A stretch of DNA of 61,427 nt, the filler included. It is 7 parts of 7 records of this genome, joined end to end, with 100 filler letters (N's around TTAATTAATTAA, not from the genome) between each part and the next. Parts side by side here need not be neighbours in the genome. Positions count along the whole stretch, not along the records: positions 1 to 18,868 come from SRR31156797_54641; 6 more parts are not named here. One strand, 5' to 3'. The position numbers and the translations under genes were made by a program. The notes beneath the pieces were generated by a model. That model was not told the DNA's origin. It saw nothing but the letters and a program-made list of their open reading frames with translations, and did no database searches. Each line of letters starts with the position of its first letter. Within the stretch, counting starts at the first letter, position 1. Positions 1 to 61,427 of this stretch are shown here, in pieces.

Positions 1-1
1 A

Positions 2-322
2 TCCACCCGGGAATTCCTGAAAGATTATGGATATGAGGTGAGCGCGTTTTCAAAAAGCCGGGATGCCTTTGACGCGTTCAGGAAAGATTCCTCCCGGTTT
101 GACCTGCTCATCACCGACATGACCATGCCCAAGATGACCGGCTTTGAACTTTCAGCCGGGATCTTGGAAATCACCCCTGATTTTCCCATTATCCTCTGCA
201 CCGGTTACAGTGAGAATTTTGATGAAAAAACAGCCCTGGAAAACGGCATCAAGAAGTACATCCAGAAACCCGTGGATATCCAGGGGCTGCTCCCCGTGAT
301 TCGTAAAATGCTGGATTCCTGA
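2..322 (+). CDS. C-terminal receiver domain of a hybrid histidine kinase/response regulator (5'-partial)
   Basis: FDLLITDMTMPKMTG, IILCTG and YIQKP receiver motifs; the frame is open to the window edge. Confidence 0.9.
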   Translation, partial: STREFLKDYGYEVSAFSKSRDAFDAFRKDSSRFDLLITDMTMPKMTGFELSAGILEITPDFPIILCTGYSENFDEKTALENGIKKYIQKPVDIQGLLPVIRKMLDS

Positions 323-508
323 ATCACGGGGAACGGGTCCGTGGGGAGGAACGTTCCCCTTGATAAATCAGGGGCGGCGCGATATCGCAAGGGCCATGGC
401 GTCCATTTTGAATTATGATTTCCCAAACGGCGCCAATTGTTGTATCTTCATGGAATGGGATTCGTCAAAGAATAAGCATGTTGCGTGACCCGGAGAGGAG
501 ACCCCTCC

Positions 509-1280
509 ATGAGAGATTCAACAGTTCGCGGGACAATGGCCGCGATGGTCCTTGTTTTGATAACCGGGGCCTGTTTTTCGGAAGAGGCTGTCATAAATGG
601 AACAGAAGCGCCGGAAACCGTTCGTATCGCCATGGATATATACCCGCCGTTTCAATCGCCGACACTTGAACATTTCGGCGCCATTCGTATCGTAATCGAA
701 GCGTTTGAATTGGAAGGGATAAATGTAATCTGCGGCTGGTTTCCCTGGGATCGTGCTATGAAATACGGTATGAGGGGAGAATGGGATGCCGTCTCCCTGG
801 GATCGCGTAATCCTGAAAGGGAAAAAGCTTTTTATTTTTCAGAACCGGTAATACTTGCGAATACCGTGTTCTTTCATCATAAGGAATACGCCTTTGACTG
901 GAAGACCATTGACGATTTAAAAGGCCATCGCATCGGAGTCATCAGAGGATACAGCTACGGGGATGATTTCCAGAATGCCAGGAAAAATCTTACGATTGAA
1001 CCTGTGACCACATCAGCCATGAACATGAAGAAATTGTATGCCGGGCGAATTGATATTACACCGCTGGATCGGATCTCCGGTGTCTTTATGCTGAACACCA
1101 GCAGGGAGCTCAAGGATTATGCGGATTTTATAACCTATCACCCCACACCTGTCCAGAAAGGTTGAGAAAAACAAACGCATGCTCAAGCTGTTCAACCGGG
1201 GATTGAAGCGGCTTAAAGACAATGGCAAATATGACCGGTATCTTGAAGAAGCTGTAAACGGCGAGTATGGAATCAAATAG
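509..1280 (+). pseudogene. Family-3-type solute-binding protein, frameshifted near the C-terminus
   Basis: SD GAGGAG at 495-500, signal peptide, YPPF, PWDRA and IGVIRGYSYG motifs. The ORF stops at 1165, but the expected C-terminus SRKVEKNKRMLKLFNRGLKRLKDNGKYDRYL continues in another frame to TAG 1280. Confidence 0.8.
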
Positions 1281-1377
1281 TGGTATGCCTGCCGTTTTTT
1301 ACTTTTACTTACCAAGGCATGAAGGCATACATCCGGGTTAAGGCCTCTTTAATATCCATATCATTGGGAGGTAAGGC

Positions 1378-2970
1378 ATGAAAGCATGGCAATGTGGTCT
1401 CTGTTCCCATCTTTTTGATGAAGCAAAAGAGCCGGTTCCGTGGGATGATCTGCCCCCGGACTGGAGCTGCCCAGTATGCGGCTCACCCAAAACCTCGTTC
1501 ATCGTGGTCAGGGATCGGAAGCCGCCGGCCCCGCCCCCCGGTAAACCGGACGTGCTTGCCCCCGCCGTCTATGAATGCGGCCTTTGTTCCCACAGGTACG
1601 ATGAAGCCAGGGAGGGCGTTCCCTGGGAGGCGCTTCCCGATGATTGGACCTGCCCGGTATGCGGGTCCGGCAAGGAGAGTTTTACCCGTGTGACAACCCG
1701 GGCCCGTGCCCCTGTCCCCCCGCCCGTTTTGTCGATTGTCGAAGAGGAGTATCTGGCCGAGTGGCGCCGTGGGGAGGACGATCTGGAAACCAATATGGCC
1801 GATATTCATCGCACTGCGATTACCGGCCAGTCCATCATCGAACCCATGCGGACCCGGGTGCCCACCTTTTCCTGGGACGAGATCCTGGTCAAGGGGGCCC
1901 AGCTTGCCAGGCTGCCCCTGAACAAGAGCCAGCCGGTGACCACGCGAACCACCATCGGGCCGGGGGCGGCCGTTCCCCTGGTGATCGACACCCCCATCAT
2001 TGTCACCCACATGTCCTTTGGCGCCCTTTCCCGGGAGGCCAAGCTGGCCCTGGCCCGGGGCAGCGCCCGGGCCCGGACGGCCATGGGGTCCGGGGAAGGC
2101 GGGATTCTGCCCGAGTCCCTGGCCGCGTCCCACAAGTATATTTTTGAGTATGTTCCCAACAAGTACAGCGTGACGGATGAGTACCTGGCCCGGGTGGACG
2201 CCGTGGAGATCAAGATCGGCCAGTCGGCCAAGCCCGGCATGGGCGGTCATCTGCCGGGGCACAAGGTCACCCGGGAGATCGCCATGATCCGTGGATTCCG
2301 GGAAGGCCGGGATATCATCAGTCCCTCCCGGTTCCCGGACATCCGAACCCGGGAGGACCTGAAGAGAACCGTGGAGAGCCTGCGGGAAAGAACCGTTGGG
2401 AAGCCCGTGGGGATCAAGCTTGCGGCCGGTCATATTGAGGAGGATCTGGATTTTGCCCTTTTCGCGGGCGTGGATTTCATCACCATGGACGGGCGGGCAG
2501 GGGGCACCGGCGCAGCCCCCAAGGTGGTCAAGGGCGCGGCCTCGGTGCCGACCATATTTGCCCTGGCACGGGCAAGGCGGGTGCTGGATGCCAAAGGGGC
2601 GGACCATGTCTCCTTGATCATCACCGGCGGCCTGCGGGTCTCGTCCGATGTTGCCAAGGCCCTGGCCCTGGGCGCGGATGCCGTGGCCCTGGGGACCGCC
2701 CTCTTGATGGCCGTGGGGTGCCAGCAATACCGGGTATGTGATACGGGCAAGTGTCCCGTGGGGATCACTACCCAGGACCCGGCCCTGCGCGCCCGCCTGG
2801 ATGTTGATACGTCCGCGGCCCGGGTGGCCAATTTTTTCAAGGTGAGCACGGAGGAACTCATGGATTTTGCCCGGCTGAGCGGCAATGACGATATCCACGA
2901 TCTCTCTCCGGCCGACCTTTGCACCACCAATTCCGAAATTTCCAACCATGTCGGTATTGAGCACGTTTAA
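1378..2970 (+). CDS. Tandem rubredoxin domains fused to an FMN-binding glutamate-synthase (GltB2-like) domain
   Basis: Two CxxC...WxCPxCG rubredoxin units; MSFGALS, SGEGG, EIKIGQSAKPGMGGHLPG, DGRAGGTGA motifs; [3Fe-4S] motif CQQYRVCDTGKCPVGITTQ; SD GGAGG. Confidence 0.92.
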   Translation: MKAWQCGLCSHLFDEAKEPVPWDDLPPDWSCPVCGSPKTSFIVVRDRKPPAPPPGKPDVLAPAVYECGLCSHRYDEAREGVPWEALPDDWTCPVCGSGKESFTRVTTRARAPVPPPVLSIVEEEYLAEWRRGEDDLETNMADIHRTAITGQSIIEPMRTRVPTFSWDEILVKGAQLARLPLNKSQPVTTRTTIGPGAAVPLVIDTPIIVTHMSFGALSREAKLALARGSARARTAMGSGEGGILPESLAASHKYIFEYVPNKYSVTDEYLARVDAVEIKIGQSAKPGMGGHLPGHKVTREIAMIRGFREGRDIISPSRFPDIRTREDLKRTVESLRERTVGKPVGIKLAAGHIEEDLDFALFAGVDFITMDGRAGGTGAAPKVVKGAASVPTIFALARARRVLDAKGADHVSLIITGGLRVSSDVAKALALGADAVALGTALLMAVGCQQYRVCDTGKCPVGITTQDPALRARLDVDTSAARVANFFKVSTEELMDFARLSGNDDIHDLSPADLCTTNSEISNHVGIEHV

Positions 2971-2995
2971 CCCAAACCAGCAGGAGGTAAATCTT

Positions 2996-3496
2996 ATGGC
3001 AACAATGGAAAACCTGGCGGAAGCGTTTGCAGGGGAGAGTCAGGCCAACCGGAAGTACCTGGCGTTTGCGAAAAAGGCTGAACAGGACGGGCTGCCCCAG
3101 GTGGCAAAGCTGTTCCGGGCGGCGGCGGACGCCGAGACCGTCCATGCCCACGCCCATCTGCGGGTGATGGGCGGGATCCGGAGCACCACGGAAAATCTGG
3201 AAGAGGCGATCCAGGGCGAAGGGCATGAATTCCAGGAGATGTATCCGGCGTTCCTGGCCCAGGCCCAGGCAGAGGGACTGAAGCCGGCCGAGTTTTCGAT
3301 CAAGAACGCCCTGGCCGTGGAAGAGATCCATCACGGTCTTTATGCCAAGGCCCTTGAAGCGGTGAAGGGCGGCAATGACCTGCCGGAAACGGAGATTCAT
3401 GTGTGCCAGGTGTGCGGCAACACTGTGGAAGGCAATCCCCCCGACACCTGCCCGGTCTGCAACGCGGCCGGCAGCAAGTTCGTGAAGATTGACTAG
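2996..3496 (+). CDS. rbr: Rubrerythrin
   Basis: AFAGESQANRKYLAFA, ETVHA and EEIHH diiron motifs; C-terminal CQVCG...CPVC rubredoxin-like domain; SD AGGAGG before ATG 2996. Confidence 0.95.
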   Translation: MATMENLAEAFAGESQANRKYLAFAKKAEQDGLPQVAKLFRAAADAETVHAHAHLRVMGGIRSTTENLEEAIQGEGHEFQEMYPAFLAQAQAEGLKPAEFSIKNALAVEEIHHGLYAKALEAVKGGNDLPETEIHVCQVCGNTVEGNPPDTCPVCNAAGSKFVKID

Positions 3497-3532
3497 TTTC
3501 CCGGGCAGGGGCCATGGCCCCTGCCCGGAAAA
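3497..3532. terminator. GC-rich palindrome, probable bidirectional terminator
   Basis: TTTC-CCGGGCAGGGGCC-AT-GGCCCCTGCCCGG-AAAA between the convergent rbr and kinase genes. Confidence 0.7.
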
Positions 3533-3542
3533 TTGAACGCCG

Positions 3543-4919
3543 TTAATCTTTGGGCGCAGGGGGCGTGAGGTCTGTCGGGGCCGTGCAGACGGCCTTGAGG
3601 TGGTAAAAGCTGGAAAAATCGTTGGCAGCCACGAACCCCAGCTCCAGGCTTGCGTACCAGGCCGCGATGAAGCTTGCCCGGTCCGCGCTCCAGAGCCAGT
3701 GCTGGCGGGTGTCGAACACCGGCTCCAGGCAGTGGTCCGTGCCCTGGGCCAGGGGGGTGAAAAGGCTCAACAGCTCGTCCACCGTAGGAATGCGCCACTG
3801 GTCAAGGCCCTGGTATTGGTCCTGGTTCATTTGCCGGACATGGGCCTTTGCCTCCTTCCAGTTCACCGGGAACCGGGTGCCCGAGCGCTCCCAGATCAAC
3901 CCGGTGGTCCGGTCCAGGAGGAGGGCATCTGACCATGGCTCGAACCGGTTGGTCAACAGGTGTTGGGGACGCATGAGCTCGTCCAGGCCAAAGCGTTCCC
4001 GGGCCTGGGATTTGTAGACTTTTATGGGGGTGTGCCGGATTTGGGCCACGGTCTCCCGGGGATCGGGCTCGTCGAACCAGTCCAGGGGGGCCGTGCAGAT
4101 GCTCTCTTTTTTACGGTCCCAGGCTTGGGCCAGCCGGTCCAGGTCCTTTGCCATGGCGTCGGCGTCCCCATAGCGCCGGTTGGGCCGGGGCGAGAGGGCC
4201 TTGTGGAAGAAATCGTCCCATTCCGTGTCCAGATCGGGGTTGCGGACGCTTGCCACAAGCTTTTCCTCGGGCAGCCGTCCGGTCAGCATTCTGAAGAGCA
4301 TCACCCCCACCGAGTAGAGATCCGCGGTTTCGTCCACCCCGTCCGGGTCCTGCTCCTGCTCGGGCGGGGCATAGTAGGGGGTGCCCACCTTGAGGCTCTT
4401 GTGGCCCCGGAAGGTCTCGTTCCTCAGCTTGGAGAGGCCGAAATCGCAGATCTTCACGTTGTCCAGGTCATCGATGAGGATGTTGAAGGGCTTGATGTCC
4501 CGGTGGATTACCGATTTATGGTGGAGGCAGGCCAGGCCCTCCAGGAGCTGCCGGGTGTACCGGATCGCTTTTTCCAGGCCGATGATCCGGGAGGGGCGCT
4601 CGGTCACGTAGGATTCGCCCATGAGGGTGCCGAGGTTGTTGCAGTAAAACTCCATGATGTAGTAGGGCTTGCCCTCGAACCGGTCAAAGTCCAGGATCTC
4701 CACCACGTGGGGATGGCGGATGGAAGCCATGGTAACGGCCTCGGTGACAAAGAGATCCTCCACGGCCTTTTTCCCCATGAGGGTGGTCAGGAGGGGCTCG
4801 GGGGCCAGGAGTTTCAGCGCTCCGATCTTGCCTGTGACCGGGTATTCAACCTTGAACACCTTGCCCATGCCGCCCTTGCCGAGCAGCCCCGAAATCTTGA
4901 ATTTTCCGATATGTTTCAT
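3543..4919 (-). CDS. Hanks-type Ser/Thr protein kinase with C-terminal DUF1566 (Lcl) domain
   Basis: LGKGGMGKV, ALK, HRDIKPFN, DFG and GTPYYAPPEQ kinase motifs; DRTTGLIWE and WRIPTVDEL DUF1566 motifs; start at ATG 4919 (MKHIGKFKI). Confidence 0.92.
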   Translation of the reverse strand: MKHIGKFKISGLLGKGGMGKVFKVEYPVTGKIGALKLLAPEPLLTTLMGKKAVEDLFVTEAVTMASIRHPHVVEILDFDRFEGKPYYIMEFYCNNLGTLMGESYVTERPSRIIGLEKAIRYTRQLLEGLACLHHKSVIHRDIKPFNILIDDLDNVKICDFGLSKLRNETFRGHKSLKVGTPYYAPPEQEQDPDGVDETADLYSVGVMLFRMLTGRLPEEKLVASVRNPDLDTEWDDFFHKALSPRPNRRYGDADAMAKDLDRLAQAWDRKKESICTAPLDWFDEPDPRETVAQIRHTPIKVYKSQARERFGLDELMRPQHLLTNRFEPWSDALLLDRTTGLIWERSGTRFPVNWKEAKAHVRQMNQDQYQGLDQWRIPTVDELLSLFTPLAQGTDHCLEPVFDTRQHWLWSADRASFIAAWYASLELGFVAANDFSSFYHLKAVCTAPTDLTPPAPKD

Positions 4920-4920
4920 T

Positions 4921-5655
4921 TTAGAACCTTCTTGATAGTTTATCCGCATAGATTTCCGGAATGCCGGCCTTACGGATCTTGGCGGCCGTGGCATGGAAGT
5001 CGTAGGGGATGAACTCCACCGTGAGCAGGCCTGTCTCCGTGTCAAAGGAGAGGGCCTTGGCACAGGGATCACCGTCCCGGGGCTGGCCCACGGCGCCGGC
5101 ATTGACGATATATTTTTTTTGCCTCGAGAGGATTGTCTCCCCCGCCCCAAGCTCCCGGTGGGTAAGGGTGTGGCCGTCCCAATCGATCAGCTCCAGGTCG
5201 TGGGTGTGGCCGGTGAAGCAGATCCACTGGTCCATGGCTTTCATTTTACTCGCAAGCCGTTTGTCCGAGAGCTGGAACAGGTAGACAAAGGGCGAGGACG
5301 GGGGAACCCCGTGGACAAAGCGCATGTTTTCCAGGACCCGGTACTTGGGCAACCGGGCAATGGTTTTTCGAAACGGCCGGGAAAGCGTCTTGAGGGTGTG
5401 GCCCACGGCCTCCCTTGCCACGGGATTGAAGCAGACGAGGAAAGCCGGGTCGGCAACGGCCATCTCGTGGTTGCCCTTTACCGAGGAGATTTTGCGCCGG
5501 CAGACTTCCTCCATCACACCGTTGGGGTCGGGGCCGTAGCCGATGTTGTCCCCCAGGGAGATCACCCGGTCCGGGCGAATCCGGTCCACCCAGGCCAGGA
5601 CCTCGTTCAGGGCCTCCAGGTTGCCGTGGATGTCGGATAGGATTGTTATGAGCAT
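4921..5655 (-). CDS. Calcineurin-like metallophosphoesterase (YfcE/MJ0936-like)
   Basis: DIHGN, LGDNIGYG, GNHE, HG, GHTH and NAGAVGQPRDGDP motifs. Confidence 0.93.
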   Translation of the reverse strand: MLITILSDIHGNLEALNEVLAWVDRIRPDRVISLGDNIGYGPDPNGVMEEVCRRKISSVKGNHEMAVADPAFLVCFNPVAREAVGHTLKTLSRPFRKTIARLPKYRVLENMRFVHGVPPSSPFVYLFQLSDKRLASKMKAMDQWICFTGHTHDLELIDWDGHTLTHRELGAGETILSRQKKYIVNAGAVGQPRDGDPCAKALSFDTETGLLTVEFIPYDFHATAAKIRKAGIPEIYADKLSRRF

Positions 5656-5828
5656 GGTGTTCCTTTCTTTGTTCCTGTTTTTTTGTTCAAGATAGCATGG
5701 AACGGAAACCCGGACAATTCCTTTCCCCTGGCCCGGATAAAGGAAAAACTGTCCGGGGCGGGCTTGATCGTCCTGACCGTAACGTGCTATGGTGACATAA
5801 GAAAGGCAACGCTCTCATCCCCCATGGA

Positions 5829-6632
5829 ATGAAAAATAACCGGAAAAATGGAATAGCGATGTTTTTAATCAAAAAAAGCTTCCTGTACCTGACCGTATCC
5901 CTTGTCTTGATCTTTGTCTTCCCTGCCGGTGGCTGTGCCCGGGAGGCAAACGGTGTCAAACTTGCGGCTTTTGATTATGCGCCGTTTTATTACCAAAAGG
6001 ATAACAGGGTCCGGGGCATTGCCGTTGAACTGGTTGAAGAAATTTTCAGCCGGATGAATATGACGTTTGAACTTAAGCTCTATCCCCTTAAAAGGGCATT
6101 GGAGAACCTGAAAACCGGAAAAAATGATGCAATGATGATTTTGCTTAAAACCCCGGAAAGGGAGCAATATCTAATTTACACATCTCCGGTTGTAACGGTT
6201 CGGGGGCTGATATGGTGGGCCGCCGATCGAGAACGGGCCGGCATGGCGTTTGAGCGATTGGAAGATTTGACTCCCTTTTCAATCGGAGTCACCAGGGGCT
6301 ATAGTTATGGCGTCGAGTTTGACAACCTCCTGAGAAATATGAGGGTTGAAGTGGTTAACTCAGACCGGGACAATTTCAAAAAATTGCTATGGCACAGGAT
6401 TGATGCGTTTCCTTGCAATGAAATCGTCGCAAAGGGAATCTTCAAGAACAATAAAGCGTTTCAGGGCAAATTTATCCATTCAAAAAAGGCCTATATTGAA
6501 TGGGTCCTGCACATGGGAATCAGTAAAAAATCCGGTCTGACGGATAAGCTCCCCGACATGAACAGCATTATTGATGATTTACACAAAGAAGGCTTTATCC
6601 ATAACGCCGTAAAAAAATATACGGAAGACTGA
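5829..6632 (+). CDS. Family-3-type solute-binding protein (orphan)
   Basis: Signal peptide, YAPF, PLKRA, KTPERE and IGVTRGYSYG motifs; the true start may be ATG 5859. Confidence 0.88.
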   Translation: MKNNRKNGIAMFLIKKSFLYLTVSLVLIFVFPAGGCAREANGVKLAAFDYAPFYYQKDNRVRGIAVELVEEIFSRMNMTFELKLYPLKRALENLKTGKNDAMMILLKTPEREQYLIYTSPVVTVRGLIWWAADRERAGMAFERLEDLTPFSIGVTRGYSYGVEFDNLLRNMRVEVVNSDRDNFKKLLWHRIDAFPCNEIVAKGIFKNNKAFQGKFIHSKKAYIEWVLHMGISKKSGLTDKLPDMNSIIDDLHKEGFIHNAVKKYTED

Positions 6633-6676
6633 ATCGCCCGGGTGACTTCCATTCACAAATCAAAAGGAGAAAGAAT

Positions 6677-7291
6677 ATGTATGTGTTGGCCATAAACGGA
6701 AGCCCAAGAAAAGGCGGCAACACCGAAATTCTTCTTACCCATGCCCTTGAGCCTTTGAAACAATTCGGCTGGGACACGGAATTGATTCAGGTGGGCGGGA
6801 AAAAAATCAGGGGATGCAAGGCCTGTTACAAATGCATGGAAAACAAGGACATGCGCTGTGCCATAAAGAAAGATATCTTTAACGATGTCATGGAAAAAAT
6901 GCTCAAGGCGGATGCGCTGATTCTCGGTTCTCCTACCTATTTTACGGACGTTTCCGCCGAACTCAAAGCGCTGCTGGACCGCTCGGGATTTGTTGCATTG
7001 GCCAATGACCGTGCGTTTCGCGGAAAGATTGGCGCGGCCGTGGTCGCGGTAAGACGGGGGGGAGCCACCCATGTGTTTGACACCATCAACCACATGTTCC
7101 TGATGTCACAGATGATCATACCAGGCTCCATTTACTGGAACCTGGGCATTGGGATGGATAAGGGCGATGTGAAAGAGGATGAAGAGGGGCTGCTCAATAT
7201 GCGAAACCTGGGAGAAACCATTGCATGGCTCGGTAACGCCATGCAGCCCCACCTGGAGACCTTTCCCCGCGCGGCAAAATCGTCTGAATAG
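6677..7291 (+). CDS. Iron-sulfur flavoprotein / NADPH-dependent FMN reductase (flavodoxin-like)
   Basis: GSPRKGGNT, compact CKACYKC...C motif, GSPTYF, RRGG; SD AGGAG. Confidence 0.92.
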   Translation: MYVLAINGSPRKGGNTEILLTHALEPLKQFGWDTELIQVGGKKIRGCKACYKCMENKDMRCAIKKDIFNDVMEKMLKADALILGSPTYFTDVSAELKALLDRSGFVALANDRAFRGKIGAAVVAVRRGGATHVFDTINHMFLMSQMIIPGSIYWNLGIGMDKGDVKEDEEGLLNMRNLGETIAWLGNAMQPHLETFPRAAKSSE

Positions 7292-7333
7292 ATCAGTCGG
7301 CCGTATTTTTGTTCGGATGCGGGCAGGAATGGG

Positions 7334-7376
7334 AAGAAATCGGAATTTGGCCCGGGTCAAATTTCGATTTCTTTTT
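7334..7376 (+). terminator. 20-bp hairpin, probable terminator
   Basis: AAGAAATCGGAATTTGGCCC/GGGTCAAATTTCGATTTCTT; the only two mismatches are G-U pairs on the + strand; ends in a T run. Confidence 0.65.
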
Positions 7377-7537
7377 CCCGGCTATCAATATCCCTTTACA
7401 GGTATCATTGCGATTGATATGAGACAGTAAGCAATACCCATCGCACATGCAGGTCGGATTTCATTCAAATGGCCATGACATCCGGATCTGTGCAATTCTT
7501 GTTATCGCTGTAACAACCAAAAATAAGGGTGGATTTC

Positions 7538-7699
7538 ATGGAACTTATCAAAATTATCTGTGCAATCATACTGCCGCCGTTGGGAGTGTTCCTCCAGGTC
7601 GGTATAGGAAAGCATTTCTGGATCAACATTATTTTAACTTTATTCGGCTATATCCCCGGCATTGTTCATGCCGTATGGGTCGTTGCAAAAAACAAATAA
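7538..7699 (+). CDS. YqaE/Pmp3 family small membrane protein (53 aa, absent from the ORF track)
   Basis: Translates as MELIKIICAIILPPLGVFLQVGIGKHFWINIILTLFGYIPGIVHAVWVVAKNK, with the family motifs ILPPLGV and GYIPGIVHA. Confidence 0.95.
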   Translation: MELIKIICAIILPPLGVFLQVGIGKHFWINIILTLFGYIPGIVHAVWVVAKNK

Positions 7700-7838
7700 G
7701 AAAGTACCGTTCAGAGTGGGTACCCAGCTCTGTTTATCGTCTTCTGTGCAGCCTGAGTACTTTAAGTCGTTTTACAGACCTGTTTTATCGGGATCATGAT
7801 CCACATATATATCTTATAACTTGTATTGGGGACCGCAA

Positions 7839-8666
7839 ATGGATATTCAATCAGTTTCATGTGTATGTTTTTCGCCAACAGGGACCACCAGGACAATCGT
7901 AAGGAATATTGCCGAGGGGATGCAGCCGGAGCAGATCGAGATGATGGACTGTACGAACCGGGCCCGGCGTAAAGGGGAGTCTTTGGGTTTGAATAATGAT
8001 ATCGTCATTCTCGCAACACCTGTCTATTATGGCCGGGTTCCGGAAGAGGTGGTTCCGTTTTTGAAAACACTGAATGGGGAGAATAGACCGGTTGTGCTTG
8101 TGGTGGTATATGGAAACCGGGAATACGAGGATGCTCTCCTGGAACTTCATGATATCTCAGCGGCACGGGGATTTACTCCGGTGGCAGGGGGCGCGTTCAT
8201 TGCCGAGCATTCCTACTCCAATTCTTCCCGGCCAATTGCCCATGGACGGCCTGATTCCGATGATATTGAAAAGGCACAGGCCTTTGGTGCCGAAATAAGG
8301 GATAAACTCAAAGGGATCGATTCCTTAACGGATATGGGGGAAATCCGTATTCCGGGAAATGTGCCGTATATTGAACCCACAAATCTGCATATGCTCAAGC
8401 AGGTTCGTCAAACACTGTCTTTTACGCCCGTTACGGATACGGACAAGTGTACCCAATGCGGACTGTGTGCTGAAGCTTGCCCCACGGCGGCAATTGATCC
8501 GGACGATGTGTCAAAGATAGATAAATGGGAATGCATGATCTGTTTCGCATGTATCAAAAATTGTCCGGAACAAGCCAAACAAATGACAGACCCCCATTTT
8601 AACGGGGCCATTGAGCAATTACAGATGGCCTGTCAGGAAAGGAAAGAACCTGAGATCTATCTTTAA
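7839..8666 (+). CDS. EFR1-type flavodoxin-ferredoxin fusion protein
   Basis: FSPTGTT, PVYYGRVP, VYGNREYEDALLEL and EHS motifs; C-terminal CTQCGLCAEACP and CMICFACIKNCP. Confidence 0.92.
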   Translation: MDIQSVSCVCFSPTGTTRTIVRNIAEGMQPEQIEMMDCTNRARRKGESLGLNNDIVILATPVYYGRVPEEVVPFLKTLNGENRPVVLVVVYGNREYEDALLELHDISAARGFTPVAGGAFIAEHSYSNSSRPIAHGRPDSDDIEKAQAFGAEIRDKLKGIDSLTDMGEIRIPGNVPYIEPTNLHMLKQVRQTLSFTPVTDTDKCTQCGLCAEACPTAAIDPDDVSKIDKWECMICFACIKNCPEQAKQMTDPHFNGAIEQLQMACQERKEPEIYL

Positions 8667-8728
8667 AAGAGAATTAACAGCCTGTTGAAAAAAATCGCCA
8701 AGGATGACCTTCTAATTCTTCAAGGATC

Positions 8729-8737
8729 TGTTATAAT
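8729..8737 (+). promoter_or_regulatory. Extended -10 sigma70 promoter element
   Basis: TGtTATAAT about 110 nt upstream of the diguanylate cyclase start. Confidence 0.5.
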
Positions 8738-8844
8738 GGGTTTTGTTGTTTTAACATGATGACAAACGAATGGTCGGTCTCAGATGGATATTGGGAGGTT
8801 TGAGATGTAAAGATCCCTCCCAATATGCGGTGACAGGGTGGAAT

Positions 8845-10209
8845 ATGTTCAGCAGGCTTATCAAGTATATCAATGACCATGAAGAATGGCTTATGGGAAG
8901 AATTCTGGAGTATGCCCGGCAAAGGGATTATACAAAGTATACGTCAACCCTCAAAGAGGCCTGGCGCCTCTCCATTTCCGGATTGTCGGCATCCCTTGAA
9001 GAAGTCCTCCTGGCACGGGGGGAAGAGATGGAGCTCGGCCCTGACGAGGATTACACCCGGGATCCCGCCGCCCAATTCGGAATTGTCGAGGCCCATCGCC
9101 ATCGAAAACGGGGGGTCAGCCTTGATATGTTTCTGGGCCTGATGAAATATTACCACCAGTCCTATCAGGATCTGATCCTGGAATCACGCTTTGATCCTTC
9201 GGAACAACAGCGGTACTCTAATTTGATCAACCGGTTCTTTGACCGGGTGGAAATTGGATTTTGCACAACCTGGGCCGCTTCCGAACAGAAGCAATTGGTG
9301 AGTGAACTGCGGGTCCGAAACCGGGAGATGACCAACGAAAAAAACAAATATCTCACAATATTTGAAAGCTTGTCCATGCCGGTTTTTATTGTGGATACGG
9401 CCGGTAAAATAGAAAACATGAACCATGTCGCCGCCAGTATGCTGAATGCCGGCACACAGCCCGGTGCAACGTACTATGACGATAAGGAATCCCTGTTTCT
9501 CATTGACGCGTTTCCCTGGATGGCGGACCGGTATGAGGCGTTTGTCCGGAGCGACGAGCCCGGTTTTTCCTGTGAGAAATCCCTGGGTGGCGAAGCGCGG
9601 TATTTTTCGGTGTCATGCTCCCGCTCCCTTGATATATCCGGTAAATTCTCCGGGACAATCGTGATTGTAGAAGATATTACAGACCGTAAAAAACTGGAGA
9701 ACGAGTTAGAAAAACTTGCCACCACCGATCCGTTGACTGGCGCAAGAAACAGGCGATCCTTTTTGGAGTTGTTTGAACAGGAGCTGACGCGATCCCACCG
9801 GTATGACCATCCCCTTGCGCTTTTTCTGATGGATATCGATCATTTTAAAAAAATAAATGATACCCATGGACACGATGTCGGAGACAGGGTGTTGAAGCGC
9901 CTGGTTGAAGAATCCCTTGGTATGCTGCGGGATTCCGACCTGTTTGGCCGATGGGGCGGGGAGGAATTCATTGTGTTGCTGCCGGAAACAGGCCTTCACC
10001 GGGCATCAACCGTCGCGGAGAGATTACGGGGCCGTCTGGCCGGGATGCAACTGGACAGCGGCAGTGGCGCCGCAATTCAATTTACCGTGAGCATTGGTCT
10101 TACCGTTGTTAAGGATAAAACCGCATTGATCGATGATATCGTCAAAATAGCGGACAAAGCCCTGTATTTGGCCAAGGAGCAGGGCCGCAACAGGGTTGTT
10201 TTACAATAA
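8845..10209 (+). CDS. Diguanylate cyclase (N-terminal helical RsbRD-like domain, PAS, GGDEF)
   Basis: DPLTG, DIDHFKKINDTHGHDVGD, RDSD I-site, GGEEF, ADKALYLAKEQGRN. Confidence 0.93.
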   Translation: MFSRLIKYINDHEEWLMGRILEYARQRDYTKYTSTLKEAWRLSISGLSASLEEVLLARGEEMELGPDEDYTRDPAAQFGIVEAHRHRKRGVSLDMFLGLMKYYHQSYQDLILESRFDPSEQQRYSNLINRFFDRVEIGFCTTWAASEQKQLVSELRVRNREMTNEKNKYLTIFESLSMPVFIVDTAGKIENMNHVAASMLNAGTQPGATYYDDKESLFLIDAFPWMADRYEAFVRSDEPGFSCEKSLGGEARYFSVSCSRSLDISGKFSGTIVIVEDITDRKKLENELEKLATTDPLTGARNRRSFLELFEQELTRSHRYDHPLALFLMDIDHFKKINDTHGHDVGDRVLKRLVEESLGMLRDSDLFGRWGGEEFIVLLPETGLHRASTVAERLRGRLAGMQLDSGSGAAIQFTVSIGLTVVKDKTALIDDIVKIADKALYLAKEQGRNRVVLQ

Positions 10210-10237
10210 AGAGGGGTCGGGGAGGGTAGGAAAAAAG

Positions 10238-11437
10238 ATGGGTGTTCGCTATAAATTCAACCGCATGGAACTTGCCGGATCGTTCGGCGATCTGGGGACC
10301 CTGCTTCCCCTGGCCATGGGAATGATCATGGTCAATGGCCTGAGCCCATACGGGTTGTTTCTGTCCATCGGGCTGTTCTATATCCTTTCGGGGATCTATT
10401 ATGGTGTGACAGTGCCTGTTCAGCCAATGAAGGTGATTGGCTCCTATGCCATTGCCACTGCCTTGAGTGCTTCCCAGATTACGGCTTCAGGGCTCCTGGT
10501 CGGGCTGTTCCTTTTGGTGATCGGGGGGACCGGCGCCATCACGGTGGTGGGCAGATATATCCCCAAATCCGTGATCCGGGGGGTTCAAATGGCCACCGGC
10601 ACCCTGTTGATGGCCCAGGGCGTCCGGTTCATGGCGGGCAACTCAAAATTTCAACTTCTCCAGGCCGCGGCGGAACCGTACCTGACCCTCCAGAGCGTCG
10701 GGGGCATCCCCATCGGGATCATCATCGGGATCGTCGGCGGCATGATTACGCTTCTGTTCATCGATAACAGGCGATTGCCCGCAGGCATCCTGGTTATCTT
10801 CTACGGCTTTGTCCTGGGGCTGGTCTTTGGCGTCAATGACGGGCTGGGCAGCCTGAGCCCCGGTTTATACCTGCCTGAATTTCTGCCCTTCGGGTTTCCC
10901 TCCGGCGCGGATTTCTCTTTTGCCCTCATGGTGCTTGTGCTGCCGCAACTGCCCATGACACTGGGAAACGCCGTGGTTGCCAATGCGGACCTGTCCAGGG
11001 GGTATTTTGAAGAGGACTCCGGGAAGGTAACCTATCGGGCATTGTGCTTCAGCATGGGCCTGGCCAACCTCTTTTCCTTTTGCGTGGGCGGCATGCCCCT
11101 GTGCCACGGGGCCGGCGGATTGGCCGCCCATTACCGGTTTGGCGCCCGCACCGCCGGGTCCAACCTCATGATCGGGTTGATCTTTGTGCTGCTGGCAATC
11201 TTCCTGGGGCCCCATACCCTGGCGATTGTGAACCTGATTCCGTTTTCCGTGCTGGGCGTGCTCCTGATCTTTGCCGGCAGCCAGCTTGCCCTTACCATCA
11301 TTGACATGACAGAGCGAAATGATCTGTTCGTGATTCTGTTGATGCTGGGCATTACCCTGGCATCAAACCTTGCCATCGGTTTTTGCGTGGGGATCATCCT
11401 CGCATACGCCCTGAAACATGAGAAACTGACTGTCTGA
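10238..11437 (+). CDS. MOT1-family molybdate/sulfate transporter
   Basis: ELAGSFGDLGT, PVPVQPMK-like motif, PLCHGAGGLAAHYRFGART; multiple TM helices. Confidence 0.9.
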   Translation: MGVRYKFNRMELAGSFGDLGTLLPLAMGMIMVNGLSPYGLFLSIGLFYILSGIYYGVTVPVQPMKVIGSYAIATALSASQITASGLLVGLFLLVIGGTGAITVVGRYIPKSVIRGVQMATGTLLMAQGVRFMAGNSKFQLLQAAAEPYLTLQSVGGIPIGIIIGIVGGMITLLFIDNRRLPAGILVIFYGFVLGLVFGVNDGLGSLSPGLYLPEFLPFGFPSGADFSFALMVLVLPQLPMTLGNAVVANADLSRGYFEEDSGKVTYRALCFSMGLANLFSFCVGGMPLCHGAGGLAAHYRFGARTAGSNLMIGLIFVLLAIFLGPHTLAIVNLIPFSVLGVLLIFAGSQLALTIIDMTERNDLFVILLMLGITLASNLAIGFCVGIILAYALKHEKLTV

Positions 11438-12667
11438 TTATGTAAAGGGGGAATCTCCTTCTTTATCGTCTTGGCAGGTCAGGTTCCCTAGCCTTCTGTC
11501 TGTTGCTGGAGCCACACCGGGTGGTTTCTCCTTTTGGCTCCTGTATCTTTTTATCCACAATGCCACGCAGAGAAGAACCACAGGGTCGGTTGTTTCAAAC
11601 GTCCGGCCCGGGAGAAAGAGTTGCGCCGTTTCCAGCAGGGCCGCCCAGACCAGGACGAACAGGGTCGATTGTTTCCAGGGCTTTCCCGTCTCCGCCATGA
11701 GCCATACAAGGCTGCCCAGGAAAAAAAGGGTTTCAAACAGGGCGATGGTGCTTGCAAGGACTGGGTTGGACAGAAAACCGTCAAAGGGCAGGAGGGCGAA
11801 GTCTCCGGCCAGGGCTGAAAACTGAAAGGGCCGGAGTCCGTCAACGGTCAGCATGAGCCATAAAAGCCCCAGGAGCAGGCTTGCCCGTCTGGGAGAGTCC
11901 TTGAGTCCCCCTTGCCAGATCACCATGGCGAATAGTGCCCCGGCGGCCGTGGAAAGGGTTTCCATGCGCCCGTCAACCACTGTCACCAGGAAAAAGGTGA
12001 TCATAACCGTGGCCATGCAGCGGCTTGTTTTCAGCGCCTGCTGTCGTGCTGATGAGATCATGTGGAAAAAGAGGGACCAGGCCACTGAGGCTTGGGCAAA
12101 CCCATGGAAAGAAACATGGGGGGAGAGAAAATGGTTCTTGATGGAATGGGTCAGATCGGGTAAGTGGGGGTAGGGTATCACAGGAACGATCCGTGAGATG
12201 ATCCAGCAGGCGCCGATGACGAGGGGGGCCGTAAGCCAGAGTTCATTGGACCTTCGGCCGCCGATAAACCTGAGGCGGTCCAGGTTGCCCATGACGCTGC
12301 CAACAAGGATACCAAGGGTTGCAGCGGCCACCGTTGCCATGGATGGCACCCTTGTGTAGATGAAAAGGTGGGACCACTGGAGACAGAGTTCCATCAAACA
12401 ACCTGTTCCCACGAGCTTGGCCACAGCCCGGGCATTGTTCGTAATCAGGGCGCGGATGCCGAGAAAGCCGAACATGGCGTATAACATGAAATTGACCACC
12501 AGTTCCCCGGGATCCGTGAAACCGGGACTAAAAATATGTTTTTTTATCTGTTCCAGTACGCTTGAATGGCTGTGGAAATGAAACGGGTAGGTGTTGCTGT
12601 AAACGATGAGAAAGGCAAACACCATGAACAAGAGAAATTCTGTTTTGGCTGTCTGAAATTTTAACAT
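11438..12667 (-). CDS. VanZ-like multi-pass membrane protein
   Basis: YPFHF, VNFMLY..FG, E..Q.F..R and ETAQLFLPGRTFETTD VanZ-type segments, present twice. Confidence 0.7.
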   Translation of the reverse strand: MLKFQTAKTEFLLFMVFAFLIVYSNTYPFHFHSHSSVLEQIKKHIFSPGFTDPGELVVNFMLYAMFGFLGIRALITNNARAVAKLVGTGCLMELCLQWSHLFIYTRVPSMATVAAATLGILVGSVMGNLDRLRFIGGRRSNELWLTAPLVIGACWIISRIVPVIPYPHLPDLTHSIKNHFLSPHVSFHGFAQASVAWSLFFHMISSARQQALKTSRCMATVMITFFLVTVVDGRMETLSTAAGALFAMVIWQGGLKDSPRRASLLLGLLWLMLTVDGLRPFQFSALAGDFALLPFDGFLSNPVLASTIALFETLFFLGSLVWLMAETGKPWKQSTLFVLVWAALLETAQLFLPGRTFETTDPVVLLCVALWIKRYRSQKEKPPGVAPATDRRLGNLTCQDDKEGDSPFT

Positions 12668-12682
12668 GAAGGCAAATAGAGT

Positions 12683-13846
12683 ATGAATACAAGCCGTTGT
12701 CAAGAGAAGAAACCGTGGCCTGTCAATTATTTCAGGGGCATGGTGCTGCTCATGGGGGCCATTTTTCTGATGACGCCTTCCGTGGCAAGGGCCCTTGCCC
12801 CTGACGAGGTCCTTGTGATTGCCAATCGGAACGCTTCCAGCAGTATCGGCCTTGCCCGCTACTACATGGAACAGCGAAAGATCCCCAGGGACAATCTTTT
12901 GATTCTTTGGATCACGGATAAGGAGGTGTGCACCCGGGAGGCGTATCTCAAAAAGGTGGCGGTGCCTGTAAGGCGGTACCTTGAGGGTGAGAAAGGACGA
13001 AAGATTCGGTGCCTGTTGACCATGTACGGCATGCCCCTCACGATTTCACCCCCCGAGCCCAAGGGGGAAGAAAAAGAAGCGTATAAGAAAACAAACGACA
13101 AATGGGCGTCCCTGGATTCGGAACTCACCCTTGTGAGGAGACGGTCCTATCCCCTTGGATTCTGGCTTGCCAATCCGTTTTACTATCCCCTGAGGGACGC
13201 CAAACTGCCGATCAGGAAAAGCGATGTGACCATGGTGTGCCGCCTGGACGGTCCGGATGCCGAAACCGTGAAACGGATGATCAATGACGCCCTCCATGCC
13301 GAGAAGCATGGACTTGGCGGGAACGCTTATTTTGACGCCAGGTGGCCTGATCCCGGTGATGACCGGAAGCTGTCCGGCTACGCCTTGAGCGACAAGCTCA
13401 TCCATCGTGCGGCAAGATCCGTCAGGGAAAGCAAGCTTGCCGAGGTGGTCCTGGATGACGGGGGACGGCTGTTTCAACCCGGGGATTGCCCTAACGCCGC
13501 CCTCTATTGCGGCTGGTACAGCCTTTCCAACTATGTGGATGCCTTTACCTGGAGCCGGGGGGCGGTGGGGTTCCATGTGGCAAGCGGCGAATGCACCACC
13601 CTGAAAAAAAAGGACAGCAACGTGTGGTGCAAGCGGATGCTTGAAGATGGGATTGCCGCCACCGTGGGGCCTGTGGGCGAGCCCTATGTCCAGTCTTTTC
13701 CCAACCCTGAGATCTTTTTCAAGCTCCTTTGCGACGGCTACCTCACCCTGGTGGAAAGCTACTATGTCAGTCTTCCGTTCGTGTCATGGAAAATGGTTCT
13801 TCTGGGTGATCCCCTTTACCGACCCTATAAAAAATTCCGGAAATAA
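12683..13846 (+). CDS. TIGR03790 family secreted protein
   Basis: Signal peptide then ALAPDEVLVIAN, ARYYM..RKIP, ASLDSEL, RLDGP, LYCGWYS, GPVGEPY, GDPLYRP. Confidence 0.88.
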   Translation: MNTSRCQEKKPWPVNYFRGMVLLMGAIFLMTPSVARALAPDEVLVIANRNASSSIGLARYYMEQRKIPRDNLLILWITDKEVCTREAYLKKVAVPVRRYLEGEKGRKIRCLLTMYGMPLTISPPEPKGEEKEAYKKTNDKWASLDSELTLVRRRSYPLGFWLANPFYYPLRDAKLPIRKSDVTMVCRLDGPDAETVKRMINDALHAEKHGLGGNAYFDARWPDPGDDRKLSGYALSDKLIHRAARSVRESKLAEVVLDDGGRLFQPGDCPNAALYCGWYSLSNYVDAFTWSRGAVGFHVASGECTTLKKKDSNVWCKRMLEDGIAATVGPVGEPYVQSFPNPEIFFKLLCDGYLTLVESYYVSLPFVSWKMVLLGDPLYRPYKKFRK

Positions 13847-13895
13847 TCGTTGTGTTTGCCTTATCAAACTGCTAATTACCCTCCCTTGTGAATAA

Positions 13896-13961
13896 GCCCA
13901 TATAATCCTGATAGCCTGGTTCAGGAGTCTCTACCGGATGGCCTTCCATCCGACTATGGGT
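13896..13961 (+). ncRNA. Purine (guanine-type, C74) riboswitch aptamer with variant loops
   Basis: P1 GCCCATA/TATGGGT; J1/2 TAA; P2 TCCTGA/TCAGGA; J2/3 GTCTCTAC; P3 CGGATGG/CCATCCG; J3/1 AC (C74 equivalent at 13954); lies upstream of a purine permease and PRTase. Confidence 0.92.
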
Positions 13962-14060
13962 CATGGCGGTGCTGTTTCTTTACCATGCGGCATTGGCCAG
14001 GGGACTCCTGTTTCTGTTTCTTGGGTGTATGGGTATGAGAAAACATCAAGGAGATTGATA

Positions 14061-15116
14061 ATGGAGTACTTGAAAGATTTGATGGCGGCCCTGAGCGTGA
14101 TTCTCAACGGCCTGCCCCAGGGGCTTCTCGCCCTGTCCTTTGGATTTGCATCCGTGCCCACCGCCCTTGCCTTTGTGGCCGGCGCCGCAGGCTGCCTTTT
14201 TTTCAGCTGTGTCGCCCCCATTTCGTTCCAGGCGGAAACCATCACCCTGGCCGGTACCATGGGAAAAAACATGCGAGAACGCCTCTCAATGATTTTCTTC
14301 GGTGCGGCGGCCATGGCCACCATCGGCGTGTTCGGCTTTTTAGAGCGGATCGTCACCTTTGTGGGACCCGCCATCACCAGCGGCATGATGGCCGGGGTCG
14401 GGATCATGCTCACCAAGGTGGCCATTGACATGGCAACAAAGAACAAGGCCGTGGGCTTCAGCTCCATTGGCGTGGGATTCATCACCTACATGGTGACAAA
14501 AGATCTGGTGTACACCATCACCGTGTCGGTCATGCTCTCGAGTGTCATTGCCATCGCCCTGAAGCAGAAGTCGGACATCGACACCAACGGCACGGAGCGG
14601 CTCAAGCTCCAGAAGCTCATCATCAACCCCTCCGTGGTGCGGGGCGCCCTTGCCATGGTCTGCCTCAACATCGGCGCCAACATCGCCTTTGGCAAGATCA
14701 CCGGGAACATTGCCGGTTCATCGGTCAATGTGGATCACCTGGCCATTTACAGCAGCCTTGCCGACATGGCCTCCTCCCTGTTTGGCGGCGGTCCTGTGGA
14801 GTCGATCATATCGGCCACGGGCAGCGCCCCCCATCCCGTGTTCTCCGGGGTCCTGATGATGTCACTCATGGCGATCATCCTCTTTGCCGGGCTCTTGCCC
14901 AGGATCGGCCGGTTCGTTCCCAGTGAATCCATTGCAGGCTTTCTTTTTGTGCTGGGGGCCATCGTTACCGTGCCCATCAACGCAGCCTCGGCCCTGTCAG
15001 GTGAAGGTTCCGTTGTGGGAGGGGTCACCATGGCCGTGACGGCCATCACGGACCCGTTCCTTGGAATGGTTGCAGGACTTGTGGTAAAATTGTTGGGATC
15101 AATGGCAGGGCTCTAA
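14061..15116 (+). CDS. NCS2/AzgA-like nucleobase permease
   Basis: SD AAGGAG then ATG 14061; NGLPQGL, SFQAETIT and GGGPVESIISAT motifs; highly hydrophobic. Confidence 0.88.
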   Translation: MEYLKDLMAALSVILNGLPQGLLALSFGFASVPTALAFVAGAAGCLFFSCVAPISFQAETITLAGTMGKNMRERLSMIFFGAAAMATIGVFGFLERIVTFVGPAITSGMMAGVGIMLTKVAIDMATKNKAVGFSSIGVGFITYMVTKDLVYTITVSVMLSSVIAIALKQKSDIDTNGTERLKLQKLIINPSVVRGALAMVCLNIGANIAFGKITGNIAGSSVNVDHLAIYSSLADMASSLFGGGPVESIISATGSAPHPVFSGVLMMSLMAIILFAGLLPRIGRFVPSESIAGFLFVLGAIVTVPINAASALSGEGSVVGGVTMAVTAITDPFLGMVAGLVVKLLGSMAGL

Positions 15117-15136
15117 ACTGAAGAAGAGGTGGTGTT

Positions 15137-15685
15137 ATGGAGAAGACATATCGATTGGAAGTGGCAGGGGTGGTTCGGGAACTTCCCATCATTCAGATAA
15201 GTGAAACCCTTTGTATTGCAAGCTTTGTGATCCTCGGGGATACCGGGGTGGTCAAGGCTGCGGCCCCAAAACTGGTGGAACGGCTGCCCGAGGTGGACGT
15301 GATCGTCACCGCCGAGGCCAAGGGCATTCCCCTGGCCCATGAGGTCTCTCACCTTTTGGGCATGGAGCGGTATTATGTGGCAAGAAAGAGCATCAAGGCC
15401 TATATGAAAGATCCGGTGGTGGACGGGGTCAACTCCATCACCACCACGGAGAAGCAGCTGCTTTGCATGGACGGCACCGATGCCGGGGCGATCCGGGGAA
15501 AGCGGGTCGCCATCGTGGACGATGTGATCAGCACAGGGGAATCCCTGGAAGCCCTGGTGCGCCTGGTCAAGGCCGCAGGCGGCATCGTCACGGCCAAGGC
15601 CGCCATCCTGGCCGAAGGAGATGCGGCCCAACGGGATGATATCATCTTCCTTGGGGAGCTGCCGCTCTTTCCCATAGAAAAATAA
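15137..15685 (+). CDS. Purine phosphoribosyltransferase (APRT/Xpt-like, type I PRTase)
   Basis: TAEAKGIPL, ARKS and PRPP-binding VAIVDDVISTGES motifs. Confidence 0.92.
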   Translation: MEKTYRLEVAGVVRELPIIQISETLCIASFVILGDTGVVKAAAPKLVERLPEVDVIVTAEAKGIPLAHEVSHLLGMERYYVARKSIKAYMKDPVVDGVNSITTTEKQLLCMDGTDAGAIRGKRVAIVDDVISTGESLEALVRLVKAAGGIVTAKAAILAEGDAAQRDDIIFLGELPLFPIEK

Positions 15686-15690
15686 AGAAA

Positions 15691-15717
15691 AGGAGCCCGG
15701 TTGCACGCCGGGCTCCT
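15691..15717. terminator. Terminator-like hairpin
   Basis: AGGAGCCCGG-ttgcacg-CCGGGCTCCT directly after the PRTase stop codon. Confidence 0.7.
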
Positions 15718-15860
15718 CCTGAATTCGGTTGTTATTTATAGTCTTTGAAGGAATTTTATGGATCATCCCGTTTTGAACTCTTATCCTTGCTATCTTTCCC
15801 ATCATGTTGTATCGGGAATAAGTATGAAGACTTCGAAATGAATATTTTATTGGAGGCATT

Positions 15861-16628
15861 GTGATGAAAACAGGCGGATGGCTGTTGACAGTGTTTATGT
15901 TTGCCTGTGTTGCATTTTGCCATGCCGGGGAATCGGTTATCATCGTGTCCGATGATTATAGACCGTATACATCATCAAAAAATGGCGGTTCAGGCGTTAT
16001 CCTTGATATTGTGAAACAGGTGTTTGACGAAATTCATATCAAAGCGGTGTTCAAATTTTACCCGTGGAAACGATGTGAGGCAAATGTGGCGAAGGGAAGA
16101 GCCTTTGCAGCGGTTCCATATTTTAAGACCGAGGAGCGGCTGGGAAAATATAATTTTTCTGATCCGGTCATCTATTCTTTCAATCGCTTTTTTTACAATA
16201 AAGATAAATTCCCGAAGGGGTTTGAATGGAACACTCTGGAAGATTTTCGAGGATACACGATGGGCGGTATCATCGGGTACTGGTACATGCCTGCATTCGA
16301 AAGAGCCGAGTTAAGAACCGAGGCCGTTGCCACCGATTTGCAGAATATGAAAAAGCTTATCAATCGGCGGATAGACTTCACAATCCTTGATGAACTGACT
16401 GGAAAGTGGCTGCTCCATGAATATTTTCCCATGGAAACGGGAAAAATCGGAATGCTTGAAAAACCGGAAAGTTTGAAAGAATTTCATTTGCTTATTTCCA
16501 GGACCTACCCCAATACCGACGAGATAACGGAACAATTCAACAACGGATTGAAGATACTTAAGGAAAAAGGCGGTTACATGAAAATCCTGCAGAACTACAA
16601 TATGCCGCCTCATTTTGCTGTGCCTTGA
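15861..16628 (+). CDS. Family-3-type solute-binding protein (orphan)
   Basis: Signal peptide, YRPY, YPWKRC, KTEER, GGIIGYWY, FNNGLKILKEKG. Confidence 0.88.
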   Translation: MMKTGGWLLTVFMFACVAFCHAGESVIIVSDDYRPYTSSKNGGSGVILDIVKQVFDEIHIKAVFKFYPWKRCEANVAKGRAFAAVPYFKTEERLGKYNFSDPVIYSFNRFFYNKDKFPKGFEWNTLEDFRGYTMGGIIGYWYMPAFERAELRTEAVATDLQNMKKLINRRIDFTILDELTGKWLLHEYFPMETGKIGMLEKPESLKEFHLLISRTYPNTDEITEQFNNGLKILKEKGGYMKILQNYNMPPHFAVP

Positions 16629-16733
16629 TCGCCGGCATGCTCATTTTGAAGTACGATAACAATGTGTTGTTTCGTTTCGATTTTTTAGGTGTCCTACACC
16701 ACGACAATGTAATGGATGATATGGGAAGGGACC

Positions 16734-17204
16734 ATGATTGAGAATTTGATTCGAATAAGCGTGGCGAACCTGATATTCTTTTTTTTTATGTCAATGACCG
16801 TTTTTGCCGATGTGAGGGTGCTGGTCATTCCCAAAGGTACAAAGACCACTTTTTGGCAAAAAGTTCATGAAGGCGCGCAACAGGCGGGCAAAGATCTGGA
16901 AGTCCGTGTTATTTTCCGGGGGCCGTATACCGAAGATCAGCACACTGCGCAAAACGAAATCATTGTTGGCTTTGATTTCAACAGGACCATCAGGGATGCA
17001 ATTCTCAGCCATGAAATGGATGCGACCATCGCCCAGAATCCATTTCAGATTGGCTATTTAGGCGTTAAAACGGCTTATCAATTAACTCAAAACGAGGCCG
17101 TGCCCCAAAGGATTAACACCGACACAATACTGATTAACGCCAAGAACTATCAAAATCCTGAAGTGCAGATTATCATCGATTCAAATCTCACCCGGAACGA
17201 TTGA
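16734..17204 (+). pseudogene. Sugar-type (RbsB/LacI-like) periplasmic binding protein with a large in-frame internal deletion
   Basis: The N-terminal VIPKG..FWQKVHEGAQQAG..GP..AQNEII segment joins directly to the C-terminal VGFD..IAQNPFQIGYLGV segment; about half the normal length. Confidence 0.75.
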
Positions 17205-17386
17205 GTCAAGTTTTGTCTTACGCTGTATAAATTTCAAATCACTCATTATCTGTTTGGGAGAAAAAGTCCCGGCGAAAAATGAACGTTCCTTTACATACAT
17301 CATTGTTTTGGGTATGGATTTTTTCTGAAAATATCTGACGCCATACACTGGGCACGTTAAAAAAGGGAATTCCTAAAGGAGTTGAG

Positions 17387-18370
17387 ATGAGAAATGTCTG
17401 GACCGTCGTATGGGCTTTGCTTGTATTGTCTTTCCCTTTAAATCTGGTTGCCGGAGAAAAGAAAATTTTGAACATTGCGTCGTATCATCCTGATTCGTCC
17501 TGGGCTGCTGATTGTGTGGAAGGGATTGAGCGTGTCGTCCGTTCTCAATATCAGATTGAGAATCACTACATGGATACGAAAAGAATTCCTGTTTCAGAAT
17601 TTCAAAAAGCAGCTGATACGGCATGGAAAAAATACACAATTTTCAAACCCGATCTGGTTATGCTTGGGGATGACAATGCCCTGAGACTATTAGGCCCCAG
17701 ACTTGCCGGGACCAAGGTGCCTTTGGTTCATTACGGTATCAACAACAATCCCCGGGTATATTTCAACGGACAAATTCCCGAGAATGTATACGGCGTTCTG
17801 GAACGTCCCCTCATCTTCCCCTTCATTAGATACCTGAAAGACATTATTCCGGGATTAAAAAAAATTCTGGTCATGTTTGATGTCAGTTCTTCAAGCGATG
17901 CTGTAATTGCCGCTACGTTTCACGGAAAGAAGAGCGTATCCTTTAATGAAATCGGTTTTGAACTCAAAGTAAACGGAACTTGGAATGCGTGGCAAGATGC
18001 CTTGATTCGCTCCCAAAATGAATATCAAGCCATCATTATCGTCAATCATTTTACGGTAAAAGATGCTGACGGAAAAACGCTGGGAGAGAAGACCGTTATC
18101 AGAAAGGCTTCCCTTGTTTCACCTTTGCCGATTTTTGCTACCAATAATTTTGCTGTTCATTCGCAAGGTGCCGTCGGAGCATTGGTAATCGTTGGACAGG
18201 ATCACGGGGAAACCGCGGGAAGGTTGGCCGAAGATATTTTGAAGGGAAAATTAAATATTACTAAACATATTATCCAGAAATCCGGACAACTTTATTTCAA
18301 CAAGGAACAATTAGACAGATTCAATCTGAAGTTACCACGGAAGATTGAAAAGACGGTGGTCTTTCAATAA
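17387..18370 (+). CDS. ABC-type substrate-binding protein (ABC_sub_bind-like)
   Basis: Signal peptide; SYHP..W, YMDTKR, GDDNAL, GINNNPR and GVLERP motifs; SD AGGAG. Confidence 0.85.
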   Translation: MRNVWTVVWALLVLSFPLNLVAGEKKILNIASYHPDSSWAADCVEGIERVVRSQYQIENHYMDTKRIPVSEFQKAADTAWKKYTIFKPDLVMLGDDNALRLLGPRLAGTKVPLVHYGINNNPRVYFNGQIPENVYGVLERPLIFPFIRYLKDIIPGLKKILVMFDVSSSSDAVIAATFHGKKSVSFNEIGFELKVNGTWNAWQDALIRSQNEYQAIIIVNHFTVKDADGKTLGEKTVIRKASLVSPLPIFATNNFAVHSQGAVGALVIVGQDHGETAGRLAEDILKGKLNITKHIIQKSGQLYFNKEQLDRFNLKLPRKIEKTVVFQ

Positions 18371-18600
18371 GGGGGCTCTTCACTCCATCCGGCACCTTTG
18401 GTTTTGAGGTCAATCCCTTCCTGTTTTAAAGGCGGTTCGTTCCCCCCGATCCTTCCAGTATTGAGAATCAAATGGACTTCAGGGGGGACGCTTGTTAATA
18501 TGCATGAAATGCAGGTTCGTTTTTTCAACCCGAAAAGAGCATTGGGTACAATGACGAAGACCCAATTTATTAAATCGTTCCTTCTTCCAGGGGACTCCGG

Positions 18601-18675
18601 GGGGTACGGTCCATGATTGCCGATGGCACATTCGATGCCATTATTGAAAAATATGGATTCAGCGAACTGAGGTAA
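18601..18675 (+). pseudogene. Isolated C-terminal remnant of a family-3 solute-binding protein
   Basis: GVRSMIADGTFDAIIEKYGFSELR* matches the typical last helix of the family; no upstream gene body in frame. Confidence 0.55.
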
Positions 18676-18742
18676 GCGGGGACCGGCGAACCGGCCTGTA
18701 TCCTTTCCATCCGTTCAGGAGCGGGGCCGGGAGGCGTGCAAT

Positions 18743-18868
18743 ATGATCGTAAGCATTGATTTTCAAAAGATCACGGAAATATTTTCCATGGCGGAAGCGG
18801 ATGGAAGGGGGTCCCTCTATGAATATGAGACCTATGAACTTCTCAGGAACTCGGGGGCCGAGAGCATT
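18743..18868 (+). CDS. Probable ADP-forming acetate/acyl-CoA ligase family protein, N-terminus (3'-partial)
   Basis: SD GGAGG; MIVSIDFQKITEIFSMAEADGRGSLYEYETYELLRNSGAE resembles the A..GR..L.E.E...LL..G start of an ATP-grasp domain. Confidence 0.6.
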
Positions 18869-18968
18869 NNNNNNNNNNNNNNNNNNNNNNNNNNNNNNNN
18901 NNNNNNNNNNNNTTAATTAATTAANNNNNNNNNNNNNNNNNNNNNNNNNNNNNNNNNNNNNNNNNNNN
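18869..18968. other. Artificial contig linker
   Basis: N run, TTAATTAATTAA (stops in all six frames), N run; 100 nt. Confidence 0.99.
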
Positions 18969-20635
18969 AGATGGGATTTCCGTAAGGCCTTCCCCTCATC
19001 CTCGGCATAGATAGCATTCATCCGGGCCAACCGCACATCATCGGTGGAAAATCGGGGCTGACCACCGCCTCCTATACACCCACCGGGACAGGACATGACT
19101 TCTACAAAGTGGTATTCGGCCTTTCCGGCCTTGATGTTGTCGAGTACATCGGCGGCATTGCCCAGACCGTGGGCTACGGCGACTTTCAGTTCCACCCCTT
19201 CCAGGAAGGACCAATCGGGTACCGTTCCCTCAATGACCATGGAAGCCTCTTTAACTCCCTTGAGACCCACAACAGGGGTGAGACGGAGATTATCAAAGGG
19301 CAGTTCCCTTCCGGTGACGATTTCATAGGCCGTCCGCAGGGCGGCCTCCATAACCCCTCCGGTATTGGCAAAAATATCGGCAGCACCGGTGGATTCACCC
19401 ATGGGATTGTCCATTGTATTATCAGGGAGGGCATTGAAATCGATCCCCGCCCCCTTGATCATCCTGCCCAGTTCCCGGGTCGTCAGAACAAGATCCACAT
19501 CCTGGTAGCCGGAATCGTTCATTTCATCCCTGGCAGCCTCATATTTCTTGGCCGTACAGGGCATTATGGAGACCACCTTCATATTTTTGGGATCCACTCC
19601 CCGTTTCTGAGCAAAATAGGTCTTGGCAACCGATCCGAACATCTGCTGGGGAGATTTACAACTGGAGAGGTTCTCCAGAAAATCGGGATAGAAGTATTCG
19701 GCGAAATTGATCCACCCGGGAGAACAGGAGGTAAACATGGGCAAAGCGACCTCTTCCTTATCGACCAGGGCCTTTTTGAGACGGGTCAGAAGTTCCGTTC
19801 CCTCCTCCATGATCGTCAGGTCCGCGGTGAAGTTGGTGTCAAAAACGGCATCGAATCCCAGACTCTTGAGGGCTGTCACCATCTTGCCTGTCACAAGGGT
19901 CCCCGGCGAGTTGTCAAAACACTCGCCCAGGGCCGCTCGGATGGCCGGGGCTGTCTGGACCACGACGTATTTCGTGGGATCGTCTATCAGATCCCAGACC
20001 CGGTCGATGTCCGATTTCTCGATAATGGCACCGACGGGACAAACCGCCGCGCACTGTCCGCACTGGACACACTTCACATCGCTCAAGGGATGGGTAAAGG
20101 CCGGACCGATAAGTGTTTCATACCCCCGGTTCTGGGGAAAGAGCGCCCCGACCTTCTGTACCTCGTTACAGGCTGTGATACAGCGGCGGCATTTGATACA
20201 CTTTCCCGTATCCCGGACCAAAGCCAGGGTGGAACCATCCACATAAGTCTCCGGCTTTTCCCCTTCATATTCGGGAAAGGTAACCCCCATCTGGGAAGCC
20301 AGAGCCTGGAGCTCACAGTCCTCATTCCGGTCGCAGTACTGACAATTCCCCTCATGCTCACTCAGGATAAGCTCGATGACCATTTTCCGGGCTTCACGGG
20401 CCCTCTTACTGGTCGTCATCACCTTCATCCCATCGTAAACAGGCGTCGCACAGGCGGGCATCAGATTCACAGCACCCTCAACCTCAACGACACAGACCCG
20501 GCAGGCTCCCAGGGGCGCCTTTCCCTTTAAATAACAGAGGGTTGGAATTTTGGCCCCTGCTTTTTCTGCGGCGTCCAGAATGGTGGCGCCGGGTTTCACT
20601 TCAACTTCGCATCCGTTAACAATTACTTTATGCAT
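18969..20635 (-). CDS. hydA: [FeFe]-hydrogenase catalytic subunit, group A (3'-partial)
   Basis: N-terminal 2Fe-2S, His-ligated HEGNCQYC..C, two 4Fe-4S motifs; H-cluster motifs FTSCSPGW, MPCTAKKYE and EVMSCPGGCIGGGGQP. Confidence 0.97.
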
Positions 20636-23600
20636 TGATCTCCTCCCTGACTTCGGCGGGTTTGCCGTAATCACAGCGCAGGCACCGGGCGCATTGCCGC
20701 AAGGCTACGCCCTCGGTCCAGGGCTGTTCCACTTCATCAAAATTGGTCCTTCTTTTTTCAACCGGTATCAGGGGGACCGGCTCCCGGGGTGTCGCCGAAG
20801 GTTCTTCATCGGGATCGAAGGCTGTTTCCAGCTCTCTTCCTTCTCTCCAGAAAGCGTGGTCCTCACCGGAGAGCATGAAATCAATACCCACCGCTGCTTT
20901 CTCTCCGCCCTGAATGGCGGTGACAACGGAGGAAGGACCGGTTATCACATCTCCGCCGGCAAAAAGCCAGGGGATGGAGGTCTGATTGGTCTGCTCATGG
21001 GTCACAATGTATTTTCCATCCTGAAGCTCCAGACCGTCCAGTTCGGGCAGGGGTCCCAGCTTCTGACCGATTGCAGAAATAATCTGATCTCCGTGAATAA
21101 TAAACTCGGTATTGCTCTCTTCGAGGGGCCTTCTACGGCCCTGCTTGTCGAAGCCTCCGAGGGTCATGGAGACGCATTTCAATCCGGCTACCTTGCCGTT
21201 CTTGAGAAAAACCTCTTTCGGGGAGGTAAGGGCCATGACCTTTACACCCTCGGTGATCGCTTCATCAATCTCTTCCTTGTAGGCGGGCATCTGACTCTGG
21301 GTCCGGCGGTAGGCAATAATCACCTCTTCGGCACCCAGACGAACGGCAGTTCTGGCCGCATCGACAGCCGCGTTTCCGCCGCCGACGACGATAACCTTTT
21401 TACCGCACTTCACATTCCCCCGGATATTGTACTCCTTCAGGAAAGAGAGAGCGTCGGCAACCCCCTCGGCATCCTCTCCGGGAATACCGAGGTCCATGGA
21501 TTCCGGAGCTCCAACACCCAGGAATACGGCGTCACAGCCCTCATCCTTCAAATCCTGGAGGGTGAAATCACGGCCCCATTTTTTATTGGTTTCAATTTCC
21601 ACCCCCAGATTTTCAATCATCCGGATTTCCCGGGCCATAATCTCCCGGGGGAGTCTGTAGGAGGGGATGGCCTGGGTGAGCATACCTCCGGGTCGGCTTT
21701 CGGCTTCCAGAACCCGGGGCCGATACCCCAGCCGGGCGAGGAAGTAGGCGCAGGAAAGTCCTGCGGGACCGGCGCCGACGATAACAATGTTCTTCTTTTC
21801 GTTTTCCGAGTTTTCCCTGACTTCCGGCAGCTGAACGGTGATCTCCTGCTCGACCATATAGCGCTTGATCGAACGGATAGCTACCGAAGCATCGAGGGAT
21901 GAACGGCGGCATTTGTCTTCACAGGTATGAAAACAAACCCGGGCGCAGATAGCAGCAAAGGGGTTTCGTTCCCGGTGAAGTTTCAGAGCCTCGGCGTACC
22001 GTTTCTCTTTGGTAAGGGCGATAAATCCGGGGATATCAACGCCTGCGGGACAGGCGGACTGACAGGGAGCCCGGACCAGTTCGGTGCAGACACCGGCTTC
22101 ACAGTGCTTGTGAATGATATGATCCTCATACTCCTTCCGGAAATGCTGGATGGTGGAGAGGACGGGATTCGGAGCCGTCTGCCCTAATCCGCAGAGGGCG
22201 GTCTGTTTGATCTGAGTCCCCAGCCTGACAAGGGTATCGATATCCTCAAGCACGCCGTGTCCTTCGGTAATCCGGGTTAGAATCTCATGCATCCGTTTGA
22301 TGCCGACCCGGCAGGGAACACATTTACCGCATGACTCCTCCAGAACGAAATCGAGAAAGAACTTGGCGACATCAACCATACAGGTCTCTTCATTCATGAC
22401 AACCAGGCCGCCGGAACCCATTATAGCTCCTAATTCCTTCAGACTCTCGTAGTCCAGGGGCACCGAAAGATACTCCTTGGGGATACATCCGCCGGAAGGC
22501 CCGCCGATCTGAGCGGCCTTGAAGGGTTTATCCTCCTCCATTCCACCGCCGACATCATAGATCAGATCGCCCAGAGGGGTTCCGATGGGAACTTCCACAA
22601 GTCCGATGTTCCGGACATTTCCGGTCAGACTGAATATCTTCGTTCCCGGACTCTCTTCTGTTCCCAGGGTCCGGAACCACTCGGCGCCTTGATGAATAAT
22701 CAGGGGAATCGATCCCAGGGTTTCAACATTGTTCAAGACAGACGGCTTGCCCCAGAGTCCCTTTACCGCAGGGAAAGGCGGCCGGGGTCTTGGTTCACCC
22801 CTCTTCCCTTCAATGGAGGCCATAAGCGCCGTCTCTTCACCACAGACAAAGGCACCGGCGCCCCGGGCCACGTGGAGGTCAAAAGAAAAATCGGTTCCCA
22901 GGATATTTTTTCCCAGAAGTCCCATTTCCCGGCACTTTGCCAGGGCCGTCTCCAGCCTGTTGATGGCCAGGGGGTATTCGGCCCGGCAGTAGATGTACCC
23001 TTCGTCGGCACCGATGGCGTAGGCTCCGATCAGAAGTCCCTCGATAACAGCATGGGGATCGGACTCAATAAGGGAACGGTCCATAAAGGCCCCTGGATCG
23101 CCTTCATCGGCGTTACAGAGCATGTATTTCTTGTCTCCCGGTGTTTTTCGACAGAAACCCCATTTTACAGCCGTAGGAAAACCGCCTCCTCCCCGGCCTC
23201 GGAGACCGGAGCATTTAACCTCTTCGATCACATCCTCCGGAGACATACCGGTGAGAGCCTTGTGGAGACCGAAATAGCCGTCCCGCCCGATATACTCCTC
23301 GATGGAATCGGCTTCGATCAGCCCTTTGTTCCTTAGAACACACAGCTGCTGATTTGAAAAGAAGGGAAGATCCATATACCGGGGGATAATTCCGCCGGAG
23401 ACAGGATGGTGGTACATCAGCCTTTTGACAAGACGCTTGCCTATAACATGTTCGGTGATAATCTCCGGCACGTCCTCGGCCTCCATTCCATGGTAGAGGA
23501 TCCCACCGGGGTACATGACCATAATCGGTCCGACGGCACAGAAACCGTTGCATCCCGTTCGGACCAGGGTGACCCTGTCTTCGAGTTTATGTTCGGCAAT

Positions 23601-23816
23601 CTGCTCCTCCAGAGCCGCGGCGACCTGAGAAGCCGAGGAGGATTGACAGCTCGTTCCCATACAGAGGGCAATATCGACACGACCTCCGCCGGCGTCCATC
23701 TCGGCAGGAAGATCAACATCCGCCGATTCCCGCTGGAGGGTACGAAAGGCCAGGGTTTCGGCCATATCCTTTTTTATGATCTTCAGGTCCTCAAGAGTCC
23801 GGATAAGCTTACTCAT
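20628..23816 (-). CDS. hydB: HydB/NuoF-like diaphorase subunit fused to a GltD/NfnB-like FAD/NADP(H) module
   Basis: CMGTSC/GCNGFC 2Fe-2S; GLRGRGGGGFPT, CNADEGDPGAFMD, GAGAFVCGEET, GGPSGG, SCGKCVPCR; then CQSACP, CARVCFHTCEDKC, GAGPAG, GGGNAAVD, YRR and terminal CARCLRC. Confidence 0.95.
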   Translation of the reverse strand: MSKLIRTLEDLKIIKKDMAETLAFRTLQRESADVDLPAEMDAGGGRVDIALCMGTSCQSSSASQVAAALEEQIAEHKLEDRVTLVRTGCNGFCAVGPIMVMYPGGILYHGMEAEDVPEIITEHVIGKRLVKRLMYHHPVSGGIIPRYMDLPFFSNQQLCVLRNKGLIEADSIEEYIGRDGYFGLHKALTGMSPEDVIEEVKCSGLRGRGGGGFPTAVKWGFCRKTPGDKKYMLCNADEGDPGAFMDRSLIESDPHAVIEGLLIGAYAIGADEGYIYCRAEYPLAINRLETALAKCREMGLLGKNILGTDFSFDLHVARGAGAFVCGEETALMASIEGKRGEPRPRPPFPAVKGLWGKPSVLNNVETLGSIPLIIHQGAEWFRTLGTEESPGTKIFSLTGNVRNIGLVEVPIGTPLGDLIYDVGGGMEEDKPFKAAQIGGPSGGCIPKEYLSVPLDYESLKELGAIMGSGGLVVMNEETCMVDVAKFFLDFVLEESCGKCVPCRVGIKRMHEILTRITEGHGVLEDIDTLVRLGTQIKQTALCGLGQTAPNPVLSTIQHFRKEYEDHIIHKHCEAGVCTELVRAPCQSACPAGVDIPGFIALTKEKRYAEALKLHRERNPFAAICARVCFHTCEDKCRRSSLDASVAIRSIKRYMVEQEITVQLPEVRENSENEKKNIVIVGAGPAGLSCAYFLARLGYRPRVLEAESRPGGMLTQAIPSYRLPREIMAREIRMIENLGVEIETNKKWGRDFTLQDLKDEGCDAVFLGVGAPESMDLGIPGEDAEGVADALSFLKEYNIRGNVKCGKKVIVVGGGNAAVDAARTAVRLGAEEVIIAYRRTQSQMPAYKEEIDEAITEGVKVMALTSPKEVFLKNGKVAGLKCVSMTLGGFDKQGRRRPLEESNTEFIIHGDQIISAIGQKLGPLPELDGLELQDGKYIVTHEQTNQTSIPWLFAGGDVITGPSSVVTAIQGGEKAAVGIDFMLSGEDHAFWREGRELETAFDPDEEPSATPREPVPLIPVEKRRTNFDEVEQPWTEGVALRQCARCLRCDYGKPAEVREEINA

Positions 23817-24327
23817 CTTCGGCCTCCTTATCTTTCAGGCTCTGAACAATCTCTTCTACCCGGTTGGGCTTCACCCGCTGATGGACCTGATCATTGACAA
23901 TAACCACCGGAGCCAGACCGCAGGCCCCGAAACATCGTCCGACTTTCAGAGAAAAAAGTTCGTCTTCCGTGGTCTGATCCACATCAATCCCGAGGACATC
24001 CCGGAATTCGGCCAGGACTTCCTTGCCTCCCCGGACATAACAGGAGGTTCCGAGGCAGACCTGGATGACGTATTTTCCCTGGGGAACAATTGAAAAATTC
24101 TTATAAAAGGAGACGACTCCCGCGACTTCGCTGTAGGGGATTTTCATCAGGTCACTGATCCGCATAAGGGCTGTCTCGGGGAGGTACCCGAAGGTCCCCT
24201 GGGTAGCCTGGAGTACGGGAATCAGTGCACCGTCCCTTCCGGAACATTCGGCAACAATAATGTCGGTTTGCTGTACAATTTCTTCTTCGGTGGGCTTCTT
24301 CTTGGATGAAAGAACTGCCTCAGTCAT
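23809..24327 (-). CDS. hydC: HydC/NuoE-like 2Fe-2S subunit
   Basis: LIPVLQ..Q..FGYLP, VCLGTSCYVRG and RCFGACGLAP motifs; SD GAGGAG before ATG 24327. Confidence 0.95.
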   Translation of the reverse strand: MTEAVLSSKKKPTEEEIVQQTDIIVAECSGRDGALIPVLQATQGTFGYLPETALMRISDLMKIPYSEVAGVVSFYKNFSIVPQGKYVIQVCLGTSCYVRGGKEVLAEFRDVLGIDVDQTTEDELFSLKVGRCFGACGLAPVVIVNDQVHQRVKPNRVEEIVQSLKDKEAEDE

Positions 24328-24448
24328 AGACTTCTCCTCAATATTTGAATACCTCCGGAAGAGTAGTTCCGGGGGATCGATATTCAAGCAGGACAAGCAG
24401 ACTGATAATTCAAGTGAAACATGTAGTTAAAATATTATCGATAAAATC

Positions 24449-24477
24449 AGAATAACTTGGAAATTCCCAGTTGTCAA
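24449..24477 (-). promoter_or_regulatory. Sigma70 promoter of the hyd operon
   Basis: TTGACA-17 nt-TATTCT on the minus strand, with AT-rich sequence upstream. Confidence 0.7.
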
Positions 24478-24569
24478 ACCTTATTTGATTACTATTCGAT
24501 TTTTTTATAACGATACATATTTCTCTATATAAGCAAGTTTTTATAGTAGCCCCACCCACACCGGCATCG

Positions 24570-24669
24570 NNNNNNNNNNNNNNNNNNNNNNNNNNNNNNN
24601 NNNNNNNNNNNNNTTAATTAATTAANNNNNNNNNNNNNNNNNNNNNNNNNNNNNNNNNNNNNNNNNNNN
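24570..24669. other. Artificial contig linker
   Basis: N/TTAATTAATTAA/N spacer. Confidence 0.99.
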
Positions 24670-25605
24670 GCCCTCTTCCTCTGGAAGAAGCAGCCCCCCG
24701 GACAGGGGACGGTCTCCTTCTCCGTCCGTGACGGGAAGGGGCTCCTCTCCGACGGAAGGGGCGACGTGAAGGGGCAGGAGAAGCTCTTCGCCCTGATCAG
24801 CCGCAGGCCCTTCCCCCAGATCCCCGGCCGCCTCTACACCATGGAGCGGGGGGGGAGAGCGGGTGAGGCCGTTCTGCTTATGGCCGAGCCCTGGAGCCCC
24901 GAAGAACAGAAGAAGATGCAGGCCCGGATGAAGAAGATCAGCAACTTCCCGGGAGAGGAGGCCGTTTTTTCCATGAACCTCAGGGTTCGGGGAGCGGTAC
25001 GCCTCCCTTCCTCACTGGAAGACAGGGAGTTCGAAGGGGCTCTGCGATGCGGCTCCTGGGCCCTTATGTCCCGGATCCACGACAAGGCGCTTTCGCTTAT
25101 CGGAAAAAGGAGCCGGGCGGAAGAGGGGGTCGGCGAGGAGGATCTTCCCGGGCTCACGGGCCTCCCCTCCGGCCTGTGCGGGGAGCTCTGCCGCGGCCTG
25201 ATAGGCGAGGGGAAACTGATGCGCCGGGAGGGGCGTATCTATAACCGCAGCGACAATCCGGCGGAGTTCCTGTCTCCCATGAGCCGCTCCTGGCTTATCA
25301 GCCTGGGTGAGGCCGGATTCGAAGGCTTCTCTCTCAAGGAGGTCTTCCTCTCGGAGGAGAAGCTGAGAGCCCTCGGCCACAGGGGGCTTATCCGGGTGTT
25401 CGAAGGATTCGTTGTGGAGGAGGCGGCCTTCCGCGGCAGAATGGAAGAGCTCTTGAAAGAGCTGCCCCGGGAGAAAGAATTCTCTCTGGCGGACATCAAG
25501 GGCATACAGGGACTCAGCCGGAGCCGGCTGCTCATCCTTCTCGAGGCCCTCGAGGCGGAGGAGAGGCTCATCCGGGAGGGCGAAAGCCGGCGGGTTCAGG
25601 AGTGA
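24670..25605 (+). CDS. Protein with a SelB-like C-terminal winged-helix domain (5'-partial, divergent)
   Basis: The C-terminus EFSLADIKGIQGLSRSRLLILLEALEAEERLIREGESRRV resembles the SelB WH4 pattern; the frame is open from the contig edge. Confidence 0.65.
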   Translation, partial: ALFLWKKQPPGQGTVSFSVRDGKGLLSDGRGDVKGQEKLFALISRRPFPQIPGRLYTMERGGRAGEAVLLMAEPWSPEEQKKMQARMKKISNFPGEEAVFSMNLRVRGAVRLPSSLEDREFEGALRCGSWALMSRIHDKALSLIGKRSRAEEGVGEEDLPGLTGLPSGLCGELCRGLIGEGKLMRREGRIYNRSDNPAEFLSPMSRSWLISLGEAGFEGFSLKEVFLSEEKLRALGHRGLIRVFEGFVVEEAAFRGRMEELLKELPREKEFSLADIKGIQGLSRSRLLILLEALEAEERLIREGESRRVQE

Positions 25606-26411
25606 AGCGCCTCTCCCTCCCCCTGCTTGTCCTTTTTATGGCCTCCTGCTCGGGCACACCCCCCCGTATCCATACGACCGACTGGATGCCCGTCTATACG
25701 AAAGACCTGAGCCGGGGCGGAGTCTATGAGGAGCTGGATCTGTATATCCGTCTGGAGGATGAGGACGGTCTGGAGGATATCAGCGAGATCTCCATCCATA
25801 AAGACGATAGGGGATGGGCCTGGAAACTGACTGAAGAGAACTGGACGAGCCTGTCCAGGGACGGGGAGTCCTGGATGGGCGCCTCCGGACTGAGCCGTGA
25901 CGGGGGCATTCCCGACGGGGAGTACCGCCTGAAGGTAACGGACCGGAGCGGACAGCGCTCGGAAACCCTTTTCCAGTATACCAGTCCCGCTTTGGAACCG
26001 AGGAGCCTGCGCTTTCCCCTTGCCATGGACAGGGGAGAGCGCATTCTGATAGACGGATTCGGCAGGGAGCCCCTCCTGCTCTGGTTTTACAACGAGAAGG
26101 GGGACTTCGTCGGCGAGCGGTATCTGGCCCAGGGCCTCTATTCCAGGGATGAACTCCTGCAGGGTGAGACGGGGGAAAACAGGGAGAAGGCCGACTGGTT
26201 TATGATCTATTTCCGGGACGAGGAAGGGGGATACGGCTTGAAGAGCGGCCCCTTCCTGCTGAATGGCATCGCCGGAGGACTCTCCGGGTCATCCAGCGAG
26301 GAACGGGCTCCGGGGGAGACGGCGCCGGCGGCAGCGGACTCCAATGGAGACAAGGGCGCTTCTAATCCTCAGGCTTCAGCTTCTGCTTCAGCCACTTCAG
26401 GGGATTTTTGA
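25602..26411 (+). CDS. Hypothetical lipoprotein with an Ig-like beta domain
   Basis: MKR, hydrophobic stretch and MASC lipobox; DEDGLEDI and GEYRLKVTDRSG beta-sandwich pattern; GTGA overlap with the upstream gene. Confidence 0.75.
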   Translation: MKRLSLPLLVLFMASCSGTPPRIHTTDWMPVYTKDLSRGGVYEELDLYIRLEDEDGLEDISEISIHKDDRGWAWKLTEENWTSLSRDGESWMGASGLSRDGGIPDGEYRLKVTDRSGQRSETLFQYTSPALEPRSLRFPLAMDRGERILIDGFGREPLLLWFYNEKGDFVGERYLAQGLYSRDELLQGETGENREKADWFMIYFRDEEGGYGLKSGPFLLNGIAGGLSGSSSEERAPGETAPAAADSNGDKGASNPQASASASATSGDF

Positions 26412-27273
26412 AGAAGCTGTAGCCGAATTGCTGCGTATACTGTGCGGCGGCCGCCTCCAGAGGGTACTCGGGACCGTATTTTTCCTTCAGATAGTGCCAC
26501 TGTTTCACGATCCATATATAGAGGTCCGATTCGGTCCTTCCCGGAAAGCGGGAGAGGAGGTTGGCCTCTATGATGATCCTGACGATGGGCTCGTAGAGCT
26601 TCTCATACCAGGAGCGGGCGGCTACGGGCAGGGGGATCTCGTCCTCCTGATCCATGTTGATGAAATACTTGTGTCCCAGGATATGCTGAAGCATCTCATC
26701 GTAGCGGCCCGGGGCCGTGAAGTAGATGTCCCCCTCTTCGACGATGCCGTCCAGGTCCGTCTTCAGGATCTGCTCCCTTTCGTAGGCGATAACCGAATGC
26801 TTGAGGTCGAGCATATTCATGCCCTGTTTGATTTCCAGGTCGGTGGTCAGTTCGATCACCTCGGCGTCGATGGACCAGACGCCCTGGGCCTTGGCCACCG
26901 ATACGCGGTGGTTCCCGTCCCTGACGAAGTACATGTCCCCGATCTTGTAGAGCTGGATGGGGGGGAGGATCACATCGTTCATATGGGCCTTGTCGATACT
27001 CTCCCAGCGTTTGCGCAGGTGCTCCTTCTTGGGGAGAAAGGCCGTATTGAAGTCGCTGTAGCGCCCTTCGCTGCCCGCTATATCCTCAATCTTGACGGTC
27101 TGCATTCCCTTGTAGCTCTCCGATTTGGTTTTGATCAGAGATTTCACATCGTAGAAGGAGAGGAGTTCCCTCTTCTCCGGCCGGAGGATGTTCATGATCG
27201 AATTGAACAGGGCCTTGGTCCGGGCCTTGTTGAAATCAGACGTGGCTTGAGAGTTAGCGGCATTCTTATCCAT
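26362..27273 (-). CDS. ParB/sulfiredoxin-like domain protein with a helical (DUF4032-like) C-terminus
   Basis: IAGSEGRYSDF, LPPIQLYKIGDMYFVRDGNHRVSVAK, FPGRTESDLYIWI. Confidence 0.82.
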   Translation of the reverse strand: MDKNAANSQATSDFNKARTKALFNSIMNILRPEKRELLSFYDVKSLIKTKSESYKGMQTVKIEDIAGSEGRYSDFNTAFLPKKEHLRKRWESIDKAHMNDVILPPIQLYKIGDMYFVRDGNHRVSVAKAQGVWSIDAEVIELTTDLEIKQGMNMLDLKHSVIAYEREQILKTDLDGIVEEGDIYFTAPGRYDEMLQHILGHKYFINMDQEDEIPLPVAARSWYEKLYEPIVRIIIEANLLSRFPGRTESDLYIWIVKQWHYLKEKYGPEYPLEAAAAQYTQQFGYSFFKNPLKWLKQKLKPED

Positions 27274-27961
27274 TGTTCACCTCGAAATCAATCAGATAGT
27301 GGTCATAGGTATTGATCACCGTAGTATCCTTGTATTGGGTCACCCTTTTGTCGTTCAGCGAGTAGAGATGGATGTGCCCGTGGAGAAGGTAGCGGGGTTT
27401 GAATTTGTCCATAAACCACAGGAAGGCCTTGAATCCCACGTGACAGGGATCCTCTTTGTCGTGTATGCCCCTGGGGGATGCATGGGTCAGCAGGATATCC
27501 AGATAGCGGCCGTGGCGCATCTTGTTCCAGAGCAGACGGGGAACCATGCGGAGTATCTTCATGCGCATCTGGAACTCGCTGTACTGGTTGCTGCCCTTGT
27601 TATACCTGCGGCTGCCTCCCAGGCCGGCTATGATCAGATTCTTTTTCTTAAAATATTTGACCTTGTCCCCGATGTAGGTCGCGCCGAAGCTGTTCCTGTA
27701 CAGATTCATGGAGCCTCCGGGGCCGTCGCCCATGAGAGGCCCCCCTCCCCGGTCTCCCCTTTTGAAAACCTCATAGCGCTTGAGGTTATGATTGCCGAAG
27801 ACGAAGTAAAGGGGTTTGTTGATGCTGCTGACGATAAAGCCGTAGTACTCCATGGGCAGGTCTCCCGCGCCCAGGACCAGGTCAACATCGCCGAAGCGTT
27901 TCTTTATATTGGGAGAGTAGACCAGGGGATCCTTGTGATCGGCTACCGTGAGAATCTTCAT
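27266..27961 (-). CDS. Calcineurin-like metallophosphoesterase
   Basis: VADH, GAGDL, FGNHN, LTHASP and HGHIH motifs. Confidence 0.92.
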   Translation of the reverse strand: MKILTVADHKDPLVYSPNIKKRFGDVDLVLGAGDLPMEYYGFIVSSINKPLYFVFGNHNLKRYEVFKRGDRGGGPLMGDGPGGSMNLYRNSFGATYIGDKVKYFKKKNLIIAGLGGSRRYNKGSNQYSEFQMRMKILRMVPRLLWNKMRHGRYLDILLTHASPRGIHDKEDPCHVGFKAFLWFMDKFKPRYLLHGHIHLYSLNDKRVTQYKDTTVINTYDHYLIDFEVNNG

Positions 27962-27968
27962 AACAGGC

Positions 27969-29345
27969 TCATTTCTTCAGAATGACCTTGTCGGCCTTCG
28001 CCAGGAGGGCCTGGAGCTTGGATTTGTCTATCAGCTCGATGGGGCGGGATTCGGTAAACTCCTTGGCGGCCCGGGTGAACAGAGAGCTCGTGATCATAAT
28101 GCCACGGGAGGCTTTGAGATTCTGGATCTCTTCCTGAAACTCTCTCACCTGGGGAGCGTCGATGTTCTCCGTTATCCTGTAGAGGTTGATAAGGCGGGGC
28201 ATCTTCTTGGTGTTCCGCCACTGGCCGGTGCTTTTTTCGGTGGCGATGATCTGACAGCCCCGATTGGTCAGGGTCTGATCCGATACGCTCAGGTTCATGA
28301 CCTCCATGATCTTGGCGCAGAGGTTCATAAAGTCCTGGTTGGTAGAGGTCAGGAAGTCCTTCATCCTGTCGTCCTCCCGCAGCTCCTGGAACTGGCTGAG
28401 CTTTTCGGCCACGTCCTTGAAGGACTGCTTCTTGCCGTAGATGGCCTCCCATTGCTCGATGGCCTTGTCTATGTTCCGCCTCTTTTCGTGACACATGGCC
28501 AGGTAGTAACGGGCGAAGAGGATGGAATCCTCTCCGCTCTCAGCGGTCAGCTTAATGGCCCTTTCCAGCTCGGTTATGGCCTTGTCGTAGTTCTTGATGG
28601 CGATGTAACAGATGCCCCGCTCTATCAGGGCCTTTACCTTGAAGTCGCTGTCTTTCTGAGCCTGCTCGAAGGACTGGAGGGCACTGGTGAAATTCTGAGA
28701 TTCCTTGTGCATCCTGCCCAGGAAAAAATGGGCTTTGTAGTTATCGGGACGCAGTTTGAGGGCCTTGGCCAGGATGATCTTGGCGTCGTTATAGCGCTTC
28801 CCTTTGTAGAGCAGGGTCCCCAGGGCGAAATGGGCTTCCGAGTTGCGGGGATCCATATCTATGGCCTTCTTATAGTACTGGGCCGCCTGGGTGTTCTTGC
28901 CCCTTTTTTCAAAGAGAGCGCCCGCATGATGGTAGTTGTCGGGATTATAGGGCTCCATCTTGATCAGAAGGAGATACTCCTTGAGAGCCTCTTCGGGGAA
29001 ATTGAACTGATCGAACAGCCGGGCGAAGCGGGCGCGGAAATCGTTCTCCTTGCAGTAGCCGTGAAAGTCGTTGATATTGCTGACGGTCTTCATCTCCATC
29101 AGCGCCAGTTCGGCCTTTCCGTCCTGTTCCAGTGCCTGGGCCAGGAGATAGTGGGCCTCCGGGTTTCTGGGTTCGTTATTGATAATGGTTTTCGCGGCAC
29201 GAATGGCTTGGGCGTTCTTGTTTTGCTTTACCAGGTCCGCCAGAGAGGCCATTTTCTTGGGGGCCACGATGGAGCGGATGATAAAAAAGGTAAATACCGC
29301 AACCGCCGTGCCGAAAACTATAATAAGCGTGATGACTATACTCAT
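27969..29345 (-). CDS. Membrane-anchored TPR protein with a C-terminal Mrr-like (restriction-endonuclease fold) domain
   Basis: N-terminal TM helix, many TPRs, C-terminal VREF..ASRGIMITSSLFTRAAKEF..PIELID Mrr_cat signature; SD GGAG before ATG 29345. Confidence 0.88.
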   Translation of the reverse strand: MSIVITLIIVFGTAVAVFTFFIIRSIVAPKKMASLADLVKQNKNAQAIRAAKTIINNEPRNPEAHYLLAQALEQDGKAELALMEMKTVSNINDFHGYCKENDFRARFARLFDQFNFPEEALKEYLLLIKMEPYNPDNYHHAGALFEKRGKNTQAAQYYKKAIDMDPRNSEAHFALGTLLYKGKRYNDAKIILAKALKLRPDNYKAHFFLGRMHKESQNFTSALQSFEQAQKDSDFKVKALIERGICYIAIKNYDKAITELERAIKLTAESGEDSILFARYYLAMCHEKRRNIDKAIEQWEAIYGKKQSFKDVAEKLSQFQELREDDRMKDFLTSTNQDFMNLCAKIMEVMNLSVSDQTLTNRGCQIIATEKSTGQWRNTKKMPRLINLYRITENIDAPQVREFQEEIQNLKASRGIMITSSLFTRAAKEFTESRPIELIDKSKLQALLAKADKVILKK

Positions 29346-29424
29346 GGAATCTCCGAAAAAAAAACGTTCCCTTACAGACCTGAGCGGTTCTATGGAAAAG
29401 GAGCGTTTTTTTCTGTATGTTAAT

Positions 29425-29453
29425 AATCTAAACAGTTTCATTGAATCTGTCAA
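29425..29453 (-). promoter_or_regulatory. Sigma70 promoter for the TPR-Mrr operon
   Basis: TTGACA-17 nt-TAGATT on the minus strand. Confidence 0.7.
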
Positions 29454-29477
29454 ACCGAAGGAGGTCCCTGTAAAGGT

Positions 29478-30265
29478 ATGAGAAACCGGTTCTTATCACT
29501 CTGTTTTCTCCTTATCGCCGCCTCCCTGCTCAGCGCCGCCGATTTTTACGAACAGGGGCTGAAGGATTTCCGGGAGGGGCGCGAGGAAAGGGCCGTGGTC
29601 CATCTGAAAAAAGCCCTGGAAACGGATCTTTCCAACGACGGGGCCTGTCTCTATCTGGGGATCATCTACCAGGGCATCGGCAACACCTCCCTGGCGGAGG
29701 AGTACTATGTCCGGGGCCGGGAGATTCAGGGCATGGACTATCAGAATCTCAGCTTCAATCTGGCCAATCTCTACGCCAATCAGCAGCGCTTTGATGAGGC
29801 CGATCTCATCTACGATCAGCTGATTAAAACCCCCGGCGCCCTCAGGGCTTCGGCGCTCCTGAACCGGGCGAACCTGTCGGTCAATTCCGAGTCCTATCAG
29901 CTGGCCATAGACCTCTATCTTGAGTATCTGATGGAGGAGCCCGATACATCCCAGCGTCCCCAGATAGAAGAGATGATCAGCCTGCTCCAGGCCTCCCTGG
30001 ACAGGGCGGAACAGGAGAGGCTGGCTGAGGAAGAGCGGCTGAGGCAGGAAAAGCTGGCGGAAGAGGAACGGCTGAGACAGGAGGCCGAGGACGCCCGGCT
30101 GGCGGAGGAAGCGGAGCGGCAGCGCCTGGCCGAAGCGCAGAGACAGAAGGAGCTGGAAGAGCAGCGGCGCCTGGAAGAGGAGGCTCGACAAAAGGCCCTC
30201 CTCGAAGATATTCTGAGCAGCCTCAGCGAATCGGGAGACGAAACAGAGAATCTGACCGCCGAGAG
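29478..30265 (+). CDS. Exported TPR protein with a charged coiled-coil tail (3'-partial)
   Basis: Signal peptide, TPR motifs, E/R/Q/A-rich tail with a repeated LAEEERLRQE. Confidence 0.85.
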
Positions 30266-30365
30266 NNNNNNNNNNNNNNNNNNNNNNNNNNNNNNNNNNN
30301 NNNNNNNNNTTAATTAATTAANNNNNNNNNNNNNNNNNNNNNNNNNNNNNNNNNNNNNNNNNNNN
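30266..30365. other. Artificial contig linker
   Basis: N/TTAATTAATTAA/N spacer. Confidence 0.99.
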
Positions 30366-31259
30366 ACCTTCAAGGATGGAAAGAACCATGCCTCGGAAAC
30401 CGAGATCATCTCCTCCTTTGGGGTCAAGCACACGGTTCTCCACTGGACAGCCCCCATCAAGGACTGCTTTGGCAACGTCAACAAGGTGCTTGTCATGCTC
30501 ACCGACATCACCGAGGTAAGACGGCTCGAAGACCACCTGACCTCCCTGGGGTTCATGATCGGCTCCATCTCCCACGGCGTCAAGGGGCTTTTGACCGGCC
30601 TTGACAGCGGCATCTACACCATGGGATCCGGCATCAAGAACAACAATCCCGAGCGGATCAAGGAGGGCTTTGAGATCTCGAACCAGATGACGGCCAGAAT
30701 CAAAAAGCTGGTGCTGGACATCCTCTACTACACCAAGACCCGGAAGCTCAACTGGCAAACGGTCCCCGCCACCGACTTTCTCCAGGATACCCTCGCCCTG
30801 GTGGCCCAGAAGGCAAGGACAAACAATATCAACATCAAATCCACCATCCGGCTGAAAAAGAACGATGACCTGTTTGAAATAGACCGGACAAGCCTCCAGG
30901 CAGCCCTGGTCAACATCCTTGAAAACGGTGTGGAAGCGTGTGCCGCCGAAACGACCCGCCAGGATCACACCCTGCTCCTGAATGCCAAGTCAGACAGTGA
31001 AACCATCACCCTGCTGATCCAGGACACGGGCAAGGGCATGAACAAGAACACCCTCAACAACATGTTCACCATCTTCTTCTCCTCCAAGGGCACCCAGGGA
31101 ACAGGCCTCGGGCTCTACATCGCCAACAAGGTGATCGAGCAGCACCGGGGAGAGATCAAGGTGCGGTCCAAACCCGGCCGGGGCACCCGGTTTCTCATCA
31201 CCATCCCCCGGAAAGTCCCGGAGGTCACCAAAAAGGACCGGGGAAGCTCCCCCAGCTGA
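30366..31259 (+). CDS. PAS-domain histidine kinase (5'-partial)
   Basis: PAS end DITE; H-box ISHGVKGLL; NILENGVEA, DTGKGM, FFSSKG and GTGLGL. Confidence 0.93.
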   Translation, partial: TFKDGKNHASETEIISSFGVKHTVLHWTAPIKDCFGNVNKVLVMLTDITEVRRLEDHLTSLGFMIGSISHGVKGLLTGLDSGIYTMGSGIKNNNPERIKEGFEISNQMTARIKKLVLDILYYTKTRKLNWQTVPATDFLQDTLALVAQKARTNNINIKSTIRLKKNDDLFEIDRTSLQAALVNILENGVEACAAETTRQDHTLLLNAKSDSETITLLIQDTGKGMNKNTLNNMFTIFFSSKGTQGTGLGLYIANKVIEQHRGEIKVRSKPGRGTRFLITIPRKVPEVTKKDRGSSPS

Positions 31260-31315
31260 TTCCAACCCCGTTTCCAAAAGCAGGACGATCTCTTACCGGA
31301 TAGGGGATCAGGCAG

Positions 31316-31358
31316 AAAAGTAGAAACCCGCCCCCCGAAAAATCGGGGAGCGGGTTTC
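31316..31358 (-). terminator. Intrinsic terminator
   Basis: GAAACCCGCTCCCCGA-TTTT-TCGGGGGGCGGGTTTC then TACTTTT on the minus strand; the single mismatch is a U-G pair on this strand. Confidence 0.8.
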
Positions 31359-31410
31359 CTGGAGCATAGAAGGTTTACGAAGCAAAAAAAGTAAGCACTC
31401 CGTATGGAGT
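31316..31410 (-). ncRNA. Candidate ~95-nt small RNA
   Basis: Has its own consensus promoter, a 5' hairpin ACTCC-ATAC-GGAGT, a U/C-rich single-stranded middle and a GC-rich terminator; no convincing ORF. Confidence 0.55.
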
Positions 31411-31416
31411 TTGGAT

Positions 31417-31445
31417 AAACTAACTTTATTCAACCTCCTTGTCAA
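31417..31445 (-). promoter_or_regulatory. Sigma70 promoter with UP element
   Basis: TTGACA-17 nt-TAGTTT preceded by TTTTTTTTATTTTAAATAAG. Confidence 0.7.
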
Positions 31446-31469
31446 CACTTATTTAAAATAAAAAAAAGC

Positions 31470-32639
31470 TTATCCCTGGCTGGCCCCGAGCTCGTTTTCC
31501 AGAAGCAGGACAATCTCTTCCCGGGTCAACTGCACGGGATTACCTTTCATGCTGCTTGCGCGCAGGGCCTGATCCCCGAGTTTTTGGCAGATGGCGCCAT
31601 CGAGGCCGAAGGTTGCGAGCAATGGGATATCCATGGAACGGACAAGGGCGTCGATCCAGTCCACCCCATCCCCTGGCCCGGCCTGGTTGTCGCCGGTCAG
31701 AATGCGAGCGGTCTCCCGGTATTTTGCAAGACTGGGGTGGCCCGGATCAAGGGTTTCCAGCCGCCCGATGTTCAGTCGGCTCACAGGGGCCAGCAGCCGT
31801 GCACAGATCACCCCGTGGGGCGCATCGATCATCCCGCCCATGGGACCTGCAATGCCGTGGACCGCCCCAAGCTTGGCATTGGCAAGGGCAATGCCGCTGA
31901 AAAGGCTTCCAACGCACATATCTTCCCGGGCGCCAAGGTCCTCCCCGCACTCAAAGGCCCGCTGAAAGGACCGGGAGACCCGAAGTAACCCCTCCCGGCA
32001 AAGGGCGTCGGTAAAGGGGGTGGCAAAGGGCGAAACAAAGGCTTCTATCAGCTGGGTCAGGGCATCCATGCCGGTTGCGGCCGTCACTCCCTGGGGCATG
32101 GAAAGGGTCAGGCCGGGGTCGACAATAACCAGATCGGGGTAAAGCAGGGGGCTTCGCATGCTCACCTTGACCCCATGCGCCTTTGATGCAATCACCGCAT
32201 TACAGGTGGCCTCGGCCCCGGTTCCGGCGGTGGTGGGCAGCGCCACCAGGGGAACAGGCCTGTGGTCGATTCCCCGGCCCAGGCCGACCACCTCCAGATA
32301 ATCATAGATATCCCCTGTATTGGTCACCAGGGCGGAAACGGCCTTTGCCGCATCCAGGACACTGCCGCCGCCGATGGCAACCACAAACTCGGTGTCAAAG
32401 GCCCGGGCCTGTTCAGCGCCCAGGGCCACTTCCTCCACGGTGGGTTCATTGGATTGGGAAAAGGTGCGGCAGGAAATCCCGGCCCGTTCCAGGTCAGAAA
32501 TGAGGTTGCCGGCCCTGGCGGGGTTCTTTCCCGTCATGACAAAGGCCCGGGTGCCGAACCCGCTGACACTGGAGGCAATATTACGTGAAACATCCGGCCC
32601 GAATAGAAATCTGGCCGGTGAAAAAAATGAAAAATCCAT
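31470..32639 (-). CDS. Iron-containing alcohol dehydrogenase
   Basis: GGGSVLDAAK, PTTAGTGAE, DALTQLIE, LGAVHG and APHG motifs. Confidence 0.94.
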   Translation of the reverse strand: MDFSFFSPARFLFGPDVSRNIASSVSGFGTRAFVMTGKNPARAGNLISDLERAGISCRTFSQSNEPTVEEVALGAEQARAFDTEFVVAIGGGSVLDAAKAVSALVTNTGDIYDYLEVVGLGRGIDHRPVPLVALPTTAGTGAEATCNAVIASKAHGVKVSMRSPLLYPDLVIVDPGLTLSMPQGVTAATGMDALTQLIEAFVSPFATPFTDALCREGLLRVSRSFQRAFECGEDLGAREDMCVGSLFSGIALANAKLGAVHGIAGPMGGMIDAPHGVICARLLAPVSRLNIGRLETLDPGHPSLAKYRETARILTGDNQAGPGDGVDWIDALVRSMDIPLLATFGLDGAICQKLGDQALRASSMKGNPVQLTREEIVLLLENELGASQG

Positions 32640-32845
32640 GGAGTATCTCCGATTCAGGTAAAGAGTGATAAGAGTACCAGACAGATATCCGCCTTATGGA
32701 ACCATTTGTCAACGAAGTTCATGGGAAACGGTCAATGAAAGTTTACCGTTCTCCCAAGAGACCCCTGTTTCGACAAAAACCGGGAGATAGGAAAAACGGT
32801 GACAACAGGGGCGGTTTCTGCTATTTTCCCTTGTTTTCAGCAACG

Positions 32846-32861
32846 AGGCATGCTCATTGCA
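32846..32861 (+). promoter_or_regulatory. Sigma54 (-24/-12) promoter
   Basis: AGGCATGCTCATTGCA, i.e. GG-N10-GC with TTGC, about 80 nt upstream of the FrhB-like gene. Confidence 0.65.
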
Positions 32862-32942
32862 TTTTTTACCATGGCAGGCGATCTTCCGGCAACGCTTCAA
32901 GGCCTTAAGCCGGTTAATTGAGAATCAGCTAAGGAGAAGCCC

Positions 32943-34055
32943 ATGCAGACCTTTTTCAATCTGATCCAGGACGTTCGGAAACAAGGAAAATGCCACCATT
33001 GCGGCGGTTGCGTCACCTTCTGCTCCGCAATCAACTACGGGGCCCTCAAAACCGATGATAACGGCAAGCCCGATTTTGCAGACATTGAAAAATGCATTGA
33101 GTGCGGCATCTGCTACATGATCTGCCCGGAAACCGGAGATGACCGGGAGATCAGGGAAAATACCGGCTGGACCGCACCTGCCGGCCGGACCATCGGCATC
33201 TCGGTGGCACGGGCCAGTGACCTGATCATCCGGGAGCGGGGAACCGACGGCGGGGTTGTCACGGCCCTGCTCCTCCACCTGTTTGACACCAAACGAATCA
33301 ACGGCGCCATTGTGTCGAGAAACATGGACGCCGGTCGCACGCCCTGGCTTGCGACCACCCGGGAAGAGATCATGGATGCCGCCGGAAGCCATTTTGACGG
33401 CTCCCATGGCATGGCACAGTTCGGCGAGGCGTATTCCACCTTTTCCCCCTCGGTCAAGGCCCTGGCCGAAATCAGGAAAGAGGGGCTCGAAAAAATCGCC
33501 TTTGTGGGCACCCCCTGCCAGATCAATACCATCCGGCGAATGCAGGCCCTTGGTGTTGTTCCCGCGGATTCCATCGAGCTCTGCCTCGGCCTGTTCTGCG
33601 CCGGCAACTTCACCATGACCAAGGAGAGTTTCAAAGACCTGGAGCAGGCCCATGATTTTGACTACCACGACGTGGAAAAGATCAACATCAAGGAAAACGT
33701 TATCCTGCGGCTGACCACGGGCGAACTCCGGGAAATTCCCATCAGCGACCTTGAACCGGTCAAACGAATGGCCTGCCGGTATTGCCGGGATTTTTCAGCC
33801 GAATTCGCCGATATCTCCTTTGGCGGCATCGGCGCCGATGACGGCTGGACAACGGTGATCACCCGGACCGACCTGGGCCATGCCCTTTTTACCCAGGCTG
33901 CGGAAAAAGCCCTTGAGCTCTACAGTTATAAACAGAACACGAACTATGCCACCCAGGCCGAGGCCATGGTGCTCAGCGCGTCAGAGGCAAAAAAGAAGGT
34001 TGCGGAAAAGAACCGCAAGGATCTTGAACCCGGCCCGGTAACCGTAATCAGCTGA
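32943..34055 (+). CDS. FrhB/FdhB family (F420 hydrogenase beta-like) Fe-S flavoprotein
   Basis: CHHCGGCVTFC, CIECGICYMICP, DGGVVT, VGTPCQI, GLFC and CRYC.DFSAEFADISFG motifs. Confidence 0.92.
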   Translation: MQTFFNLIQDVRKQGKCHHCGGCVTFCSAINYGALKTDDNGKPDFADIEKCIECGICYMICPETGDDREIRENTGWTAPAGRTIGISVARASDLIIRERGTDGGVVTALLLHLFDTKRINGAIVSRNMDAGRTPWLATTREEIMDAAGSHFDGSHGMAQFGEAYSTFSPSVKALAEIRKEGLEKIAFVGTPCQINTIRRMQALGVVPADSIELCLGLFCAGNFTMTKESFKDLEQAHDFDYHDVEKINIKENVILRLTTGELREIPISDLEPVKRMACRYCRDFSAEFADISFGGIGADDGWTTVITRTDLGHALFTQAAEKALELYSYKQNTNYATQAEAMVLSASEAKKKVAEKNRKDLEPGPVTVIS

Positions 34056-34120
34056 CCGGATTCAAGAACGGGCATTGAAGCGGGCATGAACGCCCTGGCC
34101 CCGCGATTTTCAGATAAACA

Positions 34121-34837
34121 TCAGAGGCTGTAACTTCTTCGGCCGCCGCCCACGCTGCGGCCGATCAGCCATCCTGCGATCAAGACCCCCGCACCGGCAA
34201 GGAACCACTTCATCATGGCGGTCTTCAGGAAGTCGTTGCCCTCCTCCTCAAGGCGGGCAAGTTCCGTGGAAAGACGGGTATTCTCCTCTTTCAGGGTCCG
34301 GTTCTCGTCAATGATGCGAACCGAATCCGCAGACTGCTTGAGGAATTTCTCATGTTTTTCCCGGGTCTGCTCAAGGGTTGATACAAGCCCGTTTTTCTCT
34401 TTGATCGCCTGCTTGAGGGAGGTATCAAGCATGGCGATCCTCTCCTCGTAACGCTTTTTCTTTGTCTCCATGCTCTCCACCAGGGGAGACTGGCTCTCCA
34501 CCAGTTTCTTGTTGGCTGCCTCCAGCTCCTCTATTCGCTTTTTCATCCGGGCAATCACCAGGGTGGAAGGCAGGTCGAAGGTGATGTACTGTTTCTGAAC
34601 CCACCCCTCCTGGCCGCCCTTGGTGCTCACCTTGAAATAGTGCTCCCCTTTCTCGAGTATTTCAACCGGCGTGTTGCTGGTCAGCGTCTTCAAGACGGTG
34701 AACTCATTTCCCGGACCCGCCCTCAGGGTCAACAAAAGCATGTCCGAGACATAACCGGTCTCAGCAGAGACAGGGGGCAAACAAAGAAAGAAAAGCAGTA
34801 GGACAAAACCAAGGTAACCGATAACTCTCTTTTTCAT
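34121..34837 (-). CDS. TIGR04211-type SH3 domain protein (YgiM/HtrG-like)
   Basis: Signal peptide, YVSD..LRAGPG..EGWV SH3b domain, coiled coil, C-terminal WFLAGAGVL..G..IG anchor. Confidence 0.9.
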   Translation of the reverse strand: MKKRVIGYLGFVLLLFFLCLPPVSAETGYVSDMLLLTLRAGPGNEFTVLKTLTSNTPVEILEKGEHYFKVSTKGGQEGWVQKQYITFDLPSTLVIARMKKRIEELEAANKKLVESQSPLVESMETKKKRYEERIAMLDTSLKQAIKEKNGLVSTLEQTREKHEKFLKQSADSVRIIDENRTLKEENTRLSTELARLEEEGNDFLKTAMMKWFLAGAGVLIAGWLIGRSVGGGRRSYSL

Positions 34838-34974
34838 TGCTCGTTGATCTCCTCATTTTTTTTATATTCAAATACCAACCTTGGCACCATTTTACAACAC
34901 CATTGTTGATTTGACCGGGGTTTGAACGAATAATTGTTGCAAAGCATCCAATAGAAGTGTATCAATTTTTCATT

Positions 34975-35634
34975 ATGATATTATCCAAAGAGCGAAACGC
35001 AATCGTAAAGTTTGGCAACAAAATGCTTGCCGCAGGCCTCACCACCGGATTCGGAGGCAATTTAAGCTGCTACAACCGTGAAAAAGACCTGATTGCCGTC
35101 ACGCCCAGCGGAATCGAATACCCGGACCTGACCCCGGAGGATATCATCGTTCTTACCCCGGACGGCACCATTGTGGACGGAACCAACACGCCCTCCAGCG
35201 AAACCGGTTTCCATCTGGCCCTTTACCGGACAAGGGAAGACATCAATTCAGTGGTCCATACCCACTCCACCTATGCCACCACCTTTGCATGCCTCCACCG
35301 GGAGATCCCCGCAGTCCACTACCTGGTGGGATTCGCCGGCAACAAGGTGCCCCTGGCCCCCTATGCCACCTACGGCACCCCGGAACTTGCCGACGCCATC
35401 ACCAGCTCCATCAAGCATTACAACGCGGTTCTGCTCGCCAACCACGGGCTTGTGGCCGTGGGCCCCACCCTGCTGAAGGCCTTTAACACCGCTGAGGAGA
35501 TCGAGCTTGTGGCACGCCTGTGCTTTCAGGCGGAGAGCATCGGCACCCCCGTGATCCTTTCCGACCAGGAGATGGCCCGGGTGATCGACAAGTTCGCCCA
35601 CTACGGTCCACAGGAGAATGCCAATGAAACATGA
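34975..35634 (+). CDS. Class II aldolase (L-fuculose-1-phosphate aldolase-like)
   Basis: GGNLS, TPSG, PSSE..FH, VVHTHS and LLANHG motifs. Confidence 0.92.
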   Translation: MILSKERNAIVKFGNKMLAAGLTTGFGGNLSCYNREKDLIAVTPSGIEYPDLTPEDIIVLTPDGTIVDGTNTPSSETGFHLALYRTREDINSVVHTHSTYATTFACLHREIPAVHYLVGFAGNKVPLAPYATYGTPELADAITSSIKHYNAVLLANHGLVAVGPTLLKAFNTAEEIELVARLCFQAESIGTPVILSDQEMARVIDKFAHYGPQENANET

Positions 35635-37066
35635 CCTCTACGGGAACCTGTGCATCTTCAACATCTTCAACGGCCTCGTGGAGGGCCTCTCCCATTTTTC
35701 CCAGGCGACCCGGGCAGCCCTGATCTACGCCATCAACCCCGACGACGAACTGCTGGTCTACGATCCCCTGAACCTCCTGAAGGGCCATGAGCCAAGGCTC
35801 AGGGAACTCTACATCGACGATGAAACCTGGCGCCGGGAGACTGCAAAGGCCCTGGCCAAGCAACCCCGGGGGCACTTCATCACCAACAAAAACATCCACC
35901 TTGCCGGGTTGATCTCCTACGGCGGCAGCTCCCACGCCTTTTTCTACCAGATGTGGTTCACGGAGCACCACCCGGACATATGCTCCATCTACCCCACGGA
36001 GCGATGGATCGAGCATGCAGGCTGGCTGCTGGCCCAGGAGTTTTCCGCAGACAGCATCTCCATGGGCACCTCGGGTCATGCCCTCCAGAACTACACCATC
36101 CACGCCATCACCGACCACATCGTGGACATGAAGAACAAAATCATGGGGCTGGATACCCGGATGCTGGTCCACCCGATCCTGGATACCATTCTCGACATAT
36201 CAAAGACAAAGGAGGAAGGGGCCTGGCCAAGGGGCCGGCTGATTTTTGTGGATCCAGACACCCTGGAGGATATCGAGTTCATCGCAAAGATACAGAAACA
36301 CGAACGGCCCTTTATCGGCAATGTCAAACACATCCGAAAACTGCTCCTGGCCGTGGAGCACTCCACCCGGAAGCTTGTGTCGGACGGCAATTCCATCATC
36401 GGGATATCTAACTCGGAAACACCGGAGTTCGCCATCTCAGCCAATTTCCAGGGGGACCACGGGTTCCTGGAATTTGCCGGCCAGACCCTGTGCAGTTTTT
36501 TTGACGGCACGTTTCACTCCACGTCCCGGAAGGCCAATCTGGTGGAGGTTGAGGAGATCCTCCTCGATTCCCAACTTGCGATGGAAGAGCGGACCAGCCT
36601 GTTCAAGACCATTGGAGAGATCGTTCACATGGCTGAGACAAAACGCCACGGCTGCACCCTGATCATCGATCTCAACGAAAAAAAACCGGTGAAGGTGTCC
36701 GGACACATCCTCGACCCCTGCCTTGACCTGAAGCTCCCCCACAACCTTGATCTTGCCAAGTCCCTCATCAAGATCGACGGCGCCCTTCACATCATGTCCG
36801 ACACCAGTCTCAGGGGCTTTGGCTGCCTGTTGGACGGCAAGACCATCGAAGGGGAAAACATGGCCAGGGGAGCCAGGTACAACTCCGCCCTTCGCTTTAC
36901 CGCCGAGCACGACAAGGTTATCGTGGTTGTCGTGTCGGCTGACAGACCCGTATCGATCATTCAGCACGGCATTGAAATCAATGCCTATTGTGAATGGAGT
37001 CCGCGTTCAGGATATCCTTCCCAACCAGAAACCCTTAAAACGTATCTTAACGGAGTACTTCCATGA
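35624..37066 (+). CDS. DisA_N/DAC-domain protein (putative diadenylate cyclase) with a long N-terminal region
   Basis: HGCTLII, KIDGAL, GCLLDG, RGARYNSA and VVVSAD in the C-terminal domain; SD AGGAG before ATG 35624. Confidence 0.85.
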   Translation: MKHDLYGNLCIFNIFNGLVEGLSHFSQATRAALIYAINPDDELLVYDPLNLLKGHEPRLRELYIDDETWRRETAKALAKQPRGHFITNKNIHLAGLISYGGSSHAFFYQMWFTEHHPDICSIYPTERWIEHAGWLLAQEFSADSISMGTSGHALQNYTIHAITDHIVDMKNKIMGLDTRMLVHPILDTILDISKTKEEGAWPRGRLIFVDPDTLEDIEFIAKIQKHERPFIGNVKHIRKLLLAVEHSTRKLVSDGNSIIGISNSETPEFAISANFQGDHGFLEFAGQTLCSFFDGTFHSTSRKANLVEVEEILLDSQLAMEERTSLFKTIGEIVHMAETKRHGCTLIIDLNEKKPVKVSGHILDPCLDLKLPHNLDLAKSLIKIDGALHIMSDTSLRGFGCLLDGKTIEGENMARGARYNSALRFTAEHDKVIVVVVSADRPVSIIQHGIEINAYCEWSPRSGYPSQPETLKTYLNGVLP

Positions 37067-37374
37067 GCCATCACCATCACGACCACGACCACGGCCATCA
37101 CGATCACCATCACGGACACGACCACGACCACGGACACGACCATGGACATGGACACGACAGCCCCCAGGAGCTCTCCTTCAACGAGAAGCTGACCATCCTG
37201 CTGCAGCACTGGATCGACCACAACAAAAGCCACCAGGAAACCTATGACTCCTGGGCCGGCAAGGCGGCCGGCGAGGACCTGCCACAGATGGCGGAGATCC
37301 TCAAAGAGATCTCCGATGATTCCAACAAAATAACCGAAAAGCTTGAGAAGGCCCTTGGGATAATCAAGGGATAA
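37063..37374 (+). CDS. His-rich CooJ-like nickel-binding protein
   Basis: 18 His in the first ~31 aa, then HWIDHNKSH matching the H(W/F)x2Hx3H motif, then a coiled coil. Confidence 0.8.
37069..37158 (+). repeat. Low-complexity CAY/GAC/GGA codon repeat (His-Asp-Gly tract)
   Basis: Repeated CACGAC/CATCAC/CACGGA units. Confidence 0.8.
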
Positions 37375-38431
37375 GTACCTGCTCCACCCTTTCCAGGACC
37401 CAGTCGATCTCGGCCCGGGTGATCACCAGGGGGGGCGCAAACCGAATCACATGCTCATGGGTCTCCTTGCACAGGATGCCGAGGCCCATGAGCCTTTCGC
37501 AAAAGGCCCTTGCACCGCCCGCCTCGGCCTTCAGCTCAACACCAATGAGAAGCCCCTTGCCCCGGACCTCCTTTACATGGGGGCTCTTGATCCGCTCCAG
37601 CCCTTTCATGAAATAGTCTCCCAGAACGGCGGCATTCTCCACAAGGTTCTCTTCCACAAGCACCATGAGGGCCTCCCGGGCAATGGCACAGGCAAGGGGA
37701 TTTCCCCCAAAAGTGGACCCGTGATCCCCGGGCAGGAACACGCCCAGGACCTCGGCGTTGGAGAGCACCGCAGACACGGGATAGCAGCCCCCGGAAAGGG
37801 CCTTGCCGATGAGGGTGACGTCGGCCTCGATGCCTTCGTGCTCCTCGGCCAGAAGCCGGCCGGTTCTTCCGAGCCCGGTCTGAATCTCGTCAAGCACCAG
37901 CACCACATTGTTTTCGGAGCAGATTTCCCGGACCCACTTGAGGTAGCCCTTGGGCGGCACGATGACACCGGCCTCCCCCTGGATGGGCTCCACCATGAAA
38001 GCGACGGTATTTTCCGTAATGGCCTGCTTCAGGGCTTCGGCATCGCCAAAGGGAACGGTCTTGAAGCCGGGGGTGAACGGCCCGAACCCCTGCTTGTACT
38101 GCTCTTCCGTTGAAAAACCGATGATGGTGAGGGTCCTGCCGTGGAAATTGTTGTCACACACGATGATCTCGGCCCTGCCGTCGGCCACCCCCTTGACCGT
38201 GTACCCCCATTTCCTCACCGCCTTGATAACGGTCTCCACGGCTTCCGCGCCGGAGTTCATGGGCAGCACCATGTGGGAATTGGTAAGCTCGCAGATATCC
38301 CGGTAAAACAGGGAAAGCTGATCGTTTCGAAACGCCCGGGAGGTGATGCAGAGTTTCTCGGCCTGCTCCTTGAGCCTGTTCACGATCCTGGGATGGCAAT
38401 GGCCCTGGTTGACGGCGGAGTACGCGGCCAG
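37364..38431 (-). CDS. rocD: Ornithine aminotransferase (5'-partial)
   Basis: [69 protein letters not shown]. Confidence 0.95.
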
Positions 38432-38531
38432 NNNNNNNNNNNNNNNNNNNNNNNNNNNNNNNNNNNNNNNNNNNNTTAATTAATTAANNNNNNNNNNNNN
38501 NNNNNNNNNNNNNNNNNNNNNNNNNNNNNNN
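38432..38531. other. Artificial contig linker
   Basis: N/TTAATTAATTAA/N spacer. Confidence 0.99.
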
Positions 38532-39152
38532 TATATTGAATCGATTGGTGACAAAAGCCGACCAGGCTTCTATCAGGTTCTCCGCGGAAGCCGCTGTGGC
38601 TTTGCCGATATCCATATCTGACGATCCGCCGGGTTTAAGGGTTACTCCGTCCATGCCTGCATGAAGGACTTCCACGGCATCCATAATAAGCGATTTGCGC
38701 GTATAAGCGATCATTGCGGCCGCGGGATAATCTCGCCTGGCCGATTCATAGTTGTCCAATCCATAATTGATATTCTGGCCGGCCGTTCTGGAGGCCTTGA
38801 AAAACAACCTGCGCCAGCCGTCTGTAAGATCAAAAAGCCGTTTAAGGTATTCGTTTGTTATATCGCCGGAAAATGATTCCAGTCCATTATATACCGATTC
38901 CAGTGTTCTTATTGAATTTACATCGTTTTCAAGTTCTTTAAGTGACGGTATTCTGTGTTCGACAGCATTATCGCGCCCATAAAGGTCCAGCAAAAACAGG
39001 CAGGGGTAGCGGTCGCCAAGTTTATTTCTTACGTCTTCATAGGTAGAGCCGAAAATAAAATCTATATCCGTAATATTCGCCGCTATATTATCGGCGAACA
39101 AGTTAAGTTCAAATTGTGAATCATCTATAAAGCAGAAAATTGGCGCAGCCAT
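38532..39152 (-). CDS. Atypical response-regulator receiver protein with an internal insertion (3'-partial)
   Basis: FIDD, LFLLDLY, IAYT and AG.DG...KP receiver landmarks, with about 70 extra residues after the phospho-Asp. Confidence 0.7.
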
Positions 39153-39187
39153 GAATTCTCCTGTTTTTAACATACTGGTTCAACATC

Positions 39188-40666
39188 TCATTTTTCCAAT
39201 ATGGGAAGCTGTATCGTAAAGGAACTTCCCTGGCCGACCAGGCTCGATACTGTAATCGTCCCCAAATGGGCTTCTACAATACCCTTGACAATAGGAAGAC
39301 CAAGGCCCGTTCCCGCAATACTCCTGGTTGCATCCGTTTTGACCCTGTAAAATTTGTCAAATATCCTGGCCAGATCTTCCTTACGGATGCCGTACCCCGT
39401 GTCGCTAATTGTTATTTTAACATAGTCGCCCGCAACATCGGAGACGATTTTTATGGTTCCGCCTTCCGGCGTATACTTTATAGCATTATTTATCAGATTT
39501 ATAAAAACCTCATCCATGTTTTGAGGATCGGCTGATATATCCGGCAGGGAATCGTGAATATTGCTTAACAAGGTCTGGCGCTTGCTCTCGGCCTGCGGCC
39601 TTAGAAAATCAACTGTTTGCCTGACTAAGGGCGCCAGGTCCAAAGGTCCCTGCTTGAAAATCATGCATCCTGATTCTATTTTGCTCAAATCAAGCAGTTC
39701 GTTTATAAGATTGATAAGTCCCTTTGTTCTTGTTTTGGCCCGGGAAAGATAATAGTCCTGTTTATCGTTTATATCGCCGGCAATGCCGGCCAGCAAAACG
39801 TCGATCTGCTGTTGAATAGCCGCAAGAGGAGCTTTCAACTCGTGAGAAACCATGGTGACGAATTCGGACTTCATTTTGTCCAGTTCCTTCAGGTGGGAAA
39901 TATCCTGAAGAACCGTCACCACGCCTAAAATATCTCCTTCCGCATCCCTCACCGGGGCGGCCCTGGCCCTGATATATGTTTCATCTCCTATTTCCAACTC
40001 CTGTTCAATGGCAGTATATTCGGTTTTCTTATCGTTAAAAAGGCGCCGGGCCATTTCTATCAGCTTTTCCTGAGGCGTTACCTCTTCCATGGGCCGCCCT
40101 ATGACGCTTTCCGCATCCATGCCCAGCATTCTTGGCGCTATTGGATTCATAAGGGCGATGTTGCGCTCATTGTCAGTCACCAGAATGCCGCAGGCCATTG
40201 AGTTAACAATAGTTCTGATCCTGCTTTGTTCATTGGCAATGTCTATTAGACTCCGCTCTTTTTCCTGGCGCAGCCTTTCCGCCTCCCAGGCAAGGTTAAG
40301 ATGATCCAGCGCCCTGTTAACGGCTATTTTAAGGGCGTCAGCGGAAAAGGGCTTTAAAAGAAGGTCATATGCTCCCGCCTTCATGGCTTCAACAGCTGTT
40401 TCAATAGTGGCGTGCCCGGTGATAACAACAATCAGAAGGTCGGACTGTTCGCGCTTTAGCACGTCCATTACTTCCATGCCGTCCAATACCGGCATTTTTA
40501 TATCCAAAAGAACTATATGGTATCGGTCCGACCTGATTTTGTCCAATGCATCCTGACCATTGCCTGCCGTCGTGATCGAATGCCCCATTTTTTGCAGGAT
40601 TCGCGTACAGCCGTCCCGTATTATTTGCTCGTCGTCAACTACCAGTATTCTTACGGGTTCATTCAC
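39188..40666 (-). CDS. Receiver-PAS-histidine kinase hybrid
   Basis: ILVVDDE, LDIKMP, ITGH, KPF; PAS; SHELKAPL, NLINNAIKY, DTGYGI, GTGLGL. Confidence 0.95.
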   Translation of the reverse strand: MNEPVRILVVDDEQIIRDGCTRILQKMGHSITTAGNGQDALDKIRSDRYHIVLLDIKMPVLDGMEVMDVLKREQSDLLIVVITGHATIETAVEAMKAGAYDLLLKPFSADALKIAVNRALDHLNLAWEAERLRQEKERSLIDIANEQSRIRTIVNSMACGILVTDNERNIALMNPIAPRMLGMDAESVIGRPMEEVTPQEKLIEMARRLFNDKKTEYTAIEQELEIGDETYIRARAAPVRDAEGDILGVVTVLQDISHLKELDKMKSEFVTMVSHELKAPLAAIQQQIDVLLAGIAGDINDKQDYYLSRAKTRTKGLINLINELLDLSKIESGCMIFKQGPLDLAPLVRQTVDFLRPQAESKRQTLLSNIHDSLPDISADPQNMDEVFINLINNAIKYTPEGGTIKIVSDVAGDYVKITISDTGYGIRKEDLARIFDKFYRVKTDATRSIAGTGLGLPIVKGIVEAHLGTITVSSLVGQGSSFTIQLPILEK

Positions 40667-40677
40667 TCCTTCAACCT

Positions 40678-42996
40678 CTATGAATCCTGCTCGGGGCCGA
40701 CCATGGGCAAACAGACCGTAAAAATTGTTCCCGATCCCGCTTCACTTTCCACTTCGATTCTTCCATTATGACTTTTTACTATGCCATAACTGGTGGAAAG
40801 CCCTAAACCAACTCCTTCGCCTACTGGTTTGGTCGTAAAGAAAGGCTCAAAAAGACGAGGAATTATATGGGGTTCGATCCCATGGCCCGTGTCGATGAAG
40901 CTGACCCGGACTTCTTCCTCCTCCTTTTTAACCTCGGTGCGCACTGTTAACACGCCATGGCCGTTCATGGCGTCCACCGCGTTTATGATCAGGTTGGTGA
41001 AAACCTGGTTCAATTGGCGGGCGTCCCCCAATATCTGCGGCAGGTCGACAGCCAATTCCCAAATAACTTTAATATTCTGAAACAAAGCCTGATTGGCGAA
41101 AAGAGCAATGCCCTGTTCCACTGTACGGTTTAGATCTATAAATGCGTAATTGGCGCCCGTCATTCGGCCAAAGTCAAGCAGACCCTTGACTATATCCTTG
41201 CATTTTAAGGTCTGCTCGCGGATTTGAAGAAGGTCTTTTCGATTGGGATGGTCGGTCTGAATTTCTTCCAATACAATTTCACAAAACATCAAAATGCCGC
41301 CAAGAGGATTATTGATTTCATGGGCCACGGAAGTGGCCAGCTTTCCTAATGAAGCCATTTTTTCGGAATGCATGACCTGTATTCGGGCCTCCTCAAGTTC
41401 CGCCTTCTTTTGCCTTAATTCTTCCTCGACCCGCTTACTTTCCGAAATATCCTTGCTTATGCCCACTGTTCCGATTACACGGTCGTGAATGTCTCTCAAT
41501 TGCGATAGGGTTAAATCAATGTCCACAATCTTGCCGTCTTTGGCTAATAGCTGGGTTTCATAATTCACGGATGACTCTTCATCATCCAGGTACATGGCCA
41601 TGGCCTGTCTCTCGCCGGGTTCAAGGTAAAAATCCTCTATATGCCGTCCTAAAACCTCATCTCTTTGATATCCCAACATTATTTCCGCGCCGCGATTGAA
41701 AGACACGATCTTTTTGTCAAGATCCGTGGTGATAATCATGTCAGTTGTGTTTTCCACGATCGCATTTAAATAATCCTTTGTTTGCTTTAATTCCTCTTCG
41801 GCCTTTTTATGGGCGGTTATATCCTTGCTGATTCCGACCGTGCCCATTGTCCGCCCGTCCTTGTCGGTCAAAAGGCTGAGAGTCAGGCTTATATCCACCA
41901 GCGATCCGTTTTTGTGGATAAGTTTTGTCTCATAGTTGCTTACCGCTCCGTCAAAATGATGCACTCTTCTCAATAACGACCGTCTTTCTTCAGGGTTTGG
42001 ATAGAGCATTTCCACACTTTTTCCAATCATTTCCCGGCTTGAATAGCCTAAAATCCTCTCGCCGCCCCTGTTGAATGACACCATATTGGCGTCAAGGTCA
42101 GTTGTTATTATCATGTCAAAGGCGTTTTGAACCACATTGTTCAAATAATCGCGGGTTTGCTTAAGTTCTTTTTCAATGGCCGCTCTTTCGCTTTGATCCG
42201 TAAAAACCCCGACCAGGGCGACTTGTTGATCCCATTCGTAAATGCTGGATAATGAAAAATTGACCGGAAATACTTCTCCCGACTTTTTCATCATTGATAT
42301 TTCCATCGGGCAAAACATGCCGGATTCCTCTTCCATCCGTCCATTCCCGATAATCATTTCCATAATGCGGTCGGCATCTGAAGCATCAAAAAAATCATAC
42401 AGGTTCTTGAAACCCGCTACTTCTCTTTCCGACCAGCCCAACATTCGGCCCGCAGCATTGTTAAAAAGAAGAATATTGCCCTTTGCGTCAAAAGATATAA
42501 TGCCGACAACCGAATTCAAAATTACATTTCTTAAAAACTGATTGCTTTTAAAAAACTCCTTCTCCCTGTTTTTGGAAAGCGAGACGTCGCTAAGGGTTAT
42601 GTAAATTTCACTATCTTTTTCAGGAGAAAAAAGCGTGATTTCCACATCCATCTCGCGATCGTGTACACGCAGGGCGGAAAGACAGGCATTAAACAACTGC
42701 CCCGGACATTCGACCGCTTGCGAACACATGAGTTTAAATGTATTTAAACTATCCTGGGGAAAGACTTCTTCAATGGGGATTGAGACGAGTTCTTCCTGGG
42801 AATACCCCCAAAGGGCGGCGGCTTTTTTACTGGAGAAAACCAATTGATTATTTTTATCCAAAATCAATAATCCATCGCCGCACAATTCCGCCGCAATTTC
42901 AAAACGATGCTTGAATTCCAAAGTTGTTGCTTCCTGCTTGCGGAGAGACTCGGAATCGTAATTGTGCTCGCTGCTGTTTTTCATTAGCATATACAC
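40678..42996 (-). CDS. Cytoplasmic multi-PAS histidine kinase (NtrB-like)
   Basis: Four PAS repeats (two closely similar DMIITTDLD...GISKDI units); SEKMASLG, AHEINNPL, NAVDA, FEPFFTTK, GVGLGL. Confidence 0.95.
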   Translation of the reverse strand: MYMLMKNSSEHNYDSESLRKQEATTLEFKHRFEIAAELCGDGLLILDKNNQLVFSSKKAAALWGYSQEELVSIPIEEVFPQDSLNTFKLMCSQAVECPGQLFNACLSALRVHDREMDVEITLFSPEKDSEIYITLSDVSLSKNREKEFFKSNQFLRNVILNSVVGIISFDAKGNILLFNNAAGRMLGWSEREVAGFKNLYDFFDASDADRIMEMIIGNGRMEEESGMFCPMEISMMKKSGEVFPVNFSLSSIYEWDQQVALVGVFTDQSERAAIEKELKQTRDYLNNVVQNAFDMIITTDLDANMVSFNRGGERILGYSSREMIGKSVEMLYPNPEERRSLLRRVHHFDGAVSNYETKLIHKNGSLVDISLTLSLLTDKDGRTMGTVGISKDITAHKKAEEELKQTKDYLNAIVENTTDMIITTDLDKKIVSFNRGAEIMLGYQRDEVLGRHIEDFYLEPGERQAMAMYLDDEESSVNYETQLLAKDGKIVDIDLTLSQLRDIHDRVIGTVGISKDISESKRVEEELRQKKAELEEARIQVMHSEKMASLGKLATSVAHEINNPLGGILMFCEIVLEEIQTDHPNRKDLLQIREQTLKCKDIVKGLLDFGRMTGANYAFIDLNRTVEQGIALFANQALFQNIKVIWELAVDLPQILGDARQLNQVFTNLIINAVDAMNGHGVLTVRTEVKKEEEEVRVSFIDTGHGIEPHIIPRLFEPFFTTKPVGEGVGLGLSTSYGIVKSHNGRIEVESEAGSGTIFTVCLPMVGPEQDS

Positions 42997-43467
42997 CCTT
43001 CAAAAAATGAATACCGTGACTGCCGGCGCCCAAACCCTTTGAGTTAAAAGGCTCCGCCTTTTTAACATAATAATTACCGGATGCTATATATTAATAGTCT
43101 AATGGTAAAGTCAAAGTTGTTCAATTCTTATATCCGCAATTGTATAATTATCCGGCTTCCTGCATTAATCATAAGAGAGTTAGCATGGAAATTGCTTCCA
43201 TTTTTATGAATTGGGACCCGCTAGGGTGCGAATATGGAACTGGAGGTCTGGAAATTGAATTTATCGTCTGTCCAGGATTGAGGATTTGTTTTCAAGCTCG
43301 ACATTTATCCGCGGGGCGGAAAGAAATTGAGACAACGAGCCGCTTGTGGACAGACGCTATATAGGCTGTGATCATTGTAACTGAGCTCGTAATCTCTTGT
43401 TTTATGGGTGAGATATTAATATCATGTCGACGCTGAGTTGAAACGGTTTCCATTACAGGAGCTATTA

Positions 43468-44136
43468 ATGCCGGAATTTCTTAAATCATGGTTCAGAACA
43501 AAAGGCGTCATCTGGGCGGCCCGCCTGCTTACCTTTCTTTCTAAAATGGTGAAGCAAAAGGTCGTGGGATTCGAACGCGTTTCTCAATATAATAATGTGA
43601 CCTATGCCCACTGGCATGGAGATGAACTGGCCTTACTGCCCCGCTTCGGCCACCTGGGAACGACTATACTGGTAAGTCATTCAAAAGACGGCGAAATGAT
43701 GGCTAATGCCGCCGAATACCTGGGGTACAATGTTACCAGGGGGTCGTCCACAAGAGGAGCGGTCGGAGGTTTGGTCGCGCTGATTAAAGCTGTTAAAGCC
43801 GGACACAGCGCTGTCCTGGCGGTTGACGGGCCTCAAGGTCCGCGCGGAATTTGCAAACCCGGCATAATCAGGATCTCACAGAAAACAAACACTCCCCTTT
43901 TTCCGGTCGGAGTTGCGGTTTCCAGGAAATTCGTTTTTAAAAAAACATGGAATCAAGCTTACCTGCCTTTGCCTTTCGCCCGCCAGGCGGTTGTTTTCAG
44001 AGACCCCCTGGTTTTCGAAAAAAGCAATTCAAATGAAGACATGGAACGGTTCTGCCGTAAAGTTGAAGAGGAATTAAACCAGGCCCGATTAGACGCGGAA
44101 TCGGTTCTTCAAAATTGGAAGATTGAAAACCTGTGA
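43468..44136 (+). CDS. DUF374 / lysophospholipid acyltransferase family protein
   Basis: HWHG, VSHSKDGE, RGSSTRG, VDGPQGP and W....LPLPF motifs; SD AGGAG. Confidence 0.9.
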   Translation: MPEFLKSWFRTKGVIWAARLLTFLSKMVKQKVVGFERVSQYNNVTYAHWHGDELALLPRFGHLGTTILVSHSKDGEMMANAAEYLGYNVTRGSSTRGAVGGLVALIKAVKAGHSAVLAVDGPQGPRGICKPGIIRISQKTNTPLFPVGVAVSRKFVFKKTWNQAYLPLPFARQAVVFRDPLVFEKSNSNEDMERFCRKVEEELNQARLDAESVLQNWKIENL

Positions 44137-44167
44137 TAAAAAGCCGGTATGCTGTAAGGTATGAATT

Positions 44168-44899
44168 ATGAAGATAATAGCCTTTAAATTAATGGTTGTC
44201 GCTTTTTTGACCATGGCCGTATTCATCTCACCAGCCCTGTGTTTTCAGGAAGCGGACCTTGAAGATCTCGAGGAAGCCGGGCTTTCGGAAAACACAGTTC
44301 AAATTCTGCTCGAACTGCAAAGCGACAAATCCCGGCGAAGGCCCGCCATTACAACCAACGAAGTGTTGGGACTGCTTAAGGACGGATTTGATGAAAAGCA
44401 TGTCCGGCAGTTCATAGAACTGGATAAAGCCACAGCACAAAACGAAAAACTGCCTATCACCCCGGCCCAGGCCAGGGAACTGGTCAAGGCCGATGTCAGT
44501 TTCAAAACCGTGAGCATGATGTTGAAGGCGGAAATTGATAGAAGAATAAACGCCCGGGAAAAAAACGACGCGCCCCAGGGAACGGATTATTTCGACCCTT
44601 ACGCGAACAAGAAAAAAAATGAAGGGTCCAGGAAATATTCCGCTGGAGAAAATGACGAGATGAAACTGGAAAGGGAAGTGGTGTTTACTCCTGAAGGAAG
44701 AAAAATAATCAAGCACCAGTCAGGATATACAGGCGACCTTCAAAGGCGGAAAACAACCAAGCCGGATGGGCACAAAGTTATCATCTACAGTAACAGGGGG
44801 CCTGAAGATACAAATGAAACCAATCGAAAGAGGCAGGAGGAGGAATTCAGGCGGGCCTGGCTTCTGTTAAGGGAAATTCAGCTTAATGTTTACCGGTAA
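44168..44899 (+). CDS. Hypothetical secreted protein
   Basis: Signal peptide, 243-aa ORF with short helical repeats. Confidence 0.7.
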   Translation: MKIIAFKLMVVAFLTMAVFISPALCFQEADLEDLEEAGLSENTVQILLELQSDKSRRRPAITTNEVLGLLKDGFDEKHVRQFIELDKATAQNEKLPITPAQARELVKADVSFKTVSMMLKAEIDRRINAREKNDAPQGTDYFDPYANKKKNEGSRKYSAGENDEMKLEREVVFTPEGRKIIKHQSGYTGDLQRRKTTKPDGHKVIIYSNRGPEDTNETNRKRQEEEFRRAWLLLREIQLNVYR

Positions 44900-44910
44900 C
44901 GGCCTGGCCT

Positions 44911-45142
44911 TCAACTTCTATCCATATAAACCTGATTTCTGCCGGACTGTTTCGCCCTGTACAAGGCTTCGTCCGCGGCAGTCAACAGGTTCACCTTATC
45001 CTTATCTTCACTGGGAATAGTGGCCGCCGCGCCCAGGCTGACGGTCAATACGTCCGCAACTCCCTTTGAATGAGGAATCTTTAAATCCATCACTTCGGAT
45101 CTGATTTTTTCCGCCATCATGCCGACGTCGTTGACTCCAGTT
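44911..45142 (-). CDS. GGDEF domain C-terminus (5'-partial)
   Basis: AEKIR, LTVSLG and ADEALYRAKQSGRN motifs. Confidence 0.9.
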
Positions 45143-45242
45143 NNNNNNNNNNNNNNNNNNNNNNNNNNNNNNNNNNNNNNNNNNNNTTAATTAATTAANN
45201 NNNNNNNNNNNNNNNNNNNNNNNNNNNNNNNNNNNNNNNNNN
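45143..45242. other. Artificial contig linker
   Basis: N/TTAATTAATTAA/N spacer. Confidence 0.99.
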
Positions 45243-46684
45243 AATTGAAAATAAATAAATTCATAACCCGATTCAAAGTCACCAAATAGAAATATGGTTG
45301 CAACCACAAGGCAGTAAAAAGCCCATCTGGCAGGTTTTAAGATCGACGGAGCATGGTTGAACTGCAAACCGTGTTGCTTTTTTCTTTGCAACCATTCGAT
45401 CAAAACGAGTACAACAATAAGACTCAATAATTCTATAGGAAAAACTGTAGGCACCTCAAAAAGGCTTAAACTAAAAATACCTTTAAAATATTGGAGAGCA
45501 TGCTTAATACTTTCAGCTCTGAAAAAGATCCAGGCCAAAGTAGTAAGTATAAAAGTAATCAGAATCTGTATAAACTCGAAAATAGATGGAAAGATTGACT
45601 TACCAGCTACTTGATCCACATATTTTCGATTTCGTTTTAACAACAAAAGTGGAAGAAAGTAAATGGCATTAACAAAACCCCACATTACAAAGGTCCAGTT
45701 GGCACCATGCCAAAAACCACTAACCAGAAAGATGATAAAGGTGTTTCTGATTTTATTCCCAGTTGTACCTTTGCTCCCTCCCAATGGAATATAAATATAA
45801 TCACGAAACCAGGTTGAAAGTGATATGTGCCATCTTCTCCAGAATTCTGCAATATCACGTGCAAAGTAAGGATAAGCAAAATTTTGCATTAGGTTAAATC
45901 CAAATAAGCGTGCAGTACCAATAGCAATGTCGGAATAACCCGAGAAATCGCCATAGATTTGAAACGCGAATAATATGGCTCCTAAAAAAAGGGTACTTCC
46001 GGAATGGTCAGCTGAATTGGCAAAAATGTCATTAACAACAGTAGCGCAGTTGTCAGCGATCACTATTTTTTTGAAAAGACCCCAAAGTATCTGGCGCAGT
46101 CCGTCAACTGCTTTGTGGTAGTCAAAAATTCGTGCTTTTTCGAACTGGGGTATCAGGTTTGTTGCCCGTTCGATTGGTCCGGCAACTAGTTGGGGAAAAA
46201 AGCTTACAAAGGCACCAAAAGCCATAAGATCGTTTGTAGGCTTCAGCTTTTTTTTGTACACATCAATCGAGTAACTAAGAGTTTGAAAGGTGTAAAAACT
46301 AATTCCAACCGGGAGTATAATGTTTAATCGGGAAGGCTCAAATTTTGTGCCTAACAGGGAAAATACTTCAGCAAAACTATCGGCGAAAAAATTGAAATAT
46401 TTGAAAAAGGCCAGAAACCCAATATTGACACCGATGCTGGTTAAAAGTAGAACTTTTCGTCTTGTTTTCTTCTCTGTCTTTTCGAGTTGGATACCAACTA
46501 TAAAGTCGATGAATGTACTAAAAGCGATCAACGATAAAAATCGCCAATCCCACCAGCCATAAAAAAAATAGCTGGTAAGCAATAAAAACCCATTCTGTAA
46601 TTTTAAGTTTTTATAGCAAACAAACCAATACAGAATAAAAACGATCGGTAAAAATATTGCGAAATCGAATGAGTTAAAAAGCAT
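45243..46684 (-). CDS. MBOAT O-acyltransferase (AlgI/PatA/DltB-like), last codons cut off
   Basis: MLFNS, FKYFNFF, LPVGISFYTFQ, FFPQLVAGPIER, DFSGYSD, FWRRWHISLS, WHGA, FIYFQ. Confidence 0.95.
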
Positions 46685-46750
46685 GAATTAAGGTTTGAAT
46701 CCTTTCGGTCGGTAAAAATAGCAAGAAAAATCAGGAATCAAACTACAGCT

Positions 46751-49132
46751 TTATTTTCCAGCTAAGCGTGTAACAAAAGTTGCAAAGGCAACAACCGATA
46801 CCGAACTAATTGGCATAAGAATAGCTGCTACTATCGGCGAAAGATTCCCGGAAAGAGCAAATGCGATTCCAATAACATTGTAAAAAAATGAAATGGCAAA
46901 GCTAATTTTTACAATGTTCAGCGAAGTTTGGGTAAAACGAATAAAGTGAGCAAGGCGATGGAACTTATCGGCTTCAAGCACGGCATCGCTGGCCGGTGAA
47001 AAATGATAAACTTTATCGGCAATGGTTAATGCAACATCGGCTTGCATTAAAGCACCTGCATCGTTTAGCCCGTCACCAGTCATAAGCACAGTGTGCCCTT
47101 CTGTTTGTTTTGCCTTAATAAATGCAGCTTTATCTCCGGGTTTCTGATTAAAGAGCATATTATTTTTATCGAAATAATCTGAGAGATTATCGGCTTCCGC
47201 ATCATTGTCGCCTGAAATGAGGAAAAGATTAAATCTGCTATTTAACGTATCGAGTACCATGTTAAATCCCTTACGATATTGGTTATTAATGGTATAATGA
47301 CCTTTTACTTTGTTTTCGATAGCCACATAAACAGTTGATGTTTTTTGCTGCTTTAAGGAGGGGGTATTTGTAACGTATTCTTCCGAGCCAAGTCGTACAT
47401 CCAAACCATTAACTTTTCCGAAAATTCCACGACCTGCCACCTCTACAAAATGTTCAGGCCGACTATAATCCTTACCGTTAAGACGTTGACTAAGCGCTGC
47501 ACTTAAGGGGTGTGTCGATTGTTTGGCTAACGAAAGAACAGCTTGATTTTCCTCCTGAGATAATTCAACTCCGCTGTAGTTTACTTTATTTTTATTGGGT
47601 TGTGTTAATGTCCCGGTTTTGTCAAAAACGATGGTATTAATTCTTGAAAGTTTTTCAATTACACTGGTGTTTTTAATGTACAAACCGTTTTTACCAAAAA
47701 TACGCATGGTGTTCCCAAATGTAAATGGGATTGAGAGTGCCAAAGCACAGGGACAAGCTACAATCAGAACAGCTGTAAATACAAAAATTGCAGTATGTAA
47801 TTCTCCTTTTAGCAGCCAAAAAACAAATCCGGAAATGGCAATGGCTATTACAATTAAAGTAAAATATTGACTAACCCGATCAGAAAGTGTTTTTAATGAA
47901 TCCGAAGGTTTTTCATAAGTTTTGTCCTGGTTCCAGAGTTTGGTAAGATGGCTTTGGTTCACCTCTTTTTTTATCCTGATTTTAATAATTCCTCCCATCT
48001 GTCGGCCTCCGGCATAAATAAAGTCCCCCGTTTTTTTAGCTACAGGGGTCGATTCGCCGGTAACAAAGCTGTAGTCGATTCTGCCCTCACCTTCAGTTAA
48101 TTCTGCATCAGCAGGAATTAGCTCTTTGTTTCTGATGATCAGCTCGTCATCAATTTCAATTTTTTCCAGAAGAATGCTTTCTTCAATTTGTTTGTTGATT
48201 TTAGTAACAGCTATCGGGAAGTATGATTTATAGTTGCGGTCGAATGACAGTGCCTCGTAAGTTTTACTTTGGTACCATTTCCCAACCAAAAGAAAGAAGA
48301 TCAGTCCTGAAAGACTGTCGCTATAGCCGGAACCTTTAGTAAAAATAACTTCGTAACTGGTTACTAAAAACAATACGATTATCCCCAGCGCAATGGGTAA
48401 ATCAATACTGATATTCTTTTTAAGCAGATTTTTAAATGCTGAGATATAATAATCGCTTCCACTATAAAAAGCCACCGGAAATACCAAGATATAGCTTAAG
48501 ATATTAAACAGCGCCTGTAATTTATCGCTAAGTGGTTCGCCATTAAAATAAGCTGGCAAGCTGTATGTCATTACGTTGACAAACACAAATCCGGCAACTC
48601 CAATTTTATATAACAGCTTTTTGTACGATTTGTCATCTTTTTTATCGGTAAGGCTTTGTGAGAGATCGGGAATGTAATGAATGGAGTGTAAAAGTTCTAC
48701 TAATTGTCGTAAAGTAATTTTATTTACATCAAAGGTAATGTCCACCTCTTTTCGTGTAAAATTTACAAATGAATGCCTGATCCCGGAGTGTAGCTTTTGC
48801 AGGTGCTCGAGTAGCCATATGCAAGAAGCACAATGAATTACCGGGACATAGAATTTTACTTTTGAGATCCCTCCTTCTGAGAAAGAAATTAATTTTTTGA
48901 TTACCTCCTCATTATCAAGAAATGCATATTTATTTCCAAGTTCGGTGGTGGTTTCTGCTTTTATCCCCGGTGTTTCTTCCAGGTTGTAATAGTTGTAGAG
49001 CCTATTTTCGTTTAATAGCTGATATACAGTAAGACAACCATTGCAACAAAAACTCTTTTCGTTCCAGATTATGGGGCTATTCCCGCAATCAGCACCACAG
49101 TGTACACATCTATTTTCTTGTTGTTTCCCCAC
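46751..49132 (-). CDS. ccoI: cbb3-associated Cu P1B-type ATPase
   Basis: CVHCG..FCCNGC, HCASC, TGES, CPC, DKTGT and GDGLND motifs; located in the cco cluster. Confidence 0.93.
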   Translation of the reverse strand: MGKQQENRCVHCGADCGNSPIIWNEKSFCCNGCLTVYQLLNENRLYNYYNLEETPGIKAETTTELGNKYAFLDNEEVIKKLISFSEGGISKVKFYVPVIHCASCIWLLEHLQKLHSGIRHSFVNFTRKEVDITFDVNKITLRQLVELLHSIHYIPDLSQSLTDKKDDKSYKKLLYKIGVAGFVFVNVMTYSLPAYFNGEPLSDKLQALFNILSYILVFPVAFYSGSDYYISAFKNLLKKNISIDLPIALGIIVLFLVTSYEVIFTKGSGYSDSLSGLIFFLLVGKWYQSKTYEALSFDRNYKSYFPIAVTKINKQIEESILLEKIEIDDELIIRNKELIPADAELTEGEGRIDYSFVTGESTPVAKKTGDFIYAGGRQMGGIIKIRIKKEVNQSHLTKLWNQDKTYEKPSDSLKTLSDRVSQYFTLIVIAIAISGFVFWLLKGELHTAIFVFTAVLIVACPCALALSIPFTFGNTMRIFGKNGLYIKNTSVIEKLSRINTIVFDKTGTLTQPNKNKVNYSGVELSQEENQAVLSLAKQSTHPLSAALSQRLNGKDYSRPEHFVEVAGRGIFGKVNGLDVRLGSEEYVTNTPSLKQQKTSTVYVAIENKVKGHYTINNQYRKGFNMVLDTLNSRFNLFLISGDNDAEADNLSDYFDKNNMLFNQKPGDKAAFIKAKQTEGHTVLMTGDGLNDAGALMQADVALTIADKVYHFSPASDAVLEADKFHRLAHFIRFTQTSLNIVKISFAISFFYNVIGIAFALSGNLSPIVAAILMPISSVSVVAFATFVTRLAGK

Positions 49133-49222
49133 CTCTGTTTTGTATTACTTCTGGTTTTTATGACAAAAGCAAATACCACTAAAATACAATGTTGTTAAAA
49201 TCTCACCAGCTTCAATTGTTTT

Positions 49223-49984
49223 TTATTTCGAAGAGCAACAATCTCCCTTCGATTCCTTATGCAATTTCTCCGATTCTGTTGCCAGGCTTTTTTCAAATTT
49301 CTGTTCTATTTTTTGTTTTGGAGGGCTAAGATAGGGGATACCCAGACTCAATCCACGCAATACAAACAGAACACCAACAACCACAACCAGCACTGGTATT
49401 AGTTTGTTTATTTTATTTCGAACGGCCAGGCTTAAAACATTTCCGGCTATTGAAATAGCCAATAGCATGGGTATTGTACCTAACCCGAATAAAATCATGT
49501 ACAACGAACCTTCCGCTATACCTCCGGTACCAATAGCGCCGGCAATGGCCATATAAACCAGACCACACGGCAGCAATCCGTTTAGCATACCTATAAAAAA
49601 CAGGCTTTGAAATGATCGTATTGAGAACATTTTACCAATCTTCTTTTTAAGTTTTCCAACAAGTGTAAACCAACTTTTATCCATACTGTATTGGTTTTTG
49701 AACAGTGTTGGGAAAAGAACAGAAATGATCATAAATGCTCCCATTATAACCGATACTTTTTGCTGAAACCCGATTAACTGAAGCCCTTGTCCCAACAACC
49801 CAAAAACAGCACCCATAATTCCATATGTTATGGTTCGGCCGATGTTGTATAGTGTACCTCCAAATACTTTTTGCGCGGCAGTATTTCCGTGTAAAGGAAG
49901 CGCAATGGCAATAGGGCCACACATTCCTGCGCAATGGAAACTGCCCATTAATCCTAATATTAATGCTGAAATAAAAATGGTCAT
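49223..49984 (-). CDS. DsbD_2/TauE-like membrane protein of cbb3 clusters
   Basis: GSFHCAGMCGP, YNIGR, NGLLPCGLVY and FGLGTIP motifs. Confidence 0.9.
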   Translation of the reverse strand: MTIFISALILGLMGSFHCAGMCGPIAIALPLHGNTAAQKVFGGTLYNIGRTITYGIMGAVFGLLGQGLQLIGFQQKVSVIMGAFMIISVLFPTLFKNQYSMDKSWFTLVGKLKKKIGKMFSIRSFQSLFFIGMLNGLLPCGLVYMAIAGAIGTGGIAEGSLYMILFGLGTIPMLLAISIAGNVLSLAVRNKINKLIPVLVVVVGVLFVLRGLSLGIPYLSPPKQKIEQKFEKSLATESEKLHKESKGDCCSSK

Positions 49985-50022
49985 GGCATTTATTTTTTTA
50001 GCTCCAGTTAAGGTGAAAATCT

Positions 50023-50463
50023 TTATTGAATGTTTACCGGGCGATTAACTTCGTACCTTAAACCGTTAGAATACCAACTGAATTTTAGAATATACCTTCC
50101 TTTGATTAGTTCTTTTTTGTCAAATTCAACTTTTGTAGCGTTTTTTTGTACGTGGGCCATTATGTCTTTTGTTTTATCCGAAGGACGAAACATAAGCATG
50201 CTTCCCGAATCTACTTGCTCAGACAAATACTCATCAAGTTCAACGATAAAACGATTATTTGCGGAATTGATCGTATAAGAATGAGCAAAAGTTTTTGAAC
50301 GCTTATTAACTTTCATTTGTTCGGAGTAATCTACTCCTTTTTCATAATAATCTTTGTGAACCAGGTTTACCTGTTGTTTTGAGGCAAAAACAATAAAGAC
50401 AGCAGAAGCTGATAAAAAGAGTATCAAAAATATAAGAATGCCGGTTCCCCAATTAAATTTCAT
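50023..50463 (-). CDS. ccoH: FixH/CcoH assembly protein
   Basis: NWGTGI plus TM helix, LVHKDYYEK, RPSD; cluster position. Confidence 0.88.
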   Translation of the reverse strand: MKFNWGTGILIFLILFLSASAVFIVFASKQQVNLVHKDYYEKGVDYSEQMKVNKRSKTFAHSYTINSANNRFIVELDEYLSEQVDSGSMLMFRPSDKTKDIMAHVQKNATKVEFDKKELIKGRYILKFSWYSNGLRYEVNRPVNIQ

Positions 50464-50494
50464 AGTTGATTATAATTTGCTTTTGTCTAAATGT

Positions 50495-51880
50495 CTAACG
50501 TTTGTCAGAACTGCTACTTTGTGGTCCTACAAAAGTTGTTTTATACGTTTCAATTAATTCATTTTTACTGTAAACTCCAAATTCTACTTCGGTCTTGTCG
50601 CTTTTTATATCATCCTTCGGAATATAAAGAATGAACGTAGACTCAAACATATCCTGATCTTTAATGTTCATTTTATTTCCGGCCATTTTTATTTCTCCCC
50701 GGTGTGAAGTAATGCGTAATTCCAAAGGCATTTCATCATGGGTTTTATTTACAACTTTAATGTTATATACATTCGAGAAAGTGGTCTCCTGTTCCTGGTA
50801 TAGTAATCCTGGCGTACGTAAAATCGTGGTTTCTATTACCGGGCGAGAAATTAGTGTGTAAACAAAAAAAGAAAATAATAGGATTAAAACCACCGAATAT
50901 GCCCGGTTTCTTGCATTCCAAATTGAAGTCTGCTGACCTTTTATCTGGGCTTCCGAAGCGTAACGAATTAGTCCCAAAGGTTTTCCTGTTACATGCATAA
51001 TTTTATTGCACTGGTCTATACAAGCTGTACAATTGATGCATTCAAGCTGAGTCCCGTTCCGGATATCGATTCCGGTAGGGCAGACTGAAATGCATTGTTT
51101 GCAGTCGGTGCAATCACCATCGCCTTTGCTTCCACGGGGTTCACCACGTTTATAATCGTAACTTACAGCAATTGATTTTGAATCTAGCAATACCCCCTGC
51201 ATTCTTCCATATGGGCAAACCATGGTGCATATTTGTTCGCGGAAATAAGAGTATACCCAGTAGAAAAAAGCAGAAACCAGTAACATTGTTCCGAATCCTG
51301 AAATGTTTTCAATAATGGGCTCCTGAATCAATTCTAGCCAGCGATCACTACCTGTAAACCACATCAGAAACACATTGGTCATTGCTATTGAGATCAGTAT
51401 AAATATTCCGTGTTTTAGCGTTTTTTTGAAGATCTTTTTCCCGGTCCAGGGGCTGTTGTCTAATTTGTGTCGTTCGCGGTAATCTCCTTCAATCAGGTAT
51501 TCAACCTGACGAAATACGAGCTCCAGAAAAATTGTTTGCGGACAAGCCCAGCCACACCAAAGGCGACCAAAAGTTACAGTAAATAAAACGATAAACAACA
51601 CAAAAGAAAGCATCAAAAGGGCCAGAATAAATGTATCCTGAGCCCAGAATATTGCCCCGAATATTATAAATTTTCGGTTTGCAATGTCCAAAAGAATAAG
51701 CGGATTACCATTAATTTTAATAAAGGGTACACCTATCCAAAACAGTAAAAGCAACCACCCTAAAATCGTTCTTCGGTTAAACCATTTTCCCGAAGGTTTT
51801 TTTGCGTAAATCCATTTTCGTCCACCCCGCTCGTTCATGTTGATTGGGTAATCTCTGAAATCTAAATTGCGATTTGCCAT
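50495..51880 (-). CDS. ccoG: Cytochrome c oxidase accessory protein CcoG
   Basis: GRLWCGWACPQT, CTMVCPYGR, CTDCKQCISVCPTGIDIR and CINCTACID motifs. Confidence 0.96.
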   Translation of the reverse strand: MANRNLDFRDYPINMNERGGRKWIYAKKPSGKWFNRRTILGWLLLLFWIGVPFIKINGNPLILLDIANRKFIIFGAIFWAQDTFILALLMLSFVLFIVLFTVTFGRLWCGWACPQTIFLELVFRQVEYLIEGDYRERHKLDNSPWTGKKIFKKTLKHGIFILISIAMTNVFLMWFTGSDRWLELIQEPIIENISGFGTMLLVSAFFYWVYSYFREQICTMVCPYGRMQGVLLDSKSIAVSYDYKRGEPRGSKGDGDCTDCKQCISVCPTGIDIRNGTQLECINCTACIDQCNKIMHVTGKPLGLIRYASEAQIKGQQTSIWNARNRAYSVVLILLFSFFVYTLISRPVIETTILRTPGLLYQEQETTFSNVYNIKVVNKTHDEMPLELRITSHRGEIKMAGNKMNIKDQDMFESTFILYIPKDDIKSDKTEVEFGVYSKNELIETYKTTFVGPQSSSSDKR

Positions 51881-51897
51881 ATGTTCAAATAGGTGGT

Positions 51898-51927
51898 AAA
51901 AAAGAAGGGAAATTTATCCCCTTTTTT
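51898..51927 (-). terminator. Weak intrinsic terminator between ccoP and ccoG
   Basis: Minus strand AAAAAAGGGGA-TAAATT-TCCCTTCTTTTTT. Confidence 0.55.
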
Positions 51928-51945
51928 ATGTTCTTTCTTGTTTTG

Positions 51946-52518
51946 TTAATTGCATTTTTCTCCCTGGGCCTCTTTTGCATTTGCTGGGTTTGTTCCCACC
52001 ATGGTCATCACGTAACTGGCAACCTTTTGGAGTTTTTCATCACTGATTTGCCCTTTAAAGGCAGTCATTCCTTTAGCCGGTTTGCCGTTTTTTATAATGT
52101 TGAAAACACTTTGAAAATCACATCCGTTTAGTGAATACTCATCGCAAAGGTTTGGGCCAATTGCATTCCCCTCGCCATTAATTCCATGGCAAGCCATACA
52201 AGCCATATCGGTGTAAATTTGCTTTCCTTCGGCTAGAGAAGCTTCATCCGTCAGAGCTGTTAATTCATTTGTATTTAGTGTAGCTATTTGGTATTTTTCA
52301 TCATGTTTCATCGATTTCCTGGTGTATTCTGCATCCTGATGATCGCCTTCTTTTAGCCAGAAAAAGTATGCACCGTATAAGATAGACCAGCCAATGGTTA
52401 TATAAAACAATAACATGATCCAACGGGGTGGTGGATTATCAAGTTCCTTAATACCATCGTACTCATGATCCATAATATGATCGTCCTGTTCTATTATTTT
52501 GTCTTTTTTTTTCGACAT
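51946..52518 (-). CDS. ccoP: cbb3 oxidase subunit III (monoheme)
   Basis: DHEYDGIKELDNPPPRW N-terminus; single CMACH; GPNL; GM. Confidence 0.93.
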   Translation of the reverse strand: MSKKKDKIIEQDDHIMDHEYDGIKELDNPPPRWIMLLFYITIGWSILYGAYFFWLKEGDHQDAEYTRKSMKHDEKYQIATLNTNELTALTDEASLAEGKQIYTDMACMACHGINGEGNAIGPNLCDEYSLNGCDFQSVFNIIKNGKPAKGMTAFKGQISDEKLQKVASYVMTMVGTNPANAKEAQGEKCN

Positions 52519-52529
52519 AATTGTAAGAT

Positions 52530-52724
52530 TTAGTTTGATGTTATTAGATCTTCGCTTTCGGCATCTTGTAAAATTGAATTTTTAATTTCATCCATTTCGC
52601 CATTTGGAATACGCATGGTGCGAATAAAAATTACAATAAACAGTGCCACAAAAATGAGTAATCCGACGATGTAAAAGATCTGGATTCCTTCAATACTTGT
52701 CAATAAATTGCTTACTATTTTCAT
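52530..52724 (-). CDS. ccoQ: cbb3 oxidase small subunit
   Basis: 64-aa single-TM ORF between ccoNO and ccoP. Confidence 0.82.
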   Translation of the reverse strand: MKIVSNLLTSIEGIQIFYIVGLLIFVALFIVIFIRTMRIPNGEMDEIKNSILQDAESEDLITSN

Positions 52725-52725
52725 G

Positions 52726-54883
52726 CTATTTACCTTGTAAAGTAATTAATACATAACTTGTCAGTTGGGTAATCTGTTTTTCCGACAACATCGTTTTATA
52801 AGGAACCATTCCTTTGGGTATATTTCCTTCTGAAATAGATTGGTATACATCTTCCGGTTTGTTCCCGGAAAGCCACTCGTCATCTACCAAACTCGGGAAT
52901 GTAGCAATTCCTTTACCATCTGCCCCGTGACATACGACACAATTGGTTTCAAAAATCTTTTTCCCGGCTTCAAGATTTTCTTTGTCGGTAAGCAGTTCTA
53001 CCTCACCCGGAGTCTGTGTTTCGGAATGTACTTCTTCAGGTGCGACTTCAGGCTTTTCCATAATGTCTTTTCCCAATTTATGCATATAGGCAATCATAGC
53101 TACCATTTGTTTTTTTGCATCTGTTTCTATGCCCGATTCTTTTAGTTCGGTAACAATACCTTCAGCTTGTGCGAGGTAATCATCAACTGCCTTTTTATCG
53201 TATTCTTCAGGATAAGGTACACCCAGTGTTTGCATTGCCCTTATCTTTTTAGGTGTTTTTGATAAATCAACGTTTTTAACGGCTAACCAGGCATAGTTTG
53301 GCATTATCGATTGTTCATTCATTTTCTGTGGATCCATAAAATGGTTGTAATGCCAGGCTGCATTTTTATACATTGGACCACCAATAACACCTGCTCTTGC
53401 GAGATCGGGTCCTATACGGCGCGATCCCCATTGGTAAGGATGGTCGTAAACAAATTCTCCAATTTTGGAGTACTCTCCATAACGGTCGGTTTCCCATCGG
53501 AAAGGACGGATTATTTGTGAATGACAAACATAACAACCTTCTTTTATGTATAAATCACGGCCTTCCAGTTCAAGAGGAGTATAAGGTTTTACCGATTCAA
53601 TTGTTGGTACGTTTGATTTGATAAAAATCATTGGAATTATTTCAACAGCACCACCAATTACAAGGGCTATAAATACCCAAATAGAGAACCGTACTGCGCG
53701 ACGTTCCATCCAGCGGTGAACAGTTTCGGTAAGCGGATTTCTTTTTCCGGCGAGAACAAGTGCCGGAGCTTCTGCCGTTTCATTGTTTACAAAACTACCT
53801 GCTTTCATGGTTTTCGCAAGGTTAACCAACATAATGATGAATCCAAGAAGGAATAACACTCCGCTAAACACCCTAACGGCGTACATTGGTACAATTTGGG
53901 AGACAGTTTCAAGGAAGTTAGGGTATTGCAAGAATCCTTCATCGGTATAGTCGCGCCACATTAGCCACTGGGTAATTGCTGCCCAATACAATGGAATTGC
54001 ATAAACTAAAATGGCAAGGGTAGACATCCAGAAATGCGTGTTAGCCAATTTTTCGGAGTAAAGCTTTGTTTTGAAAAGTTTTGGTACAAGCCAGTATAAC
54101 ATTCCAAATACAATGCCTCCGTTCCAGCCCATACCTCCAATATGTACGTGAGCAATGGTCCAGTCGGTAAAATGAGTAATTTGATTGACTGATTTTAACG
54201 ACATCATTGGACCTTCAAAAGTTGACATACCATAGGCTGTTACGGCAACAACCAGGAATTTAAGTGCAGCACTGTCGCGAACACGATCCCAGGCTCCCCG
54301 GAGCGTTAACAATCCGTTGATCATACCTCCCCAGCTGGGAGCAATAAGCATAATGGAGAAGGTGACACCCAGTGCCTGTGCCCATTCGGGCAGTGCCTGA
54401 TAGAGCAGATGATGAGGACCTGCCCACATGTATAGGAAAATAAGTGACCAAAAATGGATAATGGATAATTTGTATGAATAAATTGGTCGGTTGGCTGCTT
54501 TGGGAAGATAATAATACATTAATCCCAGGAAGGGGGTGGTTAAAAAGAATGCCACTGCATTGTGGCCGTACCACCATTGTACTACTGCATCTTGTGCCCC
54601 GGCGTATATGGAGTAACTTTTAAACAACGAAACAGGCAACTCAAATGAGTTTACCACATGTAATATGGCTACACCAAGGAACGTTGCCAGATACCACCAG
54701 ATGGCGGCATAAATGTGTTGTACACGACGTACGATAATTGTCCCGATCATGTTCCAGCCAAATGCCACCCATACCAGGGTGATCAGGATATCGATTGGCC
54801 ATTCCAGTTCTGCATATTCTTTACCGGTAGTAAAACCGGCAAGTAGAGTTACCGCAGCCAAAACAATAATGGTTTGCCAGCCC
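52726..54883 (-). CDS. ccoNO: Fused cbb3 oxidase subunits I/II with an extra C-terminal cytochrome c domain (5'-partial)
   Basis: EYAELEW, WWYGHNAV, WAGPHHL, AHVH (CcoN); EGCYVCHSQ, WGSRRIGPDL (CcoO); additional CVVCH..PSL..GM domain. Confidence 0.96.
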
Positions 54884-54983
54884 NNNNNNNNNNNNNNNNN
54901 NNNNNNNNNNNNNNNNNNNNNNNNNNNTTAATTAATTAANNNNNNNNNNNNNNNNNNNNNNNNNNNNNNNNNNNNNNNNNNNN
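54884..54983. other. Artificial contig linker
   Basis: N/TTAATTAATTAA/N spacer. Confidence 0.99.
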
Positions 54984-55051
54984 TCCCCATCGATGGGAAC
55001 GACCACCGGGTCCATGGTAAATTCAATGTCGTCTGGTAAAGGCTTCTCCAT
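54984..55051 (-). CDS. Probable stand-alone Smr-domain protein, N-terminus (3'-partial)
   Basis: MEKPLPDDIEFTMDPVVVPIDG resembles the PV.IPIDG that precedes LDLH in small Smr proteins; only 22 codons are visible. Confidence 0.5.
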
Positions 55052-55093
55052 GCCACAATGTTGCACAAAAACTGGTTGGGTGCAAGATTGGAT

Positions 55094-57022
55094 CTACAGG
55101 GAGCGTGCGACCTCTTCTGCCTCGCTCTGCGCCAGCATCAGATTTCGCGGTGTTTTGGCATCACCGATAACGGCTGTTTTTATTTGTCGTTCATCCAACA
55201 GCTGTTTGGCATCGCGCATCGGTGTCATGGCTTCGGCCACCACCACGGTATCGAAGCCTTCCAGCGATGCAGGTTTGCCGGCGGTGGTGAAAACGACCCC
55301 ATCGTTTTTAAAGGTTCTTATCGATACCCGTTTATACAGGTGTACGCTGTCTCGCTTGAGTCGCTCCCTCAGGTAAAATCGATCGTTGCTGGACATCTCT
55401 TCCGCAAAGTGCCGTTTTCGATTGAGAACTGCGACCTCTCTTCCTTTTTCCGCCAAATAGTCCGCCGTTACGAGGCCGGCCTGGCCGCCACCGATGACGA
55501 TTACCCGATCACCGGTAATTTTTCCTTCCAATACTTCGGTCACCGTGCACAAATCCATTTTGGTCGTGAACAATCCCTTGATGATGGGCATATCCGGCAG
55601 GCTGCCGGTGGCAAGAATGACTGTATCCGGATTGAGTTCATCCAGTAAGGTTTCCTCCAATTTCGTGTTCAGGCGCAATGCAACGCCATGACGTTGGATT
55701 TCATTGGTCAGAAATTCGATGATATCCTTGATCTCACTCCTGCCGGGAACCTTGGCGCCCAGTCGGAGCAATCCACCGACATGGCCAGTCTCCTCGATGA
55801 CGGTTACACGGTGGCCGAGCAGGGTTGCCTTTCGCGCGGCTGCAAGCCCTGCGGGGCCGGCTCCCACCACCAGAAGGTCGATAGGCGTTTTCGCTGTTTT
55901 GTCCTGTTCCATCAAATACTCGCGGCCCACATCGGGGTTGACGACACAACCGCCCGGTTCATGGGCCAGTACCGCATCGATGCAACCCAGGCAGCATCCG
56001 ATGCACGGCCGAATGGATGCCAGGTCTCCTTTCCGGGCTTTTTCAGGAAGCATTGGGTCGGCGATCAGTGCACGACCCATGGCGATTACGTCGGCTTTTT
56101 CCTCTTTGAGAAAGCGGTTGGCCATTTCGGGACTCTTAATGCGCCCCACACCCACAACGGGAATTTTGACAACCTGTTTGATCTCTTGGGCAAGGTGAAT
56201 AAAACAACCATGTTCAACATACATGGAGGGAATGGTCAGTTGCCTGGCACCGTAGACACCCGCAGAAACGCTCAGGTAATCAGCACCATGCGCTTCCAAA
56301 ATCGGAGCCAGGCGCATGGCGTCCTGCCGGGTCCATCCACCATCGATATAGTCATCTCCATTGATTCTCACCCCTACGGGATAGTCGGATCCTGCTTTTG
56401 CCTTGATATCATCCAGGATCTCCAGGAAAAAACGGATGCGGTTTTTGAAACGTCCTCCATAGTCATCCTCGCGATGGTTGGCGTTCAAAGACAAAAATTG
56501 ATTGATCAGATATCCGTGCGCCCCGTGAATTTCGATGAAGTCTATGCCTGCATCTTTGCATCTGCGGGCCGCATCACCAAATGCTGCAACCTGTTCTCCG
56601 ATTTCCGGTATGCTCAATGCTTTTGGTCTCTTTTTGACGACTGCGGGTGGTGGGATGGCGGATGGCGCAACGGTCTGGTCGAGATTGCATTGTCGGCCGC
56701 CATGCATGATCTGGACCCCGATGCAAGTGTTGAACGGTCGAATGGCTTTGACCATTTTTTGCATGGCCGGAATGCAGGCATCGTCCCACAAGGTGGGAAG
56801 ATCCGGCGCTTCAACGCCGGATGGATGGGCACTCGCGCCACCCACGAGAATCATGCCGGCGCCGCCTTTGGCCCTTTCGGCCAGATAAGCGGTCAACTGT
56901 TCGGTAATATAACCGTTCTCATCCACACCGAAATTAATGCTCATGCTCGGCATGAGAAGTCGGTTTTTTGCTGTCATCCGTCCGATTTGAATGGGAGAAA
57001 AAAGATGTTTTAAGATTGTCAT
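55094..57022 (-). CDS. OYE-family NADH:flavin oxidoreductase with 4Fe-4S and FAD domains (enoate/dienoyl-CoA reductase-like)
   Basis: ERAKGG, EIHGAHGYLINQFLS, NHREDDYGG...NR, CIGCCLGC...CVVNP, GAGPAG, GGGQAG. Confidence 0.94.
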   Translation of the reverse strand: MTILKHLFSPIQIGRMTAKNRLLMPSMSINFGVDENGYITEQLTAYLAERAKGGAGMILVGGASAHPSGVEAPDLPTLWDDACIPAMQKMVKAIRPFNTCIGVQIMHGGRQCNLDQTVAPSAIPPPAVVKKRPKALSIPEIGEQVAAFGDAARRCKDAGIDFIEIHGAHGYLINQFLSLNANHREDDYGGRFKNRIRFFLEILDDIKAKAGSDYPVGVRINGDDYIDGGWTRQDAMRLAPILEAHGADYLSVSAGVYGARQLTIPSMYVEHGCFIHLAQEIKQVVKIPVVGVGRIKSPEMANRFLKEEKADVIAMGRALIADPMLPEKARKGDLASIRPCIGCCLGCIDAVLAHEPGGCVVNPDVGREYLMEQDKTAKTPIDLLVVGAGPAGLAAARKATLLGHRVTVIEETGHVGGLLRLGAKVPGRSEIKDIIEFLTNEIQRHGVALRLNTKLEETLLDELNPDTVILATGSLPDMPIIKGLFTTKMDLCTVTEVLEGKITGDRVIVIGGGQAGLVTADYLAEKGREVAVLNRKRHFAEEMSSNDRFYLRERLKRDSVHLYKRVSIRTFKNDGVVFTTAGKPASLEGFDTVVVAEAMTPMRDAKQLLDERQIKTAVIGDAKTPRNLMLAQSEAEEVARSL

Positions 57023-60000
57023 GACGTTATCCTCCGGTAGAGCCTATAGGGGCCAATGCTCTTTAGCACTGCGAGATTCAACTTCTCTTGATCGACATCA
57101 CCCTGCTGGGAAAAAATCGGCTGGACGATGCCCTGTTTGCCATGAACCACCTGTGCCGCCGCAGGTGTGAGGATCTCTCCCATGGAAGAGACCATGCATC
57201 CTTCGGGTGCAACATTGAGAATCAAGTCGTACCCTTTTTTCAACTTCGTGGCAACCTCCCCGATATAGGGAACAAGTTCTCCTCCGGGGCGACGTGTGGG
57301 GATAATCTTTGTCGCCGTTTTCAATACGGCGGGAAGGGCTTCCGGCAATTCAAGGCCCGCTGCCCTGTACAGCGGCTTTGCCAGTAGGTATCGCTGTGTT
57401 AAATATGCGGATTTGAGTTTCAACCACTGTTTTTGTTTCGAACGGACGAATTGTTGCTTCTCTTTTCGAAACGTGGTCGAGTGTGCCCGTGAAATTTCCA
57501 TCTTGCCTTCACGAATAGACTCTTCGGAACGCATCATGGATCCGGCAAGCTTGTATTCGAGGAAACCCCATAGCGGTGAATGGGTGAGGTGGAACCGGCG
57601 AAATCCCAATTGAGCAATGAGAACTTTCAGGACTACTTCCAATTGGGCAACGCGCATGTAAACTTCGCCTTCAATGTGGATTTTGATAGGGGCGTTCGTG
57701 ACCCGGAGCCGGTTCCATTTACTTGAAAAGGATCGGAGAGGACGTGTGAGCTGCCGGTCAAACAGGCGATAGGCCACATATTTTCCCACCCATCCCCAAA
57801 CTGGATTTTTCCCCTGCCTTTTGACCCAGGCCAATGCCCGATCGGACGGTTTAAGATTGTTTTCCTGAATTCGATACAGCTCTTTTTTCAAGGAAGCGTA
57901 GTCGCTTAGAAAGGTTTGGTACGTACGGTAATTCGAGCACTGGGATGCACCGGTCAACAGGAGCTGATGGAGCACCCCCTGAAGGATGATGCCTTGCATG
58001 CACCTCAAGTAGGCCCATTCGGGAAATCCTATGTTAAAGCCCTTGTTTTCATGGCCGACGAGGAATTTTAGCACAAAAGGGTCGGCGCTCTCGTGGTGGG
58101 AAAGGCCGTTTGAAGCAGTAATCTTTCGATGGATGAACAATTTGTGGGCTTCCACATACTGTCCCTGCCGACAGGGGCCCATCCCTTTGTTGTTGAAGAT
58201 CAGCAGGCGAGATCTACCCTTCACGGTGGCATCGTTTTCTTCTCTTCGTTTTGAAAAATCCTCTATGGCAAAAAGGATGTCGCCGTATACGGCGGCCAGG
58301 GGGGTGCAGACACCATCACCGGCCACGGTGCGTCCCTTTTTCACGGCTGCCTGGAGGTCGTAGCTCTCTTTATAATTATCGATACAGGCAAACCCGGCAC
58401 CACGAATGACGGCTGTAACGCTGCGGTTGTCCGAAAGGGTCGGCAGGTAGAAAATGTCCGTCTTTGGATTCAGCGGCTCACGGTTGGTCAATGTGTCGAG
58501 AAATTTCACCTCGAAATCTTCTTGATGGGGGGGGGCAGGTGTGTGGTGTAACTTTTTTCGAAGCTGTTTGACGTAGGTGTTCATCCGGTTTTCCAGGTGA
58601 GCCAGTTCCTGGATTACGGCGTCGGACTGAATTCGTAAAAAAGGTCGGTTTTTCGTCAGTTCATCCACCAGCGGGTTGGTGACGCTGTCCGGCCCGCAGA
58701 GGAAGGTGGATACCTGAACCAGCGCGATTTCATCCTCCGGGGATGTCTCGATTCTTTTAAAAAGGGTTTTAAAGCCAGGGTGGTTGACAGCCTGATGAAG
58801 TTTCCTTTTCGCTACTGCATCGGTCAATGTGGCGATAACGTGTGCATTTTTCCAGTAAAGGTGGTCGAATTCCGGATTGAGGTCTATATCGAGAATATGA
58901 CCCGGGATGCCTGCAAAACCTTTATCTCTTAGCAGGCGGCCGACATGGCTATCGAAAATTCCGGGATTGAGAATGTACTCCCGGCCTGTAACCAATGCGA
59001 CGGGCTGGCCATCCTCCATGGCTTTTTCGACCAAAGCGACGGCCCTGTTGCGGATGCTTCGCCTGAAGCGTGACTGCTCCTCCCAGGCATGGTTGACCAA
59101 CCTGCAAAATCGGCCGAATGAAGGTTTTTTCCCATACTGACGGTAAACCGGCATCAGTCGTGAATAGAGTTGTTGGGCGATTTCATCCGGCGGCAACCCC
59201 TTGAGGCTGAGGTGAAAGAGAAAGATTCGGCTTCCGGGAACCTTCGTCTCCGCCAACCCTTTGGCCACGGCCATGCCGCCTTGGTTGGTCGTGCAACTCC
59301 GACCCAGCGACCCCCCCCTTGTGGGTAAAAACTCTATCTGGGGTGACAGGATCATCCCGTGAGGTTCACCGGCCAGCCGTATCATCTGTCCGATTGCCCC
59401 GATGTGGGGGGCGCAGGTATCGATGTGGATATGGGATTGGGCGCATTTGATATCTGCAGCCATGACATTGTCCGTATGGACGGAAATACCCAATGGCTCG
59501 AACAACCGGCTGAAAAAAAAGGCCCATTCGGAAACGCAGAAGCTTCTTGGGATGATGAGCCGGTCTAAAGCCGTGGACCGGGGCATTTTGTCGTCCATCC
59601 ATTTCCAGATTTGTGTATAGGTGTCCGTTACGGGATTGTCTTTTTCCCGCCTGCCGTTTTGCAATTCGTTGACGGCCGTACATCCGCCCAAAAGGATGCT
59701 GAAATTTTGTTTTTCATTGCCGAGGCTTGTGAGAAGCGAACGGTTGCACCGCGCTTCGGGGTCACCGCAGGCAGCACCACGGCATTGTATGATCCGCTTT
59801 CGAAACCGGTATTGAATCAGATCATCCAAATGAAGTGTTTTTGATTTTTCCCCGCCCCTCTCCATGGAATGGATCAGGCCGATGCAGGCGCGGTGGCCTG
59901 GATCCGGGGGAACCAGGCAGTAGGCGGGGGGGCCGATGTGGGTTTGCAGCCTGTCCGCCGTGGCCAGTGTCAGCGGCAGTCCGCGCATGGTCTGGCCGTG

Positions 60001-61427
60001 GAGCAAAACGACGGCATTCTCCGGTAAGGCGAGCTGATTCCAAAGACTGTGCGCCATGTTTTCAACGATGGCACGAATGGCGGATGCGATGATCCGATCT
60101 TTGCCAATCCCTTCCGATTGGAGCCGAATGGCGTTTTCCATCAAAAAGACGGCGCAGGTGGCGTTGATGGCCAGTGCGTCAGGTGATTTCATCGCCATTT
60201 TGGATGCGGTCGGAATGTCGGGGATATCAAACATCGCTGTCAGCACATCCAGCAGACTGCCGGTACCCGCAGAGCACTTTATGTTCATGGCGTTGTCGAA
60301 CAGTTCGGACCGCTTGATGTCAATGGTTGAAATTTTGGTGTCTTCACCACCCACATCCACCAGAATACAGCGCTTTTCGTTGATCGGCCCCACACCGGCC
60401 TTTTTTAATCTGGTGATATGACGATGGACTTCATCCATGGAGCCCCGGGCGTGTGCATAGTTTTCGACCAGTACCGTGATATCGCCTATTATCTGAGGGT
60501 AGATGTTCTCCAAGGTCTTTTGTACCTGATAACGGGCGCTTCCCGTGATTCCGATTTTTTTTACCTGAAGTTCTTGAATACCCTGATCCCGGATTTCCTG
60601 AAAGATGGCCTTGATCGTCTCGATGGTGTCTCCAGCATTGCTGATGGCACTTTTAAACAGGATTTCCCGGCCTGCCCCGGCACAGACAACCGCCTTGGCC
60701 ATGGTGGATCCCACATCAAACCCGATGAATACCGGCTCATTTTTCAATCGTTCGGCCCCTTTGTCACAGATGGCGTGATCAGGGATCCGAAAATAACAGT
60801 GATTCTGAACGAGGACTTTTTGTGTCTCGGTAAATGAACGAATTTTTGGAAGGTCTTTTCGATGCTGAATCCGGTTTTCGCTAACGACGAAGTGCTTGCG
60901 GCCAATTTTTTCTTCTAAAAATCGCATACCGCGGATGGGAAGGTCGCCCTCCCGGTCGTGTTCGATTTTTTTGATGCCCATGTCCACCAAAAGATCCCGG
61001 GCACAGTCACGGGTAAACTGCCAGGCAAAGACTCCTCCTGTCAGCCAGACCGTTTGAAATGCGCCGGCAAGTTTGGCGCAAGCCTTGACAACCTCTGACT
61101 TCAAGGTGACGGCCAGAGCGAAATCGATTGGAATACCCTGGTTTTTGTCCGAAATGGTGGCCGATGAAGCAAAAACACCGCAGCGATCCGTCCGAACGTT
61201 GATCCGGCGGCGTTGTGTTTCGCCCTTTTCGCCCAGAAAGGAATCCAAAAGAGAGTCCACCGCATCGTGGGAGATGGCAAGCTTTTGAAGGATACGGTCG
61301 ATATTGATTCCGGACCCTGCGCCGCAGCGTGCATTGGCCGTTAACAGGCCGTTTTTCAATGTCCCGTTGGGTTCGACCCCAACTGCGGTATATCCAGAGG
61401 CCGATACCTCCATAACGGCTACCGATT
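57019..61427 (-). CDS. Multidomain CoA-substrate activase: two ASKHA/BcrAD-type ATPase domains, DUF2229 and a dehydratase-like domain (5'-partial)
   Basis: NARCGAGSG/RCGVF; GFDVGST, DVGGEDTK, MNIKCSAGTG, ATCAVF; DTCAP, FLCGPDS, RIQSD..HLENR; VCTPL, GPCRQGQY, GEVYMR, PEGCM. Confidence 0.88.
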   Translation of the reverse strand, partial: SVAVMEVSASGYTAVGVEPNGTLKNGLLTANARCGAGSGINIDRILQKLAISHDAVDSLLDSFLGEKGETQRRRINVRTDRCGVFASSATISDKNQGIPIDFALAVTLKSEVVKACAKLAGAFQTVWLTGGVFAWQFTRDCARDLLVDMGIKKIEHDREGDLPIRGMRFLEEKIGRKHFVVSENRIQHRKDLPKIRSFTETQKVLVQNHCYFRIPDHAICDKGAERLKNEPVFIGFDVGSTMAKAVVCAGAGREILFKSAISNAGDTIETIKAIFQEIRDQGIQELQVKKIGITGSARYQVQKTLENIYPQIIGDITVLVENYAHARGSMDEVHRHITRLKKAGVGPINEKRCILVDVGGEDTKISTIDIKRSELFDNAMNIKCSAGTGSLLDVLTAMFDIPDIPTASKMAMKSPDALAINATCAVFLMENAIRLQSEGIGKDRIIASAIRAIVENMAHSLWNQLALPENAVVLLHGQTMRGLPLTLATADRLQTHIGPPAYCLVPPDPGHRACIGLIHSMERGGEKSKTLHLDDLIQYRFRKRIIQCRGAACGDPEARCNRSLLTSLGNEKQNFSILLGGCTAVNELQNGRREKDNPVTDTYTQIWKWMDDKMPRSTALDRLIIPRSFCVSEWAFFFSRLFEPLGISVHTDNVMAADIKCAQSHIHIDTCAPHIGAIGQMIRLAGEPHGMILSPQIEFLPTRGGSLGRSCTTNQGGMAVAKGLAETKVPGSRIFLFHLSLKGLPPDEIAQQLYSRLMPVYRQYGKKPSFGRFCRLVNHAWEEQSRFRRSIRNRAVALVEKAMEDGQPVALVTGREYILNPGIFDSHVGRLLRDKGFAGIPGHILDIDLNPEFDHLYWKNAHVIATLTDAVAKRKLHQAVNHPGFKTLFKRIETSPEDEIALVQVSTFLCGPDSVTNPLVDELTKNRPFLRIQSDAVIQELAHLENRMNTYVKQLRKKLHHTPAPPHQEDFEVKFLDTLTNREPLNPKTDIFYLPTLSDNRSVTAVIRGAGFACIDNYKESYDLQAAVKKGRTVAGDGVCTPLAAVYGDILFAIEDFSKRREENDATVKGRSRLLIFNNKGMGPCRQGQYVEAHKLFIHRKITASNGLSHHESADPFVLKFLVGHENKGFNIGFPEWAYLRCMQGIILQGVLHQLLLTGASQCSNYRTYQTFLSDYASLKKELYRIQENNLKPSDRALAWVKRQGKNPVWGWVGKYVAYRLFDRQLTRPLRSFSSKWNRLRVTNAPIKIHIEGEVYMRVAQLEVVLKVLIAQLGFRRFHLTHSPLWGFLEYKLAGSMMRSEESIREGKMEISRAHSTTFRKEKQQFVRSKQKQWLKLKSAYLTQRYLLAKPLYRAAGLELPEALPAVLKTATKIIPTRRPGGELVPYIGEVATKLKKGYDLILNVAPEGCMVSSMGEILTPAAAQVVHGKQGIVQPIFSQQGDVDQEKLNLAVLKSIGPYRLYRRITS

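Follow-up and report, generated by a model that had tools for sequence, protein, structure and literature searches.

The 61,427-nucleotide stretch of DNA analysed here (filler letters included), referred to below as the window, holds a two-gene cassette with a purine riboswitch aptamer in its leader, the elements of which are compiled in Table 1. The aptamer is located 99 nt upstream of the gene pair, whose first member codes for a short permease. In their source records, homologues of this 351-aa protein go by the names guanine permease, NCS2 family permease or AGZA family permease; searches for Pfam and NCBIfam matches in the protein itself returned none. The second gene codes for a phosphoribosyltransferase (PRT) with a PF00156 domain, which scores 248.5 bits against NF005592 / PRK07322, the 'adenine phosphoribosyltransferase' subfamily. 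The PRT gene lies directly downstream of the permease gene in 79 of 80 related loci, and an aptamer leader precedes the permease/PRT genes in 59 of 80. As annotated, the two genes would constitute a purine uptake and salvage cassette under riboswitch control. The adenine PRT label, a non-experimental NCBIfam name, sits oddly beside a guanine sensor. No sigma-70-like promoter was detected between position 13600 and the aptamer.

Table 1. Elements of the riboswitch leader and of the adjoining cassette (positions in the window).
Feature	Position	Strand	Basis and remarks
P1 5' strand GCCCAUA	13896..13902	+	pairs with 13955-13961; RF00167 alignment; P1 covaries
J1/2 (U22 A23 A24)	13903..13905	+	sequence
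P2 5' strand UCCUGAU	13906..13912	+	six standard pairs with 13920-13926, U·U at top
L2 AGCCUGG	13913..13919	+	G37 G38 retained; A33 to G, U34 to C, A35 to C
P2 3' strand UUCAGGA	13920..13926	+	with J2/3, a ribosome-binding-site-like segment
J2/3 GUCUCUAC (G46, U47 13928, U51 13932, C53)	13927..13934	+	canonical 8 nt; identical to Clostridiales L005
P3 5' strand CGGAUGG	13935..13941	+	seven Watson-Crick pairs with 13946-13952
L3 CCUU (C60 C61 and two U)	13942..13945	+	3 nt below model length; zero adenines
P3 3' strand CCAUCCG	13946..13952	+	sequence; covariation
J3/1 A73, C74 (guanine specificity base)	13953..13954	+	sequence; RF00167 alignment
P1 3' strand UAUGGGU	13955..13961	+	sequence; RF00167 alignment; covariation
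Linker hairpin, predicted in both folds	13964..13999	+	ViennaRNA
Switch segment AGGGGACUCCUG	13999..14010	+	duplex and MFE fold predictions; its partner in the unfolded aptamer is 13922-13932 (CAGGAGUCUCU)
UUUCUUG, predicted ribosome-binding-site mask	14017..14023	+	pairs with CAAGGAG 14047-14053; aptamer-enforced fold
UGUAUGGGU, look-alike of the P1 3' strand	14026..14034	+	partner of 13896-13904 in the predicted ligand-free MFE fold
Shine-Dalgarno AAGGAG	14048..14053	+	sequence; 7 nt ahead of ATG
Short NCS2/AGZA-like purine permease, 351 aa, first regulated gene	14061..15116	+	ORF; homologue names
Phosphoribosyltransferase, 182 aa, second cassette gene	15137..15685	+	PF00156; NF005592 / PRK07322

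Family membership and horizontal origin

In a cmscan search the aptamer was matched to RF00167 (Purine) at 13878-13976 on the plus strand with 56.6 bits and E = 4.5e-07, the gathering score being 37; it is the sole Rfam match at gathering threshold across the 61-kb window. The alignment spans the full model, 1-102, and a 3-nt deletion falls in L3. According to sequence and RF00167 alignment, C74 at 13954 marks the aptamer as guanine rather than adenine type; it is accompanied by U22 at 13903, U47 at 13928 and U51 at 13932, and J2/3 has 8 nt with no insertion. The kissing pairs G37-C61 and G38-C60 are retained in sequence capacity alone (GG at 13918-13919, CC at 13942-13943). The A·A and U·A components of the base quartets are missing: L3, with CCUU, lacks A64-A66, and L2 carries G33, C34 and C35. 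The quartets and the 7-nt L3, which is likewise absent, are peripheral and lie outside what the Rfam model requires. An earlier, sequence-only reading had proposed a guanine-type C74 aptamer with canonical pocket and shortened L3 in a probable sulfate reducer, in which the partners of A33·A66 and U34·A65 are lost together; on all these counts it agrees with the present results, the positions of U47, U51 and C74 being exact.

Among 41 distinct sequences, 91.6% of the helix cells are paired as compared to 74.2% after shuffling (none of 500 shuffles reaches this value), and two-sided changes are present at 19 of 23 helix pairs, including all seven pairs of P3 and all seven of P2; P1 covaries as well, and the capacity to form G37-C61 and G38-C60 is invariant (41/41). 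In an alignment of 42 aptamers, the TATA columns (U20, A21, U22, A23) and the ACUA around A73-C74 are invariant, and the A24 column is variable. As far as sequence and covariation can tell, the segment 13896-13961 is confirmed as a genuine guanine-type (C74) purine riboswitch aptamer and member of RF00167, and is a real, conserved structural variant of this known class.

The 4-nt-L3 aptamer precedes the same permease and PRT pair in six Desulfobacterales genomes, and a 99-nt aptamer with 54.3-64 bits is found at all six Thermodesulfobacteriota permease loci. In each of five of those six genomes it is the lone RF00167 match, and the closest genome, G001, has one match. Across seven genomes the aptamer core is 85-100% identical while the four-fold degenerate sites of the adjacent gene are 32-75% identical, which makes a decayed copy very unlikely, the outcome against which the sequence-only reading had hedged; between L006 and L007 the respective values are 97% for the core and 32% for the four-fold sites.

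In a tree obtained by a quick IQ-TREE search, a single clade (SH-aLRT 99) comprises the seven Thermodesulfobacteriota permeases; it is embedded in a set of 74 Bacillota rows, beside L005, a Clostridiales MAG, and Tissierellia (fork support 88, drawn open). The closest permease locus belongs to a Desulfobacterium sp. (96% identical permease), which fits a Desulfobacterales host. RF00167 was found in none of 150 other sampled genomes of the phylum and none of 150 of the order, in 5 of 11 genomes of the family of genome G002, and in 134 of 151 sampled Bacilli genomes, in keeping with the earlier remark that the class is mostly found in Firmicutes. At the level of gene and aptamer sequences, a Bacillota origin of the cassette, and its horizontal transfer together with the riboswitch, are demonstrated; leader and cassette would have been acquired together by a Desulfobacterales lineage.

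The shortened L3 and its remodelled partner loop

The 4-nt L3 recurs in L001-L004, L006 and L007. The top two P3 pairs are G-C in the present aptamer and A-U in Bacillota orthologues, a two-sided change, and the columns concerned show AU 26, GC 11 and GU 3 (50-58) and AU 21, CG 9 and GC 8 (49-59). Covariation of both of these pairs across the set led to the rejection of an 8-nt loop (GGCCUUCC) as an alternative reading of L3.

The composition of L2 varies with the length of L3. In aptamers with a 7-nt L3, A33, U34 and A35 are each present in 44 of 44 cases; A35 occurs in 1 of 6 aptamers with a 6-nt L3 and in 0 of 2 with a 5-nt L3, and in the 4-nt-L3 frame the counts are 18/40 for A33, 7/40 for U34 and 35/40 for A35. 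The joint loss of quartet partners noted for this one aptamer by the sequence-only reading is thus a general phenomenon. C35 of the present aptamer is unusual even within the 4-nt class, and its loop type, CCUU combined with AGCCUGG, is known from just two near-identical sequences, so that the conservation of this type is weakly sampled; Desulfoluna-type L2 and L3 are the same in five genomes. With A64-A66 absent and A33/U34/A35 replaced by G/C/C, the two base quartets cannot be assembled in the manner seen in the solved structures. A longer kissing helix was rejected for the present aptamer, with U36·U62 beside the GG/CC pairs. Within the 4-nt class the candidate third pair 36-62 is pairable in 22 of 32 sequences versus 17.3 in shuffles, a weak signal (42 of 2000 shuffles as high) in which relatedness among sequences is not controlled.

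Following transfer, L3 would have shrunk from 7 to 4 nt, the adenines of the A35·A64, U34·A65 and A33·A66 contacts being lost from L3 and their L2 partners mutated, and the top two P3 pairs would have switched from A-U to G-C. Two pairs, G37-C61 and G38-C60, would be the surviving loop-loop dock.

Short L3 loops are not restricted to this organism or its clade and represent natural variation that recurs in other bacteria. Bacillales orthologues (Caryophanaceae, Lysinibacillus, Lederbergia) have 6- and 5-nt L3, and the permeases of this set group apart, in an 11-row clade of their own (SH-aLRT 99). A metagenome scan of at least 119 stretches, in which about one third of the loci retrieved were chance matches without P2/P3 pairing, yielded many 4-nt-L3 aptamers with scores exceeding the Rfam cut-off, among them leaders of guanine deaminase genes in gut Clostridia with CCGA or CCAA as L3; every short-L3 aptamer of other lineages that was tested passes this cut-off. 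They share with the present aptamer the same L3 shortening, relaxed L2 partners and C74, and differ in their independent origins. Most members of the 4-nt class retain A35 and a 3'-terminal A in L3; the deaminase leaders carry an additional nucleotide ahead of G46 and precede different genes. Among 150 listed entries of the 223 pattern matches obtained from 151 Bacilli genomes, none was read as having an 18-nt P3 region; for RF00167 itself, the Bacilli matches covered were the best 150 of 372, low scorers lying outside. No Watson-Crick-closed 4-nt loop occurred in the 7 of 301 Clostridia genomes matching the 18-nt pattern, and of four DNA runs one contributed three short contig pieces and another a single piece, resembling L001 and L004, with zero new loop variants. 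Of the structural subclass suggested earlier, the altered dock stands, and its being peculiar to the clade does not, given 6-, 5- and 4-nt L3 in Bacillales and metagenomes. The objection raised along with that suggestion, namely that the loop variant might already be common, is partly justified, as short L3 recurs above the Rfam cut-off.

One might venture, as a rather doubtful generalization, that a minimal dock of two G-C pairs with zero adenine quartets suffices for a guanine riboswitch and evolved repeatedly, with L2 relaxing in step: in Desulfobacterales after the transfer, in Bacillales via 6- and 5-nt intermediates, and in the guanine deaminase leaders of abundant gut Clostridia. If true, the 'essential' quartets would be dispensable in G+C-rich stems.

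Expression platform and alternative explanations

In the unconstrained MFE fold of the leader (-64.4) the aptamer is disrupted and most of the Shine-Dalgarno sequence is open; in the aptamer-enforced fold (-60.0) both the Shine-Dalgarno sequence and the start codon are paired. The duplex between aptamer 13922-13932 and linker 13999-14010 is predicted at -20.0 kcal/mol, with 0 of 300 dinucleotide shuffles as low, and the duplex between linker and Shine-Dalgarno region at -18.6 kcal/mol, with 4 of 300 as low. With the aptamer folded, ACUCC of the switch segment is predicted to pair with GGAGU at the start codon; the same segment can also be read as a 5-bp hairpin, a weak one, with a U-rich tail behind it.

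The proposed switch would work as follows. In the ligand-free state, the P2 3' strand and J2/3 (CAGGAGUCUCU) would pair with 13999-14010 and the P1 5' strand with 14026-14034, such that the Shine-Dalgarno sequence would be largely open and the genes ON. Upon ligand binding the aptamer would lock and the linker would be freed to pair with the Shine-Dalgarno sequence (UUUCUUG/CAAGGAG) and the start codon region (ACUCC/GGAGU), turning the genes OFF. With its pocket unaltered, the aptamer most likely senses guanine or hypoxanthine. The folding models point most likely to a guanine/hypoxanthine OFF switch acting by masking of the ribosome-binding site, and from them we infer translational rather than transcriptional control. 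The linkers of the clade have diverged beyond alignment, and five of seven retain the complement to the aptamer; a comparably strong aptamer-linker duplex is predicted in 5/7 clade members. This pairing is non-significant in L002 (76 of 300 shuffles as low) and L003 (210 of 300), and the pairing of linker and Shine-Dalgarno region is significant in only three of the seven, so that the platform model draws mainly on the window, L001 and L004.

Control might instead be exerted at the level of transcription, with the hairpin at 13998-14010 and its U-rich tail as ligand-dependent terminator and the aptamer pairing as antiterminator, or, as a variant, by a Rho-dependent effect in the wake of translational repression. 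Such a mechanism is suggested by the terminator-like match CAGGGGACUCCUG + UUUCUGUUUC, by the capture of the same segment by the unfolded aptamer, and by the ancestral situation, as terminator-like hairpins are present in 28 of 52 orthologous Bacillota leaders versus one of seven clade members, a weak one. It is nevertheless considered unlikely: the stem comprises just five pairs and the tail is interrupted, four such sites occur in the region versus 2.7 expected by chance, the other six clade members have zero comparable sites by the same criteria, and the Shine-Dalgarno and start codon pairings are significant. A more serious competitor, though not the favoured one, leaves specificity at guanine/hypoxanthine and holds that the reduced dock alters performance, by weaker or more Mg2+-dependent guanine binding or by faster on/off kinetics, properties that would be well matched to a thermodynamic, translational switch whose host differs in purine levels. 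Guanine riboswitches with 2'-dG-I-like loops are reported to lose guanine binding by more than 50-fold (PMC8872408), so an adenine-free 4-nt L3 could bind poorly. The loop-loop interaction has been called essential for binding (PMC2018637, PMC3764141), and the truncated dock of the Mesoplasma florum aptamer (mfl) is described as forming, with ligand absent, only with Mg2+ or at low temperature (PMC3159443). Along these lines, the L3 truncation in the clade coincides with the loss of the strong terminators of Bacillota orthologues, and the strengthening of the top P3 pairs to G-C looks compensatory. However, the affinity of 2'-dG-II was reported to be unaffected when its L2-L3 were swapped to the xpt loops, both docks being full-length (PMC6847200), and the G+C-rich P2 and P3 may compensate fully. 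A changed affinity is possible.

A changed specificity is unlikely, the pocket being the same as in the canonical orthologues, and it would be surprising if the periphery had shifted recognition towards xanthine, a nucleoside, 2'-deoxyguanosine or an adenine-like compound and thus created a new ligand class. In favour of such a shift, a truncated L3 goes along with a new specificity in 2'-dG-I, where distal differences are said to be required for that specificity (PMC6847200), Guanine-II, with U22, U51 and C74 retained, is reported to discriminate more than 100-fold better (PMC9295807), and the PRT is labelled as adenine PRT. But canonical orthologues controlling the same cassette, foremost L005, have the very same J1/2, J2/3 (8 nt) and J3/1, P2 and P3 of the present aptamer both have 7 bp with no length swap of the mfl type, and the adjoining genes code for a nucleobase permease and a PRT, not ribonucleotide reductase; the shifted specificity entertained by the sequence-only reading thus finds no support. 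That the leader is a decaying relic of the transferred one, with ligand binding lost, is hardly credible. The loss of both quartets and the score of 56.6 bits, compared to 74-90 bits in Bacillota orthologues, could be taken as signs of decay, but the core is 85-100% identical in seven genomes with synonymous sites near saturation, L2 and L3 of the Desulfoluna type agree in all five genomes, the stems stay paired through compensatory changes, and the aptamer complement persists in 5/7 diverged linkers. The reading preferred here, and held to be probable, is that of a working guanine-class aptamer controlling a purine cassette, acquired from Bacillota, with a reduced dock and OFF control.

Significance and comparison with known systems

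As a standard model, the purine riboswitch serves studies of RNA-ligand recognition as well as the engineering of scaffolded aptamers, and its L2-L3 dock has been described as essential and highly conserved (PMC2018637, PMC3764141). A conserved natural lineage with the pocket and without the quartets provides ready-made constructs to test the dock requirement, affinity and kinetics. If affinity, Mg2+ dependence or kinetics did differ, the variants would amount to a series of naturally tuned versions of the most-studied riboswitch fold. The locus would also be a clean case of a riboswitch crossing phyla with its cassette, its platform apparently rebuilt from terminator to ribosome-site masking. 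Genome annotation is unaffected, since standard Rfam searches already call a purine riboswitch. A full-text search of openly available papers for a described short-L3 guanine aptamer returned the 2'-dG-I case only.

With Guanine-I (RF00167; Bacillus subtilis xpt-pbuX) the present aptamer shares the P1/P2/P3 junction, U22, U47, U51 and C74, the 8-nt J2/3, the G37-C61/G38-C60 pairs, the position before purine transport and salvage genes, and the predicted OFF logic. In Guanine-I two inter-loop base quartets are described, A33·A66 on G38-C60 and U34·A65 on G37-C61 (PMC3764141, PMC3159443). The present aptamer differs by an L3 of 4 instead of 7 nt, by the absence of A64-A66 and the replacement of A33, U34 and A35 by G, C and C, by a platform that looks translational instead of containing a strong intrinsic terminator, and by its host phylum, Thermodesulfobacteriota. 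The canonical leaders of Clostridia and Tissierellia (L005, Tissierella, Anaerosalibacter) precede the same permease-PRT cassette. The L005 permease is 79% identical, its J1/2, J2/3 and J3/1 are identical, and its P2 and P3 have equal lengths. These leaders differ by L3 CCGUAAA (7 nt), L2 AAUA(U/A)GG, A-U pairs atop P3, low G+C, and matches of 102 nt that score 74-90 bits.

The 2'-dG-I aptamer of M. florum likewise has a truncated L3, called unique among purine aptamers in 2011, with the two inter-loop G-C pairs retained and A33·A66 lost; one U:A Hoogsteen inter-loop pair is retained in mfl, in contrast to the present L3 without adenine (PMC3159443). Swapped P2/P3 lengths, an altered pocket, 2'-deoxyguanosine as ligand and control of ribonucleotide reductase are described as features of mfl (PMC3159443), whereas in the present leader the truncated L3 and G-C kissing pairs go together with 7 bp in both P2 and P3, a guanine pocket of canonical type and a permease and PRT gene pair. 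The Guanine-II and xanthine-II variants are described with a one- or two-nucleotide J2-3 insertion and further variant positions (PMC9295807), unlike the standard 8-nt J2/3 found here.

Another purine riboswitch from a Gram-negative host is the add leader of Vibrio vulnificus. The add riboswitch is an ON switch with U74. It senses adenine, whereas the present aptamer has C74 and a predicted OFF polarity. Both share the Gram-negative host, a translational mode of action, here predicted, and an apo fold that consumes aptamer strands, as described for add (PMC5605240).

Anatomy and genetic context of the aptamer

The sole match above the gathering threshold in the 61-kb window (cmscan, Rfam 15) is RF00167 (Purine), which spans the whole model, lacks 3 nt of L3 and has an E value of 4.5e-07, its 56.6 bits clearing the cut-off of 37 bits. 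The sequence-only reading had placed here a guanine-type riboswitch with a remodelled L2-L3 kissing interaction, and had called for this Infernal check; the aptamer passes it, and all coordinates and bases of that reading proved correct when the window sequence was read directly.

Features of the leader and its surroundings
Feature	Position	Strand	Property
TIGR03790-family gene	12683-13846	+	387 aa, 336.9 bits; no Pfam match
RF00167 match	13878-13976	+	56.6 bits
P1	13896-13902 / 13955-13961	+	
J1/2	13903-13905	+	U22 A23 A24
P2	13906-13912 / 13920-13926	+	six pairs, U.U on top
L2	13913-13919	+	AGCCUGG
J2/3	13927-13934	+	GUCUCUAC; U47 = 13928, U51 = 13932
P3	13935-13941 / 13946-13952	+	7 Watson-Crick pairs
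L3	13942-13945	+	CCUU
J3/1	13953-13954	+	A73, C74
Shine-Dalgarno	14048-14053		
Permease-phosphoribosyltransferase cassette	14061-15685		permease of 351 aa, ATG at 14061
Phosphoribosyltransferase gene	15137-15685		182 aa; PF00156; NF005592, 248.5 bits
Iron-sulfur / hydrogenase-like ORF	18917-20674	-	large; translation ends in X run

The aptamer lies 47 nt past the stop of the TIGR03790-family gene, whose product is, as far as can be seen, unrelated to purine metabolism, and 99 nt ahead of the ATG of a membrane protein gene. No Pfam or NCBIfam model matches this membrane protein, and 1486 relatives were found among 7999 candidates scored, with source names such as guanine permease, NCS2-family permease and AGZA-family xanthine/uracil permease. 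Of 80 related loci, 79 have a phosphoribosyltransferase gene directly 3' of the permease, the sole exception being a 1-kb contig, and the pair forms a fixed cassette (L001-L080) shared by Bacillota and the Desulfobacterales clade. The purine that it handles appears uncharacterised; the label of the second gene (PRK07322, 'adenine phosphoribosyltransferase' subfamily) sits under a guanine-type switch. The X run that ends the hydrogenase-like translation indicates a masked N stretch at about 18917-18970.

Loop length and coordinated loss of loop contacts

Scanning one genome per species with an alignment of the permease left 80 loci (6 Thermodesulfobacteriota, 74 Bacillota). The former comprise L001, titled Desulfobacterium sp., with a permease 96% identical to that of the window, Desulfoluna spongiiphila, D. 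butyratoxydans, a Desulfoluna MAG, and two Desulfobacterales or Desulfobacteraceae MAGs. RF00167 lies upstream in all 20 loci tested first, as 99-nt matches of 54.3-64 bits in the six Thermodesulfobacteriota and as 102-nt matches of 74.1-89.8 bits in fourteen Bacillota. A motif search located the aptamer in 53 of the 80 loci, and Rfam added six of the 27 that it missed, giving 59. The other 21, mainly Siminovitchia and Brevibacillus (among them L026-L034, L039, L045, L053, L057, L058, L064-L066, L068, L069, L074 and L077), carry no RF00167 within the upstream flank examined, some flanks being short; there the cassette must be controlled otherwise, or from further upstream.

L3 length in the permease leaders, and L2 bases retained in aptamers of each L3 length
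L3	Loci	Taxa	A33	U34	A35
7 nt	42/59	Bacillota	44/44	44/44	44/44
6 nt (CCUUAA / CCAUAA)	9/59	Sporosarcina, Lysinibacillus, Lederbergia	5/6	5/6	1/6
5 nt (CCUAA)	2/59	Bacillota	2/2	2/2	0/2
4 nt	6/59, window additional	Thermodesulfobacteriota	18/40 (4-nt frame)	7/40 (4-nt frame)	35/40 (4-nt frame)

The combination of CCUU with AGCCUGG is found only in the two near-identical sequences of the window and L001; the other five Thermodesulfobacteriota leaders with a 4-nt L3 have CCGU, L2 GACAUGG and an A.A mismatch in P3. Leaders of intermediate L3 length (L038, L043, L046, L047, L049, L056, L061, L062, L063, L079, L080) belong to Sporosarcina, Lysinibacillus, Lederbergia, a Bacillaceae MAG and Candidatus Paenibacillus intestinavium; in these Bacillales A35 is replaced by U or C. 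The inter-loop contacts described in PMC12282948 and PMC3159443 are A35-A64, U34-A65 and A33-A66, and the order in which the three L2 bases are lost matches these contacts. The claim that both partners of such pairs vanish together is thereby borne out by the counts for each L3 length, and generalised. The window aptamer is extreme within the 4-nt class, since A35 is missing too and its L3 contains no adenine. Among the 4-nt-L3 aptamers of L088-L206, the third nucleotide of L3 could pair with L2 position 36 in 22 of 32 sequences vs 17.3 in shuffles (42 of 2000 as high, relatedness not controlled), a weak hint of a putative third kissing pair; with a 7-nt L3 the signal is absent (21 of 37 vs 21.9), and the window has U.U at this position.

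The 66-nt aptamer core is 85-100% identical among seven 4-nt-L3 leaders, while identity at the four-fold degenerate sites of the neighbouring permease gene is 32-75% in the same genomes and the linkers 3' of the aptamer are not alignable. The Thermodesulfobacteriota loci L006 and L007, for example, share 97% of the core and 32% of the four-fold sites. In an alignment of 42 aptamers (41 distinct), the proposed structure pairs 91.6% of cells, a level that none of 500 shuffles reaches (74.2%); slid controls attain at most 48.6%. All seven P3 pairs vary on both sides, and the GG/CC kissing pairs stay invariant in all 41 distinct sequences. On this comparative evidence the Desulfobacterales aptamer is maintained and not decaying. 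At the top of P3, the last two pairs are G-C where L3 has 4 nt and mostly A-U where it has 7 nt, which favours a 7-bp P3 over a 4-nt loop; reading L3 as 8 nt is disfavoured by the same two-sided changes.

Recurrence and origin of the short L3

PMC3764141 describes the A66-G38-C60 triple as fully conserved across the Rfam seed used there and the kissing interaction as highly conserved, and PMC2018637 terms the L2-L3 interaction essential. No description of a short-L3 guanine-type aptamer was found in the open-access full-text literature. A search of metagenomes for aptamers whose P3 region measures 18 nt returned at least 119 stretches, and all 23 candidates tested exceed the Rfam cut-off (39.5-66 bits, including L130, L137 and L147). 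A frame of seven positions, CCNN and seven positions fits 44 of 99 distinct aptamers, a set biased by its collection; the closing pair is standard in 22 (G-C 14, A-U 5, G.U 2, U-A 1) and G.A in 20. A large CCGA / CCAA group precedes Amidohydro_1 genes of about 421 aa (8 of 8 tested), whose relatives go by the name guanine deaminase in records from Ruminococcaceae and JGI and by amidohydrolase family protein in MAGs of Oscillospiraceae and Clostridiales. With more than 1000 sequences in several of the protein clusters, these genes are numerous in metagenome collections. The deaminase leaders (L093, L118, L123, L125, L126, L130, L136, L137, L142, L147, L158; L3 CCGA, CCAA or CCGG) have one additional nucleotide between P2 and G46. 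In L137 a THF riboswitch (RF01831, 1657-1752 (+), 62.7 bits) lies about 80 nt from the opposite-strand purine aptamer, so that the two leaders diverge.

Among the 150 of 223 pattern matches listed for 151 Bacilli genomes, read by eye, none has an 18-nt P3 region; the pattern occurs in 7 of 301 Clostridia genomes, none of the seven with a Watson-Crick-closed 4-nt loop. The 4-nt L3 is rare in species-representative genomes, its frequency being bounded by these Bacilli and Clostridia samples. It thus recurs as a minority form and is not confined to the window organism. The structural dock variant proposed earlier is real, and its rarity was overstated.

RF00167 occurs in 134 of 151 sampled Bacilli (372 matches) and in none of 150 other sampled genomes of the window's phylum and none of 150 of its order. 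Five Thermodesulfobacteriota genomes have exactly one match each, the permease leader. It was found in 5 of 11 genomes in the family of one of these (G002) and in 2 of 101 in that of the genome closest to the window (G001). The second genome of the latter family has a match (L087, G344:C505, 1501-1600 (-), 73.4 bits, G+C 0.33) with canonical loops ahead of a gene other than the cassette, and seems to be either independently acquired or part of a contaminating contig. In an unrooted tree of 81 permeases (quick IQ-TREE search) the seven Thermodesulfobacteriota sequences group together as a single clade (SH-aLRT 99) within a Bacillota group that includes Tissierellia and L005, a Clostridiales MAG with a canonical leader (fork support 88, drawn open); the permeases of the 6-/5-nt-L3 leaders branch separately as a clade of 11 rows (support 99). 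The parsimonious reading of this unrooted tree is one transfer of leader and cassette from Bacillota, followed by L3 truncation. In the window G+C is 0.586 for the permease, 0.583 for the phosphoribosyltransferase and 0.51 overall, vs 0.35-0.39 for the permease gene of the Bacillota relatives L005, L008 and L010, which implies that the transfer is old.

Proposed control mechanism and probable ligand

The unconstrained predicted fold of 13893-14078 (-64.4 kcal/mol) disrupts the aptamer: CAGGAGUCUCU (13922-13932) is paired to AGGGGACUCCUG (13999-14010), as is GCCCAUAUA (13896-13904) to UGUAUGGGU (14026-14034), the Shine-Dalgarno sequence staying mostly unpaired. With the aptamer enforced (-60.0, tertiary and ligand energy not counted), UUUCUUG (14017-14023) pairs with CAAGGAG, and ACUCC (14004-14008) with GGAGU at the start codon. 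Among 300 dinucleotide linker shuffles, none reaches the energy of the aptamer-linker duplex (-20.0) and 4 of 300 reach that of the linker-Shine-Dalgarno duplex (-18.6). The former is comparably strong in L001, L004, L006 and L007 (1 to 9 of 300 as low) and absent as a strong duplex in L002, of Desulfoluna type, and L003 (76 and 210 of 300). These models lean towards a ligand-dependent OFF switch on translation initiation: without ligand the linker would capture the aptamer strand and leave the Shine-Dalgarno mostly open, and with the aptamer folded it would pair with the Shine-Dalgarno and start codon and turn initiation off. A look through sequencing runs turned up no RNA run containing this stretch. 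Weak termination at 14011-14020 in place of translational control seems unlikely; a hairpin that passes strict terminator-like criteria is present in 28 of 52 orthologous leaders from Bacillota vs 1 of 7 in the window's clade, that one being a weak 5-bp site in the window itself (13998-14010).

On the sequence evidence, the window element is a genuine guanine-class riboswitch, conserved and horizontally acquired, whose L2-L3 dock is minimal, and as such a natural test of how much dock the fold needs. J1/2, J2/3 and J3/1 match the canonical orthologue L005 letter for letter, and both leaders regulate the same cassette. Guanine-II and xanthine-II carry a J2/3 insertion, according to PMC9295807, and the Mesoplasma florum 2'-deoxyguanosine aptamer (2'-dG-I) a P2/P3 swap; the window aptamer has neither. 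Guanine/hypoxanthine is therefore most likely the ligand, and the shifted specificity suggested earlier was too strong a claim. Affinity may differ from the canonical form: guanine riboswitches bearing 2'-dG-I-like loops lose more than 50-fold in guanine binding, as cited in PMC8872408. A swap between two full-length docks brought no change in PMC6847200.
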